Below the pieces are notes generated by a model. It was not told the DNA's origin. It searched no databases and worked only from the letters and a program-made list of their open reading frames with translations. From Somniosus microcephalus (lineage: Eukaryota): a stretch of 64,000 bases of DNA. Location: contig CM126207.1 of the NCBI GenBank assembly GCA_052327205.1, forward strand, positions 62,310,001 through 62,374,000. The letters are read 5' to 3'. The translations under genes were made by a program, and so were the position numbers. Shown in pieces: positions 1 through 64,000 of this stretch; the first letter of the stretch is position 1, and the number at the start of each line of letters is the position of its first letter.

Positions 1-29
1 CTGGGTATTCTGCTGCGATTGGCTCACCT

Positions 30-708
30 TGTGACTTCCCCAAAGCCCCTCCCCCATCCACAAGACACAAGTCAAAAGTGATGGAATACTCGCCACTTGC
101 CTGGATGAGTGCAGCTGCAACAACACGCAAGGGCCTGGCGTTTCCGCTGGATTGCGCTGAGTTTTTCGTCGCAATTCCCCCGATATCGGCATAACTGCTG
201 CAAAAGATTGGAATTTTAAATGCAAATTGAGTTCAGCGCAACTAGCGTTTCCACGATCTTTTGTGCTAGTTTTAAAAACATTGCACTAGAAGCAGGCCCC
301 ACGCACAAAACTGGCCACATACCCAGGGTGAATTAATCACCATTGGGAGTTTCTGCTAATTGCGCTCCTTTGCAGGCCTTCGAGGATGAACTGTAGCAAC
401 TCGCCAAGGCTTCTTCAACAGCACCTCTCAAATCTGTGACCTCCACCACTTAGAAGGACAAGGGCAGCAGGTGCATGGGAACACCATCGCCTCCAAGTCT
501 CTCTCCATCCTGATTTGGACATATACCGCCGTTCCTTCATTGCTGCGTCAAAATTATGGAACTCCATAACTAACCGCATTGTGGGAGCACCTTCACCACA
601 TGAACTGCAGTGGTTTAATGAGAAGGCTCGCCATCAACTCTGAGGACAACTAGGGATGAGCAATAAACGCCAGCATTACCCACATCCTGAGGATGAATTA
701 AAAAAAAA
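30..708 (+). mobile_element. 3' end of a non-LTR retrotransposon (LINE), interrupted by an unrelated GC-rich insertion at ~131-378
   Basis: Positions 30-130 and 380-708 read as a decayed RT C-terminal/3' UTR region ending in AATAAA and an A-run. Positions ~525-700 align by eye with 40350-40530 (ccttcatcgttgctgggtcaaaatcctggaactcc...gggcaataaa). Clade not assigned. Confidence 0.6.
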
Positions 709-1639
709 TTCATGTGACATTGTGTGCTACTGAGCATTTTCATCTCTGGCTTTCAGAAGGGATATTGCTTGGTGCATTTCTCAAATGTTGTACATTACAT
801 TTAGAGGCTCACTAAGTTTGTTACAGTAATATTGTTCAGATCCTTATCTCTTTCATGTAAGAAAGATCATTAAGGAAATGCGATACCAAATACAGTAGTA
901 ATCTTGGGTACAGTTGTAACACTATAATCAGATTCAACTAGGTATTGAGTTTTGCTGCCTGGGTTTGGTTTTTATAAACTAGCTTGGAAGAATGTCATTT
1001 TTGAGCGTTTGCAGTGGTGTATGTATATTTTTGTCTCCCCTTCTATTATTAGTACAGTAGAGACCAAAGTATTTATCCTCATTATCTACAAAATGGACTG
1101 ACATGGGCCATGTTTTTCCAAAGGACACAAACAAAGTTTTGGAAATATCCGCATCTGTAAAGAGGAAAGACACATTTAAGTTTGGGTGAGGTCCGCAAGC
1201 CTTTTAGGGTTGAGAAAAGAGAACCGGGAGAAGAGGAATAACGGATACTGAAATTAGAGAGAGGGTTGATTGACCTGAAACGTGCCCAACAGAAAAGCAG
1301 GAAAATGTTAATTACATAAAAGATCATGTTAGTCAGGTAATGGAACTACATTAAGAAAATAGCTAAGATGGTGAAAATGTAATGGTCACACAAGGAAAAA
1401 GGCAGAAAAATGGAGAGTAGAGGGGAAAAAATCAGCAGCTGCAAGTCCGAAATTAAAACAGGAATGCTTAAAAAAAAATGTGCACACTATGTCTGCCAGC
1501 CCTGAGAATGGTGGAAGGGTTGCTATATGTGGAGTCTGAGTGGCAACTGTCTGACTCCTCTTCCTCATTCCCCTCACTACTGCTGAGAACAAATATGACC
1601 CCTCGTGCTTAAATTCTGTACACAACAGAAAAGCTTATG

Positions 1640-2360
1640 GATCCAATTTGTCCAAACCCTTCATAATTTTAAATACTCTATCCCTTTCAAATCTTCTAAT
1701 TTCAAGAGAGGAAAAAACGCAGGGTATTTTATCGTTCCTTAAACATCATTCCCTTACGTTCTGGGATCAACCGTGTAACCCTTCTCTGTACTGCCTCTAA
1801 TAACTAAATATCCTTTTTGAAATAAGAACACCAAAACTGCATGCAGTACTCCAGATGTGTTTTCACCTCACAGGGCCAAATATAGTTTTTAAAATGACCT
1901 CTCTTGATTTACATGTTCTACCTCTTGCTATGCATCTTAACGTTCTGTTTGTTGTTTTAACAGCCTAAGGACATTGTGCTGATGGTGTTAATGACCTGTC
2001 CACCAAATGCCATGATTTCTATCCTCGAGTAAATTTCCATTCAGCACATAATCCACATTAACCTTCCATTTGCCAAATCATTAACCGTACATTTCCCTGT
2101 ATTAAATTGTATCTGCCATTTCTCCACCCACTGAGCTTGTCGAGATCCTTTTGAATTTGTGCGCATTAATCATTTGCCCCTGCTCCCAATTTGGTATTGT
2201 TTGAAAATTCAGACATTTTGGACTCAGTTCTTTCCTCCAAATCATTTATAAAAATTATACCCAACAGTGGTCCAACACTGAATCGTGTGCTACTCTACAA
2301 GGTAGCTGTCCATGCACTACCACTCGTCTACCAAACAACCATTTGCTAATCCATTGCAAA
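1640..2360 (-). mobile_element. Old degraded CR1-type LINE RT fragment
   Basis: Antisense CR1-like stretches such as ccaaaactgcatgcagtactccagatg, attaaattgtatctgccatt and tcctccaaatcatttataaa resemble the reverse complement of the younger CR1 at 52160-54006. No open frame. Confidence 0.6.
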
Positions 2361-5300
2361 GCCATTTGAGTCAGGCCTCCCTTTTGCTGGGCTTTTAACT
2401 GCTGGGCTGCCACTTTAGGTTGGATTGGAATTTGGATCTGGTCTTTTATTGACACTCCGATGCAACTGGTAACTTGGTTACCATCATGGGTCTCCTCTGT
2501 TACGATTAATCAAAATTTGTCTTTGTGAGATTTAACGTACTATTTCTGTTCTACAGTTGATGTAGCCTGGAATTCCTTTTTTGGGGATTTCTTCTTGCAA
2601 ATGTCTCTTAACGGGCTGTTAATATTTTTGTTCTCTGTTAAATTTGCCTGACTTTTCCAAGCAGGGCAGCTCCGAGCAAAGTAGGGAGTTTGCAAGATGT
2701 TTACATTTTGTGCATTTGTAGGAATCCTAGTACAGTATATTTATGCAAGTGGTTATGCTTCATACTGTACTGTGTTTATGCCATTATAATGCTATCAAAC
2801 TGACATCTGCGGTGTTGCTATTTGACATCACCGTTTTACAGTTGAAGTCATGGTTCACATCTGGTGCCAATTTTATACTAAATTACATTAAAAATAAATG
2901 TGAGCAATGAAGAACTTCATTGTCTTGAGTGTCCTTTAGAAGTTGAAAAGACTGTCCCTCTTGACTGTGGGATAATTTTATGTGCCTGCACTGCTGGCAT
3001 GCATCCTCGCGGACTGGCATGTGATGCACACAATCTTTTGACAGATGTGCACTTCTGGCGAGCAAAGCACATCCTGCTGGCAAAGGGGACTCATAAAATT
3101 ACCCCTATTACTTTCTGTATAAACAGAAATATCTTTGTTTCTGACCGAAAGGACCAACAGGTGGCCTGATCTTATGAATTTCTCTCTGCACCTTTGTTAC
3201 TTTAACTGTCTGTTATGAGATGCATAACAGCAACCGTGGTAATTTTCCCTCTTTCTGGGCAAGCACTTGGTCTGCACCTAATACTCGTGATGACTGCTGT
3301 GCTAATATTAGGAAGTTGACATGGGATTGTGGCCTGTGAGCATGTTCCCTACCATATCGTAGTGCAGCTTGTTTGAACACTGTCAGAAACCTCCACTGGA
3401 TCCCTTTGATTTTCTTTTAAGTTCTTTTTTCTTTTTGTATTTTTATGTTTGAAAGATAAAAATATGTTTATAGAATGAGGAAGAGAGATAAGGGAACATT
3501 ATTTTAACGGAAGAAACAATTTGCTGCCTAGGCTTAACATTGGTGTTGTAGATCAGTCACCAGTTATAGAAACGGCCTGATTTTCATTCAAGTCAATGGA
3601 AGGGCTGTTTTTTAATGGACAACCTATCTGTAACATCAGTTTTCCGCCTGGACAGCAAGTTGAAAATGACTCCCTGGCACTTTTCCCTCCTTTTGAGCGC
3701 CTCACCTTGTTCCACCCCTTTTGCCTCTCTTTTAACATCCTCATCCTCACTCTCTACCCCTACCCCATCTAGAGTTTCTCCCAAAGATATCCTCTCTCCT
3801 TTCCTCCTTCAGCCTCTGCACTGAATGACTCCTCATCCTCAGTATTTTCAATGTCCATCTCAACTCATTTTGCCCTCCCTCTGATTTCACTGGCATCCTG
3901 TACTCCCTAAATTTCTCCCCCCATATAAACTCTCCTACTAATAGTCACGGCCATCCCCTAGGCCACGCTATCTCCTGTGGTCTCTCTACCCCCATGGTCT
4001 CAATCGCAGACAAGTCTCCAATCAGTTTCTTGTATCACACACACGCACACCCTACCCACTACCCCCTTCCAATCCCACTTTTTTCTGTCTCTGCCCCATG
4101 GAAAACAGTCTCTTGCCCAAGTTACTTACAACTGCACTTTCAAACTTCCAAATGTCTAGCCTTTGGCCTTGCATTCGCCACAATACTTCTTCAGCTGTCG
4201 ATCTGCTCAACTGCACCCTCACCTCCACCATTGATGCTCTTGACCCAGCAAAACCATTATTCTTTCCCATCCTGGTTGTTCGTCCCGGTATGACCCCCAT
4301 CTTTGTTCCCTCAAATCCAAGGACCACAATTTAAGTATATCTGACACAAAACCAGTTTAGCTGTTTTTTAGCTGGACCTCACGCTTTTCTGCAAAAACCC
4401 ATTTGCTACTCCAGAAACATTTTGAAGAGCAAATCTACCCACAAGGTGGTTTTTCTTCACTGCCAACTGTCTCCATAAATCCCCCTCCCCCTGCTCCCTT
4501 TGTTTTGGAAGGCTGCTTATGCCTATGGAACAATGCCTCAGCAAGATTCAGTAGTTTCAGAGAAGAGGGAGAAAGAGTCTGGGGGTGGAGGGGAAGAATC
4601 TTTTTAATTGTTCCAAATTTGAAATTTGGCATGTTTTTCTTTTGATTTGTGTTCAGAATAAGTCATTAATAAAAGATCCAACTCTACAATACTGATATGT
4701 ATAAACATTATATGCACATTGAGTAGTGAAGCTGTGTGTGTTAACAATTGGCTACTTTCCAGCACCAACTGCTGATTTTTGAATATGTTTGTTTGGGAAA
4801 GGATGTAGAAGATTGTCAGGAATATGCTACAATGTTGCATTTTTCTGTTGTTTATTTTCTGTATCGGCTTTATTGGATATCTGATCCATGCTATTCCTAA
4901 CATAGAAGCCTTTGAACCCAAAAATGGTTTTAAAAAAACAAAATGATGGTGCGGAGGGGTTTTAGAATTTTTTTCTTAAAAGTAGGAATCAAACTTTTTT
5001 ATTAATAGCAGCTGAATTAAAAATTTTGAGAACTACACATGAAGCGCTTTGTTCCTAACTAATTCATGTTTGAATGGTAAGGTAAGAAGCCATGCTGGCC
5101 TTGGTTGAACCATCCAAATATATTTATCAAGCTACTCTTGCCATGCTCTAAAATTAAACTTGTATGACACTGCCATCCACGTAACATGGATGCCATACTA
5201 TGGGTGGAGTGCAAGTGCACAGCATGTATGTGATCTTTTTTCACCATAAGTTTTTAGGGCAGCAGGTAGCACTATAGCCTGTTTTATTTACTCTTTCAAG

Positions 5301-6468
5301 TACTTTAGTACAATTTTCTGAGGGCAAACGTGACTCTTATTTACCACTTCACAAAAGTTGTTTAATGTAATCTTGTGGCACTGTATAATTTCAGAGATGG
5401 GAGTTGCATATTTCTGCAGTAAATGTAAAATTATCAATCATCATTTCCTGGTGTACTTCAAGTAGCTGGGTAGTTTCACATTAATATTTTTGGAAGCTGA
5501 GCCTCTTGTGAAAATAGAAAATATTTAAATGTGAAAATAAATACAGTAATAAAACTTTGATCCTACTGAGTATTGATCTGCACACTGTGGGTAAATGAAC
5601 TGCATGTTGGTCTCAATAAAAAGTGCTGCCTTTAGTTGTGAAACAATTGATCAACTGATTTGATCATTTTGGATTTGTTGATAGCTTGCTAACGCAAGTA
5701 TTTTGCTGTTTGGAAAACAAAAATGTGCTATTTTTGTTCCGTATTTGGTAATGAAATATTATGACTATTTATGTCTGCTTAGATGACTTTCTTTGCATTG
5801 TGATTCTACTTCCTGAAGTTCCTCGTATGCATTAAATTTTGTCTGGTGGCTTGTAAATAGTTCATTGCTCTACTACTGTCATAGCAACTATAAGGGAGTG
5901 TGTATTACCTTCGGATTCCTGATTATTTGTAGCTCAATGTAGGTCAGAAGGATTTCTGCAGAATAAACTTGTCGATACTGTTGGTGTACAACTTTTATCC
6001 TTTTTCAATTTTTCTTTTATTTGATAAAGTTGCTGTCAGTCCAAAATAAAAATTTGCAGATTATAAAGTAGTGTGATGATTTATAATACTTCATTCTTGG
6101 GATGTAGTGTAGAAATCTTGTCAAGCCAACAGAATGAAAGGCTAAAGATTTTGGATTAGTAATGATTTGGAGAATAAGAACATAAGACAAGGATGAGAAA
6201 AGGCCAATGAAAGCTTGATTCTCCAGTAATTCAACTCGCCCCGGTCTGGCATCTGACTGGATTTTAAATGTCCTAAGTATTTGTATCCACTACTTTACCT
6301 TGTAGATTATTCTAAATTTTATCACTTTGCAGAGGCACGTTTCCAAAATATTTTAAAACTTGTCTCTCTTTCATTTAAATTGCTCAAATGGGAAGTGAGT
6401 CCTGTCGTACAATAATGAGGTTCTTGAAAGGTACCTATTTGGAATTTATTCTGGAGAGTATATAAATT

Positions 6469-6832
6469 CAACAACAACAGCTTGTATTTATATAGCACCT
6501 TTAAAGTAGTAAAACGTCCCAAGGCTCTTCACAGGAGTATATAAGACCAAAATGTTGTCACTGAGCCACATAAGAAGAAATTAGGGCAGGTGAAGGAGGT
6601 AGGTTTTAAGGAGCGTCTTAAAGGAGGAAAGAGAGGTTTGGGGAGGGAATTCCAGAGCTTAGGGCCTAGGCAACAGAAGGCACGGCCACCAATGGTTGAG
6701 CAATTTATAATCAGGGATGCTCAAAAGAGCAGAATTAGAGGAGCGTATATATCTGGGGGGGGGGGGGGGAAGGTGGTGGTGATGTGGGGCTGGAGCAGAT
6801 TAGAAGTGGGGAGGGGCGAGACCATGGAGGGA
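6469..6832 (-). mobile_element. L2-clade LINE 3' tail fragment
   Basis: caacaacaacagcttgtatttatatagcacctttaa...aggcacggccaccaatggttgag aligns with the 3' end of the L2 copy at 41708-42050. Confidence 0.8.
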
Positions 6833-7250
6833 TTTGTTATTTCTGATTTGATTTTGACTGCAAAACTTACTGGCTTTAAGAGGACTTTGTTTAGTATGTA
6901 AATTGAATTTGATCAGTATTTTCCCCATGTGAGAAGGTGCCTAGTACTGTAAGTTTACAATGTCATGTATCTGATAATCCATTTACATTGTTACTGTGGA
7001 CCTATCTGGATATAAACTGCACTGCAAACTTCAAATTCACTTTTGACACTTTTCCAAAAATGCTATAACTGTTTGTATCAATAGAAACTTAGACTTTTAA
7101 TGTGTGACTATAATTTTGAGGTGTAAACTCAGCAACCTTTTATTGCAACATCCTCAAGTCTTAATAATCCCAGAATGTAAACACTGCTGTGTTGCAATTA
7201 AATGGCCTTAAATTGGAGGTAATGTTTAAAAGCCAGTTTTGTGAAAACCC

Positions 7251-7278
7251 TGTGTGTGTGTGTATGTGTGTGTGTGTG
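7251..7278. repeat. (GT)n microsatellite
   Basis: tgtgtgtgtgtgtatgtgtgtgtgtgtg seen directly. Confidence 0.95.
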
Positions 7279-7858
7279 TAGCTGTGAGGGGATCACAGGC
7301 TGGAGTTTCATTGGGGACTCAACTTGTTGAGCTGGCCTCCTGGAGAGGGCCTCGCGCCAAAGGGTTTTAGTGCAGTCAGTAGTTTCACCTTTCCTTTGAT
7401 AGGCACTCAAAACCACTTTGCATCAATGCAAAAGTGGCAGTATAAATGCAAGCATAGTGAATATTATATGTGCAATTTTCAAGTCTTTGGCATCTAGAGT
7501 GTTGAAAGGGATGTTTTATTCACTGCACAGCTCTCTGGAGCTGCTTGCTGCTGAGCCCCATAGCTGACCTTATGCCAAGTTTGAGTCCCAAGTGGTAGGT
7601 GTGTTCAGAGCTCGGAAAATAAATAGAAAGCGAAATTACTTTTACAGTATAAGAAACTCACCGCTTTATTTTTTAGCTAATGCGACGGGAGGAAGAAAGA
7701 ATATTTTAAATTTTCTATGAATTGATCTCCTGTGGCATTGCACGGGATGTGTCAAGACTAAGTGTAGCCTTCAGGGGAAGTCTGGTTAGAGGGTGGAGGA
7801 TGATTGATCAGTGCAAGCAGATGTGATTCAGTCGCCATTTTAAAGGCAAACATTTTGT

Positions 7859-8155
7859 TGTAGGAACGGAGGTTCCTAACTAAATAATTCAGCTCAACTC
7901 GATGGATTAAAAGACTGGAATTTAATAACAGCGAAGTTTGCTGGATGTTACAAGGAGGAAATCAAAACACGTTCGTTCAAGATGCCAGGTAGTCGAAGAC
8001 TGCTGGAAAGTTCTCCAAGCTGACGTCATGACGTCCCCACGTTCTTCGCGCCACTGGCGGTCACGTGATCAGCGTCATGACGTCACCACGCAGGATAAAG
8101 GCAAACACACACTGTAAAGGTAACAATCAGTTTCAAGGTGCAGTCCCCGGCTGCA
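7859..8155 (-). mobile_element. Solo-LTR-like element, copy 1 (CRE/E-box rich, terminal hairpins)
   Basis: Termini are TGTAGG...CTGCA. Shares a core with 9258-9558 (tgacgtcatgacgtc...ggtcacgtgatc.gcgtcatgacgtca). ATTAAA lies on the minus strand ~60 nt from the left end. Flanks ttgt/ctat are not a perfect TSD. Confidence 0.5.
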
Positions 8156-8294
8156 CTATAATACAATTAAGGGGATTATACTAAAGTACACTGAGTCTCT
8201 TGTGGCTCCTCCACATTGTCCTTTTTATATATCTGTTCTAATTTCCTATGTCCACATTTGCAACAGAAACAGCCCGTGTACACTTGTGGCGGTG

Positions 8295-8440
8295 CTGCAG
8301 TCTCCACTAGTGAGAGGGTGTAATTACAGTGTGACAAGTTAACATCGACAGTTTCCATTATAAACATGGACATGGGAATATTTATGGGAAGCGTTGGCAC
8401 GGAGTGCACGCTGGGATAATATTTTTAATATACTAGTCAA
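8295..8440. repeat. Old dispersed repeat, second copy at ~12700-12860
   Basis: agggtgtaattacagtg, gaatatttat and atttttaata blocks occur in the same order in both places. Confidence 0.6.
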
Positions 8441-9257
8441 TCTGTACATGGTAAGTCATAAAATATAGTCTCTTACCTATCTCTGTTGTCTCTGTGTTGG
8501 TGTTTCCTTCTTCATTTGTGTCTCTCTTCTGCTTCGCTTTGCTGAACTCTTTGCCTCTACTTTAGCGTCGGTGGTGCAGCAGGCAAAGGAGCCCTTAACA
8601 GCGGCAGACTTCATTTGGGACAGGGAACATGTGGCCCTTCCCATTCCTTTCCCCAATTGCTCATGCTTCTCTTCACCCCTCGCATACACCCCTTCCGTTT
8701 CATCATCTCTGTGGACATTCTCCATCCAACTGCACCCTCATTGCCATCACTACTGCTACTGTTTCCCTTTGAACTATCTGCTCAACTGCCATTATCTTCC
8801 TCTCCACCTTGCTTTACTGCCACTCATGCAACAGTAACCTTTCATTTGCTCCGAAAACTCCCATTTGCCCGTCCATGTAACATTACATGGAGCTACAATT
8901 TTCTCCCCGCCCCAACCCTCGCACCCACTCCCATTCATGTGCAAACGCTCTCTTTTTAAAACAGAAATGTGAATTTTGAAATTTTTCCTCAAATTAAAAA
9001 AAATTGTTAGAAGCTAAAGAAAAAAATCCTCAATATAATGAGCTGTATAGTACTGATGTATCCTGGGAAATTAGACACATTGCACATTTCAGATAGCACA
9101 ATCTAAATTCAGTCCATAGTGTCACAGATTTTGGCAAGCATATCAAGTCCAAGCCTAGGCTTTTGGGAGAGGTCACTGTCTTGAAGAAAAACCTTTTAAT
9201 GAAGGCATTAAAAGGCAATTCAATGGATAAATTTAATGGAGTGAATATTGACACCAC

Positions 9258-9558
9258 TGTAGGAACGGGAGTTCCTATCCAAAAAACGAAGTCCAACGCA
9301 GTGAAAAGAATTAATCAAACTTTAATGAACTCAATACTTTAACTTTTAACTTACAGGAACAGAGGTCAGCAGGTCTGTGTCTCCTCACAGCCTTTCTCAG
9401 CAAGCTCTTTTCCCAACTGCCATTGCCAACTGCCAACTGACGTCATGACGTCATCACGTTTTCCGTGCCAACTGGGGGTCACGTGATCGGCGTCATGACG
9501 TCATGACGTGAAAATACCAGAAGCTGCACACAGCTTAAAGGTGCAGTTCACAACTGCA
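9258..9558 (-). mobile_element. Solo-LTR-like element, copy 2, with 4-bp TSD CCAC
   Basis: TG...CA termini flanked by CCAC at 9254-9257 and 9559-9562. Contains several TGACGTCA motifs, one CACGTG and a minus-strand ATTAAA. Confidence 0.6.
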
Positions 9559-10701
9559 CCACTGGGTGTCTAAAGGAATTATTACAGTTTATTCAATGTC
9601 TCTTGATGGCTCTGCCACACCACTGTGTTAATCAAGGAGTTGGAGGTGGGATGGGCCATTTTGTTTTAATTTAGAGTCTCCGAACTCATGACCGAAACTA
9701 CAGTAAACTGAGACTCCCGAGTACAGCAGGATTATTTCTCCAGCAAAATGTAAAATCGATCCCAGTTACTTATTTCCAGGCCTGATTCATGGGAGAATTA
9801 TCCAATCATCTCCATTCAGGCTGGGACTTGTGGTGTCACTATAAATGTAATCATCTTGTTGTAAAATAGATACATATTTAATTTTATAATTTTTTTTGGC
9901 TTAACCCTTATTTTGGACGATACAAATTTCAGTTACTGAGGAAAAGAATGGCAGTGAATTTATTTTTCAGAAAGCATTTTGAGAGAATTGTTGGAATCCA
10001 GTGGCAAGATTGCAGATTGAGTCACAAGTTTACACAGGTGTTTCCATTGTAAATGTGAATATAGAAATTTATAATGGAAAAAGCTAACAAACTGCAACAA
10101 AAATGATATCGGGAAGTAGCAGAGAAAGGAACTACATGCAGATGTAAGATCTTTAATATAGATATGATTTTCAACTGCTTAATAAAAAAAGGTTGAATTG
10201 CACATTTGATTTGTAAAGAAACAGTTCTGTGTTGCATGTAGGGCTTGAGAGGTTGATATCAAATTTCATAGGCATCAGTTATTAAAAACAAATATGAGCC
10301 TGCTAAATAGATTTCTACTATCGAGAATTATGGGCAAAAGTTTCTTGTGACCTGGATTTCCGTGTGGGATCGGCTGTAGGAAAGCCCTGCAATGTATGCT
10401 ATCCCTCTTGCAATATCTTACACTTCCAGAAATGGTATTGCCATGTTTCTCCCTCATCCAACAGAATTAAGTACTTATCTGTTAACTTATCTTTATATTG
10501 GTTTGAACCAGTAGGTTTTTGAATTAGTAATACAAATATAAAAAATTATTTTTTGTGCCCTCCTATCCCTATTTTAAGCTTGAAAAATATATTAACAGAA
10601 GTACAATAATTAGCTTTAATTCATATGTTTTAATTAGAATAAAATTGTTTTCCACCATTAATTACAGGATGCATTTTGTATTGCTGTTAAAATGTACACA
10701 T

Positions 10702-11275
10702 AGGGCAGGATTTTCATTGGGCCGTGGAGGTGGGATTAGAGGCGCGTGGGGGGTTAAAATCCCGAAATCGGGTGGGGGGGGGGGGGGGCACGAACCCAAC
10801 CCGCCTCCATGCCAGTTTCAAAGGAGGCAGGTACCCGACCCGAGGCGGGAAGGGGATTAGTGCCAATTAACTGCCTGTTAACAAGTAGTTAACAGGCAGT
10901 TTTTAGCCTAATCCCTATTTTCATTCTTGAAGTGTGGGATTCCCAACAGCTCCGAACCACGCCAAGTTAGCGAGGCGGGCTGAAGGGCTTGGAGGGGTCG
11001 AGATGTCCGGTGTTCAGGTGAGTGATGGGTGCATGAGTGCAGAGGTAAGTGTGTTTAAAGAAGTTTTACTTACCTTTTACAGCCTTCCTTCAGGTCTAGG
11101 GAGTCCCTCATCTCACCGGCACAGAAAGCAGAATGGCCGCGATCTGTCAAAAATTGCAGCATTCAGCTTTCTGTTCCGGAGAGATCTCTAAATCATCCCG
11201 AGAGAAAGGAATTAACTTGTCAGTGTTTGACCGCTTCAAACAGCTGTCAAATACTGATATTTCATCTGTCAAAAG
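10702..11275. mobile_element. GC-rich MITE-like (PIF/Harbinger-type) fragment
   Basis: Starts with a gggcaggattttc terminus similar to other MITEs in the window. Has internal palindromes (aactgcctgttaac..gttaacaggcagtt; cagtgtttgac..gtcaaatactg). Right terminus not found. Confidence 0.45.
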
Positions 11276-11547
11276 GTCTTGACTTCCCGCCCCTCAGTTT
11301 TTCCTTCCTCAATTTTCTCCCATCGTCAAGATGCTGACTCTGAGGTACAATGCCATGGGCACTGGTAGTGCTGTAAGCAATTCGGTGGCTGAAATTCATT
11401 CTATTGCACCTTTTTGGGGTAATGGGGGTAGAGCATTTTTGTGCCCTGTATTAAATAGTAGCCCTGTTACAGAGATCCAAAGTTAAGGTAAAAGTTTATT
11501 ATTTTTAGATTAAGTCATATTTATAAAATTCTTTTATCTTTATACAG

Positions 11548-11627
11548 GTACTGCAAAATTTTGGAATACTGACATCATTGCACCCTTTGCTGGACCTGAG
11601 ATTTTGCACTGTCAGCAATTGAAGCTA
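11548..11627 (+). other. Candidate 80-nt exon of an unidentified host gene (possibly 5' UTR)
   Basis: Polypyrimidine acceptor cttttatctttatacag| and donor |gtaagt enclose unique sequence. One frame is open (TAKFWNTDIIAPFAGPEILHCQQLKL) but the peptide is not recognised. Confidence 0.4.
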
Positions 11628-13269
11628 GTAAGTTGATATTTTGCATAACTTCCTTACAATAGCTACTGTAATAGTACACCATAAAGTGATAATTGCGAAC
11701 ACGTGAGCACTAATTTAAAGACCTGTAGTATCATGGTTTTGAAGCCAAGCGCTGGTGGTTTGTTGACCCTAATTTGATTGGGGTGTCCAGTATGAAAAAA
11801 TGCCCAGATTAAAAGAATTAACCAAAATCTGAAGCTGGAGCCCAGAGTGTCTGTCTTTTTTTAATTTAGGATTGCAGATTTCCCATTAAAAATGTAATAA
11901 AATTATCTTTGCTTTAATATGTTTTTTAAAAGGCTGGCGTGAAACCCTATAAGGAATAAGTCATAAATATTGTGTTTTTTACAACCATTAACCAACCACC
12001 TCTCTTGGTGACAGAGTCTTGAGTATTTAACTATTTGAGGTACGTAATAAGGATCAACTACTTTAATTAATGCATATGAAATAACAGCGTTGACTTTTTG
12101 TTGTGACCAAAAGTTTTGCTGGATGGGTTTAAAAATAATTTATTAAAATGCTGGTTAACAGAACATGCCTTGAGTAATTTTTTTGGTATGTCAACTCTTG
12201 TTTTTAAATAGTAACTGCTTTCAAAAATATAGCCACACTGGGGAAAATTGGATCATCAGTGCATTCTTGTAAGAAGCCAAGTATGAAAAGAAACTGTTTT
12301 TTAAATTCTAACTTTGAAACATTAAGAAATAGTGTCAGTGGTTATTGACGAAGTTTGAAGACGCCTACATTTTAGAGTGAACTACATAATAGCCAGATGA
12401 GCTTGAAAAACACAGTACTCTGTTATTGCATTTCAATTTTATTACTTTACTAGTCAATCTTCTGTGGCGTTGCACACAAGAAATCACAACCAAGTGTAGT
12501 CTTCAGCTACCTGAATTAGAGATGGAATTCAGTCTCCACTTTACATTAATTTTAAATAATACTTCGATTTTATATTTATTGTTAAATAACAAAACTGAGC
12601 AATTTGGGCAGCAGAGAACTAGAATTGGTTGGACCAAGGGAGTTTCTGTGTAGTACAGGTTGAAGAACTAAAAGATGCAGAACTGAGGCTCTGCAATGCT
12701 TCTACTGGCAGAAGGGTGTAATTACAGTGCAGCAAGTTTACAGAGGCAGCTTTCATTCTAAACGTGGAATATTTATAATGGGAAAAGTTGACAACAGAAA
12801 GCAAGGTTTTGTAAGCGGGAAGTGTGTGCAGAAATTAGATTTTTAATAGATAGATCAGAGAACTTGGAACTTGTGTGTATCTTTCTTGATTATTGGTAAT
12901 ATTTTGCATTGTGATAATGCCTATGCACAACAGCAATACAATTGTGGGAGTACTGAAATTTTTGGAGCACAAACAGTTATGCTTTAGTGTAATTTAATAC
13001 AAAGTAGAAGTATTTGGATTTGAAGGTTTTGGATGCTTTAAATCTTTGAGTTGCCTGTTGTCCCACAGATCTTCCACGTGGCACGTGTACACTGCACTTA
13101 ACAGTTGCAAATGCTATTCCAAACACTCTGGCACTAAGCACTTCATTTACTTCCGTGCAACAAAGTAATTAGCCAGAAGTAAAAGTTAATATGAGCAACT
13201 AAACAGCAGCTCTTGATGCTATACTGTGTTGGAAAAATAGTAAGTCACATCAAAATCCCATAATGGGGG

Positions 13270-14731
13270 GTAATTATGAAAGGTATTTTCTGAGCATGTT
13301 CAACACATTTCATAGTTGTTACTTACCAAACCTCCCTAGCATATCAAGCCCAACATGCATCAGTCAATATTGTACATGGCTCAATGTCCTTTAACCTTGG
13401 TGTAATATGCTATTACCTATCTTCCCCCTACTGCTATAGGTTGAGTGTCCTCCCAACTGTCTGTTCTCAGCAATGCACAGTTTTCACAAGCAGGCCTGCA
13501 TCGGTCATGATTTGAAGCTTAAGTTATGTGTGCCTTTGGGAGTAATGTTCACAAGATCGACATTTGCCTTTTTGCTGTGATATTTTGCACTGGAGAATGC
13601 ATAGCCTGCCCACTGTGCATTCATGTAAACTTCAAAATAGGAAAGCATCATCAAAATATCATTCAAGCTAACATCAGTAGTCAAATTTATTTGCAAGATT
13701 TATAATTACCAAATATAGAAGCAGAAAAAATAATCAGCAAAATGTTTGATTTACAATTTTTTTTAAATTGTAAAAAATAATAGTGTGTGAAATTTTAATT
13801 CAAAACCTTTTCACATAGAATTTGATTAACGCAACATAGGCTACTTTTCTCCCTGAGTCTTGTCTCATTATTACAGTGTGGAAACACAAAGCTGAAGCAA
13901 GGGAATTGCAGGTTAGCTGGCTGGCAACATCTCCAATCAAAGCAGTTCTTTTGCAATAGGCAGACAATTGTGTTACTATTTTTACCATTCATATAGATCT
14001 CAGACTTCCGGTTTTCTGATAGGTTGGTTGCTTTTGAAACATGACTTGCATCTCAATTGGCTGGGCTGTTCTCAAACAGATAGCCTGAAACTGGTACAGT
14101 AATACAAGCATCATCATCTTGAAGTATGAGCGAAGTGCTGATTCAATTAACTTGTAAGTATATGCATTCGGCACCACTGTAGGAAACTGGCTGGCTGCTT
14201 CCTCCTAAAATCCATAGCTATCTCTAGACGGGATTCCATGTTATCCTTCTTCCCCCTAAACAAAGGCAAAAGAGTCCTTTTCAGAAAGGAGCTAAGTGTT
14301 CAATTTTAAATTCATAATATATTGGAATTTCATGTGGAAAAATATATGATTTGAAGCAAGACAAGGCTCTGCTAATGTGACGGATGACCCAGACCAAGAT
14401 CCCACCCACTTAGTGTTTCCCCCCGCAGACATAGAGTCAGGCAGCTGCAAGTATTTGCTTGTGTTCCTTAGTAAGTGTAGAATTGCTCCATAATCACTAC
14501 AGCCATGGAGCTTAGTGGTATGAGTAAGTTCTGTTTCCATGATTACAAAACTGACACTCAACCTATAGCAATAGGGGGAGATAGGTAATAGCATATTACA
14601 CCAAGGTTAAAGGACATTGAGCCATGTACAGTGTTGACTGATGCATGTTGGGCTTGATATGCTAAGGAGGTTTGGTAAGTAACAACTATGAAATGTGTTG
14701 AACATGCCCAGAAAATACCTTTCATAATTAC
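13270..14731. repeat. Long inverted repeat: arms 13270-13449 and 14553-14731, ~1.1-kb spacer
   Basis: The arms are reverse complements with 5 substitutions and 1 indel over ~180 bp by manual count. TAA lies at symmetric positions outside (13261-13263, 14738-14740). Confidence 0.95.
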
Positions 14732-15092
14732 TGCCTCTAAACTTTTATGAAATGTATATATGCTTGAGATTGGTAGCAAGCAGTGCGATTAGAATAATCA
14801 TATCACTAGGCAGTGGGACTGCTTAAAAATGTCATTCGGTTGGAAAGGCCACACAATAGCTTTTGGATAAGATTGCTCAAAAGGCACACAATCTTTTTTA
14901 ATGAATAGATAATGCTTCCAGAGTTTACGGAATACATTGTGCATACAATACAATATTTATGTCCACTTTCATTTGCAAAGACACTAAGTGTAGTAGTGTA
15001 ATATAAAATTAACTTTAGAAAATAACTATTCCTTTCCATCTTTATTTAAAACAGATCTAACAGAACTCTTAATTTTTTATTACTTTACAGCA

Positions 15093-15390
15093 CATAGGAA
15101 CTGGAGCAGACCATTTAGCCCCTTGAGCCTGTTCCGTTATTCAATTAGTTCAGGGCTGGTGTGTACCTGAATTCCATTTACCCACCGTTGCTCCATATCT
15201 CTTAATCCCCATGCCTAGCAATAATCTATGCCAAACAAAAATCTATCTGTCTAAATTTTGAATCTTTCAATTGACCTAGCCTCAACAGCTTTCTGAGGGA
15301 GAGTGTTCCAGATTTTCACTACCCTTTGTGTGAAGTGCTTCCTGACATCACCCCTGAATGTCTTCATTTTAAATCTAAGGTTATGCCCTA
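15093..15390 (-). mobile_element. CR1 LINE 3' end fragment
   Basis: cataggaactggagcagaccatttagccccttgagcctgttccg...gagagtgttccagatttt matches the reverse complement of the CR1 3' end at 53700-54000 and 19455-19690. Confidence 0.75.
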
Positions 15391-18300
15391 CATCATTATA
15401 GTTTTCACAATCCACACATGTCAATGCAGTGACCCAAAAATGTTATCCATTAATATAGCACATCTATGTAGAAAATGTTACAAGGCACTTCAAAGGAGAA
15501 ATTGGCACTGAGCAATAGTTAGGAGAGATGGCAGAAAGCATAGCTTTTAAAGATGGGAGAGAAGTAGCAAGGTGGAGGGGATTAGGGGAGAAGTTCCAGA
15601 AAGTAAGACCGAGATAACTGAGTGTTCTGCCATCGAAAAGATACTGATCAGTAGTTAGGGGAAGTGACTGAAAGTGTGGTCAAATAGATGTTTGAAAAGG
15701 GTTTTGAAGGTGGAGAGAACGTTGGCAGTCCTATGGAGTTGAGGAAATGAGTGCAAGACTATGAAGGTATGACACTGATGTGATTATTTAGTTTTTGGTT
15801 TCTGATTTGAGCTGAAAGCTATTAATTATGCTTGTTTCAGCTCAGCAAAACACTATCTCTAAAATGGAAAAGTGCAGTGAATTTCTAAGTGGATTTCCTG
15901 AGAACATTAAGAGATTGTTTCATAGTATACATATTACCATATGTCATCCACTGTGAATTACAAAACAGTCTAAGCTCCTCTATTGACAATTGTTACAAAT
16001 GTTCCTAAAGTGGATAGAAGTGTGTCTACTGTCAACTATTCAGAGCAAGTAATAGGAAGAGATTTAATAAGAGAACCTATTTTTCAATTTGGACGCTAAT
16101 TATTGTAGTAGTGTGGTGGAATCTTTGTCGCTATGACTAGTTGGTAAACCATTACAGTCTTGTGTGGGAGTGCAAAATCTATCAATTTTGTAAGACATTT
16201 GTTCATGTCACAATTATTCAACAATGCTCAGCTATTATGCTGTATTTATGTACAAAACAAAATCAGGAGCTGGATCTCAACAAGAGATTTGTATTGTTGC
16301 AATTAAACTCATTCATTTTTTAACTCTGACTTTTGTTCACACATTATCCACATTTCCAGTACTTGACTACAAATTTGGGACAAAATGCACTCAAAATACT
16401 TGGTGAATATATTTATTTTTTGTTGCAAATATTCCCTCTTTTCCCCCCCCCCCCCTGCAAAACCCCTTAAAAGCGTTGATCTCTTGCTGGGATATATTTC
16501 AACAGTCATTGGATGTCCTCCATATTTCACCCTAATGGCCACAATTAGGGTGTGAGGCTTAGCATTTAGTTTTAGGTTATTTATCATGGAAGATATTACA
16601 GGAAACTTTGGTTTATCCAGAGGTTAACTGTCCGGAATACTCGAGCCACCGGCAAAAATCAGGAGCCGTTTCGTTAGTGTTTTTTTTCTTTTTGTTGCTT
16701 TTTTTTTCACCAGTCAGGCTCTGCAAGGTCTCGCTGAAGCGGTTGCTAAGCTACAGAGACGCTTGCAAGGTACGGCCGACTGTTTAGAAGCAGCAACAGG
16801 GTTTGTTGCCAGATACGGAGCTCAAAATCTCTATGTTTCAACATTAGCGCTGGTTTGTCCGGCAGTTTTGATGGGACGGCAACAGCTCGGTCACGTCGGT
16901 GCCAGATAGCACAAAGTTTCCTGTACAACCAAGCCTGATCCTGCCCTCTTCTGATGTCTCCACGTGCATATTTATAGCAGGGGTCGCTGGATTGCAATCA
17001 AGAATGGGAAGCTTGGCTGACACCGTAAAAATGTATCAAAGATTGGTCTGATTGATATTTCATCATAGATGCAATCTTCACATTTTGGAGTTTGATGGGA
17101 TAAAACTGGCATTCAAAGCCAGTGAAAGCCCCCTTTCTCCACCCCCCCCCCCAGCCCCAAAAGCAATTGCTGCCACCTCCAAAATCGACTGACCGCCAAA
17201 AAAAATGTGGAGCTTGAAACCAACTCTTTCAAGAGAGAAAAGGTTAGCAAATATAGTATAGATTAAATAGAAAAAAATATTTCAGGTTAAAAGAATCAGA
17301 ATGGGAAAGTGGTGACCGGGCATGCAATAACTGGTGTTTTAAATCTTTTTGTAAATCCATCTTCTTGTCATAGACATTTAAAGCGTATTGGGCTACATAT
17401 GGTGTACTGAAGATAGGTGGCTTCACACACTTCAAATGTGCTCCATTTTAACATTTTTGAATAGCGAACAGCGGCATGTTTTATTGGATACTTTATAAGT
17501 AGAAGGGCTTTTCTTGGCTTAGCCTGCCAAAGTTTTAATGTATTTATACAAAGGCCCTTCCTTGGGTGGCAGCCTCCTAGCATGAGGTTGATGAACACTG
17601 CTTATTTTTAGTAAAATTGTTATTTTTGTAGCTTAGTGTTAATACAGTTTAAATAGCTTTATAACTTTAATATAACTATTTCGCCTTCTGAGGATGAGAG
17701 TCAAAATCTTATAAACCCATGGAGATAGGAGTTTCTCTGGCCAGGCTGGTAATCTGAGGGCTATTTTCATATCTACTTTCCATCATAAAAGCCAGATCCT
17801 AGTATAACTCCTCTAACAATATTAATGGGGAATAATATATAGAGGTAGCACCTTGTTTAAAACACTTTATTGAAAATAACATTGGGTTTGTGATGCATTT
17901 CCTCTTGTAGAGACCCACCATTTTAGGTTTCATCTAGCATCTATGATGGGGGTAGGCAATTATTTGGGTCGGAGGGTGACTTAACAGGTTTTGCTGAGCT
18001 GTTGAGGGTTGCACAGCAATGTTCCCTCTAAGGTGCGCGGCCGCATGGTTGCGCACCAATTGCGAGTCCTTGTGCTCCGGGATCCACTCCCATATCTAAG
18101 ATGGTGATGAGAACCCCCCCCCATTGCCGTCGTACTCTGGGTACTGGGAGAGGAAAGATGCAGCGGTCTCTTTCTTCGGTAAAAGACTCATCGAGATGAG
18201 CAGCCATGACTCGACTCAGACTAATATGCAGCTTGAGCTCCGGCTCGTGTTCTGTTTCTGTCCCGTCCAGTGAGCCGGATAGAATGAACTGGCGGGCCGT

Positions 18301-19454
18301 ATTTTGCCCACCACTGGGCTAGAGGCTCTCCCGCTCTTTATTGAGGAAACTCGCAGAAACGGCAGGGACCTGATGTATCTGGGTCTGCGCCAGAGTTACA
18401 CCGGGAGACTGGCGGTACTACCGTGGAATTCAGACATCTTTCACCCAATTGTACCAATAAACAAAAATAGCATTTTTATAACTCACTGGAATGAAATCAA
18501 GCCCAGGATTAATTTTGAATTAGTTGCTAAAGTTCCTTCAGAGAGACTAAAAACTCACTGCAGGTTTTAAAAAAAAGTTCTAAGTAAACCATCTTCCAAT
18601 CGATTCGATTGTGTCAATTCTGAGTCATGTTGCCAATGGCGTTATTTTATATATTTAAAGTATTTGTTATTGTGCATTTACCTGGAAAGTTTGCACAGAT
18701 TTCTGGAAACTGAACCCACAAACCGTGAGTAACTCAGCTTTCACATTGCAGTGACGGAGCAGAAACGGAGGTTTCGGGTGTGATAATTATTTGTGAATTT
18801 AGTGCAAAAATAGGTCCCTATGATGGTGGAAATGAATCATAAAATCAGCCTTCAGTCCTGAACAGAAGAGATGCATTTACATGATTTAAAAAATAAATAA
18901 AAAATTTGTATTGAGGGTGGTTACATTGAAGGTACTCCTGTCTGCACTTTCTTTCTCCCTTTTATTAATCCAATGTATCTCAGTCTGAACAGTTTGATCA
19001 AACATTGCACTTTCTAAGCTGCAGTGAAGTGCTGTTTTGTGAATGAGTGCTATGTTTTATTATTCATGTCTTGAGAAAAAGGAAGTGAAAATGCGATCTG
19101 TAGTTGACCTAGTAGTCTAAACTCAAAGTAAACCGCATTATAGGGCTTGTGTTTGCAAATGACTTTGTTTTTTGTAGCAAGGAAATTTGAGGAAACAAGG
19201 TCAATGTAGGTTGCAGTATGTAGCCTGGCTGATTAGCAAAGTAATTCCCCACATCTATTAGGATCCCAGGCAATTCACTGGGTGGTATTTATTGCACAAG
19301 CTTCTGTTGCCAACACACTTCATTTATACCATGGAATAACTGCATCTGCAATTTATCGTTCTGGCTGGAGTCTTCCTTGATGTCATGGAAAGGTCTATGT
19401 AGGCCAATAATGGCAAGGGCAAGTATCCGCTGGCTTCAACTCCAGAGTCCACAG

Positions 19455-20750
19455 GTTATAGGCCGTTTATCCCCTCGAGCCTGTTCCGCCATTCAATGAA
19501 ATCATGTCTGATCTGTGACCTAATTCCATATACTTGCCGTTGCCCCATATCCCTTAATACCTTTGGGTAACAAAAATCTATCAATCTCGGATTTAAAATT
19601 AACAAATGACCCAGCATCAATTGCCGTTTGCGGGAGAGTGTTTCAAACTTCGACCGCCCTTTGTGTGTAGAAGTGTTTCCTAACTTCACGGGGATAGACT
19701 AGGGGAATGGGACTGACTGGATTGCTCTACAGAGAGCCGGCATGGACTCGATGGGCCGAATGGCCTCCTTCTATGCCGTTATGACTCTGACATGGGCTCC
19801 CAAGTCTCTTTGGACCTCCGCTGCTTCTAGCGTTTCACCATTTAGAAAGTACTCTGTTCTATCCTTTTTGGTTCAAAGTGGATGACCTCACACTTGCTTA
19901 TATTGAAATCCATTTGCCACAGTTTTGCCGATTTACTTAATCAATTAATATCTCTTTGTAATTTTATGCTTCCATCTACACTGCTTACAATGCTACCTAT
20001 CTTTGTGTCATCGGCAAACTTGGATATGTGGCTCTCTATCCCGTCATCTAAGTCATTGATAAATACAGTGAATATTTGAGGCCCCAACACAGAACTCTGT
20101 GGGACACAAGTCGTTCCTGCCAATTAGAATATTTGCCCATTATCCTTACTCTGCTAACCAGGTCAATAATTTGCCCTCAATTTCATGAGGTTCAACTTTA
20201 GCTAACAATCTCTAATGAAGGACTTTGTCAAATACCTTCTGAAAGTCCATATAAATAACATTCATAGGCATCCCCCTGTCCACTACTTAGTCACCTCTTC
20301 AAAAAATTCAATCCGGTTTGTCAGGCATGACCTACCTTTCACAAATCCATGCTGGCTCTCTGATCAGCTGAAAATTTTCACGGTGTTCAGTTACTTCATC
20401 CTTAATTATAGACTCTAGTAATTTGCTGACAACAGATGTTTGGCTAACTAGTCCATAATTCCCTGGTTTGCCTCTCACCTTTCTTAAATAGCGGAGTGAC
20501 ATGTGCAATTTTCCGATCTAAAGGACGGGTTCCTGAATTGAGGAACTTTGGAAGATCATAGTTAGGGCATTTGCAATGTTCTCACCTACTTTAAAATCCT
20601 GGGATGAAAACCATCTGGTCCTGGGGATTTGTCACTCTTTAGTGCCATTATTTTCTTCATTACTATTAATTGGCTAACTTTAATTTTGGTGAGTCCCCGT
20701 CCCTGATTCAGTATTGGTTTCCTTGGGATGTCTGGCATGCTTTCTTCTTT
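19455..20750 (-). mobile_element. CR1 LINE fragment (RT), internally deleted, with an opposite-strand LINE/SINE tail at ~19690-19790
   Basis: ORF 19941-20123 reads VPQSSVLGPQIFTVFINDLDDGIESHISKFADDTKIG (RT motifs). 3' UTR at 19455-19689. The insert ends with gatgggccgaatggcctccttct on the plus strand. Confidence 0.9.
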
Positions 20751-23700
20751 TGGGGTTTAAAGAAGAAATCCGGAATTCAGTAGTATCAGTACTAGCAGCT
20801 TTGCATTATATGTATACGGCTGACATGCTAACCTGACCAAGGCTGGGGCCATCAGTTATGCATAAAAAAAGCAGCTTTTATTTATCATTTCCTCTCTGCT
20901 GGTTTTATGTTCAGACTTATACTAGTGCTTGCTTGTAACCAACATCTACTTAGAAGAACTTGAGCTGAAGTACAGGGTGTTTTGATTCAGGTGGTTAGAT
21001 ATGCGATTTTCCTACATTATTTACATTTTCACTCAATTTTAGATTTGCTGCTGTTTGTAGAGTGGCAAAAAAAAGGCAAGAGGTTGGTATGCAAAGTGTG
21101 CTTTTATGAGAGAATATGCGGAAGTGTTACAATAGTAAAACTACTCTTGATGTTTGAATAACTTCTATTTATTTCAGCATCACTGTGCACAACTGCAGCC
21201 AAACCTCATCCTTCAACTCACATACCTGCCATTCTATCCATGTCCTCCTATAATCTAAATTTCCTTCTTTCCCTAGAGCAAGCCTGTGCTAGTGGCATTG
21301 ATGGATGCTAATATGATGAACAGATTCTATGTCCTGGCGGATGAGGAATATCTCGCCTAGCTATCTAGTGTAAAATCAAACCTTGTTTTTGTATAAACCC
21401 GCTGCTTTGTGACTTCATTTGTGGTATATCACTTGCTGTGAGTAGTTTGTTTTCAACAATACATTCTCATGGCATACTTTTTCCTCAATTGGGGCTAGAC
21501 TGAGTGTAATATCTAGCCCTTAATGTATTACTAATTAGAAATTGACAATTTTTTTCCCAAATGCTATTTGTTGACGATATTAAAAAATGTTTAAAAGCAG
21601 GATAAATTCCAGCTCTCAATAATGGAACTTTATTAAGGGTATATTTACATGCAGCTGCTGGTCTGAGATTTTGTAAACCAGGTTTGACACCACACCAGAT
21701 TTATGGTCCATGTGGTGTCAAAACAAAATGGTGCGAGACAATCCCCTCCAGGGCGTCTCAGTCCACTTCATTCCAGAGTCAAGCCGATCCTGATACTACA
21801 ACAATCGTTTAGTGTCTATGCAAATTTGAAATCGTTTTCACCAATGCTAAATCTGCAGCATAACTGCATTTTAAATATCTTAATGTTTTTGTTAATATAA
21901 AGACTATTGCAATAGCCTACAGTTTTTTTCTTGCAATGTGATTGAAGCCTATTTTGCAGTACATCCTGACCACTATAGAGTAACAGCGTTTCTCTTTGGA
22001 CGAGCCCCTAACTCACTGATGTAAACCTTACCAGCTCTAATGGCTTTGACCTAGTTCTTGTCATAGGGAGGTCCTTGCGATTCATGGTGTGAGAGCTGAT
22101 CAAAGCAGGGATTATGGTGACAGTTAAGTCTTTGGGGGCAGACTGTTAATTGTACCATCACTGTCTGATGCTCTGGAAAATTTGAGGTACTCTTTCAATG
22201 CCTTAGAAACCAGAGGTGTAGCACTTTTGTATGAAACAAGGCAAGATTCTTCAGTCAGGCAATTCTAATCAACACTGGCCCTCAAGGGAGTAAACTGAAC
22301 AAATTATATCTTTGTTTTTTTTTTAAAGGCTAATTAGAGACTTTTTTTCCTTGTACAAAATTAAAGTGATTCTGAAAAGTTTCAAAACTAATATATAGTT
22401 AAGTTCTTGAGACAATCAGTTTTGTTTTGAAAAACATCAATACTGTATTGCATTATTTTAAAAAAATAATCTGAAGGGACAGTAAGATTTGCCTTTAAAC
22501 TTTAAAATGTTTCGGTTTATATTCCAGAATCGGAAACTGAAATATGTTGGCTATTATGCATTTGCTGCAAAGACCTTTTTTGTCTTGCATGTTGCTAAGT
22601 GGAGTGTATCTGATGAACATGGTGACTGAATAAGTCAAATTCTGTGTGTCTGTGTTCTGGGGATCACATTCATCAATACAGCATAAAAACTGCAAACCAA
22701 TGACCTTGTCGATGAACAGCTCCTGTGCTCTCAGGATCTTTGCTTTCCTCTGATTAAAGGGCCCAATTTACAGCACAAAGGCATCGAGGGGAGGGTTGGG
22801 GGGGAGGAAAGGGTCAAAGGCAGGAGGAGGGGCAAGGAAGTGGAAGGCGAACTACTCCACCTCGCCCCCCTCCCATCCCAACCAACAATCACAGCATTAA
22901 AAATTGAAATGCCCCAACTCTTGTCTCTGCTCTTCTAGCTCCGGTAATAAAAATAGAAAGGCCGCCACTCTATGCATGGATGCCTTGCTGCAGTTATCAG
23001 CGGCATGGTGGGGGCGGGGAGGGGGGTGGGGAGATGGGCGGGCGGGTGCAGTGGTAGTGGTGGGGGGAGAAGAAAGAGCTCCCTGGCCAGCTGCATCGGG
23101 GCTAGAGGCCTGGTCTAAACAGCTAGCTAAGGGAGAAAGGGAACATGATACTGGCCGCAATAGCCTCATCTGAGCCAGGCCCAGTTAACAGGGCAAGGTA
23201 GGAAATTGCGGAACCCAGAATTATAGTGGAGAAAATATTTGTACAGTTATAACCAGTTTAAGTAGATGTAAAGTTAAATGTACAATTTCCTCCTTACATT
23301 TTTTTTAATTTGCCCTTTCCTGCCTTTACCAATATGGCTGACACTTCTGGAGGTGAAGAATCTTCGGTTGCTCCACAGTGGCACCTGAAGGTCAGAGCCT
23401 GCAATTGTATGCAATTTTTTAAAAATGCAAGCAGGTTTTTTAATCCAGTCTTCTAATTGATTTAGGTGTTAAGGTGTTGATAGCTAATTTTAGTTACACC
23501 CAAATGCTAAGATTTAACATTATCACAGCTTCAACTACATACCCAACGGGCATTGCAAGTAATATATAATGGGACAATGTCACAAAGACAGTTTTGACAT
23601 GGGGGTTTTCAGTGCATTTTGAAATGGAATAATGTGACCCATCTACCATTTTTAATAGATAATACAAACATGCAAAAATGCTGAACAGGAAAACATGGCC

Positions 23701-24072
23701 CACACATTCGTGGTGCTTTTAAATTGGGAATAGAATGGGGAGAGGATGAATTGGCTGGGGAAGAGCGGGAGAGATCGGGAGGAGGTTAAAAGGATATGTG
23801 AGGGGTAGAGGAAGACGAGGGGGAGAAGTTGAAGGAAGGGGAAGAGGAGGGGAGAGAAATTGAGTAGGCGAAGATAACAGAGAGGGAAGAGCACAGGCAG
23901 ATCGGTTGGGGAGAAAGGGGAAAAGGAGAGGGGGAAGAGGATGTGATCAGAAAAGGGAGACAATGATGGGGACAGGGTGGGTAAAAGGGCAGGGTAGTTC
24001 AAAATAAAAATAGAACAGAGAAAAATGAATTAAATGTGAATTTAAAACAGACTTAAAGAATGGAGAGAAACT

Positions 24073-24427
24073 GGGCAGCACGGTGGCATAGTGGTTAGCA
24101 CTGTTGCCTCACAGCGCCGGGGACCCGGGTTCGAATCCGGCCTCGGGCGACTGTCTGTGTGGAGTTTGCACATTCTCCCCGTGTTTGCGTGGGTTTCCTC
24201 CGGGTGCTCCGGTTTCCTCCCACAGTCCAAAGATGTGCGGGTTAGGTTGATTGGCTATGATAAATTGACCCTTCGTGTTAGGGGGATTAAATACGTGGGG
24301 TTACGGGGATAGGGTGGGATATGTGTTGGTGTAGGGGTTACGGGGATCGGGTGGGATATGTGTCGGTGCAGGCTCGATGGGCCGAAATGGCCTCTATCTG
24401 CACTGTGGGGTTTCTGTGATTCTGTGT
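24073..24427 (+). mobile_element. tRNA-derived V-SINE (HE1-like), full length
   Basis: Pol III A box (tggcatagtggtt) and B box (gggttcgaatcc). V-domain gtgtggagtttgcacattctccccgtg..gggtttcctccgggtgctccggtttcctcccaca. CR1-derived tail gatgggccgaaatggcct ending in ttctgtga repeats. Confidence 0.9.
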
Positions 24428-26091
24428 ACCAAATAAACAACTTAAAGAAAATCGGCAATAGTGGCAGAAAATAATGAAATAGGTTGGGTAAATGTGGCAT
24501 TAATAAATTGAAAGGACCCTCGCACATCAAAGCCTAGGCTTCAGTCAACAAAATAAATGAAAGATTAGGATAGCTTGGGGGTAGGATGCGTGGGGGCGGA
24601 AAGAGGGGTGAATTAATGAAATAACAGTTGTGGCTTCATGGGAAAATAAAATAAAGATCTGGGTTATTCTGGGGATAATTAAATGAAGATCGAGGCCATC
24701 ATGAAGCTTGATCGGCAGGGACAGGAAGATACAGCACCGGCTTTTCGTTCTAGTCAGCACAGGGCTATGAGGTAGGGGTGGGGTGGCAGTGAGTGACAGT
24801 CGCAGTAGTGGAAGACTAGATGGCGGGCCAGTGAGCGAGCAATCAAGCCAGCGGCCGTACTGATCACTTCACAAATGGTTGGGGGGGGGGGTGAGAAAGA
24901 GGCAGATGAGCAGTGGCAATATTGCTAGTAAGGACTGGCACGCAAAGTGGGCCCCAGGAGTGGAATCCATGGTACTCTGAGAAAGCAGGAGAACATGAAA
25001 ACATGTGCGGCATGAGCTGAGTACAATAGAATTGCCTTTACTCTTGGCAAGCTGTCCAACATTCTCAAGGAATGCACAACTATAGCACCATCCTTTGGTA
25101 AATGTTCAGCACTACAGTTACAATTGAGACATAACGAGCTTTTGAGTTCAGTTGATTGACGGTCACATAATGTTAGGTGGCATAACATTACGCTTGTCAC
25201 ATGCAGATGCAATACCATTAGAATATTGAAACCACTTGCAGTTTTTAATATATAATAGATTCACAGTTGACATATACTACCTGAATACATGAGTAAGTGA
25301 GCTGGAATTTATTCAGCTTGATGTTCGCACATCTCGCTGCAAAATGTTAAAATGCAAAGTTAAGTATTTTTTACTGGATTTGTGTATCAATATTAATTGT
25401 TTATAGTGTGAAAATAATTGATTTGTGTAGCACTGAATTCATTCATATTTAGTTTACTTTACTGTCCAGTGGACTTTACTAACTAGCTCAAGTCAACTGA
25501 GCATAGCTCTATCTTGATATTTAGGCTAGTTATATTTAATTGCTTAAACAGTTTTGTTCCTTTGTATAAAGTCTGTCTCAAAAGTGATTCCTCTGTAAAT
25601 GGAAGTTTGATGCGCTCCACTGTTTAATTACTGTATTGGAGGTATACTGTAGAAATCTAGTACTGTTTATTTTTACAAAGTGGAGCAAAGTTAGGAATGA
25701 TGGACTTTCTTATACTAGGAGCAGCTGACAACCTTGCCCAAAGGAAGTATTACATGCAATGTGAGGGGTTCTATAAATTGTACTTTTACATGGGTGCTGT
25801 TTAGTTTGAATTGTTGAATTCTTGCATCTGTGCACCAGCTGCTCAGTTTACACTGCTAAACCTGATCCCAATGGCAGAATGATAGATCCACTTTCGAGGT
25901 CAAAGATTCTGCTGCCTGGTTAAGTGGGTTAGATTTATCATTGCAAAGCAGAGACCTAGTCCATCGCTACCTGTTTTGCATGATACAAGTAACCCTAGCC
26001 AGTGTTAAAAATGGCCAAAGATTAGCTTTCCAACTTTTCCTACTTGCTAGGCACCTTTTTGTGGAGTTCCTGTATACTTTAATTTGATATA

Positions 26092-26765
26092 ATCTGATGA
26101 GTGAAATAGTGAATGGATGGATGGTAACGTAATCCTGTTCACTTCTCAACAATGGTGACAATGACCCAGATTTTACAATGAATGGCGAACGAAAGGCACT
26201 CTCCCTCCGATACGCTTACAGCAGCCCACAGACTTTTAGTGGGCTTTTGCGCAGCAATGTAATGGTAATTAGAGAGCCATTTGCTATCTGATTACTCCTT
26301 AATAACGATAAGCGCTGATAGCCTCAATGTTATACCTGCTGCAAAATCCGGACCGTTTGTATATTTTGGGTTGTGATGATGGGCTGTTCTTTTCCTTTGC
26401 TGTTCTTTCAACCAGTACCAAGGATTTGACACATAAGCAAATACCTGGAACAAAAATTAATTGTGAAAACACCAGGCTTGCAAATGACAGTCCAAAAAAT
26501 CCTGTGTTTTGTTATCATAACACTAATTCCATGTTTTGTTGCTAAAATGGAAGAGATACCAGGTGTCACAGAGAAAATCCTGTCAGTGGAGCTATTGAGT
26601 GTTTTTAAGAACTCTGAAACTCCTCTTGCCACTCATCTGATGAGTGAAATAGTGAATGGATGGGCGGTAACATAATCCTGTTCATTTCTCAACAATTGTG
26701 ACAATGGCCCAGATTTTGCAATCAGCGGTGAACGAAAGGCGCTCGCCCTCCAATATGCTTACAGC
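26092..26765. repeat. Direct duplication of 131 bp: 26092-26222 and 26635-26765
   Basis: atctgatgagtgaaatagtgaatggatgg...gcttacagc occurs twice, 543 bp apart, with ~15 mismatches by manual count. Confidence 0.95.
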
Positions 26766-27025
26766 TAGTTAGTAGACACTTTTACTGTATGGTGGGAACA
26801 CTGGTCGTGTAATCCACAAGCACTGAGACTCATCTGGAATCTCGGTGCTTGTAGATTACATGGCCACCCACCAGTGCGCCCAGGCCACAGCCTCTCTCCC
26901 TGTCGCACCCCCCCCCCCCCCCCCCCCAACCTCACTTGGTACTACCAGTTCATGGAGACACCCTCCCCAGTGCTGCATGACACCAGGACTCTGCCTATCC
27001 CACTCGGTAAGTTACAGGATATATT

Positions 27026-27731
27026 GGCCCGTATTTTCCGATCGCAGGCCTCCCGCGGATGGAGGACTGCGATCTGGAAAAATCTGCGCCCTTACCTGAG
27101 GGCTCCCGGGACACGCACACTTCTGATGCTGGACCTCACCAAACTTGAAGTGCGCAGGGCCCACGTATCCCAGAGGCGCAGGTAGTTCGCAGTGTCCTTG
27201 AGACCACGTGGGCCATGGGGAGCCAATCACAGAAGGGAATCTCCCTTCATACATTTGACAGGAAGACCTGTCAAATATATGAATGGAGATCAATGAAAAA
27301 ACATAGTAAAACTTTAAATAAAAATTTTTTTAATCACATTTTAAAATGACTTGAAATTACAATAAATTAAGTATTTTAAACAAAAATTTACCTTTTTAAA
27401 AAATATTTTTAAATGATAAATCAGTGAATTAAAAAAATAAAAAACTTTTTTTCAACTCTTATCCTGGTTAAAGCAGGCCTTGCGCCTGCTTTTACCAGGC
27501 GTAAGAATTGTAAGGGTTTTCTGTGGGCGGAGGGTTTCCAAAAAGCGGAACTATCCGCCCGCAGAGGCCCTTCTCCAGGGCAGCCGGAGGATCTGTCAAG
27601 AGGATTCTGGACAGATCAGAAATGCCGGTTTCCAGAGCATGTGCTGTACATGCCTGAAACTGGCATTTCCGATGTCCCTACGGGTGGGTACACAGCGCGT
27701 ACCCACCCGTAGGGATTGGCATATCCGGGCC
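27026..27731 (+). mobile_element. MITE family A, copy 1 (PIF/Harbinger-like, hairpin-rich)
   Basis: TIRs ggcccgtattttccgatc / gattggcatatccgggcc with att/aat flanks. GC-rich ends, AT-rich core, colinear with 50267-51033. Confidence 0.75.
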
Positions 27732-28354
27732 AATGTTTCACAACAGTCAGCGTGTTGTGCTGTGCAACTCAGTTCATCAGCAACACTGATTGATGGGAAC
27801 TGAATAAGTCGCATTCCGTTTTTACTGCATTGGATTCCCGGATTTAAAAAAAAAATGTTTCAGGATCAAATTTCGTGATTGTCCATTTTCCATGAAAACC
27901 ACAAATGAGTGGCCTTGATTATTGTTACATTTTCTTTCATCTATGCTCCCTGCAAAGGGCTCACTGCTGCCCATACCCATTATCCTCAGCGCAAGTACTT
28001 ACTGATCTTCTCGCCCGAGTCTTCACTGCTTGGTCTCTTAAATGTTCACTGCCCCAGTTCTCTTGCATGCTCCCACACTCACTCATGAGTCCTCAAAAGC
28101 CACAATTGCCCCCTCCCCTGGGTGCTTCCAGATTATTACCCCACTCTCTCCTCACACTGTCCCTTGCTCCCATAGTACTCTGGCCCTATACCACCTGCTC
28201 CAGTCCTCCCATCTTGAGCACACACAAGTTTCTCTAACTTCTTTCTCATCCATGGATGTTATAGCAAGTTCCTAGACTGCCTGCTCCACCCAATTTATGT
28301 ATTCACCTCAATGTACATATTATCTGCACACCCTGGACTTCCAAAGATAAACCC

Positions 28355-28815
28355 CAAAGACTTGAGCACATTGTCTAAACTGACACTTTGGTGTGGTACT
28401 GAGTGGGTGCTGCACTGTTGGGTGAGGCAGTAACCAAGGCGGACGTAAAAATCCCATAGCGCTCTTTAAAGAAGATCAGTGGGTTCTCCTAGTGTCCAGC
28501 CAACATTTATCCCACGACCAACATCGCTGAAATAGATGATTTGGTTATCTGTCGCATTGCTGTTTGTGAAACCCACTTATCCTGGTGGCAGAATCTTAGA
28601 TCTCAAAAGTGGATCTATGATTCTGCTACTGGGATCCGGTTTAGCAGTGTGAACAGGAGCTGGTGCACGGATGCTAGAATTCAGCAATTCAACTAAACAA
28701 ACACCCATGTAATATCGGCAAATGTGGCAGTCAATTTACAACAGTGATTACACTTCAGAAGTGCGTTGAGGTGTCCTGAGGATATGAAAGGCACTATATA
28801 AGTGTGTTTGTTCAT
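28355..28815 (+). mobile_element. Deu-domain SINE (SacSINE1/AmnSINE-like) with L2-type tail, interrupted at 28570-28712
   Basis: ggacgtaaaaatcccatagcgctctttaaagaagatcag...ccaacatttatccc...attgctgtttgtg, then resumes with caacagtgattacacttc...gaaaggcactatataagtg. Aligns with 47565-47910. Confidence 0.75.
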
Positions 28816-30537
28816 TTTTTTTTCCTTTTGAGTAGATTGATGATTTTTTGATTAATAAAAGATTTGATTCTGTAAACTTATTTTCAGCAGTATTGTGCTG
28901 GAAAAAATACAGAGCTAGAGATTCACAGTACTGTAATTGTTTTTATTTTGGTGCTGAAATGCTACTGCAAGACTGAGGTGGGAGCGCTTTTGTGTTTTCA
29001 AACTTTGTACAACAGTGCATCAGTTGCCTTGGATGTATAGCTGAACATGGCCTAGATCCTTACAATAGCTGTTGGTTGCAATATGGAAATAGGTTTTACC
29101 TTCACTAGGGATTGTAGACATATTTGTAAAGAGTTAAATTTTGACCCTTGGAATAACTTGAGTGTTTTCATCGCCCTTGGGAGTGCTTATTTCAACTGCA
29201 GAAAATGGTTTAGACCTTAAAATTGCTATTTGCGACTGAGTTGGGGAACACTTCTACTCCTACAAGTCCTTAGGCTAAAAGTAAACTAGCATTTTTAAAT
29301 GCACTAACAAGTCTTCTAAATGTTATTTCCCAGCAGAGCTTTGCTCTTTCTCCCCCCCCCCCCCCCCACCCCCACCACCAATTGAATACTTCATTTAAAA
29401 TTTCAGCAAAAGGCGGAAATTGTGCTCTAGGAAGTTGACACTTTAAAATGTACCTTTGACTTCTTTGGCATGGAGAAAGATCATACAGTCACAGCTCGGC
29501 TTCCAGTCATGTGTTTAGTTATTTGTTTGAACATTTCTTCATGCTTGCTTGGTTCATTTCAAACGCTATTCACTTTGATTAGAAGTGGCAGTTCCAGTGC
29601 TCCAGTGGCTCCATCTCAAGTCATTTATTCAGAACAATGGTCTTAAATTGGCCTATGTTGAGGATATGTTTTATGGATTGCGTTTAAAACAGCGCACTCA
29701 AAGAATTGAAAAGAGTGATTGTGTTAGGTGTTAGAAAGAAAAATGAGACTTACTTTTCATATTATAAAGATCACAATTGGAAGGAGAAGGGCTCAGAAGA
29801 AGCTGGGAAAAGTATCTGGTTACTTCATAGGTGAGCTATTAATAATAACTATGGTTTCTTAATGCACAACTGTCTACGGTAATTTAATGCAGTAGTTAAG
29901 CTGGGTTTGTGGCCATCCCCAACTGGAACTGGATGATGGCTGCTAAACAGGACTACTCATTCCTTTTGGGTGGTGGCAAATTCTTGGTGTTGTCTTTATT
30001 TGTGCAAGTACATCTGACTTTGCAGGAAGCTTGAATCAAAGTATCTCCAGTGTAAAGCACAAAATGGACCTATGCTAAGCGTATTTAGTTCTTGCTATCC
30101 AGGTACAGTACTGATTTACTTCATGTACCATTTTTGCCCAGTACCTCCAGCACAGGATATTGTGGGTAGTTTTAAAGAGTCTACACTACACAATAACAGT
30201 GGAGTCATGTCTTTATAATAAATGATCGGTTTTAAGTGACTGTTGTGGGCCTGCTCTACAACAGCCAGTGGTTTGAAGTTGGTACCTGTGTAGGACAGTT
30301 TGAATTGGCAGCATTCTTTTATTTTGGTTGCTGCACATTGCTCCCTGATCAGGGAAAGTGGATTCTCTGCACATGAAAATTTGCATTGCAAACACAGGAA
30401 TCTGAAAGCAGGTTAAATTTTTTGATGTTTCTGAAGAGCTGACCTGCATCATTGGTAACAATTTAAAAAAAAAAAACATATTTTCATGGGATGGGTGCTG
30501 GAGATTATATTGCTGGAGAATGGAATACTTGCCATTG

Positions 30538-31681
30538 TGAAAGGATAATTACTAGTCCTAGCCCCTTTAAGGCTACCCCAGATCAGGCGTATTCCTCAGA
30601 TGTTCACTTTCAACTAAAGTTTGAGGTAGCCGAATCCTAAAGAGGCTTAATTTGGTCTAAAGGTCCGGACTATCTCTCCCTAAAGGAAAGGAACAACTTG
30701 AAAATGTTACCGTCCTCCAGATAGCACTTTTAATAAGTTTAGCAGACTGTAACATTCTGGGTATTATGAGGGTCTGGAAAACTCCCCCAGAATTCTGCAA
30801 CTCCTCACCAAAGAGTGTACAGTGATTGAGTTCGCGAGTTTGATACAGAAGTATTATGTGAGACAATTCTAAAAATATATAGATTTATTAAAGAACCGAT
30901 ATATACTTTACAGTTGGTGAGTCAATCGCAACATTAACAGTTCCAAAAAGAGAGAGCTTTACAATCTTATCAGAGATCCTTACTGTCAAATCTTAACTTC
31001 GCTAGTTTTACAGTTCTTAAAGTTTATTCAGGATATCCACCAAAATCAAATACAGTACCTTGATCCCCGGGGTACAAAGATTTGTAGATGTACAGAGCTA
31101 GCTCTGAAACCGAGAGTCGCTTTGCCCCTTTAAGCGAGTCTATTATCCCATTTGAGAGTTCAATATTCATACCCTTTCCCAGTAGTATTTCCTTTAATGT
31201 TTTCTGCTGATGTAAGCTAATTATCTCTAGTCTTGTTCCCAAAGATTCAGATTTCAGGAGCCTTTAACCTTCTGTTTCAATAAGGTTATTGATTCAGTGT
31301 CAACAACTTATCTTATCTTTGATGCGCTATCAATTACTCATAAAAGACTGAGAGTTAAGAGAGTAACTAAAGGCTTTTTATTAACAAAAGAATGAAGGTC
31401 TGCCTCGAGTGGTCGACCGGTCCAGAAATACAAAGGGCTGGGGAGCAGTCACCTTTATACTAGGACTTGTGGGAGGAGTCAGCCGAGGCATGTCCAGGCA
31501 TGTACACAGTGGAATACAAACAGTGGTTTACCACAATCTTAATAGCCAGAATGCTATCACAGCTTTTTCATCATTAGGTTTCTAGATTTCCAGACCCAGT
31601 TTGTCATGTTTTAATAAGGCCAGAATTCTTTCATAGAATGGTGTATTTTTCTGAATAGGTTATATTGCTTATTCCTTCACA
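30538..31681 (-). repeat. 3' LTR of the provirus (lacks ~215 bp of U3 and carries a nested solo LTR)
   Basis: About 12 substitutions and 1 indel versus the 5' LTR in the first ~290 bp by manual count. Segment ~33766-33980 is missing here. Preceded on the minus strand by the PPT. Confidence 0.95.
31320..31535 (-). mobile_element. Solo LTR (216 bp, Gypsy-like) nested in the proviral 3' LTR
   Basis: TG..CA termini and a 5-bp TSD ATCTT (31315-31319, 31536-31540). Minus-strand TATAAA followed by AATAAA. Absent from the 5' LTR. Confidence 0.9.
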
Positions 31682-31691
31682 CCCCACTCTT
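31682..31691 (-). promoter_or_regulatory. Polypurine tract (AAGAGTGGGG) abutting the 3' LTR
   Basis: Plus-strand ccccactctt lies immediately inside the LTR-initial TG. Confidence 0.8.
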
Positions 31692-31976
31692 GACCAAAAA
31701 TGAACTGCAGCATCAAGACAGAGTTTGGTCAATGTTACTAATAAGGTTGCAATAGCACGTTAATTTCACGAGCCTAATCATGTGTTACATGAAAATTCCT
31801 TTTAAGGCATCCCAGGACAATGTTTTGCCTTATTTTAAATTGAACACAAATTAAAAGGATGATAGGTATATTGTCATGCAATTAGCGAAATAACATGTAC
31901 TTAGAATGTCCAATTGGCATATGTACGTTCCGTAGAGGTGAGTTATTCATACGAGTCAAGGAGATGTCATTTGGAA

Positions 31977-32303
31977 CTAGCTGAAGCTTGACACATTGTT
32001 GCAGTGATCCAGTGTGAGGACAGATTCTTGTTTTCGTAAAGGCCTTGCCAGGAGCTCAGTTGATTCCTTCTCCACCCGCAGTGTTTTCCTCCTTCGTTGA
32101 AGTAACTCATTGATCTTTACTTGTTTTGGTTGTGACATTTTGCGAATCCAATTCCTGAGGTGTTGCCAAGCATCGTATGGAGGAGTCGGCGACACCGTCT
32201 GGCAGACCATCGTCAGTAGTTCGATCGCATCCATTTCCTGTGTCGTGCTCCAAGCTGGGTCTTGAAAGACAGTGTACGACTGCACCTTGTATTGTTCCTC
32301 CAT
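31977..32303 (-). pseudogene. ORF at the env position, overlapping the pol 3' end (candidate Env leader remnant)
   Basis: 108-aa ATG-initiated ORF starting just after TVSIDNLK and overlapping the pol frame until its stop at 32107. The assignment is positional only. Confidence 0.4.
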
Positions 32304-33048
32304 TTCGGTATCCCGCAGGGCATCTTTTGAGATTGTCTATGGAGACAGTTTTAAGAATATGCTTGCCATTCAACTGGTTAATATGTATTTTAACTGTTCT
32401 TTCGTTAATAACACAATGTATTTGAACAGGTTTTTGCTCGCACTTTTCCTGTACCCATTCTCCTGCTAGGGGTTGCCATGCTTTGTTTGTAGATTTTTTT
32501 TCTGCCTATTTGCCTCCCTTATCCTCTGTTACTACTTTTTAAAAATCTAACTGTCGGGTCAAGGAATCAGAGTGTAGAGGCAATAAAAGAACCAAGGGTA
32601 AGCGTTGTATGCATCTCAACCCCATACATCAGATAATATGGAGTTTTAGGGGACACTGTCCCTGATGCAGATGCGGGCACATTATTAAGTGATAGCTGCA
32701 CCTCCGGAATGACTTATTTCCCCTGATTCTCAACAGTTTGACCAATAGCTTTTTTACTTCCTGGTTTTTATGTTCCACCAGCCCCGCTGATTGCTGATGA
32801 CGTGGCGTGCTGTGCTCTAACCCAATCCCCCTTTGTTCGCAGTAGTCTTTGAAGACCTTGGAGACAAAGGCTCTGCCTTGATTGGAGTGTAAGATTTTGG
32901 GTACACCAGCTACAGTAATTATGTCAGTAATAGCATTGGCGAGTGCGTTTTCCGACACAGTTTTTGTGGGGACCAGCCAGCAGAAGGAAGTGCATCCATC
33001 TACAAGATGGATATAGATATAAATATAAGTACTGTATAGGGTTCTGTA
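32107..33048 (-). pseudogene. pol: Integrase (catalytic core plus C-terminal domain) of pol, frameshifted, foamy-virus-like
   Basis: Minus-strand blocks in order: YIYIYIHLVDGCTSFCWLVPTKTVSENA; VPKILHSNQGRAFVSKVFKDYCEQRGIGLEHSTPRHQQSAGLVEHKNQEVKKLLVKLL; frameshift, IPEVQLSLNN..KTPYYLMYGVE; frameshift, WQPLAGEWVQEK..KPVQIHCVINERTVKI..KTVSIDNLK. The first catalytic Asp region is deleted and the second Asp is replaced by Asn. Confidence 0.9.
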
Positions 33049-33064
33049 TCAACTCATTAACACA

Positions 33065-33078
33065 CACGTTGGGCGCCA
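33065..33078 (-). promoter_or_regulatory. Primer-binding site, tRNA-Lys1,2 type
   Basis: Minus strand reads TGGCGCCCAACGTG (14 nt of the canonical TGGCGCCCAACGTGGGGC), 2 nt (GT) downstream of the LTR-terminal CA. Confidence 0.9.
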
Positions 33079-33080
33079 AC

Positions 33081-34210
33081 TGAAAGGATTATTACTAGTC
33101 CTAGCCCCTTTAGGGCTACCCCGGATCAGGCGTATTCCTCAGATGTTCACTTTCAACTAAAGTTTGAGGTAGCCGAATCCTAAAGACGCTTAATTGAGTC
33201 TAAAGGTCCGGACTATCTCTCCCTAAAGGAAAGGAACAACCTGAAAATGTTACCGTCCTCCAGATAGCACTTTTAATAAGTTTAGCTAGAATGTAACGTT
33301 CCGGATATTATGAGGGTCTGGAAAACTCCCCCAGAATTCTGCAACTCCTCACCAAAGAGTGTACAGAGATTGAGTTTGATACAGAGTATTATGTGAGACA
33401 ATTTAAAAAATATATAGATTTATTAAAGAACCGACATATAATTTACAGTTGGTGAGTCAATCGCAACATTAACAGCTCCAAAAAAAGAGAGCTTTACAAT
33501 CTTATCAGAGATCCTTACACTCAAATCTTAACTTCGCTACAGTTTTACAGTTCTTAAAGTTTATTCAGGATATCCACCAAAATCAAATACAGTACCTTGA
33601 TCCCCAAGGTACAAAGATTTGTAGACTTAGAGCTAGCTCTGAAGCCGAGAATCGCTTTGCCCCTTTAAGCGAGTCTATTATCCCATTTGAGAGTTCAATA
33701 TTTATACCCTTTTACAGTGGTATTTCCTTTAAGGTTTTCTGCTGATGTAAGCTAATTATCTCTAGTCATTTTTCTGCTGACCCCTGCAGTTCTTAGTCAC
33801 CTCAGCTGGTAGCACTACAGAACCATGTCTCCTCTCTAGGTGTTCTAAATTTATCATAAAAAATGGCATAACAGCAGGTGCACTCCACCCGGTATCATCT
33901 TTACGAAGGCCGATGTTTGTTACTTTTATGTGCTTCTTTACGAGGTGTAAATTAGAACACCTTGTACCGGGTAACTATTGTCTTGCTCCCAAAGATTCAG
34001 ACTTCAGAAGCCTTTAACCTTCTGTTTCAATAAGGTTATTGATTCAGTGTCAACAACTTATCTTATCTCTATAGCCAGAATGCTATCACAGCTTTTTCAT
34101 CGTTGGGTTTCTAGATTTCCAGACCCAGTTTGTCATGTTTTAATAAGGCCAGAATTCTTTCATAGAGTGGTGTATTTTTCTGAATAGGTTATATGGCTTA
34201 TTCCTTCACA
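33081..34210 (-). repeat. 5' LTR of the provirus (1130 bp)
   Basis: Direct repeat of 30538-31681. On the minus strand it begins TGTGAAGG and ends CCTTTCA, with the PBS adjacent. Confidence 0.95.
33560..33706 (-). promoter_or_regulatory. Candidate LTR TATA box (33701-33706) and poly(A) signal (33560-33565; alternative at 33419-33424)
   Basis: Minus-strand GGGTATAAAT followed ~135 nt later by AATAAA. The TATA is mutated to TATGAA in the 3' LTR copy. Confidence 0.5.
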
Positions 34211-36081
34211 ATTGTAAGCATCATGCACTCCCAGTTAAGATATAATGCAGTTAGATGCATAGTAAAGCTCCATTCATTTGTTCTGCCTTAACATTTCACT
34301 TAGAACCTCACAGAACTGATGGAGCAGGTTTTTTACTGGGTAAGATTTGAATCAAGATCCCGGAGCTGAAAGGATTTAATCCAATACACCACCCAATTTT
34401 CTCAAAGATTTAAGTGTAAGTAGTTGCTTTGCACTATTTTCAGTGCAAGATGCAAAGCTGAAGTGTTATGAGGCTACTTCGTTGAGGTACGCTTGTCAGA
34501 ATTTGATCTAATCAGTTTGGTGACTTGAATCCGCAGCCATCCTTCAGGTTTTGTCAATTCAATATGAAACTTGCATCTGAGCAAGAACTGGTATAACTGG
34601 ACTTGATTCTCCTGCATATTATCCCAATAAATAAAATTGGGGGCACATTAAAATATGCTGTAAATAGTTGATGAAATGTTATGCAAGGTACCTGTAGGCT
34701 AAACATCAAATACATTAACTCATTTTGAATGTGTTTAATTTAAGCACCAATATGTGTAAATTGCAGGATTAAAGTTTTAACTTCATCATCACTGGTCCAA
34801 AATAAGTAGTTACTTGTTTACCTGCCTAATGACCTGCCTTTGTTGCTCTTATATTTCATGTAAATTGTATATGCTGCTTTAACTCTGCACTAATGTTGCC
34901 CAGCAATCTTTCACGTCACGAATGCTTAAGTCTTCTATATAGTGTACATTTATTGAGACTGCATAATACTGCTGAAAGACTATGGTGGCAATTTGCACAT
35001 TTAAGTAAGCAAGTATTTAGAAAGATAATTGCTGAAAAATGAATTGTTGCTTGATCCAAAAAGGGAATTGTCACCATTGAATCTGAGTTGTTAACAAAGC
35101 TAGAGAAACTGCAATTATCTAAACTCTCTTCCACGTGCCACCCATGGCCGAAAGGGCAGATTCGGCCTTTGTCAATGCTCAGGCACTTTTACTTTGAGAG
35201 AGTGCCATGAATGGCAGACATGCGATTTTCTTGTCAATGGTAATCTCAAATATAAAGGACCCAATCTCTGGAGTTCCAAGGGTATTGCATACCCAGATTT
35301 CTGTGAGCCATATGAGCTGCTGTTGGAAGTAAAGCTTCCTGTTTTAGCCTGCTAAATGCACAGAGCTGCTGCAGTGTACCTGGGTTCTTGCTTTATGCCG
35401 CTATTTTGCATCATGATGGATCGAGATACTTCAAGTGGTTTCCCAACCCTGCTATTTATATGGACGGGTGCATGATTCAGACAGCTTATGCTCCAGCTGA
35501 AAGAGGCATTTACTGAGCAGTGGCTCTTCTAAAAGTGCTGAGGATGAAAGTGAGGACATTAAATGGTCAAAAAGGTTTATTTACAATGCTCAAAATCCAG
35601 GATGTACCTATCATGACATCCCTACCCACCCATCTATCTACATGTATATGGAACGGCAAGGTTTGCGGACATGCACGTAGCACAGTCCACGGGAAGAAAA
35701 CTGCGAATTGAAATGATACCAACCAAAGTAAACGGTAGAGAATGATCATCAGTTTTGGTTTAAGTGTTGCTCTCCCAAGACTCCAACTTAAACGTAGACG
35801 TGTCAATATTAAGTTTGGTGCCAGAAAATGCATACTAGTAGTCCATCAACCACTCTCCCTGCAACTCTTGCGATTCAAACAGACTTTTGCTCTAGTGTTC
35901 CAATTAACTGTTGCGAAAACTTGATTTAGGTAATTTAAAAAAAAAGGAAATGTATATCCGGTTTCATAATGTGATAATACTGAAAGATCCCCTGTGACAT
36001 TGCCTATAGCAAGTGCGAAGGTATGGTGTTTTGGAAGAAATTTTGGTTTGGTGTAGCATTCATTACTGTAGGTGAGATGAT

Positions 36082-36859
36082 GGCCGGATTTTGCAATCAG
36101 CAGCGAAGGAATGACGCTCGCCATTCACCTCTCCGACAGCGGCCCACAAAGATTTGACCGGCTTTAGAGCGCAGACTTCCAGTCATCAGGCTTCTGTTCC
36201 AGTGCGGCGCCCTCTACAGGGATCTGTGGTGTCTTTGGCTAGGGCAAGAAACAATGAGGCGCTTTAACCAATCAGATTGAAGAATCCTCACTGAGACACG
36301 CAGAGTCCAAACCATGAAGTATAAATTAGATTTAAAAGATGTAGAGAAAGCAAAATAAAGATTGGGAAATACAGATGGGATAATGGGAGTGAGATAAAGA
36401 AAAACAGACAAAGTTTAAAAAAAAATGTAATTAAAATTTTTTAAAACAATCTTGCAATATAAATGTTCTTAGGGAATGAGACTCTACACGTGTAAAATTA
36501 ATTTTTCAGGGCCGGAGAGTTTAAGCAGTAATTATCACTTCTTATGTCGTTAGCTCACTCACTCCTGAATGCACTAGCCCTAACTTTTCCAGCCGTCTTT
36601 AGTGCGGAACTAGTGGGCAAGTACAGCAAGTTCACGCCATTAGTGATTTCAATGCTGAGTTCACACCATTAGTGATTTGAATGCCGAGTCTATCAGCGAG
36701 GACTGCAACAGCACACCCTATGGAGGAGCAGGGTATCTCTGACAGCAACTTCTGGATTTCCAAGTTTAACTGCGCATGTGTCGACCCCATAAGTTGCTGT
36801 AAGATAATAATGGCGACACTGGTAGCCTCACTGCTGTTATTACAGCAAAAATCTGGGCC
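36082..36859 (+). mobile_element. MITE family B copy (PIF/Harbinger-like)
   Basis: TIRs ggccggattttgc / gcaaaaatctgggcc. Homologous in inverted orientation to 56283-57008. Contains a 29-bp tandem duplication at 36629-36686. Confidence 0.7.
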
Positions 36860-38574
36860 AATGTAATTGTGGGGATCGATTATTTGGCTGAAAGAATTTG
36901 ATAAGGGTGTAGGATACATTAAGTGGGTTGGGATAGTTGTGCTTATTAGGGATTTAAAAGATAGTGTGGAACATCTATGTGGGAATAAAAAAATTATAGT
37001 GTGGACCAGGTGTTTGGGTGGAAGAGGCACAGAGGAGAAGCAAATAGAACCGTGACTAATGGGAATTTTTTTTAATAAGCAGGAGGTAAAGGTATTTAAT
37101 AAAAGCGGCAACAGGAACGAGAAAAAATTAACCAGAACCGGGGCAGGAAATTTTAAAAAAATGCGATAAAGCTGCACTGAGGTGTTAAGAGCCGAGCCAT
37201 GTGACAACTGAAAGTCGTGGTGCCAGAAAAGAAAAGAAAGACACAAAAAGAGGAGGTTTAGCATGGGGCCAGATAATCAGGAAAAAAAGCCAAAAAGATG
37301 TTGAGACCTGGGACAGAACATAAAGAACTGGTGGGGGGGGGGGGGGGGGAAGGAGAGTGGAGGTTAAGTGAATTAAGAAAAAAAGGGGATTACTGGTAAT
37401 TCAAGGAACAAGCTGGGAACTAGGCAAACAAAGCTTTACCAGAGTTGGTATTCAGATGTTGCAGGGCAGAGCAAAGAGCAGGGCCCGGAAGTGGAACATT
37501 TTTTTTGGGGGGTGCATGAGCATGAATGGGGCTAGATGCCAAAAGAACTTCAAATGACGGTGGGAGCCAGGTCAGGGTTCGAGGTGTCAGTTGATAGGCT
37601 GTAAGGTCGAATGAGGAATGAAACTGGGATACACTGATGTTTTTCAGTGTTTTTTCTCTCTCGGATCCGAGGATGTGGGAGACTGGGGGTTGGGACTGAG
37701 TGCAGCAGTGCTTATCTATTGCCCAGAAACCTGCAATTACAGTATGGCGGGCAGATAGGATTTTGCCAATATAAAAAGTTAAGATGCAATTTTTCATTTT
37801 ATATCAACGTACCAAAGTTTATATAAAGTGTGACTCAAAAATAGTGACTCGAAGTAGGTTTAATGTGGACAAGTAGTGCGTCACTTAAAAATTTGTAGTG
37901 TGTGGTTTACTCAATAAATTCTTTATATTTCAATATTCAGTACAAGCTAGTCGATAGTGTGCCCTTTAATGATTTACTTGGCTACTTTTTGTTGAGCCCA
38001 AACTGTTAATTCAATGTTTTAAAGGTATTTTAAAAGTATGAGTTTGTCTGAGGTCTTTACTCAATCTAATTTTATTCAAACCACTCTGTAATCTGACTTT
38101 ATTTTACCATATAACACAACCTCTAAGAAAAGGATACCCTGATTTGCTATGATGAAATAATTATAAATAGAATGTTTTAAATCTGTATTTTGAAGCTTTT
38201 GAGAACGATTCGCCATTGTGATGGCTGTTTCAACAGGAGATCTTTCTCTCTATTGTTTCCACACCACAATCAAAGGAGAGTTTCTCAAAAGGTGAAACGT
38301 TTTTAACGAGGTGTATTTGACCCCTTGCGACCATCTCTTTGGAAGAGTAATAAAGACCTGTTCTGTTTACTATCTATAATTAGTGAAATGGAAATGAGTA
38401 TAGTTGTGGAAGCCAAACACAGTAGTAAGAAATTCTTCCATTATTATAACAGCAAGAAGGTTATCACAAAATAATTGAGATGCCTTATGGATGCAAAGAA
38501 GGTTGAAACTGGATAGTTTTTACAGCGCGGATAGTGCGTAATAAGTTGAAGTTCATATCAAATCACTTTGTGTT

Positions 38575-38756
38575 GATTGCATCTGTGAGGACTGCAACAG
38601 CGCACCCTGTGGAGGAGCAGGGTATCACTGACAGCAACCTCCGGATTTCCGCGTTAACTACGCATGTGCGGATGCCAGAAGTTGCTGTCAGTTTTACACA
38701 GTAATGATGTTGAAGGCTGACAATTTTGCCATCGTTACAACTGCAAATTCCGGGCC
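38575..38756 (+). mobile_element. MITE family B right-end fragment
   Basis: gaggactgcaacagcgcaccctgtggaggagcagggtatcactgacagcaac...gcaaattccgggcc aligns with 36698-36859. Confidence 0.8.
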
Positions 38757-39059
38757 ATAGACTTTGATATCACTTGTAACAATGTCCTAGACATTGTTCA
38801 AGGGTAGAAAACCAGTAAGCCCTCAGGAACAGGCAGCATATACCCGAAGAAACAAAGCGAGATTAGAGACAAAAGTTACCAAGTGCTGAAAGTTATGAGA
38901 CAATTGGTGAGTACAGGGGGAGATCTCACTGGTTTGGAAACGAGCCAGCTTGGCACCTATTTTCAAGAAAGATGATTAAAATAAATTAAGGTAACTACAG
39001 ACTCCTTAGTTTCACATTGGTAATTGGTTGAATAATGAAATTAATCATTAGAGGCAAAG

Positions 39060-39498
39060 TTGACCACCTCCTTGCCTGGCTCCAACTTCAATAAACTTTG
39101 CCTTGTCCAGTTGTATCCTGTCCCACACCAGGTCCCCCTTGCCCATCGCTCCTACACCCCTGTACTGTCTCCCAACACACTGAATTTGGAATCTTCGTCC
39201 TCATCTCAAATCACTATAATGCCTGGCCCCACCTCGCCCTACCTCTCCAGCTTTACAGCCTCTGGTCCTCCAACTTTCTGGTCATTCGTGGCAGAGCTTT
39301 CAGCCATCTCAGCCTTATTCCATGTAATCACCTCCATAAATCATTCTACCATTCTACTTCCCTTTCTTAGAACCCATCTCTTCCACCAAGCTTTTGGTTA
39401 CCTCTCTTTAAGTTTCCCTCTGTAGCTTGGTGTCTGTTTTTCCCCTTGCTAAAACACCCTGGGATGTTTCTCTGTTATAGATGCAAGTTGTTGTTGTT
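39060..39498 (+). mobile_element. L2 LINE 3' fragment, preceded by a short CR1-like fragment at ~38900-39058
   Basis: Ends with atagatgcaagttgttgttg, the reverse complement of the L2 tail at 41708-41735. Contains the cttccaccaagcttttgg block. Confidence 0.6.
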
Positions 39499-40349
39499 TT
39501 TGTCAAATGCCCAAATGGCATCATCCTCAGTACATCATACAAGAATGTTATGAACAGTGAGACTTTTGAATTTGAAGTTAAAAGCTTGAGAGCTACAGTC
39601 CTTTAAGAAATGTGAATAAAGCAGCTAATTTAAAGATTGTAATTTAATTTTATTAAAACAATTTTATTCTATTGAGGTCAAATAATTTGTATTGGTGTTT
39701 TTAAAAAAAAAAAAATAGAACGTCATAATATTTAGGAATGTGAAAAGTTAGATCCCAAAATAAAATTTATAGTTATATTATACTTGGCCTTGGATTTTGT
39801 GTCGTCTAGCCAAAGTCAGTAATGTGGGGGCATTCCAAAACACAAGAACTTACAGTACAGGCTGTGAATTGCATTGGAGCTTTTGGAGAAGCTTTTGGCT
39901 CCAATAGTGCATATTTTGTCCATACAGCAAGTTTCCATTTTCCTTCAGCTACACAAGCAAGCATGTGGCCGCATTCTTTCGTCAGTATATTTAGCGCTTA
40001 ATTTATTTTACAAAACTAAAACCAGACTTCAATGCAGATTTTTATGGTAGTATAATCCATACTTCAACTTAATAGTTAGAATTTTCTGTATTTCTCTATA
40101 TTGTAAAGATTTAGATTGTCTACTTTATTAGTGATTAACGTTGTGCTATCTAAATTCAGCCATTTAGCTGTACTATTTTCCCAAGTAAATACCTTTGAAT
40201 TTGTAAATGCTGTTCAGGTTGATGTAAATCCACAGAACTCAACACACTAAACTGTTAGAGACAAAACTTGGCATCCAATTAGGTTTTGGGCTTTATGTGC
40301 CATTTGGGGAAATGATTAAAAAGGGAAGTTCCAGTTTTATAATGTAAAC

Positions 40350-40530
40350 ATCGCCAATCCTTCATCGTTGCTGGGTCAAAATCCTGGAACTCCCTCCCTA
40401 ACAGCACTGAGGGAGTACCTTCACCACACGGACTGCAGCGGTTCAAGAAGGCGGCTCACCATCACCACCTTGAGGGCAATTGGGGATGGGCAATAAATGT
40501 GGGCCTTGCCAGTGACACCCATATCCTATA
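40350..40530 (+). mobile_element. LINE 3' end fragment, same family as 380-708
   Basis: Aligns by eye with ~525-700. Confidence 0.7.
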
Positions 40531-41707
40531 AACAAATTTTTTAAAAATGGGGGGGGGGAAGTCCCTAATTGTGAATAATACTAGAACACTTACCAAGCCA
40601 ACTAAGAGTTGCAGTGCGATTTATAGTAAGACTGAACTCCCAGTATGAGTTATAATTCCTTTCTTTGTGTAATTTTACAAGGGCAGATAACATGAAGACT
40701 CTGAGTCAAGTTATTTCAAAAGAAATGCTGATTTATTTTCAGTGCATATAACCTAGCCAGTTCTATAAATGTGGCATTCATTTATTAACGGTCGTTCATG
40801 CGTACTGGCATTAAAATGCAATTGTATATGAAATGCAATTAATCTTTTTCCTAGCTGAAAGAATTCAATTGCTAAAACTTGGTGGTACACTCCTAGTTAA
40901 AACAAGTGGTAGAAACTGTATTCTTGTAAGCGAGATTGAGCTATAGTTAGATGTGTATAGAACTTGGTGTACAAGATAAAACCTGAGCCAGTAATTAATG
41001 ATTGCTTAACTGGAGTTACTGTACACCTCCAACAGGATGTACAGGTAATCATTTCCAGCTTATCAATGGTAAATAGTGATCTACCGAGGAATACAATGGT
41101 CTAGATGAGCTTTTTGTGGACGATTTTGGAGATTTTGTGTAATAATTAGGAGTCAAAGACAATTTGCATAAATCAAGGCAGTGGGACGGAAGGATGAATG
41201 CAAACACCGCAGTTGGCTCTGACTTGCACGGATGGAATTAGTCTGGTGTGCAAAATTGCACATGGAATGAGCGACGTTGAGTTTTTCTAAAGCAATTAAT
41301 AACCATTTGTGTTTTCTTGTATAAAGTGTACTATTTTTTAACAAATCTACACAATTTAAAGGTGCAAAGCTTCATAAACTTTAGTTTTAACATTTTTATT
41401 AAAATAGTTGACTTATTGAAAACTGATTTCCACCCCCTCCCCCTTAATGTGCTTTCATGAAAAAAATTATTTTTTTCAGTGGAAGATCAGTACCTTAATT
41501 ATACATGATTCATGCAGAGTTGGCCCCGGACTCTGATTCTATGAAATGAAGAATAGTTCTAAACTGATGGCATAAATAGCTTGTAAGGAAGGTTCCAACA
41601 AAACTGTGGTGCTTTGAAGCTTTGTTCACTGAATGTGATTTTGAAGCTCATGTCTCCCGCTTGAATTAATGAATGTAAAATGTATTGTGTAGATCATTGA
41701 TAATCTA

Positions 41708-43135
41708 CAACAACAGCAAGTATTTATATAGCGCCTTTAACGTAGTAAAATGTCTCGAGGCGCATGACAGGAGTGTTTGAAGACAAAAATTTGACACCGA
41801 GCCACTTAAGGAGTGGCTTGGTCAAAGAGGTAGGTTTTAAGGAGTGTTTTAAAGGAGGATAGAGGCAGAGAGGTTTAGTGAGTGAGTTTCAGAGCTTGGG
41901 GCTTAGGCAGCTGAAGGCACGGCCACCGATGGTTGAGTGATTATAATCAGGGATGCTCAAGGGCAGAATTAGAGGATCGCAGATACCTCGGGAGGGTTGT
42001 AGGGCTGAAGGAGATTAGAGATTGGGAGGGGCGAGGCCATGGAAGGATTTGAAAACAAGGATGAGAATTTTGAAATCGAGGCGTTGCCTAACCGGGAGCC
42101 AATGTAGGTCAGCGAGCACAGGGGTGATGGGCGAACGGGACTTGGTGCGAGTTAGGACACTGGCAGCCGAGTTTTGGATAACCTCAAGTTTACATAAGGT
42201 AGAATGTGGGAGGCCAGCCAGGAGTGCGTTGGAATAGTCAAAAGTCTAGAGGTAACAAAGGCATGGATGAGGGTTTCAGCAGCAGATGAGCTGAGGCAAG
42301 GGTGGAGATGGGCAATGTTACGGAGATGGAAATAGGTGGTCTTAGTTATGCTGCGGATGTGTGGTCGGAAGCTCATTTCAGGGTCAAATATGACACCAAG
42401 GTTGCAAACAGTCTGGTTCAGCCTCAGACAGATGCTAAGGAGAGGGATGAAGTTGTTGGCTAGGGAACGGAGTTTGTGGTGGGGACCGAAGACGATGGCT
42501 TCGGTCTTCCCAATATTTAATTGGAGAAAATTTCTGCTCATCCAGAACTGGAAGTCGGACAAGTAGTCTGACAATTTAGAGACAGTGGAGGGGTCGTGAG
42601 AAGTGGTGGCGAGGTAGAGCTGGGTGTCGTCAGCGTACATGTGGAAACTGACTCTCTGTTTTTGGATGATGTCGCCAAGGGGCAGCATGTAGCTGAGAAT
42701 TAGGAGGGGGCCCAGGATAGATCCTTGGAGGAACTTTAAAGGTAACGATGCGGGAGCAGGAAGAGAAGCCGTTGCAGGTGATTTTCTGGCTGCGATTAGA
42801 TAGAAAAGAAGGAACCAGGCGAGTGCAGTCCCACCTGGCTGGATGACGGTGGAGACACATTGGAGGAGGATGGATGATCAGCCGTGTCAAAGGCTGCAGA
42901 CTGGTCTAGAAGGACGAGGATGGATAGTTTACCTTTGTCACAGTCACAGAGGATGTCATTTGTGACTTTGATAAGAGCCATTTTGGTACTGTGGCAGGGG
43001 TGGAAACCTGATTGGAGGGATTCAAATATGGAATTCCGGGAAAGATGTGCATGAATTTAGGAGGCAACAACACGTTCAAGGACTTTGGAGAGAAATGGAG
43101 GTTGGAGATGGGGCGGTAGTTTGCAAGGACAGAGG
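41708..43135 (-). mobile_element. L2-clade LINE, 5'-truncated, RT pseudogene
   Basis: ORFs ALIKVTNDILCDCDKGKLSILVLLDQSAAFDT and MLPLGDIIQKQRVSFHMYADDTQLY..FLQLNIGKTEAIVFG..AETLIHAFVTSRL. Frameshifts present; ends in a (TTG)n tail. Confidence 0.92.
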
Positions 43136-43884
43136 GGGTTAAGAGTTGTTTTTGATAACAAACTACCCTAATAATGAACTGTAATATTGTATCAAGCAGC
43201 TTTAATCAACACTGTCAACATACGTAAAAAATATTCCGATATTTCATAATTACAGTAGAATGTAGTGGTGTCTTTGGAAACTGCATGAGAAATTCTAGAG
43301 ATGTGATTTTAAAATTCAAGTTCTATTTAGAGCTTGTGTAATATCCTACAATTGCCATACGTAGTCATAGTATGCAGCATAAATTTGTCATTTAGCCCCC
43401 TGATAGCACTGAGCCAAAATTCATCTGTGTTCTGTTAGCTGATCTCTGCTATTAAATCACCGGCCTAGGGAGGGGTAAATTGGGCAAGATTGCTGTTCTT
43501 GACTGCTATTTAGTGAACCCTGTTTAAATGAGGATATAGGTGTTGGATAATGACTTGACTATGATGGCCCTGGCCTTTAAATAGCCCACCAATACTAACA
43601 TGAAGAATGACCACTTCATTGAGGTACCAGGCAGCTGCTGTTGCCTATAAAGCTGTACACAAGGAAGGGTGGGGATTTTTGTGTTCATTCAAAAGAATTG
43701 GTCATGTAGGAGTTAACAGGCAAAGCTGATAGCAAAATGAAAATGGATAGAAGGTAACTGCTCCCATTTACAGCAAGATCCAACTGTATCACAAAATCAT
43801 CCTTCTCACTAAATGTGTGATGTCATGAGGTAAATGGAGTTACAGCTGCAGGTACAAAGAAATACTTCGAATTTACGACACCAA

Positions 43885-44175
43885 ACATGCCATTCAGTCC
43901 AACCAGTTCGTGTCGACATTTACCCTCTACAAGTGCATATGTTCCTAACCACATTTAACCACCCTGTTCCCATATCCCTTAATCCTCTCTTCCTTCATTT
44001 CTCTATCCAATCTAATCTTAAATGTTGACACAGCTTCTGCCTCAACACTAACCCTAGAAGTGAATTCCACAGCCTCAACTCTGCAAAAGAAATTTATCAT
44101 ACTCTGTGTTCTAAATCTCTTATAATTAATCTCGCGTCTATGGTCCCTCGTATTGCTAGTGTCTTTGACAGCATT
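43885..44175 (-). mobile_element. CR1 3' end fragment
   Basis: ORF 43945-44226 contains VEAEAVSTFKIRLDREMKEERIKGYG, similar to the CR1 ORF2 C-terminus at 53606-53911. Confidence 0.75.
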
Positions 44176-44519
44176 TGTGGTAATAGCCACAATATTAATT
44201 TCTATCATTAAAGATCCAGTTCGCAAAGAAAATTAGTGTTCTTGCTCTAATTTTCGTGCTCTCACTATCACAGAGCAAAAACCGAGCTTAAAGCAGAAGA
44301 AAAGTCCAGGGAGTGTGCTCTAACCACCTATGCACTTACTGAAATCTTGACTACTAAAAACATAAGTGTCTGTAGGGTCCCCCCTCTAAAGTTGGTTGGG
44401 GGGGGGGTTGGCATGACTCATGAATAAAAAGTACTGCTAGTCTATTCTTCCTCTGTCCCTTGCACCCTCTCCCTCCCCTAAAGATATGGATTTATGCTGC
44501 AAAATGGTTAACATGCCAA

Positions 44520-46960
44520 CTGCTGTCATCTCCATCAATGTAGCCCCAAAACAGCGGCGGCAACAGAAACAATGCTGCAGGAAAACTAACGCTGGAGCAC
44601 TCAAAGACCCTGCTAAGAAAGCCCTATTCAGCCTGTGCCTCACAAACAACCTGACGACTCCCAGTGATGCAGAGACACAGAGTGCCCACAGCACCTGGCC
44701 TGCACTCAAGGCCTCCATAATCAGCACCCGTGAAGAGACGCTCGGTCACTCGACCAGGAAACACCAAAACTGGTTCGACGAGAACGACCAGGAGATCCAG
44801 GAGCTAATAAGTCGCAAGCGCAAAACATTCCTGATCTGGAAACAGCAACAGAACTCGAGAGCAAGAACGCAGCTCCACAGAAGCCTGAAGGCCAAGGTCT
44901 AACAAAAAACTCGCGACCTAAAGAACAGATGGTGGGTGGAGAAAGTGCAGGAGATCCAGCAGCTAGCCGACAACCAAGACGTGCGTGGATTTTTTAGCGC
45001 AGTCAAGACCATCTACGGCCCAAGGCCCTACCCCACTGCGGGCCAAGAACGGAGAGGTACTCATCAAGGACAGAGAGGCAGTCAGTGCCCGCTGGAAGGA
45101 GCACTTCGAAGATCGCCTTAACCGCGACTCTGTCTTTGACGCGAGTGTCCTCAACTCCATCCCACAGCATGATACCCGCCACCATCTCAGCACACCACCA
45201 GCCCGGCATGAGGTTGAAAAGGCCATCCGACAACTGAAGAACAACAAGGCCTCAGGAGCAGATGGAATCCCCGCCGAGGCACTAAAGCATAGCGGAGAAG
45301 CACTACTGGCGCGAATTCATGAACTAATTTCTCTTATCTGGAAGGAGGAGAGCATGCCAGGGGATCTGAGACGCTGTAATTGTGACCATCTTCAAGAAAG
45401 GTGACGAGTCCGATTGCAGTAATTACAGAGGAGTTTCCCTGCTGTCTGCCACAGGGGAAAGTCATCGCAAGAATCCTCCTCAATCGCCTCCTCCCAGAGT
45501 CACAATGTGGATTCCGTCCACTAAGGGGCACAATGGACATGATCTTCACCACACGTCAATTACAAGAGAAATGCAGGGAACAGCATCAACCGCTGTACAT
45601 GGCCTTCTTTGATCGCACAAAGGCCTACGACACTCAACCGTGAGGGATTATGGAGTGTCCTCCTCAAATTCGGCTGCCCTCAAAGATTTGTCACAATCCT
45701 CCGCCTGCTTCACGACGACATGCAAGCTGTGATCTTGACCAACGGTTCCACCACAGACCCAATTCACATACGAACTGGGGTCAAACAAGGCTGTCATATC
45801 GCACCAACGCTCTTCTCGATCTTCCTTGCTGCAATGCTCCATCTCACCCTGAGTAAGCTCCCCGCTGGAGTGGAGCTAATTTACAGAACAAACGGGAAAC
45901 TGTTCAACCACCGTCGCCTCCAGTCCAGATCCAAGGTCGTCCCATCCTCTGTCGTCGAATTACAGTATGCAGACGACGCTTGCGTCTGTGCTCACTCGGA
46001 GGTTGAATTCCAAACCATCGTCGGCACCTTCACCGAAGCGTACGAGAGCATAGGCCTTATACTAAACATCCGTAAGACAAAGGTCCTCTACCAACCTGCC
46101 CCCGCCACACAGTACTGCTCCCCGATTATCAAAATCCACGACAAGGCCTTGGACAATGTGGACTACTTTCTATACCTCGGGAGCCTACTGTTAACGAGGG
46201 CAGACGCCGACGACGAAGTCCAACACCGCCTTCAGTGTGCCAGTGCAGCCTTCGGTCGCCTGAGGAAGAGAGTGTTTGAAGGCCAGGACCTCAAACCTGG
46301 CACTAAGCTCATGGTCTACAGAGCAACAGTGATACCCGCCCTGCTATATGCCTCAGAGACATGGACCATGTGCAGCAGGCACCTCTAAGCACTGGCGAGG
46401 TACCACCAACGCTGCCTCCGCAAGATCCTGCAAATCAGTTGGCAGGATAGACGCATCAACGTCCATGTTCTTGCTCAGGCCAACATCGAATCTTTGATCA
46501 CGCTCAATCAGCTCCGATGGACGGGTCACATTGTCCGCATGCCCGATAACGAGACTCCCAAAACAAGCGCTCTACTTGGAGCTCCGGCACGGCAAGAGAG
46601 CCCCAGGTGGGCAGAGGAAACACTTTAAGGACACCCTCAAAGCCTCCTTGAAAAAGTGTAACATCCCCATCGACACCTGGGAATCCCTGGCCCAAGACCG
46701 CACAAAGTGAAGGAGAAGCATCTGGGAAGGCGCCGAACACCTCGAGTCTCTTTGCCGGGAGCAAGCGGAAGCCAAGCGCAAACAGCGGAAGGAGTGCATG
46801 TCAACCCAAGCACCCCACCTACCCGCCCCTTCTACCACCATCTACCTGACCTGTGACGGAGACTGTAGGTCCCGGATTGGACTCATCAGTCACCTGCGAA
46901 CTCCTTTTTAATGTGGAAGCAAGTCATTCTCTGTTCCGAGGGACTGCCTAAGAAGTAAGA
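44520..46960 (+). mobile_element. RTE-clade (BovB-like) LINE, 5'-truncated, frameshifted ORF
   Basis: NWFDENDQEI, RWKEHFE, KNNKASGADGIPAEALK, LLPESQCGFRPLRGTMDMIF, TGVKQGCHIAPTLF, LQYADD and YASETWT motifs across ORFs 44486-46388. The 3' end is cgagggactgcctaagaag. Confidence 0.92.
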
Positions 46961-47564
46961 GAAGGTACCTTGCCCAAGCGTAGGCCTAAACCGCAAGTGT
47001 TAACAGGACATTCGACCATGATGGAGTCACACCCAAGTTTGATCTTCCCGTTGGCTTCAGCTGACTTCTGCACATGCACTTGCCAGTAAGAATTACTATC
47101 TAATATACCCTGGCTGATTTCTTCCCTTCCATCCCATCAGCTAATTTGGCACAAAGCAGAGATCCAATCTGGGACCTTTCTGGCTTGTATTAAACTGAAC
47201 AAAAGTGTTCTGAGTGAATTATTTGCTGTATGCACCCTAGAGATATTCTCTTGCATATATTTTAAATTCAGTCTGAAAAGTATAAAACTTGAAACTTTGT
47301 TCATTCATCACTATATTGGATGTAACTATTACTTCTCTTCCCCCCCCCCCCCCCACAATGTGCCTAATGGGAGAGGAATTAGAAACATTGAAAGAAAGAT
47401 TCAGCCTGTTAAATGGAACAGTTCCAGTTCTGCCTAATTTGTGCTACTGCATCTTGTGCCACTAATGTTCCTCTCAACTTTTTCTACTTGGATTGTTGTA
47501 CAGGCTGCACATTCCACCCGCCTGCAGTAGCAATGCCACGGGCAGCCTGTCTCCTCTGCAAACA

Positions 47565-47910
47565 CTTCAGTGCAGCATTGAGGGACTACCGCATTGTTGG
47601 AGGTGCCGTCTTTCGGTTGAGGCGTTAAACTGAGGGTCTGCCTGCTCCTTGGTGGGTGTAAATGTTTCGATGGCGCTATTTGAAGAAGAGCAGTGGAGTG
47701 TTCCTGGTTTCTGGCCAACATTTTTCCCTCGGTCAAACACCAGCAGAAGCAGATTAACTGATCATTTATCTCATTTGCTGTTTGGGATCTTGCTGCAGCA
47801 AATTGGCTGCACTGTTTGCCTTGCATAGCAGTGACTACACTTGGCTGTGAGCCCTTTGGGACATTCTGTGCTCTTGAAATGTGCTATATGTATATGAATG
47901 CAAGTTCTTT
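47565..47910 (+). mobile_element. Deu-domain SINE with L2-type tail
   Basis: ggaggtgccgtctttcggttgaggcgttaaactgagg...gctatttgaagaagagcag...ctggccaacatt (Deu core); tail gtgctatat..gaatgcaagttctttc. Confidence 0.8.
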
Positions 47911-48285
47911 CATTCATCTGAAGTGCACAGCCTGATTATTCCAGCAAATTAAAACAATTGATTAGCAGTATATATTTAAATACTCAAAATTGAACCGAAA
48001 AAAGGAAGCTACAAAGACTTTCCACTAATGAACCAGAGAGTTCATCCATTATTGCAAGACATTATACAGTCTGTTTTGAGAAGATCAAAGTTATTGCTCC
48101 ATTCACTACTTTCTGCTCCAGATTGGAGAAACTGGACATGAACTGAGCAGTTATTGAAAAATTGTTTAGATTTTCATCATGTAATGGTTTCATTTATGTT
48201 TGATTTTATAGCTGTAACTATAATTGGAACTCTTATTCAAATAGCATTTCACTATTTCATCATAAACATTAAAAAAAGACTTTTC

Positions 48286-48492
48286 CCAAAACATGTGCGG
48301 GTTAGGTTGATTGGCTATGATAAATTGACCCTTAGTGTTTAGGGGGATTAAATACGTGGGGTTACGGGGATAGGGTGGGATATGTGTTGGTGTAGGGGTT
48401 ACGGGGATCGGGTGGGATATGTGTCGGTGCAGGCTCGATGGGCCGAAATGGCCTCTATCTGCACTGTGGGGTTTCTGTGATTTCTGTGATTT
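48286..48492 (+). mobile_element. 5'-truncated V-SINE, near-identical to 24227-24427
   Basis: Only a few differences over ~200 bp, and it shares the same internal 37-bp tandem duplication. Confidence 0.92.
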
Positions 48493-50266
48493 CTATTTTC
48501 TATCAACGTAGTTATTTAATTTTCTGGTATTAAAGCAAGCACACTTGACAGGCAATGGCACTAGTTTTGGTATTGTTTTTAACTCTGATTATTCAGAACT
48601 TGGGCTGCCAAATTAGTGCCATGAAAAGTGGGCTTATCTGAATTGATGTAATTTGTTACTCCTAACGGTTGTGAGTCACTTGTTCTGCTCTGGATTTAAA
48701 ATCCAAAGCTCAATAGGGAGCCTGAGACTTTTCCTTCATCACATTTTATATTGGGGAATAAAGGTCCGGTTCATCCAATTGAGCATGTGTAATTTCCCCT
48801 TCAGCAACTCTTGATGCATGTCAGTATTAACTGGCACAGACTTGGTGGCAAATTTGCAACTGGAATAAAAGTACTTAATAGGTGGACAACATGTTTGTAT
48901 CATCATTGTAAATGGAGAACCATTTGGAAAAATAGTAGGGGGGTGGGGGGAAACAAAAGAATAGTTTGTCTACTAGCAGAATAATTTGACACAAGGTTAT
49001 TAGGGTAACATTTGTACAGTACTACTTGATTTCTACATATCTCCAGGTTTGTTGAAAATAGCAGTTATAATTTAATCTTGTATTGTGACCTTGTATACCA
49101 ATTCAGAGCAAGAAAACACATGCACTAAAATGTAACTCTCTTGGTAGCAGCATAATGGAAAGACGACTTCACCTTTATTCTCGTCCAACTCTCTTTCTTC
49201 CCCCCCCCCCCCATTTCTGTTATTTTTTACTGTGTGGACATAAGTACCTGAATGTCCAGCAATTTGAAACACTTGGCTAGCACCAAACAAACTTAACTTG
49301 GGTGCTTCCAGACAAACTGGAATGAGTTCAAGTTTGAAAAGAGACCTGAAATAGTGGTTCTGCATGTTAAGGGAAATAGCTTGCTGCAATGATGCTGTGA
49401 TCTATTAAATGCGATAGTTAAATTAGAGATGAGGGAGTTCTTTATAGACTGAAATTGCTCTGTAGGATTTTCTTATTTAAACATCTAACCTTCTTAACTA
49501 GAATCTGAATGCATCTTTAGGGTCAGAAATTGCTACAGATTGCACATGATACTGAATTGATTGTGGTCACAAAAAATCTGTTTTCTCTCCATTCCTACTC
49601 TCTGACTACCTGCCACCTCTGTCCTGCTGCTATCTGTCCCTCGACAGACCCTCCAGCAGGTTTCTCTTTACTCTCCTTTCCCTCTGTAGACCTATATTTC
49701 AATGACCATAGATGTTATCTCTTACATTTATCGCCTTGAAAATAGCATTCTGTTCAAGAATCTGCTCTTTCATAATATTTTGCTGGTGAAAATTGAGCCA
49801 GTAACTATATCAGCTATAACAGTGTGTGCTCTTTAAGGGTTTTTTATTCATCTGTTTTGAATTTGTTTTTTCTCCCCTAACCCACACATTCCATGAACTA
49901 CTCCCTGGCTGACAGTGCACTTGCAGAGCTATAGATGTCCTTGAGTAACCTTTAATATTTTCAAAAGTACAGTGTGTGATTTCAACATATTGGCATAAAA
50001 ATGCAATACTTGTAGTTCACTGCTGCATCTAAAAAGATTTTAGTGTTCAGGCTTTTCCCCACCATTTTCTCTTGGGTTTACAGCTTGACTACAGCTTTTA
50101 TAAGAAGCCCTGTCCATATTCTCCAGCAGGTATGGGTTTACATGCCCACATTTAACAGTTAACCCCTAATTGCAGCTCATTGGAGAATATACAGAGTGTC
50201 TACTATCCTGTAACCTCTGAATATATGGAAAATAATATGGTACCAGATCAATGCATAAAAGATAAA

Positions 50267-51033
50267 GGCCCAGAAATTTGGGTCGGGGGCTTCCCGCGGG
50301 TGTAAGCCCCCAACCTGCACTTACCTTGCGCGGCGGCTGTTGTGCTGTGGGCCCCCGTGGAATTCCGATCCTGGGCCTGCTCCAACTGCCGGCGCGCAAT
50401 GCTTGCGTATCCCAGGGGCGCAGTTAGTTCGATGCGTCCCCTGGGATCACGTGGGCCATGGGGAGCCAATCGGAGCAGGGAATGCTTCATTCATAAGTTT
50501 GACAGGAAGGGCTGTCAAACTTGCAGTATTTATAAGCCCCAAAACATCACTAAATCTTCAAATACATTAAAAAAAAAAATCACTTTTTAAATAATAAACT
50601 ATAAATTACATGAAATAACTATTAAACTAATTTAAATTTTTGAAAAAAGTAATTTTATTTTCTAACAGAGCTAAAAATAAACTTACCTTTCTTTAAAGTA
50701 TTTAAAAATAATAAACCTGTGGAAAAAATGTTTTAATATTAATTAATTCGCCACTTACCTTGTAAAAAGCAGGCCTTGCGACTGCTTTTTATATGTGTAA
50801 CTTCTGGAGACCTTACCCTCCCGGGAAAACCTGCAACCAAAAAAAACGTAAGTTCGATGCGCACGCGCAGCCTCTCCTGCGCACGCGTTCGAACTCTGAA
50901 CCCCTTCTTTCAGGGGAACGGAAGTGCCGATTTCCCGCGCATGTGCAGTGCATGCAGGAAATCGGCACTTCCATTGGGCTTACGGGTGAGTACCCCGTGC
51001 GTACTCACCCGTGGAGACCCGAATTTCTGGGCC
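50267..51033 (+). mobile_element. MITE family A, copy 2
   Basis: TIRs ggcccagaaatttgggtc / gacccgaatttctgggcc. Internal hairpins are colinear with 27026-27731. Confidence 0.8.
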
Positions 51034-51304
51034 ATTACATCTTGGTCAGGCTTATTTACAGATATAGAATCAAAAAGACACAGCAAGGTCCAATATGTAA
51101 ACTCAATTGACTCTTTAAAACAGAAGAAACACAGTGCCAAATTCTCATTGTGTCTTAGCGAGATCTTAACTTTCATTTTACAGTAGATTGGTGTCAGTGT
51201 GGCGTTTGTGCCTCCAGTCCCTGAAGCATGGGTCTCACTCAGCTGGCAACATCCCCACTGTTCATTTCTCCCAGGGTTCTGGCTAACAGTTATGCCTCAA
51301 CCCC

Positions 51305-51490
51305 ACCACAAACTGATTAACTGATCATTTATCTCATTTGTTGTTTAGGGGGCCTTGCTGTGTGCAAATTGGTTGCTGCATTTGCCTACATAACAGTAAC
51401 TATACCTCAAAGTAATTCATTGGTTGTGAAGCACTTTGGGATGTCCTGATGAAGTAAAAGGCACAATATATAAATTCAAGTTCTTTCTTT
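51305..51490 (+). mobile_element. Deu-SINE 3' half
   Basis: gattaactgatcatttatctcatttg...gcaaattgg...aaaggcacaatatataaattcaagttctttc aligns with 47750-47910. Confidence 0.75.
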
Positions 51491-52159
51491 ATTACTATTG
51501 TATCTAAATGTTTTTAAATGATTCAAATGAAGACTCTGTGGACACTGGAAATTAACATACACTTTTGCTACAATTAACATTACAAAGTGATCCCATATCT
51601 TGATCAGATATCTCCTGTAAATACCTCCAACCCCCTCCCCCACTTTGTTTCCTGCTGTAGTTCTTTTATTTTCCCTCCCCGCCATTACTGTAGCTTTCTC
51701 TCGGTGCTCTCGAGTCCATGCAGATCGAATCTGAGATCGTTACATCTGGTTATTCCACTTATCTACCTCTGATTTTCTCATTTCTCTCTCCATCCCTTGT
51801 GTGTTATGCCAATGGTGGCTCTTTGCCTCCCCCTCCTGCAATTTGATTTCTGTATTTCTTTCCTTTTTGTGAATATTTGTCATCTCCTAATCTCTTGTCT
51901 TCTCTGCAGTGAGAATAGCCTAGGCTTCCCATCTCAGGGAAGGTTTGGGATAGCCTCATCTCTCACAAGCATTACCCGACATGTTGCAGGGGAAAGCAGA
52001 CGACAGCAGGTATTTATGCAGATTGAACAAGAGATAAGTATGTAAGGGGCAGATCAGGCTGTGATTCCCCCAAAACACAGAAATGTAGTGGAATCTCTGC
52101 AGTGATGGAATGCACAATATCGCACCCAAGGTAATCCCAGCTGTTTGTATAATATGTTT

Positions 52160-54006
52160 TTACAGTTATGTGAAGAGAAAAAGATTGGTGAAGTCAAGCG
52201 TAGGTCCCTTGCAGTCAGAATCAGGGGAATTTTATAATGGGGAACAAAGAAATGGCAGACCAGTTAAATACATATTTTGGTTCTGTCTTCACAAAGGAGG
52301 ACACAAATAACCTCCCAGAGATGTCGGGGAACATAGGGTCTAATGAGAGGGAGGAACTGAAAGAAATCAGTATTTGTAGGGAAATGGTGTTAGGAAAATT
52401 GATGGGATTGAAGGCCGACAAATCCCCAGGGCCTGATAATCTACATCCTAGGGTACTTAAGGAAGTGGCCCTGGAGATAGTAGATGCATTGCTGATCATC
52501 TTCCAACATTCGATGGAATCTGGAACAGTACCCATGGATTGGAGGGTAGCTAATGTTACCCCACTATTCAAAAAAGGTGGTAGAGAGAAAACGGGGAATT
52601 ACAGACCGGTAAGCCTGACATCGGTAGTGGGGAAAATGCTAGAGTCCATTATAAAAGATGTAATAGCAGAGCACTTGGAAAACAGTGACAGGATCGGACA
52701 AAGTCAACATGGATTTACAAAAGGTAAATCATGCTTGACTAATCTACTGGAATTTTTTGAGGATGTAACTGGGAGAATAGATAAGGGAGAACCAGTGGAT
52801 GTGGTGTATTTGGACTTTCAGAAGGCTTTCGATAAGGTCCCGCATAAGAGATTAGCGTGTAAAGTTAAGGCACATGGGATTGGGGGCAAGGTATTGACTT
52901 GGGTAGAGAACTATTTGGTAGACAGAAAGCAAAGAGTTGGAATAAACGGGTCTTTTTCCGAGTGGCAGGCAGTGACTAGTGGGGTACCGCAGGGATCAGT
53001 CCTTGGACCCCAGCTATTCACAATTATATATTAATGATCTAGACAAGGGAACTAGATGTAATATCTTCAAGTTTGCAGACGACACAAAGCTGGGTGGGCG
53101 TGTGTGCTGTGAGGAAGATGTCAAGAAACCCCAGGATGATTTGGACAGGTTGGGAGATTGGGCAAAAGCATGGCAGATACAATATAACGTGGATAAATGC
53201 GAGGTTATCCACTTTGGTGGCAAAAACAGGAAGGCAGATTATTATCTGAATGGCAATAGATTGGGAGAAGGGGAAGTGCAACGAGACCTGGGTGTCCTTG
53301 TGCACCAGTCGCTGAAGGTAAGCATGCAGGTGCAGCAGGCGGTTAAGAAGGCAAATGGGATGTTGGCCTTTGTAGCGAGAGGGTTTGAGCACAGGAACAA
53401 GGATGTCTTGCTCCAGTTGTATAGGGCCTTGGTGAGACCACATCTTGAGTATTGTGTGCCGTTTTGGTTGCCTTATCTAAGGAAGGATGTTCTTGCCATG
53501 GAAGGAGTTCAGTGAAGATTCACCAGACTGCTACCTGGGATGGCAGGAATGACGTATGAGGAGAGATTGGGTCGATTGGGCTTGTACTCGCTGGAGTTTT
53601 GAAGAATGAGAGGGGATCTCATTGAAACTTATAAAATTCTGACAGGACTGGACAGACTAGATGCAGGAAGGATGTTCCCGATGGTCGGGGAGTCCAGAAC
53701 CAGGGGTCACAGTCTAAGGATAAGGGGTAGGCCATTTAGGACAAAGATGAGGAGGAATTTCTTCACCCAGAGAGTGGTGAACCTGTGGAATTCTCTACCA
53801 CAGAAGGCAGTAGAGGCCAATTCATTAAATATATTCAAGAAGGAGTTGGTAATATTTCTTAAGGCTAAAGGGATCAAGGGGTATGGGGAGAAAGCGGGGA
53901 CCGGGTACTGAATTTGGATGATCAGCCATGATCGCATTGAATGGCGGAGCAGGCTCGAGGGGCCGAGGGCCTACTCCTGCTCCTATCTTCTATGTTTCTA
54001 TGTTTC
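52160..54006 (+). mobile_element. CR1 LINE, 5'-truncated, relatively young RT pseudogene
   Basis: ORFs 52237-53034, 52979-53515 and 53606-53911 contain KSPGPDNLHPRVLKE, GNYRPVSLTSVVGK, YLDFQKAFDKVPH, SGVPQGSVLGP and FADDTKLG. One frameshift and two premature stops. Tail (ttctatgt)n. Possible TSD tatgttt at 52153-52159 and 53999-54005. Confidence 0.95.
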
Positions 54007-55764
54007 CTTGGACCTCCAGATTGGAGCAGAAATTATTTGCTATACAGGATATACTACAGGAAATAATTTGGTGAAACAAAGGTTTCATGCAAATAGATGG
54101 GAATCCCTTGGGACAAATTCTCATGCACACAAGATAAGCAATTGGTAAAATAAACTGTGTACTGTGAAAAATAGAACACCAGCCCCAGTAGCAGCAAACA
54201 TCCTTTCTTCTTTCTCCTGGTGCAAATCAAAGAAACTTCCCATTCCAATCTAATATTCTTTAATCTACTGCATGTGAAGGGTAAACCTCTCCATTTGGTC
54301 ACAATTGCCTTTTCAAATATGTGCAAATCTAATGTACTACTCCATTGCAAAGAGGGCTTCAAGTTTTTTTCTTTAAAAAAAGCATGAATTTACTAATCAC
54401 CTGGATCAGCATATGTGATTTATATGCAAAATACACAAACTGGATGTGTACCAACTGGTATAATGGCCTGCTATCTCTTTTGGCATCTGAAGTGTAGCTG
54501 AATTCCTAAAACTTTGATACACTTTAAAGCAAACAGCGCAATTGAGGATGTATTCAAATAAATGCTGGCTGGGAATTTCCTCCATAAGTACAACCCGGAA
54601 GTTAGATCACAAAAAAATGCACCCATTCTGCTGATGTCAAGTTACGCTCAAATTTCCTGTGAATCTCATTAGAATACGCCTAAATGCAAAACGGGCATAT
54701 ATTAGCGGAATCGGTGTAAATTATCAGGCCCAAGGAAAGTGCCCAACACACACCATATATTTCTTCTTCATGTATGAAAAAAGTTTCATCTCATTAAACC
54801 ATTATTCATGCACATTAGGCACAGCATGTTTCAGAACCTGTAATTGGGGAAGCATTTCAGTTTTTAATTTGACTTATACTTGTGTCATAAAAATGAATTC
54901 AGAGAAACAGAAAATACAATGCAGGTGCGAGTGAGGATAATTTTTTTAATTAAACAAAAACTGCTCAAAAGTTGAAATGAAACACCAGGAAAATTATTTG
55001 TTTCCTGTTGCGCCTGAAACTCTGGTCATAATTTGAAGAGAGCCTCTGAGCCAGCAGAATTGCAGGAAACACGCGTGTAAGGCTTTGTAACTTGGGGCCA
55101 CAAAAGCTTGAGATTTGGACATATTGTACTTAGTCATAGCATCTGCAAGTAAGACAAAGCCTCCTTTTATATTTGCCCTTTTTCAGCAGTTGGCCCAAGA
55201 CAGAAGAAACTTTTAATGCTGAGTTCACTGTCTGATAACTAAAAATGAAAAATTTCAATACAGCATACCCAGAGGGGAAGTATCTCACTTATGCCCAAAA
55301 TTCTGCAATCTTTTAGGCCGTTTATTTGATTTGTGCCATTTTGCGCGTGTCTCTGGCCACAAATACACAGGAAATTGCAGACCGTTGTCTCTTTGGGGTT
55401 GTCTCTGTGTTGCATGCCGTTTTGTGACTGTCTCAGGACAACCTATTTGGATTTGATTTTTAATTTGTAAAAAAAAAATGAACTTGAAAGCTAGTGACTA
55501 AAGTTTAGTTTTTAGAAGTTTTTTTTATTAGAGCATTTCTTTTCACTAGCAGCTGGTGTCCATAATTGGTAATAGCTGGTTTGGCTGTGAGTGTTGTCAT
55601 AAGCAGCTCGAGTTTATAGTAGTAAATGACTGTGGTCTGTTCCAAAAACTAAAACCACTTCCCCTTTGGTTATGCTGTATTAAAAATTTCATTTTTAGTT
55701 CTCAGACATTGAACACAGCAGTAAAAGTTTCTCCTGTCTTGGGCCAACTGCTGAAAAACGTCAA

Positions 55765-55880
55765 ATATAAAAGGAGAATAACAGAAAATGCTGGAAAAAC
55801 TCAACAGGCCAGGCAACATCCGTGGAGAGAAATTACAGTCGACGTTTCGGGTCTAACCCTTTTTTCAAAACTGGAAGGGA
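55765..55880. mobile_element. Short Penelope-like terminal fragment; related copy at 62812-62935
   Basis: Both copies share aacagaaaatg(c/t)tggaaa(a/t)actca(a/g)cagg(c/t)caggca(a/g)catc(c/t)gtgg. The family assignment is from recall of elasmobranch repeats. Confidence 0.5.
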
Positions 55881-56282
55881 AATGAAATAGATCGAAAGGC
55901 AGGGTTTGTCTTAATTGCAGATGCTATGACTGGAAACTCTTAGTGGAGAGAGTGTCATGTTCATTACTAATGATGCCCATATGTTCATTTGCAACTGTAT
56001 CCAGGAGTTAACAGATCATCTAGAAGGCTTGTGCAGTATAGTAAACGTTTGTTGTACCGCTACTAGTAATTTTATCAGTAGCAAAAAATGAAGCATCAGT
56101 AGCTCTTGGTTGCTGTTAAATTACAACTCAGTAATAGATTGCATAAAAGTGTTTAATGGAATTTTGCATGTATTATCAGTTTCGCAAGTAAAGTTACAGA
56201 ATAGATAGCAGAATAGATTGCTAGATAGCAAGACCCATAGGTGCCAAAAAAAACCTGCTCTGCAGTTATTAAAAAAAACATT

Positions 56283-57008
56283 GGCCTGGAATTTGCAGTT
56301 GTAATGACGACGAAAGTGTCAGCGTTTGCCATCGTTACTCTAACAACTGACGGCCGCTTTTGGAGTCTGCACCACATGCGCATTTAACGCGGAAAACCTG
56401 AAGTGATACCCTGCTCCTCCCCAGGGTGCGCTGTTGCACTCTCGCAGATGGAAATCAATTCGAAATCACTGAATTGACTAAATTTCCACTTTTGCACTCT
56501 CCTCGCTGTAAAAACCCTTGAAAAAGTTAAGCCTTGTTGAATGAGGTGTAATTGGGTTTTTAATGCCATGCTAAGTCATAATTAGTGCTGAATAACACCT
56601 CTGGCTCTGAAAAACTAATTTTATATTTGTGGAATGTCAAATTTCTCCATTCCACGATAATTCCATAGATTTGTAAAATATTTTTTTTTTTTAAAGTTTG
56701 ATATTTCAACTTCTACCTTAATCCCATGTGTATGTCCCAATCTTTGTTTCATTTTCTGTAAAATTATAAAAAATGAATGATAAAAACTGCTTGTTACTTC
56801 CTGGTTTGCTGTCTGAAAATTCTTTAATTTGATTGGCTGCTTAGCCTGCTTGATGACTTCACTGTTCCTTGATGCCAGAAATCCCCATTACATGGTGCCA
56901 GAATGAAATTGATGTCGTAATAGGGGAAAATGACGCCACAGAGCCCGCTGAATCTTGGTGGTCAGCGGCGAGCGCAGTCGTTTCTCCGCTGACCGCAAAA
57001 TTCGGGCC
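56283..57008 (-). mobile_element. MITE family B copy with 3-bp TSD ATT
   Basis: TIRs ggcctggaatttgc / gcaaaattcgggcc flanked by ATT (56280-56282, 57009-57011), consistent with PIF/Harbinger. Confidence 0.8.
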
Positions 57009-60000
57009 ATTAAAACTCTGTAACCTGTATATACTTTTGTGTTTTGAAGGAATTTGTGAAAAGCATGCACTGCAAGCTTCTAGGGTGTGGTAGCAGTTTG
57101 AAAGTATAGTGTAACAAAATCACTAGCCAGTTGCACTGATGTGGTGGACCAACATAGTTTTGAGCACTGATTTACTTTTGCATTTAGAAAGTCAAACTAT
57201 CAGTGCCAGGCCATCAACCTGGAAGACATAAGTTTCATTTAATTTAATTTTATCAACCTTGAGATCGAATGTTGTGTCTTGGATTCAACAGATGTGCAAA
57301 AATGTGTTTTTGATGGATAGCAGTTTCAGCTCCAATCATGGGTTCGTAGATATCAATTAATGTGCACTAATAATGTGAGGCAGGCTATTCCGTACATGTT
57401 TTAGTGATATCAGGCACTTTCTGTTATGTTTCTGGTATCATTAAAAAAGACTCGTGATCAAATAATGTTTGGAGGCTGTGTAATTGGCTCTGAACTACCT
57501 AATGGAAAATTTAAGGTTATTTTTCTCTCCATTTTCTGACTACATTTTGAATGACTCTTAAACAAGCTTTGCAACTCTGAATTGTTGCATAAGAATTACA
57601 TTCAAGAATAATAAAATGTTATTTATTTACATATCTTTGTTACAACCCAGCGAAGCGTGCAACTTTTTATTAAGTCTTTCTTCCTGTAAGTTAATGGTGT
57701 TGTACTCCTTATCATGCACTATATTTTGTACAGTTACCCTCCTGATCAAGTGATGCAGCATCGCCCATCCAAAATAATAGCCTTAATTAGTGCCACTATG
57801 GGAAAATTGGTATTGGTAACTGAGAATGCAAAATGCACCACTACGAGCAGGAAAGCCAGTTCGTGCACAAGTAGGAATATTATGCATATATAATCGGGTC
57901 AACAGCTAGAAGTGTGTACAAGGGTCTAATGTACTGAATTACAATTGTTGGACAAGAAATATAGTGGCTCAACATTAAAGTATATTGTCTCAAGTGCAAT
58001 TTGTTCTTGTAATTTATTGCTACCTAAGCCTAGTGACAACACTATTATCTCACAATTTTGTATGTGCATGTTGAAGTTTACCAGAAGTTATGGATGTGGT
58101 CTAGGAAAACAAATGTGTAAGCTTTCAACATAACATGAATGAAGTTTCAGCCTTTCGGGGTAAGGAGACGTTTGTAGTGCAATCTTTACTGCATCTGGGT
58201 AAGAGAACAAACAATACTATTCATCTAGGATTCCTTGTTTTGGTACACCAAAAATTCTGGATTTCCCCCGTCTCTCATTGTTGTCACTCTTTTACTCCCT
58301 CTATTCTGCTTTTGCTCCTGTGCTTTTCTTTTCTCACCATCCCTTTTTGCTCTTAGTTGTTTTTGTATGTATTCATCTATTTTTGTTATCTTGTCTGTTT
58401 GTAGTACTAAAATGTCAGTGTTTTGTATGTAACCTCTGTGGAGGCTGCTATTGATGTGCTAGCCAAGAATGGTAAATCAAATTTTGATTTTTTTTCTTGC
58501 TCAGTTTCAGGGACATAATTTTCTTGGATTGGAATATCTGCAATAGTGCCATAGTCCACATTAACTCGGCTGGTAGGGGGTTCTCCTGACACCAACTCAA
58601 CGGGATGTACTGAAGGGCTATGCTTGGAGGAAACCCAAGCACTTATGAATGTTAAGGTCACAATGGGAAGTTTAGGAGTCTGGCTTGATGGGGTGCTTGA
58701 TGACTTTCATGGATGTCGCAAACACCCTTTGCCAATATCCTTTTCATTTATTACTGGTTAAGATTGTGCGCGTAGCTTTGCAGGTGGAATCCCAATCGTT
58801 GATTTGGAGTTCTCCTTTCTTCCACTATTTTTGTTGCATTTATATTTCCTGGTCTCACTCGCACGCGCGCACGCACGCACACACACACGCGCGTTCTGTA
58901 TATGATCTAAATTGGTTTAATTGAATCTTGGTTGGGAGGATAAAGATAGGAACATAGGAAAGTACTGGACCAGAAAAGACTGCAGTCCCATTTTATTGGC
59001 CGGTCCCTAATACTCCCTTAAATATCAGAAGGCCAAGTCAATATAGGCAGTAAACTTGTGTGATTTGTCACCTTGTGCTTTTGGAAGCAGAGCCTTATCC
59101 TCCAAAATTAAAAAGTAGGTGTACTCCATATACCTTCAATTACATGCTATACAAAAGTGGGTATAGTTTTCCCTCCAAAAATTACAGGACATGTATGCAT
59201 TATACCTTCGTATACCATCCATGACACTCGTGCTGCTATACAGTACTTGGATATTTCAGCTTCCTTTGCTCCCCATGCAGCTGCATACCTGTGGCATCCT
59301 GCTTCCTTGTTATGTTGGTGCTCTGTGCTTTCTTCAGCTCCAATCGTCAGTATTCCATTTCTGGCTTTGCTGGGGGCTGGAGTTTGTCGTCATCTGATCC
59401 TGAACGTTTGCTCAAGTTGGCAGTGTCCTGTGGTTTGGGTGAAGAGTGGGTCATGAGTTTCACAGCTGCTGGCGAGTACTGGGGTTTGCAGTTATTTAGG
59501 TCCATCCCTTCTGCGTAGCAAGGGAAATTGTGGTTGCTGGAAGAGGTCAGGAGATAAGTACCAGGATGATTGAGCCAGGGCAACATGCATTCATCGGAAG
59601 TTGAATCGCGCACAAAATAAGAATTTACTTTTTTCCTATGAAGTGAAGGAAATGCTTAAATAAACACTAAAATGTTCTTGTTTGAACTGTGATTTTTTTT
59701 TCACTTTCCAAATCATGTCTTGTCTTCAGCAAATTTTTGTTCTTGAACCTGTTGAGTAACTTCTAATGACACACTTCCAATCTTCTGTTGTACGTGCATT
59801 TGATTCCTATCGCCACTAATTCACTCGTTCTCTAGATGTTCTCTGTGACCTTTTTGACACACCAGTTTTGATGTGCTGATTAATTATGATTTGACTGCAG
59901 ATAGTATTCAGTGTTCAATGATGAGTTCTCTCTTGTTTTGTTATCGCCCCGTTATCATTTTTTTTTAAAATTAGGCCAATAGTTACTTTTATTGAAGCAC

Positions 60001-60095
60001 AGAACATGTAGCATGTACCAACAGGTGGGCAACAATACAGGAAAGAGAGACCTTCAGAAATAATGGCAAAGAGGCCTCATTTACCTGAAGATCAG

Positions 60096-60688
60096 GGGCT
60101 AAAAATTGAGTAGCGCCCCATTAATTTCGCTGGGGCGCTACCTTTATGCCCCGGAAAATTTAGCACCCCCATGCCGGAAATTCACCGGTAGCACCCCAAG
60201 AGGGAAGCAGGGCGCTACTGGAAGCACCCCGCATCCCTCTTGGGGTGCTGCGAGGAAATATAGTGGCACGTCGGCCTTCCTCCCCTTCTTAAAGGGGAGA
60301 GGCCTTGCGCAGCTGGGCCCCAGGGGATTGGAATGCTGGCAAAAGAGCCTGGCACTCGAGAAGTGCCGGGCTCTTGGAGCGCAGCCAGAACGCCGCGGGT
60401 GCGGGGGGGGGGGGGGCGTTCAGGAGGCCGGGGACGGGAGCGCAGGCAGGCAGCCTTTAAATAGCGCCTCTCCGGCCGCAGGTAGGCCCCCCTGGCCCCG
60501 TCGGACATAGCGTCCGGCGGTAAGTCGGGGCGCTGCGCATGGTGATGATGTCATCGCTGGCAGCGACGCGGGGCACTACTGGTTAGCGCCGCCGCTAACC
60601 TCCCGTTGTATTTCTTGAGGCGTGGGTGGCCCGTTAGCGCCCTCTTGGGGCGCTAACGGGAGGTGCAAAGCAACCGAATTTTTACCCC
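60096..60688. mobile_element. GC-rich MITE with 3-bp TSD CAG (PIF/Harbinger-like)
   Basis: TIRs gggctaaaaattg / cgaatttttacccc flanked by CAG (60093-60095, 60689-60691). CpG-rich, with many TAGCRCC/GGYGCTA motifs. Confidence 0.8.
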
Positions 60689-61929
60689 CAGGTGTCTACA
60701 GATTTGCAAATTAGCTGCAGCTGCTATTTGTTGGAAGTGTTCCTTATTTTTGAATTAAATTGTAAAGCTAGAACCCAGTAACCTGTAAACTAAACATCAG
60801 CCACATAGCTTTTTACATTTGTGCTTTAAACTGGAGCAATGAGCTCTGTTTGGTTTGACACTTCCAGGTTTCTTCCTGAGGACAGACTATATTTTCAGTT
60901 AACCTTCCCATTACACACTTTGAAGTTTAGTGTCAGACATATTTGACAACCAGTTGCTCAGATCTGTCATTCCAGGAGTCAAGGTTGGGAAGAGGAGAAT
61001 GAAAAACTATGTATTATGAAAGCTGTTTGTAAGTCCGTTCAAGACTATCTTGGAATTTAAATGACTGTAAACTGCTTAAGATTTTGTTTACAATTTGTCA
61101 TCCAGTCTTCAAAGTATATTAATAGCCTTGCAATGTTTTCTTACTTGTATGGTAATCAGTACGTATTGCACTCTTGAGCATGTTCTTCATTATAGAATTG
61201 TAGCTGAAGTCACATTTTGTAGATGAGTTGTAAGTTTAAAATAGAAATGGGCAATGAGTGTTTTTTCTCAGCTCAGTGATTTTTTTCACGCCGAGACTCC
61301 AGTACTTCTATTTACTGTGACTTTAAAGGTCAGTGCGATATATTATCATACGTCAGTGAGTGAAGATAATTGTTGTTAAAGTTCTTCATTGACCTTGGTA
61401 ACAAACATGTAGTAGGGAGAACTTTGGTTATCTCACATAGGCTTTGCCAAGTCCTTAAACCTTTGTAACTCTGAAGACCATTTTGTATTGCATGTTGATT
61501 TTGAGAGACTCTAAATAGTATGGGTTTTGTGTATATTGCTAGGCAGCATATATAGAAAATCCACACCACTGCTCCATTTGGAGGAGTGAAAAACTTGTTA
61601 AAGGTTTAGGAATATTGGCCAGATGCGACCTTTATCCAGTGCTTGTATTTATATAAAAGTGGATCTACCAAGGCATTGTTTACGCTAAGTCGGAGTAGTT
61701 GGGCTCTTGCTGTTTTTGCTGTCTTTGTGTTGCTGCTTCTGTCTGTTTGTCTCTTTTTTTTCTCTCTTTTTCTTTTGTGTTTCTTTGCTGTTCTCCTTTC
61801 TCGCTTTTCTTCTTTTCTTCCAGGTGGGAGGTGGTGTGCCGTGGCAAGGAAGGGAGCCGCCGCATTTTCAGGTGGTGACACGTGGCGCTGGAGCAATCTG
61901 GCCAGGGTTGCTTTGGGTTGGGTGATAGA

Positions 61930-62030
61930 AAGAAAGGCATTTATATAGCTCTTTCCATGACTTCAGGTCGTCCCAAAGCGCTTCACAGCCACTGTAGTAC
62001 TTTTGAACTGTAGTCACTGATGCGGGAAGT
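61930..62030 (-). mobile_element. SINE/L2 tail fragment
   Basis: gaaagaaaggcatttatatagctctttccatgac..gtcccaaagcgcttcacagcca..gtagtcactg is the reverse complement of the Deu-SINE tail. Confidence 0.75.
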
Positions 62031-63631
62031 GATTCTGCTAGGGCTGCAGGTCAGATTTTGAATTGTGGGTGGTGGGGAAGGGATTGGACTATGACTGCAG
62101 GCAGGTTTTGGAGGAAGTGGATCTGTGCAGGATGCTGTACATCTTCTCCACAATCCTTCCCAGTGTCCCCTCAATGACATTGTCTCCCCTGCTCTTTCTG
62201 ATCACCCTTGTGCCCTCTGTATCCTACCACACCACTTGTTCCCTTAGCTCTTCCCCTCAGCCATATCGACCTCCCCTCACCACCATCCCCTCTTTGTCGT
62301 TCTTCACTCCCTATCCTCTTTCCCATCACTTTCCCTACCCCTTTCTATTCCCACCACTCGCATCACTTTGCACTAACCCATCCTCTTTCATTATCCATCT
62401 TCTTCATTCCTCCCACCATTCCCTTTTTCCTTGCTGCAACTCCTCCATCATTCTTATCCCACTACCCCTGAGCCCTTCCTGATTTCCTCTCCCCTTACCT
62501 ACATTCCCTCCTACCATCCAAGCTTTCTTCCCCCACCCTTGCCCCTCGCCATCACTTCCAATGCCTTTCTCCTCACCTACTATCTCCTCTCCCTTCCTGC
62601 CCATCCAATTTGAATGGGGAGTGCAGATGGCATGGGGCCTGACAGGTGGGTGAGCAGCTCCAGCAGGGTGAATGGGAGCCCAAGCAGAGCAATTGGGAAC
62701 AGGACAGATGAATGTTTAAAGCAAGCTCCAAGTTGGGGGTGGAAGGAAGGGCGGGCAGTCTCGAGGACAAGTAGGCCTGCAGCGGCAATGACAGCTGAAA
62801 TAAATGTAATTACAAAAGCAAATATTGCGGATGCTGGAAATCTGAAATAAAAACAGAAAATGTTGGAAATACTCAGCAGGTCAGGCAGCATCTGTGGCGA
62901 GAGAAACAGCGGTAACATTTCAGGTCGATGACCTTGAACCTAAAAAGTTTTAATACTGTAGTCATAGTTTCACACTGCAAGATATATCATTCATTTATGT
63001 TAGTCATCATTTCACTATGAATTGTGGCTCCATTCTTGTGCAATAGTTCCACTTTGAAACCAGACATACCCAGAAGCTGGCTAGACGAGTTAACTTAACC
63101 AGAGAAATGGACCTGAGAGACAGGACTTGGAAAGCCTTGCAGAATTACCTAGCTTTGGGAGTACTGATGGATAGGTATAATGGCAAGTTTACATGCCAGT
63201 CTCTCTCTACAGGTTAAAAGTAATACCTAGGAATTATCCTCTAGGCATGGCAGTTGTGATAGTGGGAGGTGTGAAAAGTTGCGACATGGGGATAAAGTGT
63301 AAATGTGCACAAAATGCTTGCTATACACTAAACTTTTAAAATATTATGGATTATATTACATATTTCTTCAAAAAAAAATTCAATGAATGCCAATGAATTT
63401 TCCTATTAATCCACCTGTTTCTACTGGCTGGGGAAATGATCATGTTTAGATTAAGGGTAGCTTTTGTAACTTGCAATTAGGTGCAAATATGGCTACTGCC
63501 TTTCAACTGCATCTGGTCTTTAGTCAACTCACGTTTCTGCTTTGTGAGTTTTCCCTCCTTATCTTGACAGCAACTCGGGGGCCAGTTGACCTCCAGTTTA
63601 AAAACAAGACCAAACTATTCCCAAACAAATT

Positions 63632-64000
63632 GGGCCTGAATTTGCGGTCGGAAGGCTTCCCGCAGGGAAATGCCTCCGACCCGCAAATAAAAGCCACACC
63701 TACCTTCTGCCTCGGGATCCACGGAGACTCCTGGGCCTCTACGCATAGACATGTGTGGAGGCCCACGTATCCCGGGGCGCAGGCGCTTCGCAAGCTCCCC
63801 TGGGATCACGTGGGCCGGCCCAACCAATGAAAGAAAGAGGATCCCCATTCATGCTTATGGGGATTCCATACGTACGGAAATCCCATAAGCATGAATGGGG
63901 ATCACATAAAAACACATTTACATACCAAATAAATGCTTTTTTACATATTTAAAATTAATTAAAATACCAAAGGGGCTAAAAATAACCGTAACTTATTTTA
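63632..64000 (+). mobile_element. MITE family A-related copy 3, running off the window edge
   Basis: Starts gggcctgaatttgcggtcgg. Shares ggcccacgtatccc and cccctgggatcacgtgggcc blocks with copies 1 and 2. Has a 64-bp hairpin at 63840-63903. Confidence 0.75.

Follow-up and report, generated by a model that had tools for sequence, protein, structure and literature searches.

Does the element at 30534–34214 of this shark DNA (the window, which is the whole 64-kb stretch analysed) belong with the foamy viruses, as an earlier note proposed from four hallmarks and a series of integrase (IN) blocks, and by what route did its family come to occupy the genome? All four hallmarks were present: two LTRs of about 1.1 kb on the minus strand (860 of 899 aligned bases identical, K2P 0.045), a 4-bp target-site duplication (TSD), a primer-binding site (PBS) 2 nt from the LTR end that matches the foamy PBS at 14 of 18 nt, and a polypurine tract (PPT) in which GGGG directly precedes the TG of the LTR. 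The features of the locus are the following.

30534–30537, no strand: left TSD, ATTG, seen directly.
30538–31681, minus strand: 3' LTR, TG...CA, without a 215-nt segment present in the 5' LTR.
31315–31540, minus strand: nested solo LTR of an unrelated family (LTR TG...CA at 31320–31535), with its own 5-bp duplication ATCTT, inside the 3' LTR.
31682–31691, minus strand: PPT, GGGG then TG, border at 31682/31681.
31692–31994, minus strand: post-env sequence of env-bearing sister loci, the 3' side of the env deletion, from sister-locus comparison.
31995–32025, minus strand: env-deletion junction, common to most internal copies examined.
32025–32303, minus strand: env 5' stub, ATG at 32303, in the +1 frame and overlapping the IN tail.
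32107–33004, minus strand: remnant of a broken integrase, with a PFV IN-like catalytic core (rve) and, at the C-terminal end, an SH3-type domain that holds TVSIDNLK.
33005–33064, minus strand: short leader remnant, joined to the IN core by a copy-specific deletion.
33065–33078, minus strand: PBS, 14-nt match to the foamy Lys1,2-type PBS, 2 nt past the LTR.
33081–34210, minus strand: 5' LTR, TG...CA, 1130 nt, from the LTR-pair alignment.
34211–34214, no strand: right TSD, ATTG, seen directly.

The locus is a dead, doubly deleted 3.7-kb provirus remnant, an inert fossil: one deletion took gag, protease (PR), RT, RNase H (RH) and the IN N-terminus, and most of env is also gone. The 14 nt of its PBS equal the start of the PBS in six of six exogenous foamy genomes, while the four positions that complete the 18-nt PBS are mismatched in the window copy and in the 8/8 family copies scored; the 14-mer has no second occurrence in the 64-kb window, in which no tRNA gene was found. 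The 4-bp TSD is a family trait, being exact in 15 of 20 solo LTRs, with one mismatch in four and two in the remaining one, and GGG precedes the LTR start at 15 of 19 family sites. The hallmarks are compatible with a spumavirus and each one is not diagnostic alone; 4-bp TSDs are also made by gammaretroviruses and a Lys PBS is also found in most class III ERVs, according to the paper in which the PPT motif is described (PMC5210030).

The IN blocks, including TVSIDNLK, were confirmed by PDB searches, in which the best matches of the window IN core were PFV IN (E 1e-26, with HIV and HTLV IN at 1e-6) and the sole match of the C-terminal piece was PFV IN, with TVSIDNLK aligned (E 0.023). The remnant is nearest to foamy viruses (46–51% identity), has lost the second catalytic acid residue and carries, relative to one sister copy, frameshifting indels near 32712, 32572, 32532 and 32501. 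Its start lies near 33004, where the deletion joins leader to IN core, and not at 33048 as first annotated. Protein searches with the window IN piece (0/61 candidates) and with RH-IN (3 weak matches) returned no close relative. The env stub shares 63–65% identity with the N-terminus of Env in env-bearing sisters and ends before the hydrophobic stretch; stub and tail alone gave no Pfam or PDB match and were identified solely by way of sister loci.

The genome was searched with the LTR, as the earlier note had suggested. Sister loci preserve foamy gag, pol and env, revealing the parent layout: a foamy Gag central domain, an A9 protease, RT-tether-RNase H-IN and a foamy Env. Gag_FV_central scored above cut-off in 3/3 central gag pieces (E 1e-13 to 1e-15), PFV Gag was the top PDB match of sister Gag, and a CCHC knuckle was seen in 0/9 family Gag copies. 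Spuma_A9PTase exceeded the Pfam cut-off in two sister copies, L005 and L055 (E 1.7e-9), and Foamy_virus_ENV in 14 of 15 candidates (E 2e-25). Family PR-RT matched foamy Pol at E 1e-99, versus 1e-32 for Ty3 and 1e-29 for MLV, and the sister copies exhibited an RT-tether with a retroviral RNase_H rather than a single Ty3-type RNase H. The long internal region of L014 and the long ORFs of L001, L011, L008 and L006 turned out to be nested Gypsy or LINE insertions.

The env loci are assigned to this family because flanking pol, tail and LTR match, with family pol upstream (82–91% identical) and the same tail and LTR downstream; an initial view of the family as one that had always been without env was dropped once PF03408 found env adjoining family pol. 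In these loci the env ATG lies in the +1 frame, a hydrophobic stretch is located near residue 114, and the leader holds two tryptophans with a spacing other than that of the WXXW Gag-binding motif; R-X-[KR]-R (furin-type) sites occurred in 2 of the 6 loci scanned, which are broken. Between env and the 3' LTR, Spumaretrovirinae have accessory genes (tas/bel2) and an internal promoter. Here about 0.6 kb separates the env end from the PPT, TATAA motifs are scattered between env and the 3' LTR, and no ORF of more than about 85 codons was found between env and PPT in the loci scanned, copies too degraded for ruling out U3 ORFs.

The trees placed the family in the foamy clade, with a support of 100 in a quick RT tree and 99/98 in the careful version of 24 rows; in the IN tree, from which four rows dropped out, the family, window IN included, grouped with the mammalian foamy viruses and the protein P0039 (SH-aLRT 99). 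Both trees kept it apart from Gypsy and from class I/III outgroups. That the element is not foamy at all, being a lokiretrovirus, an ERV-L/SnRV-type class III element or a Gypsy with convergent PBS and TSD, is barely credible. A single gag/pol frame does occur in the class III XtERV-S (PMC8278194), and the trees held no named lokiretrovirus, ERV-L or SnRV sequence, but the Gag, A9 protease and Env profiles all over cut-off speak against it, as do both tree placements; the tether and second RNase H exclude an ordinary Gypsy, and the loki Env resembles a paramyxovirus fusion protein (PMC7947760), whereas the env that adjoins family pol is matched by Foamy_virus_ENV and by the Env of exogenous foamy viruses. 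Foamy-like identity therefore stands on Gag, protease, Env and both trees, beyond the four hallmarks. The shark-like host of the earlier note is supported too, in a check that had no outgroup control.

Within the foamy clade the family fell nearer to mammalian and salamander viruses than to teleost ones, the side of CoeEFV, NviFLERV and ERV-Spuma-Spu being represented by Pleurodeles gene models only, and a grouping with teleost-type FLERVs, defined after the tree was seen, was rejected (AU p 0.0022). A cross-class jump could account for this affinity with tetrapod viruses, so the family may or may not bear on the deep marine origin raised in the earlier note.

Compared with mammalian foamy viruses (PFV, SFV, BFV and FFV; Spumaretrovirinae), the family shares the Gag central domain, the A9 protease, RT-tether-RNase H-IN with an SH3_11 tail and a foamy Env, with PR-RT 37–41% and the IN core 46–51% identical; it shares also the PBS 2 nt past the LTR, the border of GGG and TG, the 4-bp TSD, the lack of a CCHC knuckle, and an env ATG in the +1 frame just past the DNLK of IN (23 nt here, 17–20 nt there). 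It differs in that the family PBS matches over 14 nt only, most copies are env-deleted, and no accessory ORF was recognised from env to LTR in its degraded copies. The gag/pol arrangement differs as well: six foamy genomes exhibited an overlapping layout, whereas gag and pol were in the same frame in 23 of 32 family copies, the other nine being shifted by private indels of varied size. A pol start codon is absent from most copies, with no Met from the gag/pol border to the protease DTG in 28/32, and the family thus appears to lack the Spumaretrovirinae trait of a pol expressed from its own start codon in a separate frame. An in-frame stop at the border was present in 20/32 copies, including both env-bearing ones (2/2), and in a tree of poor resolution (9 changes) the stop-free copies did not form a clade. 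The hairpin after the border hints only faintly at a read-through signal, as equally good folding was obtained for 27 of 300 shuffles and for 14 of 1058 windows. Five apparent stop hot spots at 4901–5015 of L047 were traced to a frameshift of this yardstick copy, and codon-position counts did not support a second open gag frame.

The window copy is one deleted member of a large family, and not a rare provirus. First-look tallies, which are not copy numbers, came to 6,096 candidates with the LTR probe, 829 with the env-junction probe (40/40 scored span the junction), 452 with the Gag family search (150/150 scored above cut-off) and 54 with the env probe, of which 10 loci gave long matches; the env family search had a stricter first look. 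About ten loci retain much of env. Env-deleted copies are thus in excess, and most share one junction: among 40 copies chosen by IN core or gag/PR/RT, a choice by similarity to env-deleted queries that favours env-deleted matches, 17 were uninformative and the 23 informative ones comprised 22 with the junction, one with a second deletion variant and none with full env. One 5' junction is common to 13 short copies. LTR-pair divergence ranged from 0.027 to 0.087 in 16 family pairs and 20/20 solo LTRs had different flanks and their own TSDs; varied TSDs and divergences therefore indicate separate integrations over time. None of the 12 long copies listed had an open gag or pol, so present activity is unsupported.

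Across 20 long env-deleted copies, third positions took 21 of the 31 shared changes in PR-RT (p 9e-5) and 25 of the 49 shared changes in RH-IN (p 0.008), beside which private changes were even (280/281/282). These codon-position counts argue for purifying selection on pol among env-deleted copies; gag of the same copies gave no selection signal (1/3 changes), and a short-form control gave 7/15 (p 0.2), a sample too small to show neutrality. Part of the signal could date from before env was lost, should genomes have recombined with helpers that carried env.

Taken as a whole, these observations are probably best explained by a foamy-like virus that lost env and then multiplied by intracellular retrotransposition. 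An infectious foamy-type virus (LTR-gag-pol-env-LTR) would have entered the germ line, and a single deletion would have removed nearly all env in one lineage, in which copying continued. Late reverse transcription and Env-dependent budding are foamy properties, and Env-less foamy capsids, as in env-deficient PFV, fail to bud, but carry out reverse transcription within the producing cell and are able to re-integrate (PMC3185757, section 8); feline foamy vectors gave no detectable retrotransposition, so that the property is not general (PMC3185757). Env-deleted gag-pol copies would have moved in cis and mobilised shorter ones in trans, such as the 2.7-kb-internal form and probably the window copy too, and most insertions would later have collapsed to solo LTRs. 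By borrowed rates, the window copy may have integrated roughly 45–100 million years ago, afterwards gaining the nested LTR insertion and the frameshifts.

Env-deleted genomes might instead have spread between cells by reinfection, with Env given in trans by env-bearing proviruses or circulating virus. Such complementation in trans is an acknowledged route (PMC10435555), the genome does contain env-bearing members of the family, and short copies without gag, PR and RT prove that trans-mobilisation occurred; selection on pol in cis fits either route. We judge it nonetheless rather improbable, the env-bearing loci being few and more diverged (82–91% against 92–95% identity for env-deleted copies), and the two that can be placed falling outside the env-deleted radiation (96/95, one of the two as root). 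That host segmental or tandem duplication mainly multiplied the copies is suggested by a set of four nearly identical copies spaced by about 52 kb on contig C10 and by repeated matches on C13 and C18, but is highly improbable, since the different flanks and separate TSDs of 20/20 solo LTRs largely refute it; the spread over many contigs, the varying LTR-pair divergence and the third-position bias in shared pol changes also count against it. Under the preferred reading, env loss followed by intracellular copying, the family is like env-less ERV superspreaders such as ERV-L, in which env loss preceded large amplification and non-autonomous derivatives. Such superspreaders were reportedly treated by Magiorkinis et al. 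in 2012. ERV-L is described as env-less (PMC8278194); the family is not a member of it, having foamy Gag, protease and Env, and env-bearing parents surviving in the same genome.

The earlier note had supposed an undescribed elasmobranch lineage. The family is not a first, foamy-like ERVs of cartilaginous fish being already published from Callorhinchus milii (CmiFLERV, PMC5512871) and Scyliorhinus canicula (ERV-Spuma.0-Sca, PMC10699275), and yet its layout and tree placement suggest a separate lineage, whose life history would be undescribed. CmiFLERV is known from pol alone and is basal to tetrapod and lobe-fin foamy viruses (PMC5512871); the Callorhinchus protein P0040, not shown to be the element so named, was 35% identical and did not group with the family. 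ERV-Spuma.0-Sca is likewise a shark foamy-like ERV of many copies, 293 in S. canicula, in which gag and pol are annotated as sharing a frame (PMC10699275). It is unlikely, if within reason, that the family is this very element, or an entry in a repeat library or supplement, with little new: set apart by description, ERV-Spuma.0-Sca has an LTR of 866 nt (1.1–1.3 kb here), a 1.3-kb ORF in the env position (env of about 3 kb here), no detected Gag or Env domain, and a grouping with teleost FLERVs, the one rejected here for a group named post hoc. The supplement PDF contained none of five short family motifs, but its text is broken into short lines, which makes this negative a weak one. CoeEFV, the salamander NviFLERV and the tuatara ERV-Spuma-Spu have, as here, a recognisable foamy Env (amphibian EFVs also Gag); they are described as full-length with env, unlike most copies here, and in the passages covered no shared env deletion is reported for them. 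Re-integration has been put forward before to account for the many copies of the tuatara and coelacanth elements (PMC6669660).

The complete reading, which we hold tentatively and at somewhat less than even confidence, is that of an undescribed shark foamy lineage nearer to tetrapod than to teleost viruses, with foamy Gag, A9 protease and Env, in which Gag-Pol would be made as a fusion (by read-through or in a single frame), the separate spliced pol of mammalian foamy viruses being a later trait, and which after one env deletion would have turned into a retrotransposon of the germ line that was active across host speciation, its internal copies numbering on the order of a thousand and its LTRs in the thousands. 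If true, this would be the first instance in nature of env-less foamy genomes multiplying at scale by intracellular retrotransposition; whether the process occurs in nature or is an artefact of env-deleted vectors was an open question in a 2011 review (PMC3185757), and env-bearing parents and an env-deleted radiation are found here in one genome, so the question is testable from sequence alone. The published foamy-like ERVs of cartilaginous fish are pol-only or teleost-like, and a lineage that falls on the tetrapod side, in a shark and with foamy Gag and Env, bears on co-divergence versus cross-class jumps. An in-frame gag-pol so near to the mammalian foamy viruses would help to date a defining feature of the subfamily.

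The provirus remnant lies on the minus strand at window 30534..34214 and keeps these features of a retroviral insertion:

33081-34210, minus strand: 5' LTR (TG...CA)
33065-33078, minus strand: PBS, beginning 2 nt past the LTR
30538-31681, minus strand: 3' LTR (TG...CA)

The two LTRs of about 1.1 kb, the 4-bp TSD and the PPT of the earlier note were all recovered: the LTR pair is identical at 860/899 aligned bases (K2P 0.045), ATTG flanks both outer LTR edges, and the PPT border reads GGGG|TG. The 3' LTR lacks 215 nt of the 5' LTR and carries inside it a 216-nt solo LTR of a different family, with its own duplication, ATCTT. The Lys-type PBS that had been claimed holds for its spacing and for 14 nt, with which the PBS of 6/6 exogenous foamy genomes begins, but not for the final 4 nt of the foamy PBS, mismatched here as in 8/8 scored family copies. 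Since the 14/18-nt match recurs in all eight, a variant tRNA or pairing over a shorter stretch may have served for priming in the family. Agreement with the foamy genomes was computed from sequence; the name Lys1,2 is one we presume for this PBS.

Only 1.4 kb separates the two LTRs, and a deletion about 75 nt past the LTR, present in none of the fetched sister copies, fuses the leader to the IN core. This core matched PFV IN with an E value of 1e-26, compared with 1e-6 for HIV and HTLV IN, and the C-terminal piece of IN gave a weak match to PFV IN as its sole match (E 0.023). The integrase blocks reported from the sequence are foamy-like but do not form an intact IN: the second catalytic acid residue is lost, and stops as well as four indels that shift the frame interrupt it. 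The locus is an inert fossil. Borrowed substitution rates of 0.5e-9 (as given in PMC10699275) and 2.2e-10 (as given in PMC4422223) roughly date the window copy to ~45 or ~102 million years, respectively.

Elsewhere in the window, four ORF pieces with RVT_1 matches, one of them below the cut-off, are located at 42155-42877 (-), 45543-46385 (+) and 52204-53512 (+) and are probably decayed LINE-type elements. The region 36629-37276 combines a 29-nt tandem repeat with a 214-codon stop-free minus-strand frame, for which a Pfam search gave no match.

The RT tree of 24 rows, with which a quick tree of 53 rows agreed, supported a foamy clade at 99/98; the trees were built without CoeEFV, NviFLERV, reptile, bird, loki, ERV-L or SnRV references by name. 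Within this clade, the family (the element and its sister copies) grouped with the mammalian viruses, Pleurodeles and the proteins P0039 and P0047, the latter a Scyliorhinus torazame gene model, at 91/87 (not starred). The teleost-type elements and a second S. torazame model formed a separate clade (97/96), and a Callorhinchus protein stood at the base in an unresolved position. Forcing the family together with the teleost-type elements, a group chosen after inspection of the tree, was rejected (AU p 0.0022). In the quick IN tree, the window IN grouped with the mammalian viruses and P0039 (support 99), to which it is 46-51% identical, compared with 21-27% for teleost-type IN. Together with the foamy Gag, protease and Env domains of the sister copies, these trees uphold the foamy-like identity first proposed, and the window element is almost certainly foamy-like.

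The RT of P0047 falls on the tetrapod side and is 42% identical to the family; this gene model also has a PRDM11-like domain, and the fusion is probably an annotation chimera. A PRDM11-like stretch of a S. torazame gene model matched the host assembly (190 residues at 80%, 66 residues at 89%), in keeping with a host that is a cartilaginous fish but not S. torazame itself. Dozens of clustered PR/SET-domain-like exon matches on contig C12 (~184-227 Mb), and also on C37 and C38, suggest that a PRDM-type gene has multiplied extensively in tandem. The second S. torazame model of the RT tree, P0073, is the one that groups with the teleost-type elements. At least three foamy-like lineages appear to be present in sharks.

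In the 6.45-Gb host assembly, first-look candidates, which are not copy numbers and of which 40 were scored per probe, amounted to 6,096 for the LTR, 1,966 for IN-to-PPT, 929 for the leader and 772 for gag/PR/RT. All 20 fetched LTR matches were solo LTRs with different flanks; their 4-bp TSD was exact in 15, with one mismatch in four and two mismatches in one. Longer copies have the layout LTR-leader-gag-pol-430-nt tail-PPT-LTR and encode Gag_FV_central (with PFV Gag as PDB match), Spuma_A9PTase, RT, tether, retroviral RNase H, IN and SH3_11. The Gag genome search gave 150/150 scored matches above the cut-off, and PR-RT matched foamy Pol at E 1e-99 with 37-41% identity, Ty3 and MLV being far weaker. 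In the 12 long copies listed, no open reading frame for gag or for pol survives. A second deletion, extending from the leader to RNase H, is common to 13 copies, which lack gag, PR and RT (short form). LTR-pair divergence in 16 copies ranged from 0.027 to 0.087. Regularly spaced family copies with near-identical scores at C10:72.26-72.43 Mb, C13:48.3-48.9 Mb and C18:21.3-21.5 Mb point to host tandem duplications, and two same-orientation family LTRs lie 14.3 kb apart at C8:222044750-222060039.

Pol of mammalian foamy viruses is described as the product of a spliced RNA, beginning at a start of its own and read in a frame other than gag (PMC3185757, PMC8278194). Gag and pol of the family share one frame in 23/32 copies, the remainder having private indels, and 28/32 have no Met between the gag/pol border and the protease active site. 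As the separate pol, a defining feature of Spumaretrovirinae, was not found, we class the family with the foamy-like ERVs and not as a strict member of the subfamily. An in-frame stop occupies the border in 20/32 copies, among them the two env-bearing ones with sequence at this point; it is far commoner than any other stop (the next, 6/16), and copies without it are scattered across a poorly resolved tree. The hairpin 3' of this stop has mild stability only, and the stop may be either a programmed one or a decay hot spot. We infer an even chance that a Gag-Pol fusion was made by read-through, whereas a single open gag-pol frame and splicing of pol to an upstream ATG are both less likely, neither more so than the other. 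P0039 (1687 aa) is a single ORF with ~520 residues preceding a foamy-like PR-RT-RH-IN-SH3_11; its N-terminus gave no clear match to Gag, and it may be another foamy-like element in which Gag and Pol are fused.

An undescribed elasmobranch lineage had been suggested. Foamy-like ERVs of cartilaginous fish are already published, namely the CmiFLERVs, described from pol only (PMC5512871), and ERV-Spuma.0-Sca (PMC10699275), which by its published description differs from the family in layout, detected domains and placement. No paper on an env-deleted foamy-like expansion or on this lineage was found in a search that left aside most subscription journals, Repbase, Dfam and the supplements of PMC5512871 and PMC6001957, where related elements may be listed. 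The family itself is likely undescribed.

The Foamy_virus_ENV domain matched 14/15 candidates at about ten places, a floor given the stricter first look. In the fetched env stretches, family pol (82-91% identical) lay upstream of env in seven and family tail or LTR downstream in five. The 430-nt tail of the window copy is the 5' end of env fused to pre-PPT sequence: its ATG, at 32303, is in the +1 frame 23 nt past the IN DNLK motif (17-20 nt, also +1, in 6/6 exogenous foamy viruses), and the stub, which ends ahead of the hydrophobic stretch seen at two env-bearing loci, shares 63% and 65% identity with the N-terminus of Env there. With the main-junction probe, 40/40 scored among 829 candidates spanned the deletion junction. 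Probing with 2 kb of env yielded 54 candidates, of which 40 were scored, with long matches at 10 loci and, at nine, a 200-300-nt piece that is the mark of a second env-deletion variant. This variant, retaining an internal env piece, occurs at locus L035, C3:114.47 Mb, C9:180.89 Mb, C8:136.59 Mb and others. Among 40 copies picked irrespective of tail, 22 had the junction, one the variant and none full env, 17 being uninformative, a tally biased by picking on similarity to env-deleted queries.

Contigs from 4/20 sequencing runs, representing organisms A-D, were examined, and the env junction was bridged in all four. Organisms B and D have a flank identical to the window and may themselves be its source, so they are not independent. 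In A and C, the left flank is orthologous (~4-5% different) and the contig departs precisely where the LTR meets it; judged from this flank, the site seems to be empty. If so, the env deletion is older than that host split and env-deleted copies were still inserting after it. The family of the nested LTR (31320-31535) is younger, 95-98% identical elsewhere (copies include L109 and L022), plentiful in the runs of B and D and nearly missing in A and C; L109 holds two matches ~4.1 kb apart and may be a two-LTR copy.

Changes shared by at least three env-deleted copies, outside CpG, were concentrated at third codon positions in PR-RT (21/31 in 20 copies, p 9e-5) and RH-IN (25/49, p 0.008), with no such signal in gag (1/3) or the short form (7/15), and private changes were spread evenly over codon positions. 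Purifying selection therefore acted on pol from one integration to the next, with neutral change once a copy had inserted, the pattern that mobility in cis should leave. Spread of these copies with Env supplied by a helper is possible. According to a review (PMC3185757), foamy capsids are unable to bud when Env is missing, and they reverse transcribe inside the producing cell; env-deficient PFV vectors re-integrate, feline foamy vectors do not, and natural occurrence is posed there as an open question. Re-integration has been put forward for elements of the tuatara and the coelacanth (PMC6669660). We consider it probable that the family amplified by intracellular retrotransposition after the loss of env.

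What the first reader, a model, noticed from the sequence alone, without database searches (positions are those of the whole stretch)
31682..33080. Provirus reduced to a natural foamy-vector-like layout: PBS fused almost directly to the 3' pol (integrase) region
Seen: the interior is only ~1.4 kb. Integrase-like sequence starts within ~40-60 nt of the PBS, so leader, gag, PR, RT, RNaseH and the IN N-terminus are gone. The 3' pol segment, env-start region, PPT and both LTRs remain. Established: foamy viruses need a cis-acting RNA element in 3' pol (CAS II, containing purine-rich runs and the central PPT) for packaging. Purine runs lie at the equivalent place here (minus strand AGGAGAATGGG..AGGAAAAG at ~32440-32465; AGAGGATAAGGGAGG at ~32513-32527). 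Inference: this may be a non-autonomous derivative mobilised in trans rather than a product of random decay. The loss of the leader/gag CAS I region is a point against this.
Basis: partly seen in the sequence, partly recalled or inferred. Interest (0 to 1): 0.7.

Follow-up and report, generated by a model that had tools for sequence, protein, structure and literature searches.

The report
Dead copy of foamy-virus retrotransposon family
This stretch is a one-off, further-broken copy of a foamy-like virus that has about 700 copies in this genome, most lacking the envelope gene and many lacking reverse transcriptase, and the deleted forms that did spread, likely by borrowing proteins from fuller copies, nearly all kept the integrase region and an open reading frame into it.

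Summary
The anatomy is real: two LTRs, a 4-bp target duplication, a primer site, and integrase sequence 57 nt after it. The primer-site/integrase junction occurs once in 6.4 Gb, the copy cannot make integrase, and the cited purine runs are partly made by private deletions.

The family behind it is the interesting part. It is a foamy-type ERV with roughly 620-670 matches per interior marker. Only 13 matches show an undeleted env site against at least 223 with the env deletion this copy carries. At least 116 copies share a gag-to-RNase H fusion and at least 223 share an RT deletion. Of 11 gag-pol deletions shared by several copies, none touches integrase. Nine of the 10 cleanly scored ones keep the frame, against 4 of 15 single-copy ones (p=0.004). 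Gag and pol lie in one frame, split by one TGA, unlike mammalian foamy viruses.

This resembles mouse IAP and its I-delta-1 form; I found no report of it for a foamy ERV. Against: one amplified subfamily is out of frame, and no amino-acid selection was detected in the RT-less forms.

The parts
33081..34210 (-). 5' LTR, 1130 nt, begins TGTG, ends TTCA
   Evidence: 92% identical to another family LTR over its whole length
30538..31681 (-). 3' LTR with a 217-nt insert (31319-31535) and a deletion of about 213 nt, neither in the 5' LTR; K2P distance to the 5' LTR 0.048 over 923 sites
30534..30537 (+). target-site duplication ATTG, left copy
34211..34214 (+). target-site duplication ATTG, right copy
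33061..33078 (-). primer binding site, tRNA-Lys-like, 2 nt behind the LTR
   Evidence: resembles the Lys site printed for a stork foamy ERV; canonical tRNA end recalled, not tested
33005..33060 (-). leader remnant, first part of a leader of about 250 nt
   Evidence: aligns with family leader
32998..33004 (-). deletion junction found only at this locus; 7-nt microhomology shared by leader and integrase; removes 1255 nt relative to a form-B copy, about 4.5 kb relative to a copy with whole gag-pol
32056..33004 (-). integrase core (first catalytic residue lost) and C-terminal part, broken by stops and frameshifts, no start codon in front
32027..32303 (-). start of env (about 92 codons), overlapping the end of pol; ends at a shared deletion of about 1.7 kb
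   Evidence: junction has 223 matches in the genome
31997..32026 (-). 30-nt piece from the middle of env, followed by a shared deletion of about 1.6 kb
31692..31994 (-). remnant of the region between env and the 3' LTR, with a third shared deletion of about 0.34 kb at 31939-31929
31682..31691 (-). 3' polypurine tract, with the GGGTG motif across the LTR border
   Evidence: motif described for foamy-like fish ERVs in PMC5210030 section 3.4

Best explanation
The element is a member of a large env-less foamy-type ERV family that carries a large deletion found nowhere else in the genome, and it is most likely a dead end, while its deleted relatives likely spread inside cells using Gag and Pol from fuller copies. 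Steps. (1) Shown: env-bearing copies of the same family exist but are rare; an env-deleted form, which this copy carries, is common. (2) Inferred: the env-less gag-pol form retrotransposed intracellularly and served as helper; its shared variants show purifying selection. (3) Shown: several different RT-less deletion forms each occur at many loci with different target duplications; inferred: they were mobilised in trans. (4) Shown: these shared deletions spare integrase and mostly keep the frame. Inferred: a transcript that can be translated through to the end of pol has an advantage in cis, most likely through an integrase-containing fusion protein as in mouse IAP I-delta-1 (about 0.45), otherwise through RNA stability or an RNA signal. 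(5) Inferred: this copy lost a further 1.25 kb (if from form B, about 0.7) or about 4.5 kb at a 7-nt microhomology, during its own reverse transcription or after insertion; without gag start, most of the leader and the RNase H region it left no descendants.
For: Junction unique. Marker counts, reversed-pattern controls all 0: leader 667, RNase H start 541 plus 116 fused, integrase 624, 3' end 639, env-deletion junction 223, undeleted env site 13, RT-deletion junction 223. Foamy-specific domains in natural copies: Gag_FV_central, Spuma_A9PTase, Foamy_virus_ENV. Form-B copies with both ends checked: 3 of 9 perfect 4-bp duplications, 3 of 9 with 3 of 4 letters, all different. In 96 leader-selected copies, 59 lack all or part of RT by a shared deletion, 14 hold RT, 23 are unclassified, mostly cut by nested insertions. 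Shared deletions in frame 9 of 10, single-copy 4 of 15, Fisher p=0.0036; same-frame share of chance repeats 0.39-0.52. None of 11 shared deletions overlaps integrase, P=0.0016 under random placement. Purifying signal in PR-RT of env-less gag-pol copies, 21 nonsynonymous/24 synonymous shared against 206/84 single, p=0.002. The gag stop is replaced by TGG in 11 of 49 copies.
Against: One shared deletion, in the protease, is out of frame (13 copies held, 10 of the 96); in 7 of them later indels are seen with a shared TAA in the pol frame, so it spread without a readable path to integrase. The RT deletion reads in frame at its junction but scored 12 in, 8 out, 4 unscored and was left out of the 9 of 10. 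Variants private to form B show no amino-acid selection (95/33 and 25/5 against 529/157, p=0.5), and the subfamilies have too few fixed differences to test. Form B is not one clade in the integrase tree, which is mostly unresolved. The frame test was chosen after seeing the data, some single-copy deletions may be rare replicated forms, and three shared classes rest on 2-3 copies. Counts include a few segmental duplications. Whether this copy's deletion came before or after insertion was not resolved.
Confidence: 0.8

Rival explanations
1. One reading: this very layout (primer site fused to the integrase core) is a non-autonomous element that replicated in trans through a CAS-II-like packaging signal.
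For: LTRs, target duplication, primer site and PPT are intact. Other deleted forms of the family did replicate.
Against: One match in 6.4 Gb. It lacks the gag start and leader that foamy CAS-I includes and the 5' part of the 1.8-kb CAS-II region assigned to genome packaging (PMC5035957 section 2.2). No central PPT copy; purine runs reshaped by its own deletions.
Confidence: 0.04
2. The family keeps the RNase H-integrase region because it holds an RNA element needed in cis (a CAS-II equivalent); frame-keeping is secondary or chance.
For: 3' breakpoints of the seven large shared deletions that end in 3' pol lie near the start of RNase H or within it, none in integrase; foamy CAS-II is about 1.8 kb of 3' pol. 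The out-of-frame protease-deletion subfamily spread while keeping this region. No amino-acid selection in form B.
Against: Does not explain 9 of 10 in-frame junctions or the recurrent loss of the gag stop. No central PPT. With gag and pol in one frame, Pol may be packaged as Gag-Pol and need no RNA bridge (inference).
Confidence: 0.35
3. Frame-keeping reflects RNA survival, not protein function: ribosomes that read to the end of pol protect the transcript from nonsense-mediated decay, so in-frame deletions and stop loss raise RNA levels.
For: In-frame bias without amino-acid selection; an in-frame 111-nt deletion inside RNase H is shared by 29 copies. Readthrough protecting retroviral RNA from decay is recalled from the MLV literature, not checked here.
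Against: Does not by itself explain why integrase sequence is always kept. The out-of-frame subfamily is as much a problem here.
Confidence: 0.25
4. All patterns are by-products: deletions form at microhomologies, which favour the same frame, and a few master copies happened to amplify.
For: Exact repeats in gag-pol are in the same frame 39-52% of the time. Only 11 shared events. Star-like tree.
Against: Single-copy deletions, formed the same way, are in frame in 4 of 15; p=0.002-0.005 against nulls of 0.40-0.45; sparing of integrase P=0.0016.
Confidence: 0.15

Closest known systems
Mouse IAP and its I-delta-1 subtype
   Same: Env loss followed by high copy number; a non-autonomous subtype with a gag-pol deletion that makes a fusion protein, reported to act in cis (review PMC6466679, passages; the primary paper was not held).
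   Different: IAP is a class II (beta-like) element with one dominant deletion type. Here the element is foamy-type and has at least six distinct RT-less forms.
Prototype foamy virus and its vectors (CAS-I, II, III)
   Same: Foamy-type Gag, protease, integrase and Env domains; 4-bp duplication; Lys-type primer site; GGGTG border. Replicated deleted forms keep leader, gag start and 3' pol, like the vectors.
   Different: Gag and pol are in one frame split by TGA, with no Met before the protease motif, whereas PFV makes Pol from a separate spliced mRNA. No central PPT copy. The window copy itself lacks most of both CAS-I and the 5' part of CAS-II equivalents.
Fish, amphibian and shark foamy-like ERVs (AciFLERV, AliFLERV, NviFLERV, CmiFLERV, ERV-Spuma.0-Sca, tuatara ERV-Spuma-Spu)
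   Same: Multi-copy foamy-like ERVs in non-mammals; complementation in trans or re-integration was suggested for some.
   Different: In the passages read, none is described as mostly env-less with defined replicated deletion subfamilies; cichlid and killifish elements had 9 and 23 copies. I did not align this family with their sequences.
XtERV-S (Xenopus class III ERV)
   Same: Class III gag-pol separated by an in-frame TGA; internally deleted copies exist (PMC8278194, passages).
   Different: ERV-L/S-like pol with a gamma-type env, described as not foamy-like; this family has foamy Gag, protease and Env domains.

Membership tests
Foamy-type (spuma) ERV | Pol closest to foamy virus Pol | tested here: met
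   Integrase E 1e-26 to PFV against 1e-6 to others; best PR-RT hit a simian foamy virus Pol, 37% over 99%. No tree with outgroups was built.
Foamy-type (spuma) ERV | Foamy-specific Gag, A9 protease and Env domains | tested here: met
   PF20672 and PF03539 above cut-off in family copies; PF03408 at 9 loci that carry family sequence. Absent from the window copy itself.
Foamy-type (spuma) ERV | 4-bp target duplication, Lys-type primer site, GGGTG at the PPT border | tested here: met
   primer-site identity rests on likeness to a published Lys site
Spumaretrovirinae as defined by mammalian foamy viruses | Pol made separately from Gag, own start codon, other frame | tested here: not met
   One frame, TGA between in 34 of 49 copies, TGG in 11, other 4; TGA in 2 of 2 env-bearing copies; first Met at residue 104, after the protease motif at 29. 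Splicing not excluded.
Spumaretrovirinae as defined by mammalian foamy viruses | [quoted passage not shown] | tested here: not met
   closest internal match 2-3 mismatches of 10 in 6 of 6 interiors
Spumaretrovirinae as defined by mammalian foamy viruses | Internal promoter and tas/bet accessory genes | not tested
   about 0.9 kb lies between env and the LTR in an env-bearing copy; not analysed
Non-autonomous replicating ERV (window junction form) | Same internal junction at several independent insertions | tested here: not met
   1 match
Non-autonomous replicating ERV (family forms B, C and others) | Same internal junction at several independent insertions | tested here: met
   116 and 223 matches; different duplications; pairwise identity 84-95% within small classes, no shared flank seen
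IAP I-delta-1-like cis-acting fusion | In-frame gag-pol fusion | tested here: met
   forms B, Bx, D, F read in frame across the junction
IAP I-delta-1-like cis-acting fusion | Fusion protein promotes mobilisation in cis | tested here: inconclusive
   no amino-acid selection detected, low power; function not testable with these tools

The most novel reading that the evidence does not exclude
A foamy virus became an IAP-like intracellular retrotransposon, with Pol made by readthrough of a single gag stop, and spawned a series of parasites whose deletions form a natural map of what a foamy genome needs in cis: leader, gag start, the integrase region, and a frame open into integrase because an integrase-containing fusion protein acts on its own RNA.
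Probability: 0.4. Interest if true: 0.72.

Novelty: new variant of a known kind. Interest (0 to 1): 0.52.

Why it matters
The copy itself is ordinary decay. The family matters for three reasons. It shows a foamy-type ERV reaching several hundred copies after env loss, a route well known for class II elements such as IAP. Its independent replicated deletions give a natural test of whether the CAS-II rule of foamy vectors holds in a distant lineage, and whether the need is for RNA or for protein in cis. And gag and pol in one frame around a single stop, seen also in env-bearing copies, bears on when foamy viruses acquired their separate Pol mRNA; a laboratory study found PFV tolerates Gag-Pol fusion (PMC3196705, abstract).

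Tried and rejected
Splicing as the origin of the env deletions: the three junctions show short microhomologies and no GT donor; rejected. Amino-acid selection on integrase in RT-less lineages: 0-4 diagnostic changes per comparison, no power. Assigning the window copy to form A or B: nearest LTRs are four form-B and one form-A copy among the top five, the tree is unresolved; left at about 0.7 for B. Readthrough signal: a hairpin folds behind the TGA in three copies, but no shuffle control was run; not used. Sequencing runs: no RNA holder listed; contigs of two runs join both flanks to the LTRs, so the insertion is present there, but the table shown had no piece bridging the junction, so no allele or orthologue with a longer interior could be tested. 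Earlier findings of the scan: nothing returned. tRNA scan of the window: none. Pfam gave no usable hit for the env-start peptide. The primary IAP I-delta-1 paper and the env-less superspreader paper were not held.

Full report
Observation. The window holds a minus-strand provirus: 5' LTR 34210-33081, interior 33080-31682, 3' LTR 31681-30538, ATTG duplicated on both sides. The primer site is at 33078-33061. At 33004 the sequence switches to the integrase core, which matches prototype foamy virus (PFV) integrase at E 1e-26 (Pfam rve). The first catalytic residue lies in the lost part, no start codon precedes the frame, and the rest has stops and frameshifts. The LTRs differ by K2P 0.048 over 923 sites; 18 of 19 other pairs gave 0.027-0.097 and one mismatched pair 0.171. 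The host was not identified; the genome is 6.4 Gb.

A search with the interior gave 2004 candidates, 40 scored; only the window's locus covers query bases 1-73. A 91-nt junction query was covered whole only by this locus among 40 scored of 1348. A 24-nt junction pattern with 2 mismatches allowed found 1 match. The junction sits on a 7-nt microhomology. The copy also carries several small deletions bounded by short repeats, one of which creates the purine string at 32527-32513. No interior tested holds a copy of the PPT (6 of 6), which is what defines the foamy central PPT (PMC5035957 section 2.2, read whole). So this layout did not replicate.

The family. Copies with whole gag-pol exist and carry Gag_FV_central, Spuma_A9PTase, RVT_1, RNase H and integrase domains. 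Foamy Env gave 11 hits at 9 loci, a floor, and these loci belong to the same family. Against them, the window interior lacks three pieces of about 1.7, 1.6 and 0.34 kb at 32027, 31995 and 31935. The first of these junctions has 223 matches, the undeleted site 13; the pattern found 18 of 40 copies that cover it and missed one clade wholly, so 223 is a low floor. Interior markers agree: leader 667, RNase H start 541 plus 116, integrase 624, 3' end 639, with pattern sensitivities of 98%, untested, 92% and 86% in my sample. That puts the family near 700 copies with no large class lacking integrase. In a tree of the integrase-env region (75 of 91 copies kept, bootstrap not settled), env-bearing copies form one clade and the window copy sits in an unresolved group of env-deleted copies.

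Replicated deletions. Form B joins gag codon 37 or so to the start of RNase H: 116 matches. Of 9 form-B copies with both ends checked, 3 have perfect 4-bp duplications, 3 match at 3 of 4 letters, 3 do not; all differ. Form C lacks RT: 223 matches. To avoid selecting on pol, I took 96 of the first 100 exact leader hits (4 left out: two not fetched, one tandem neighbour, one held only as a short locus). Of these, 59 lack all or part of RT through a shared deletion, 14 hold RT, 23 are unclassified. Over all copies held, 11 gag-pol deletions of 60 nt or more occur in two or more copies (an insertion private to the reference copy set aside). Nine score in frame, one (protease) out of frame, and the RT deletion reads in frame at the junction but scored mixed. 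Single-copy deletions are in frame in 4 of 15 scored, 3 unscored. Fisher p=0.0036; binomial p=0.002-0.005 against a microhomology null of 0.40-0.45; none of the 11 overlaps integrase, P=0.0016 under random placement. These tests were chosen after seeing the data.

Gag-pol border. Gag and pol are in one frame. The codon between them is TGA in 34 of 49 copies, TGG in 11, other in 4, and TGA in 2 of 2 env-bearing copies. The first Met of the pol frame follows the protease motif. Readthrough is inferred; mammalian foamy viruses instead use a spliced pol mRNA (PMC3705302, passages).

Selection. Shared variants in PR-RT are depleted of nonsynonymous changes in env-less gag-pol copies (21/24 against 206/84, p=0.002) and in env-bearing copies (6/28 against 62/46), which fits the env-less form having used its own Pol. 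Variants private to form B look neutral, and subfamilies have too few fixed differences to test. The protease-deletion subfamily spread while out of frame or with a shared TAA. The cis-protein reading is therefore likely but unproven; an RNA element and RNA stability remain live.

Mechanism. Env loss leading to intracellular retrotransposition is described for IAP (PMC6466679, passages); that foamy capsids reverse-transcribe before release and can re-integrate is recalled, with a related suggestion for tuatara and coelacanth elements (PMC6669660, passages). Deleted forms likely arose by template switching at microhomologies and were packaged by helper Gag-Pol. PFV CAS-I runs into the first 200 nt of gag and CAS-II spans about 1.8 kb of 3' pol, its 5' part serving genome packaging. 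The replicated forms keep equivalents of both; the window copy does not, which fits its being single.

What is known. Searches listed no paper on replicated deletion subfamilies or a gag-pol stop in a foamy ERV; the library lacks most subscription papers. Seen: PMC5512871 (one section, passages), PMC5210030 (one section, passages), PMC10699275 (first quarter, passages), PMC8278194, PMC6669660, PMC6955096 (passages), PMC3196705 (abstract). I did not open supplements; those of PMC5512871 and PMC10699275 annotate shark and fish elements and may bear on the gag-pol claim.

Verdict. The flagged copy is a decayed singleton. The family is a new variant of a known kind: IAP-like behaviour in a foamy-type ERV, with a frame-keeping pattern worth a full-genome test.

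Noticed in passing
gag-pol border in family copies, e.g. L232, L241, L277, L291: The gag stop TGA is replaced by TGG in 11 of 49 copies, spread over several deletion classes, which would fuse Gag and Pol constitutively.
   Followed up: partly
L035:1179-1622, L033:6191-6634, L032:2524-2973 (oriented as): A second frame of about 148 codons is open over the 3' part of gag in three copies and partly in a fourth; no start codon at its front.
   Followed up: no
RNase H region, about 78 nt after the catalytic codon: The same 2-nt deletion at a T-run/CpG site occurs in 15 copies across forms A, B and C: a hot spot, or spread by recombination.
   Followed up: partly
G000:C10:72.26-72.43 Mb; C18:21.31-21.48 Mb; C9:154.62-154.70 Mb: Family copies recur at regular spacings of about 52, 87 and 42 kb, likely segmental duplications that slightly inflate the counts.
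   Followed up: no
window 31319-31535: A 217-nt insert in the 3' LTR, absent from the 5' LTR, matches other loci at up to 96%; an unidentified repeat, very abundant in two of four laid runs.
   Followed up: no
runs X4 and X8 (coded organisms C and D): Family LTR and interior sequence is present at high depth in these runs without a shown contig joining this locus's flanks to the LTR; the family may predate the split of these organisms.
   Followed up: no
LTRs of L141, L153, L162 against L143, L149, L150: LTR length varies from about 1130 to 1320 nt between sublineages.
   Followed up: no
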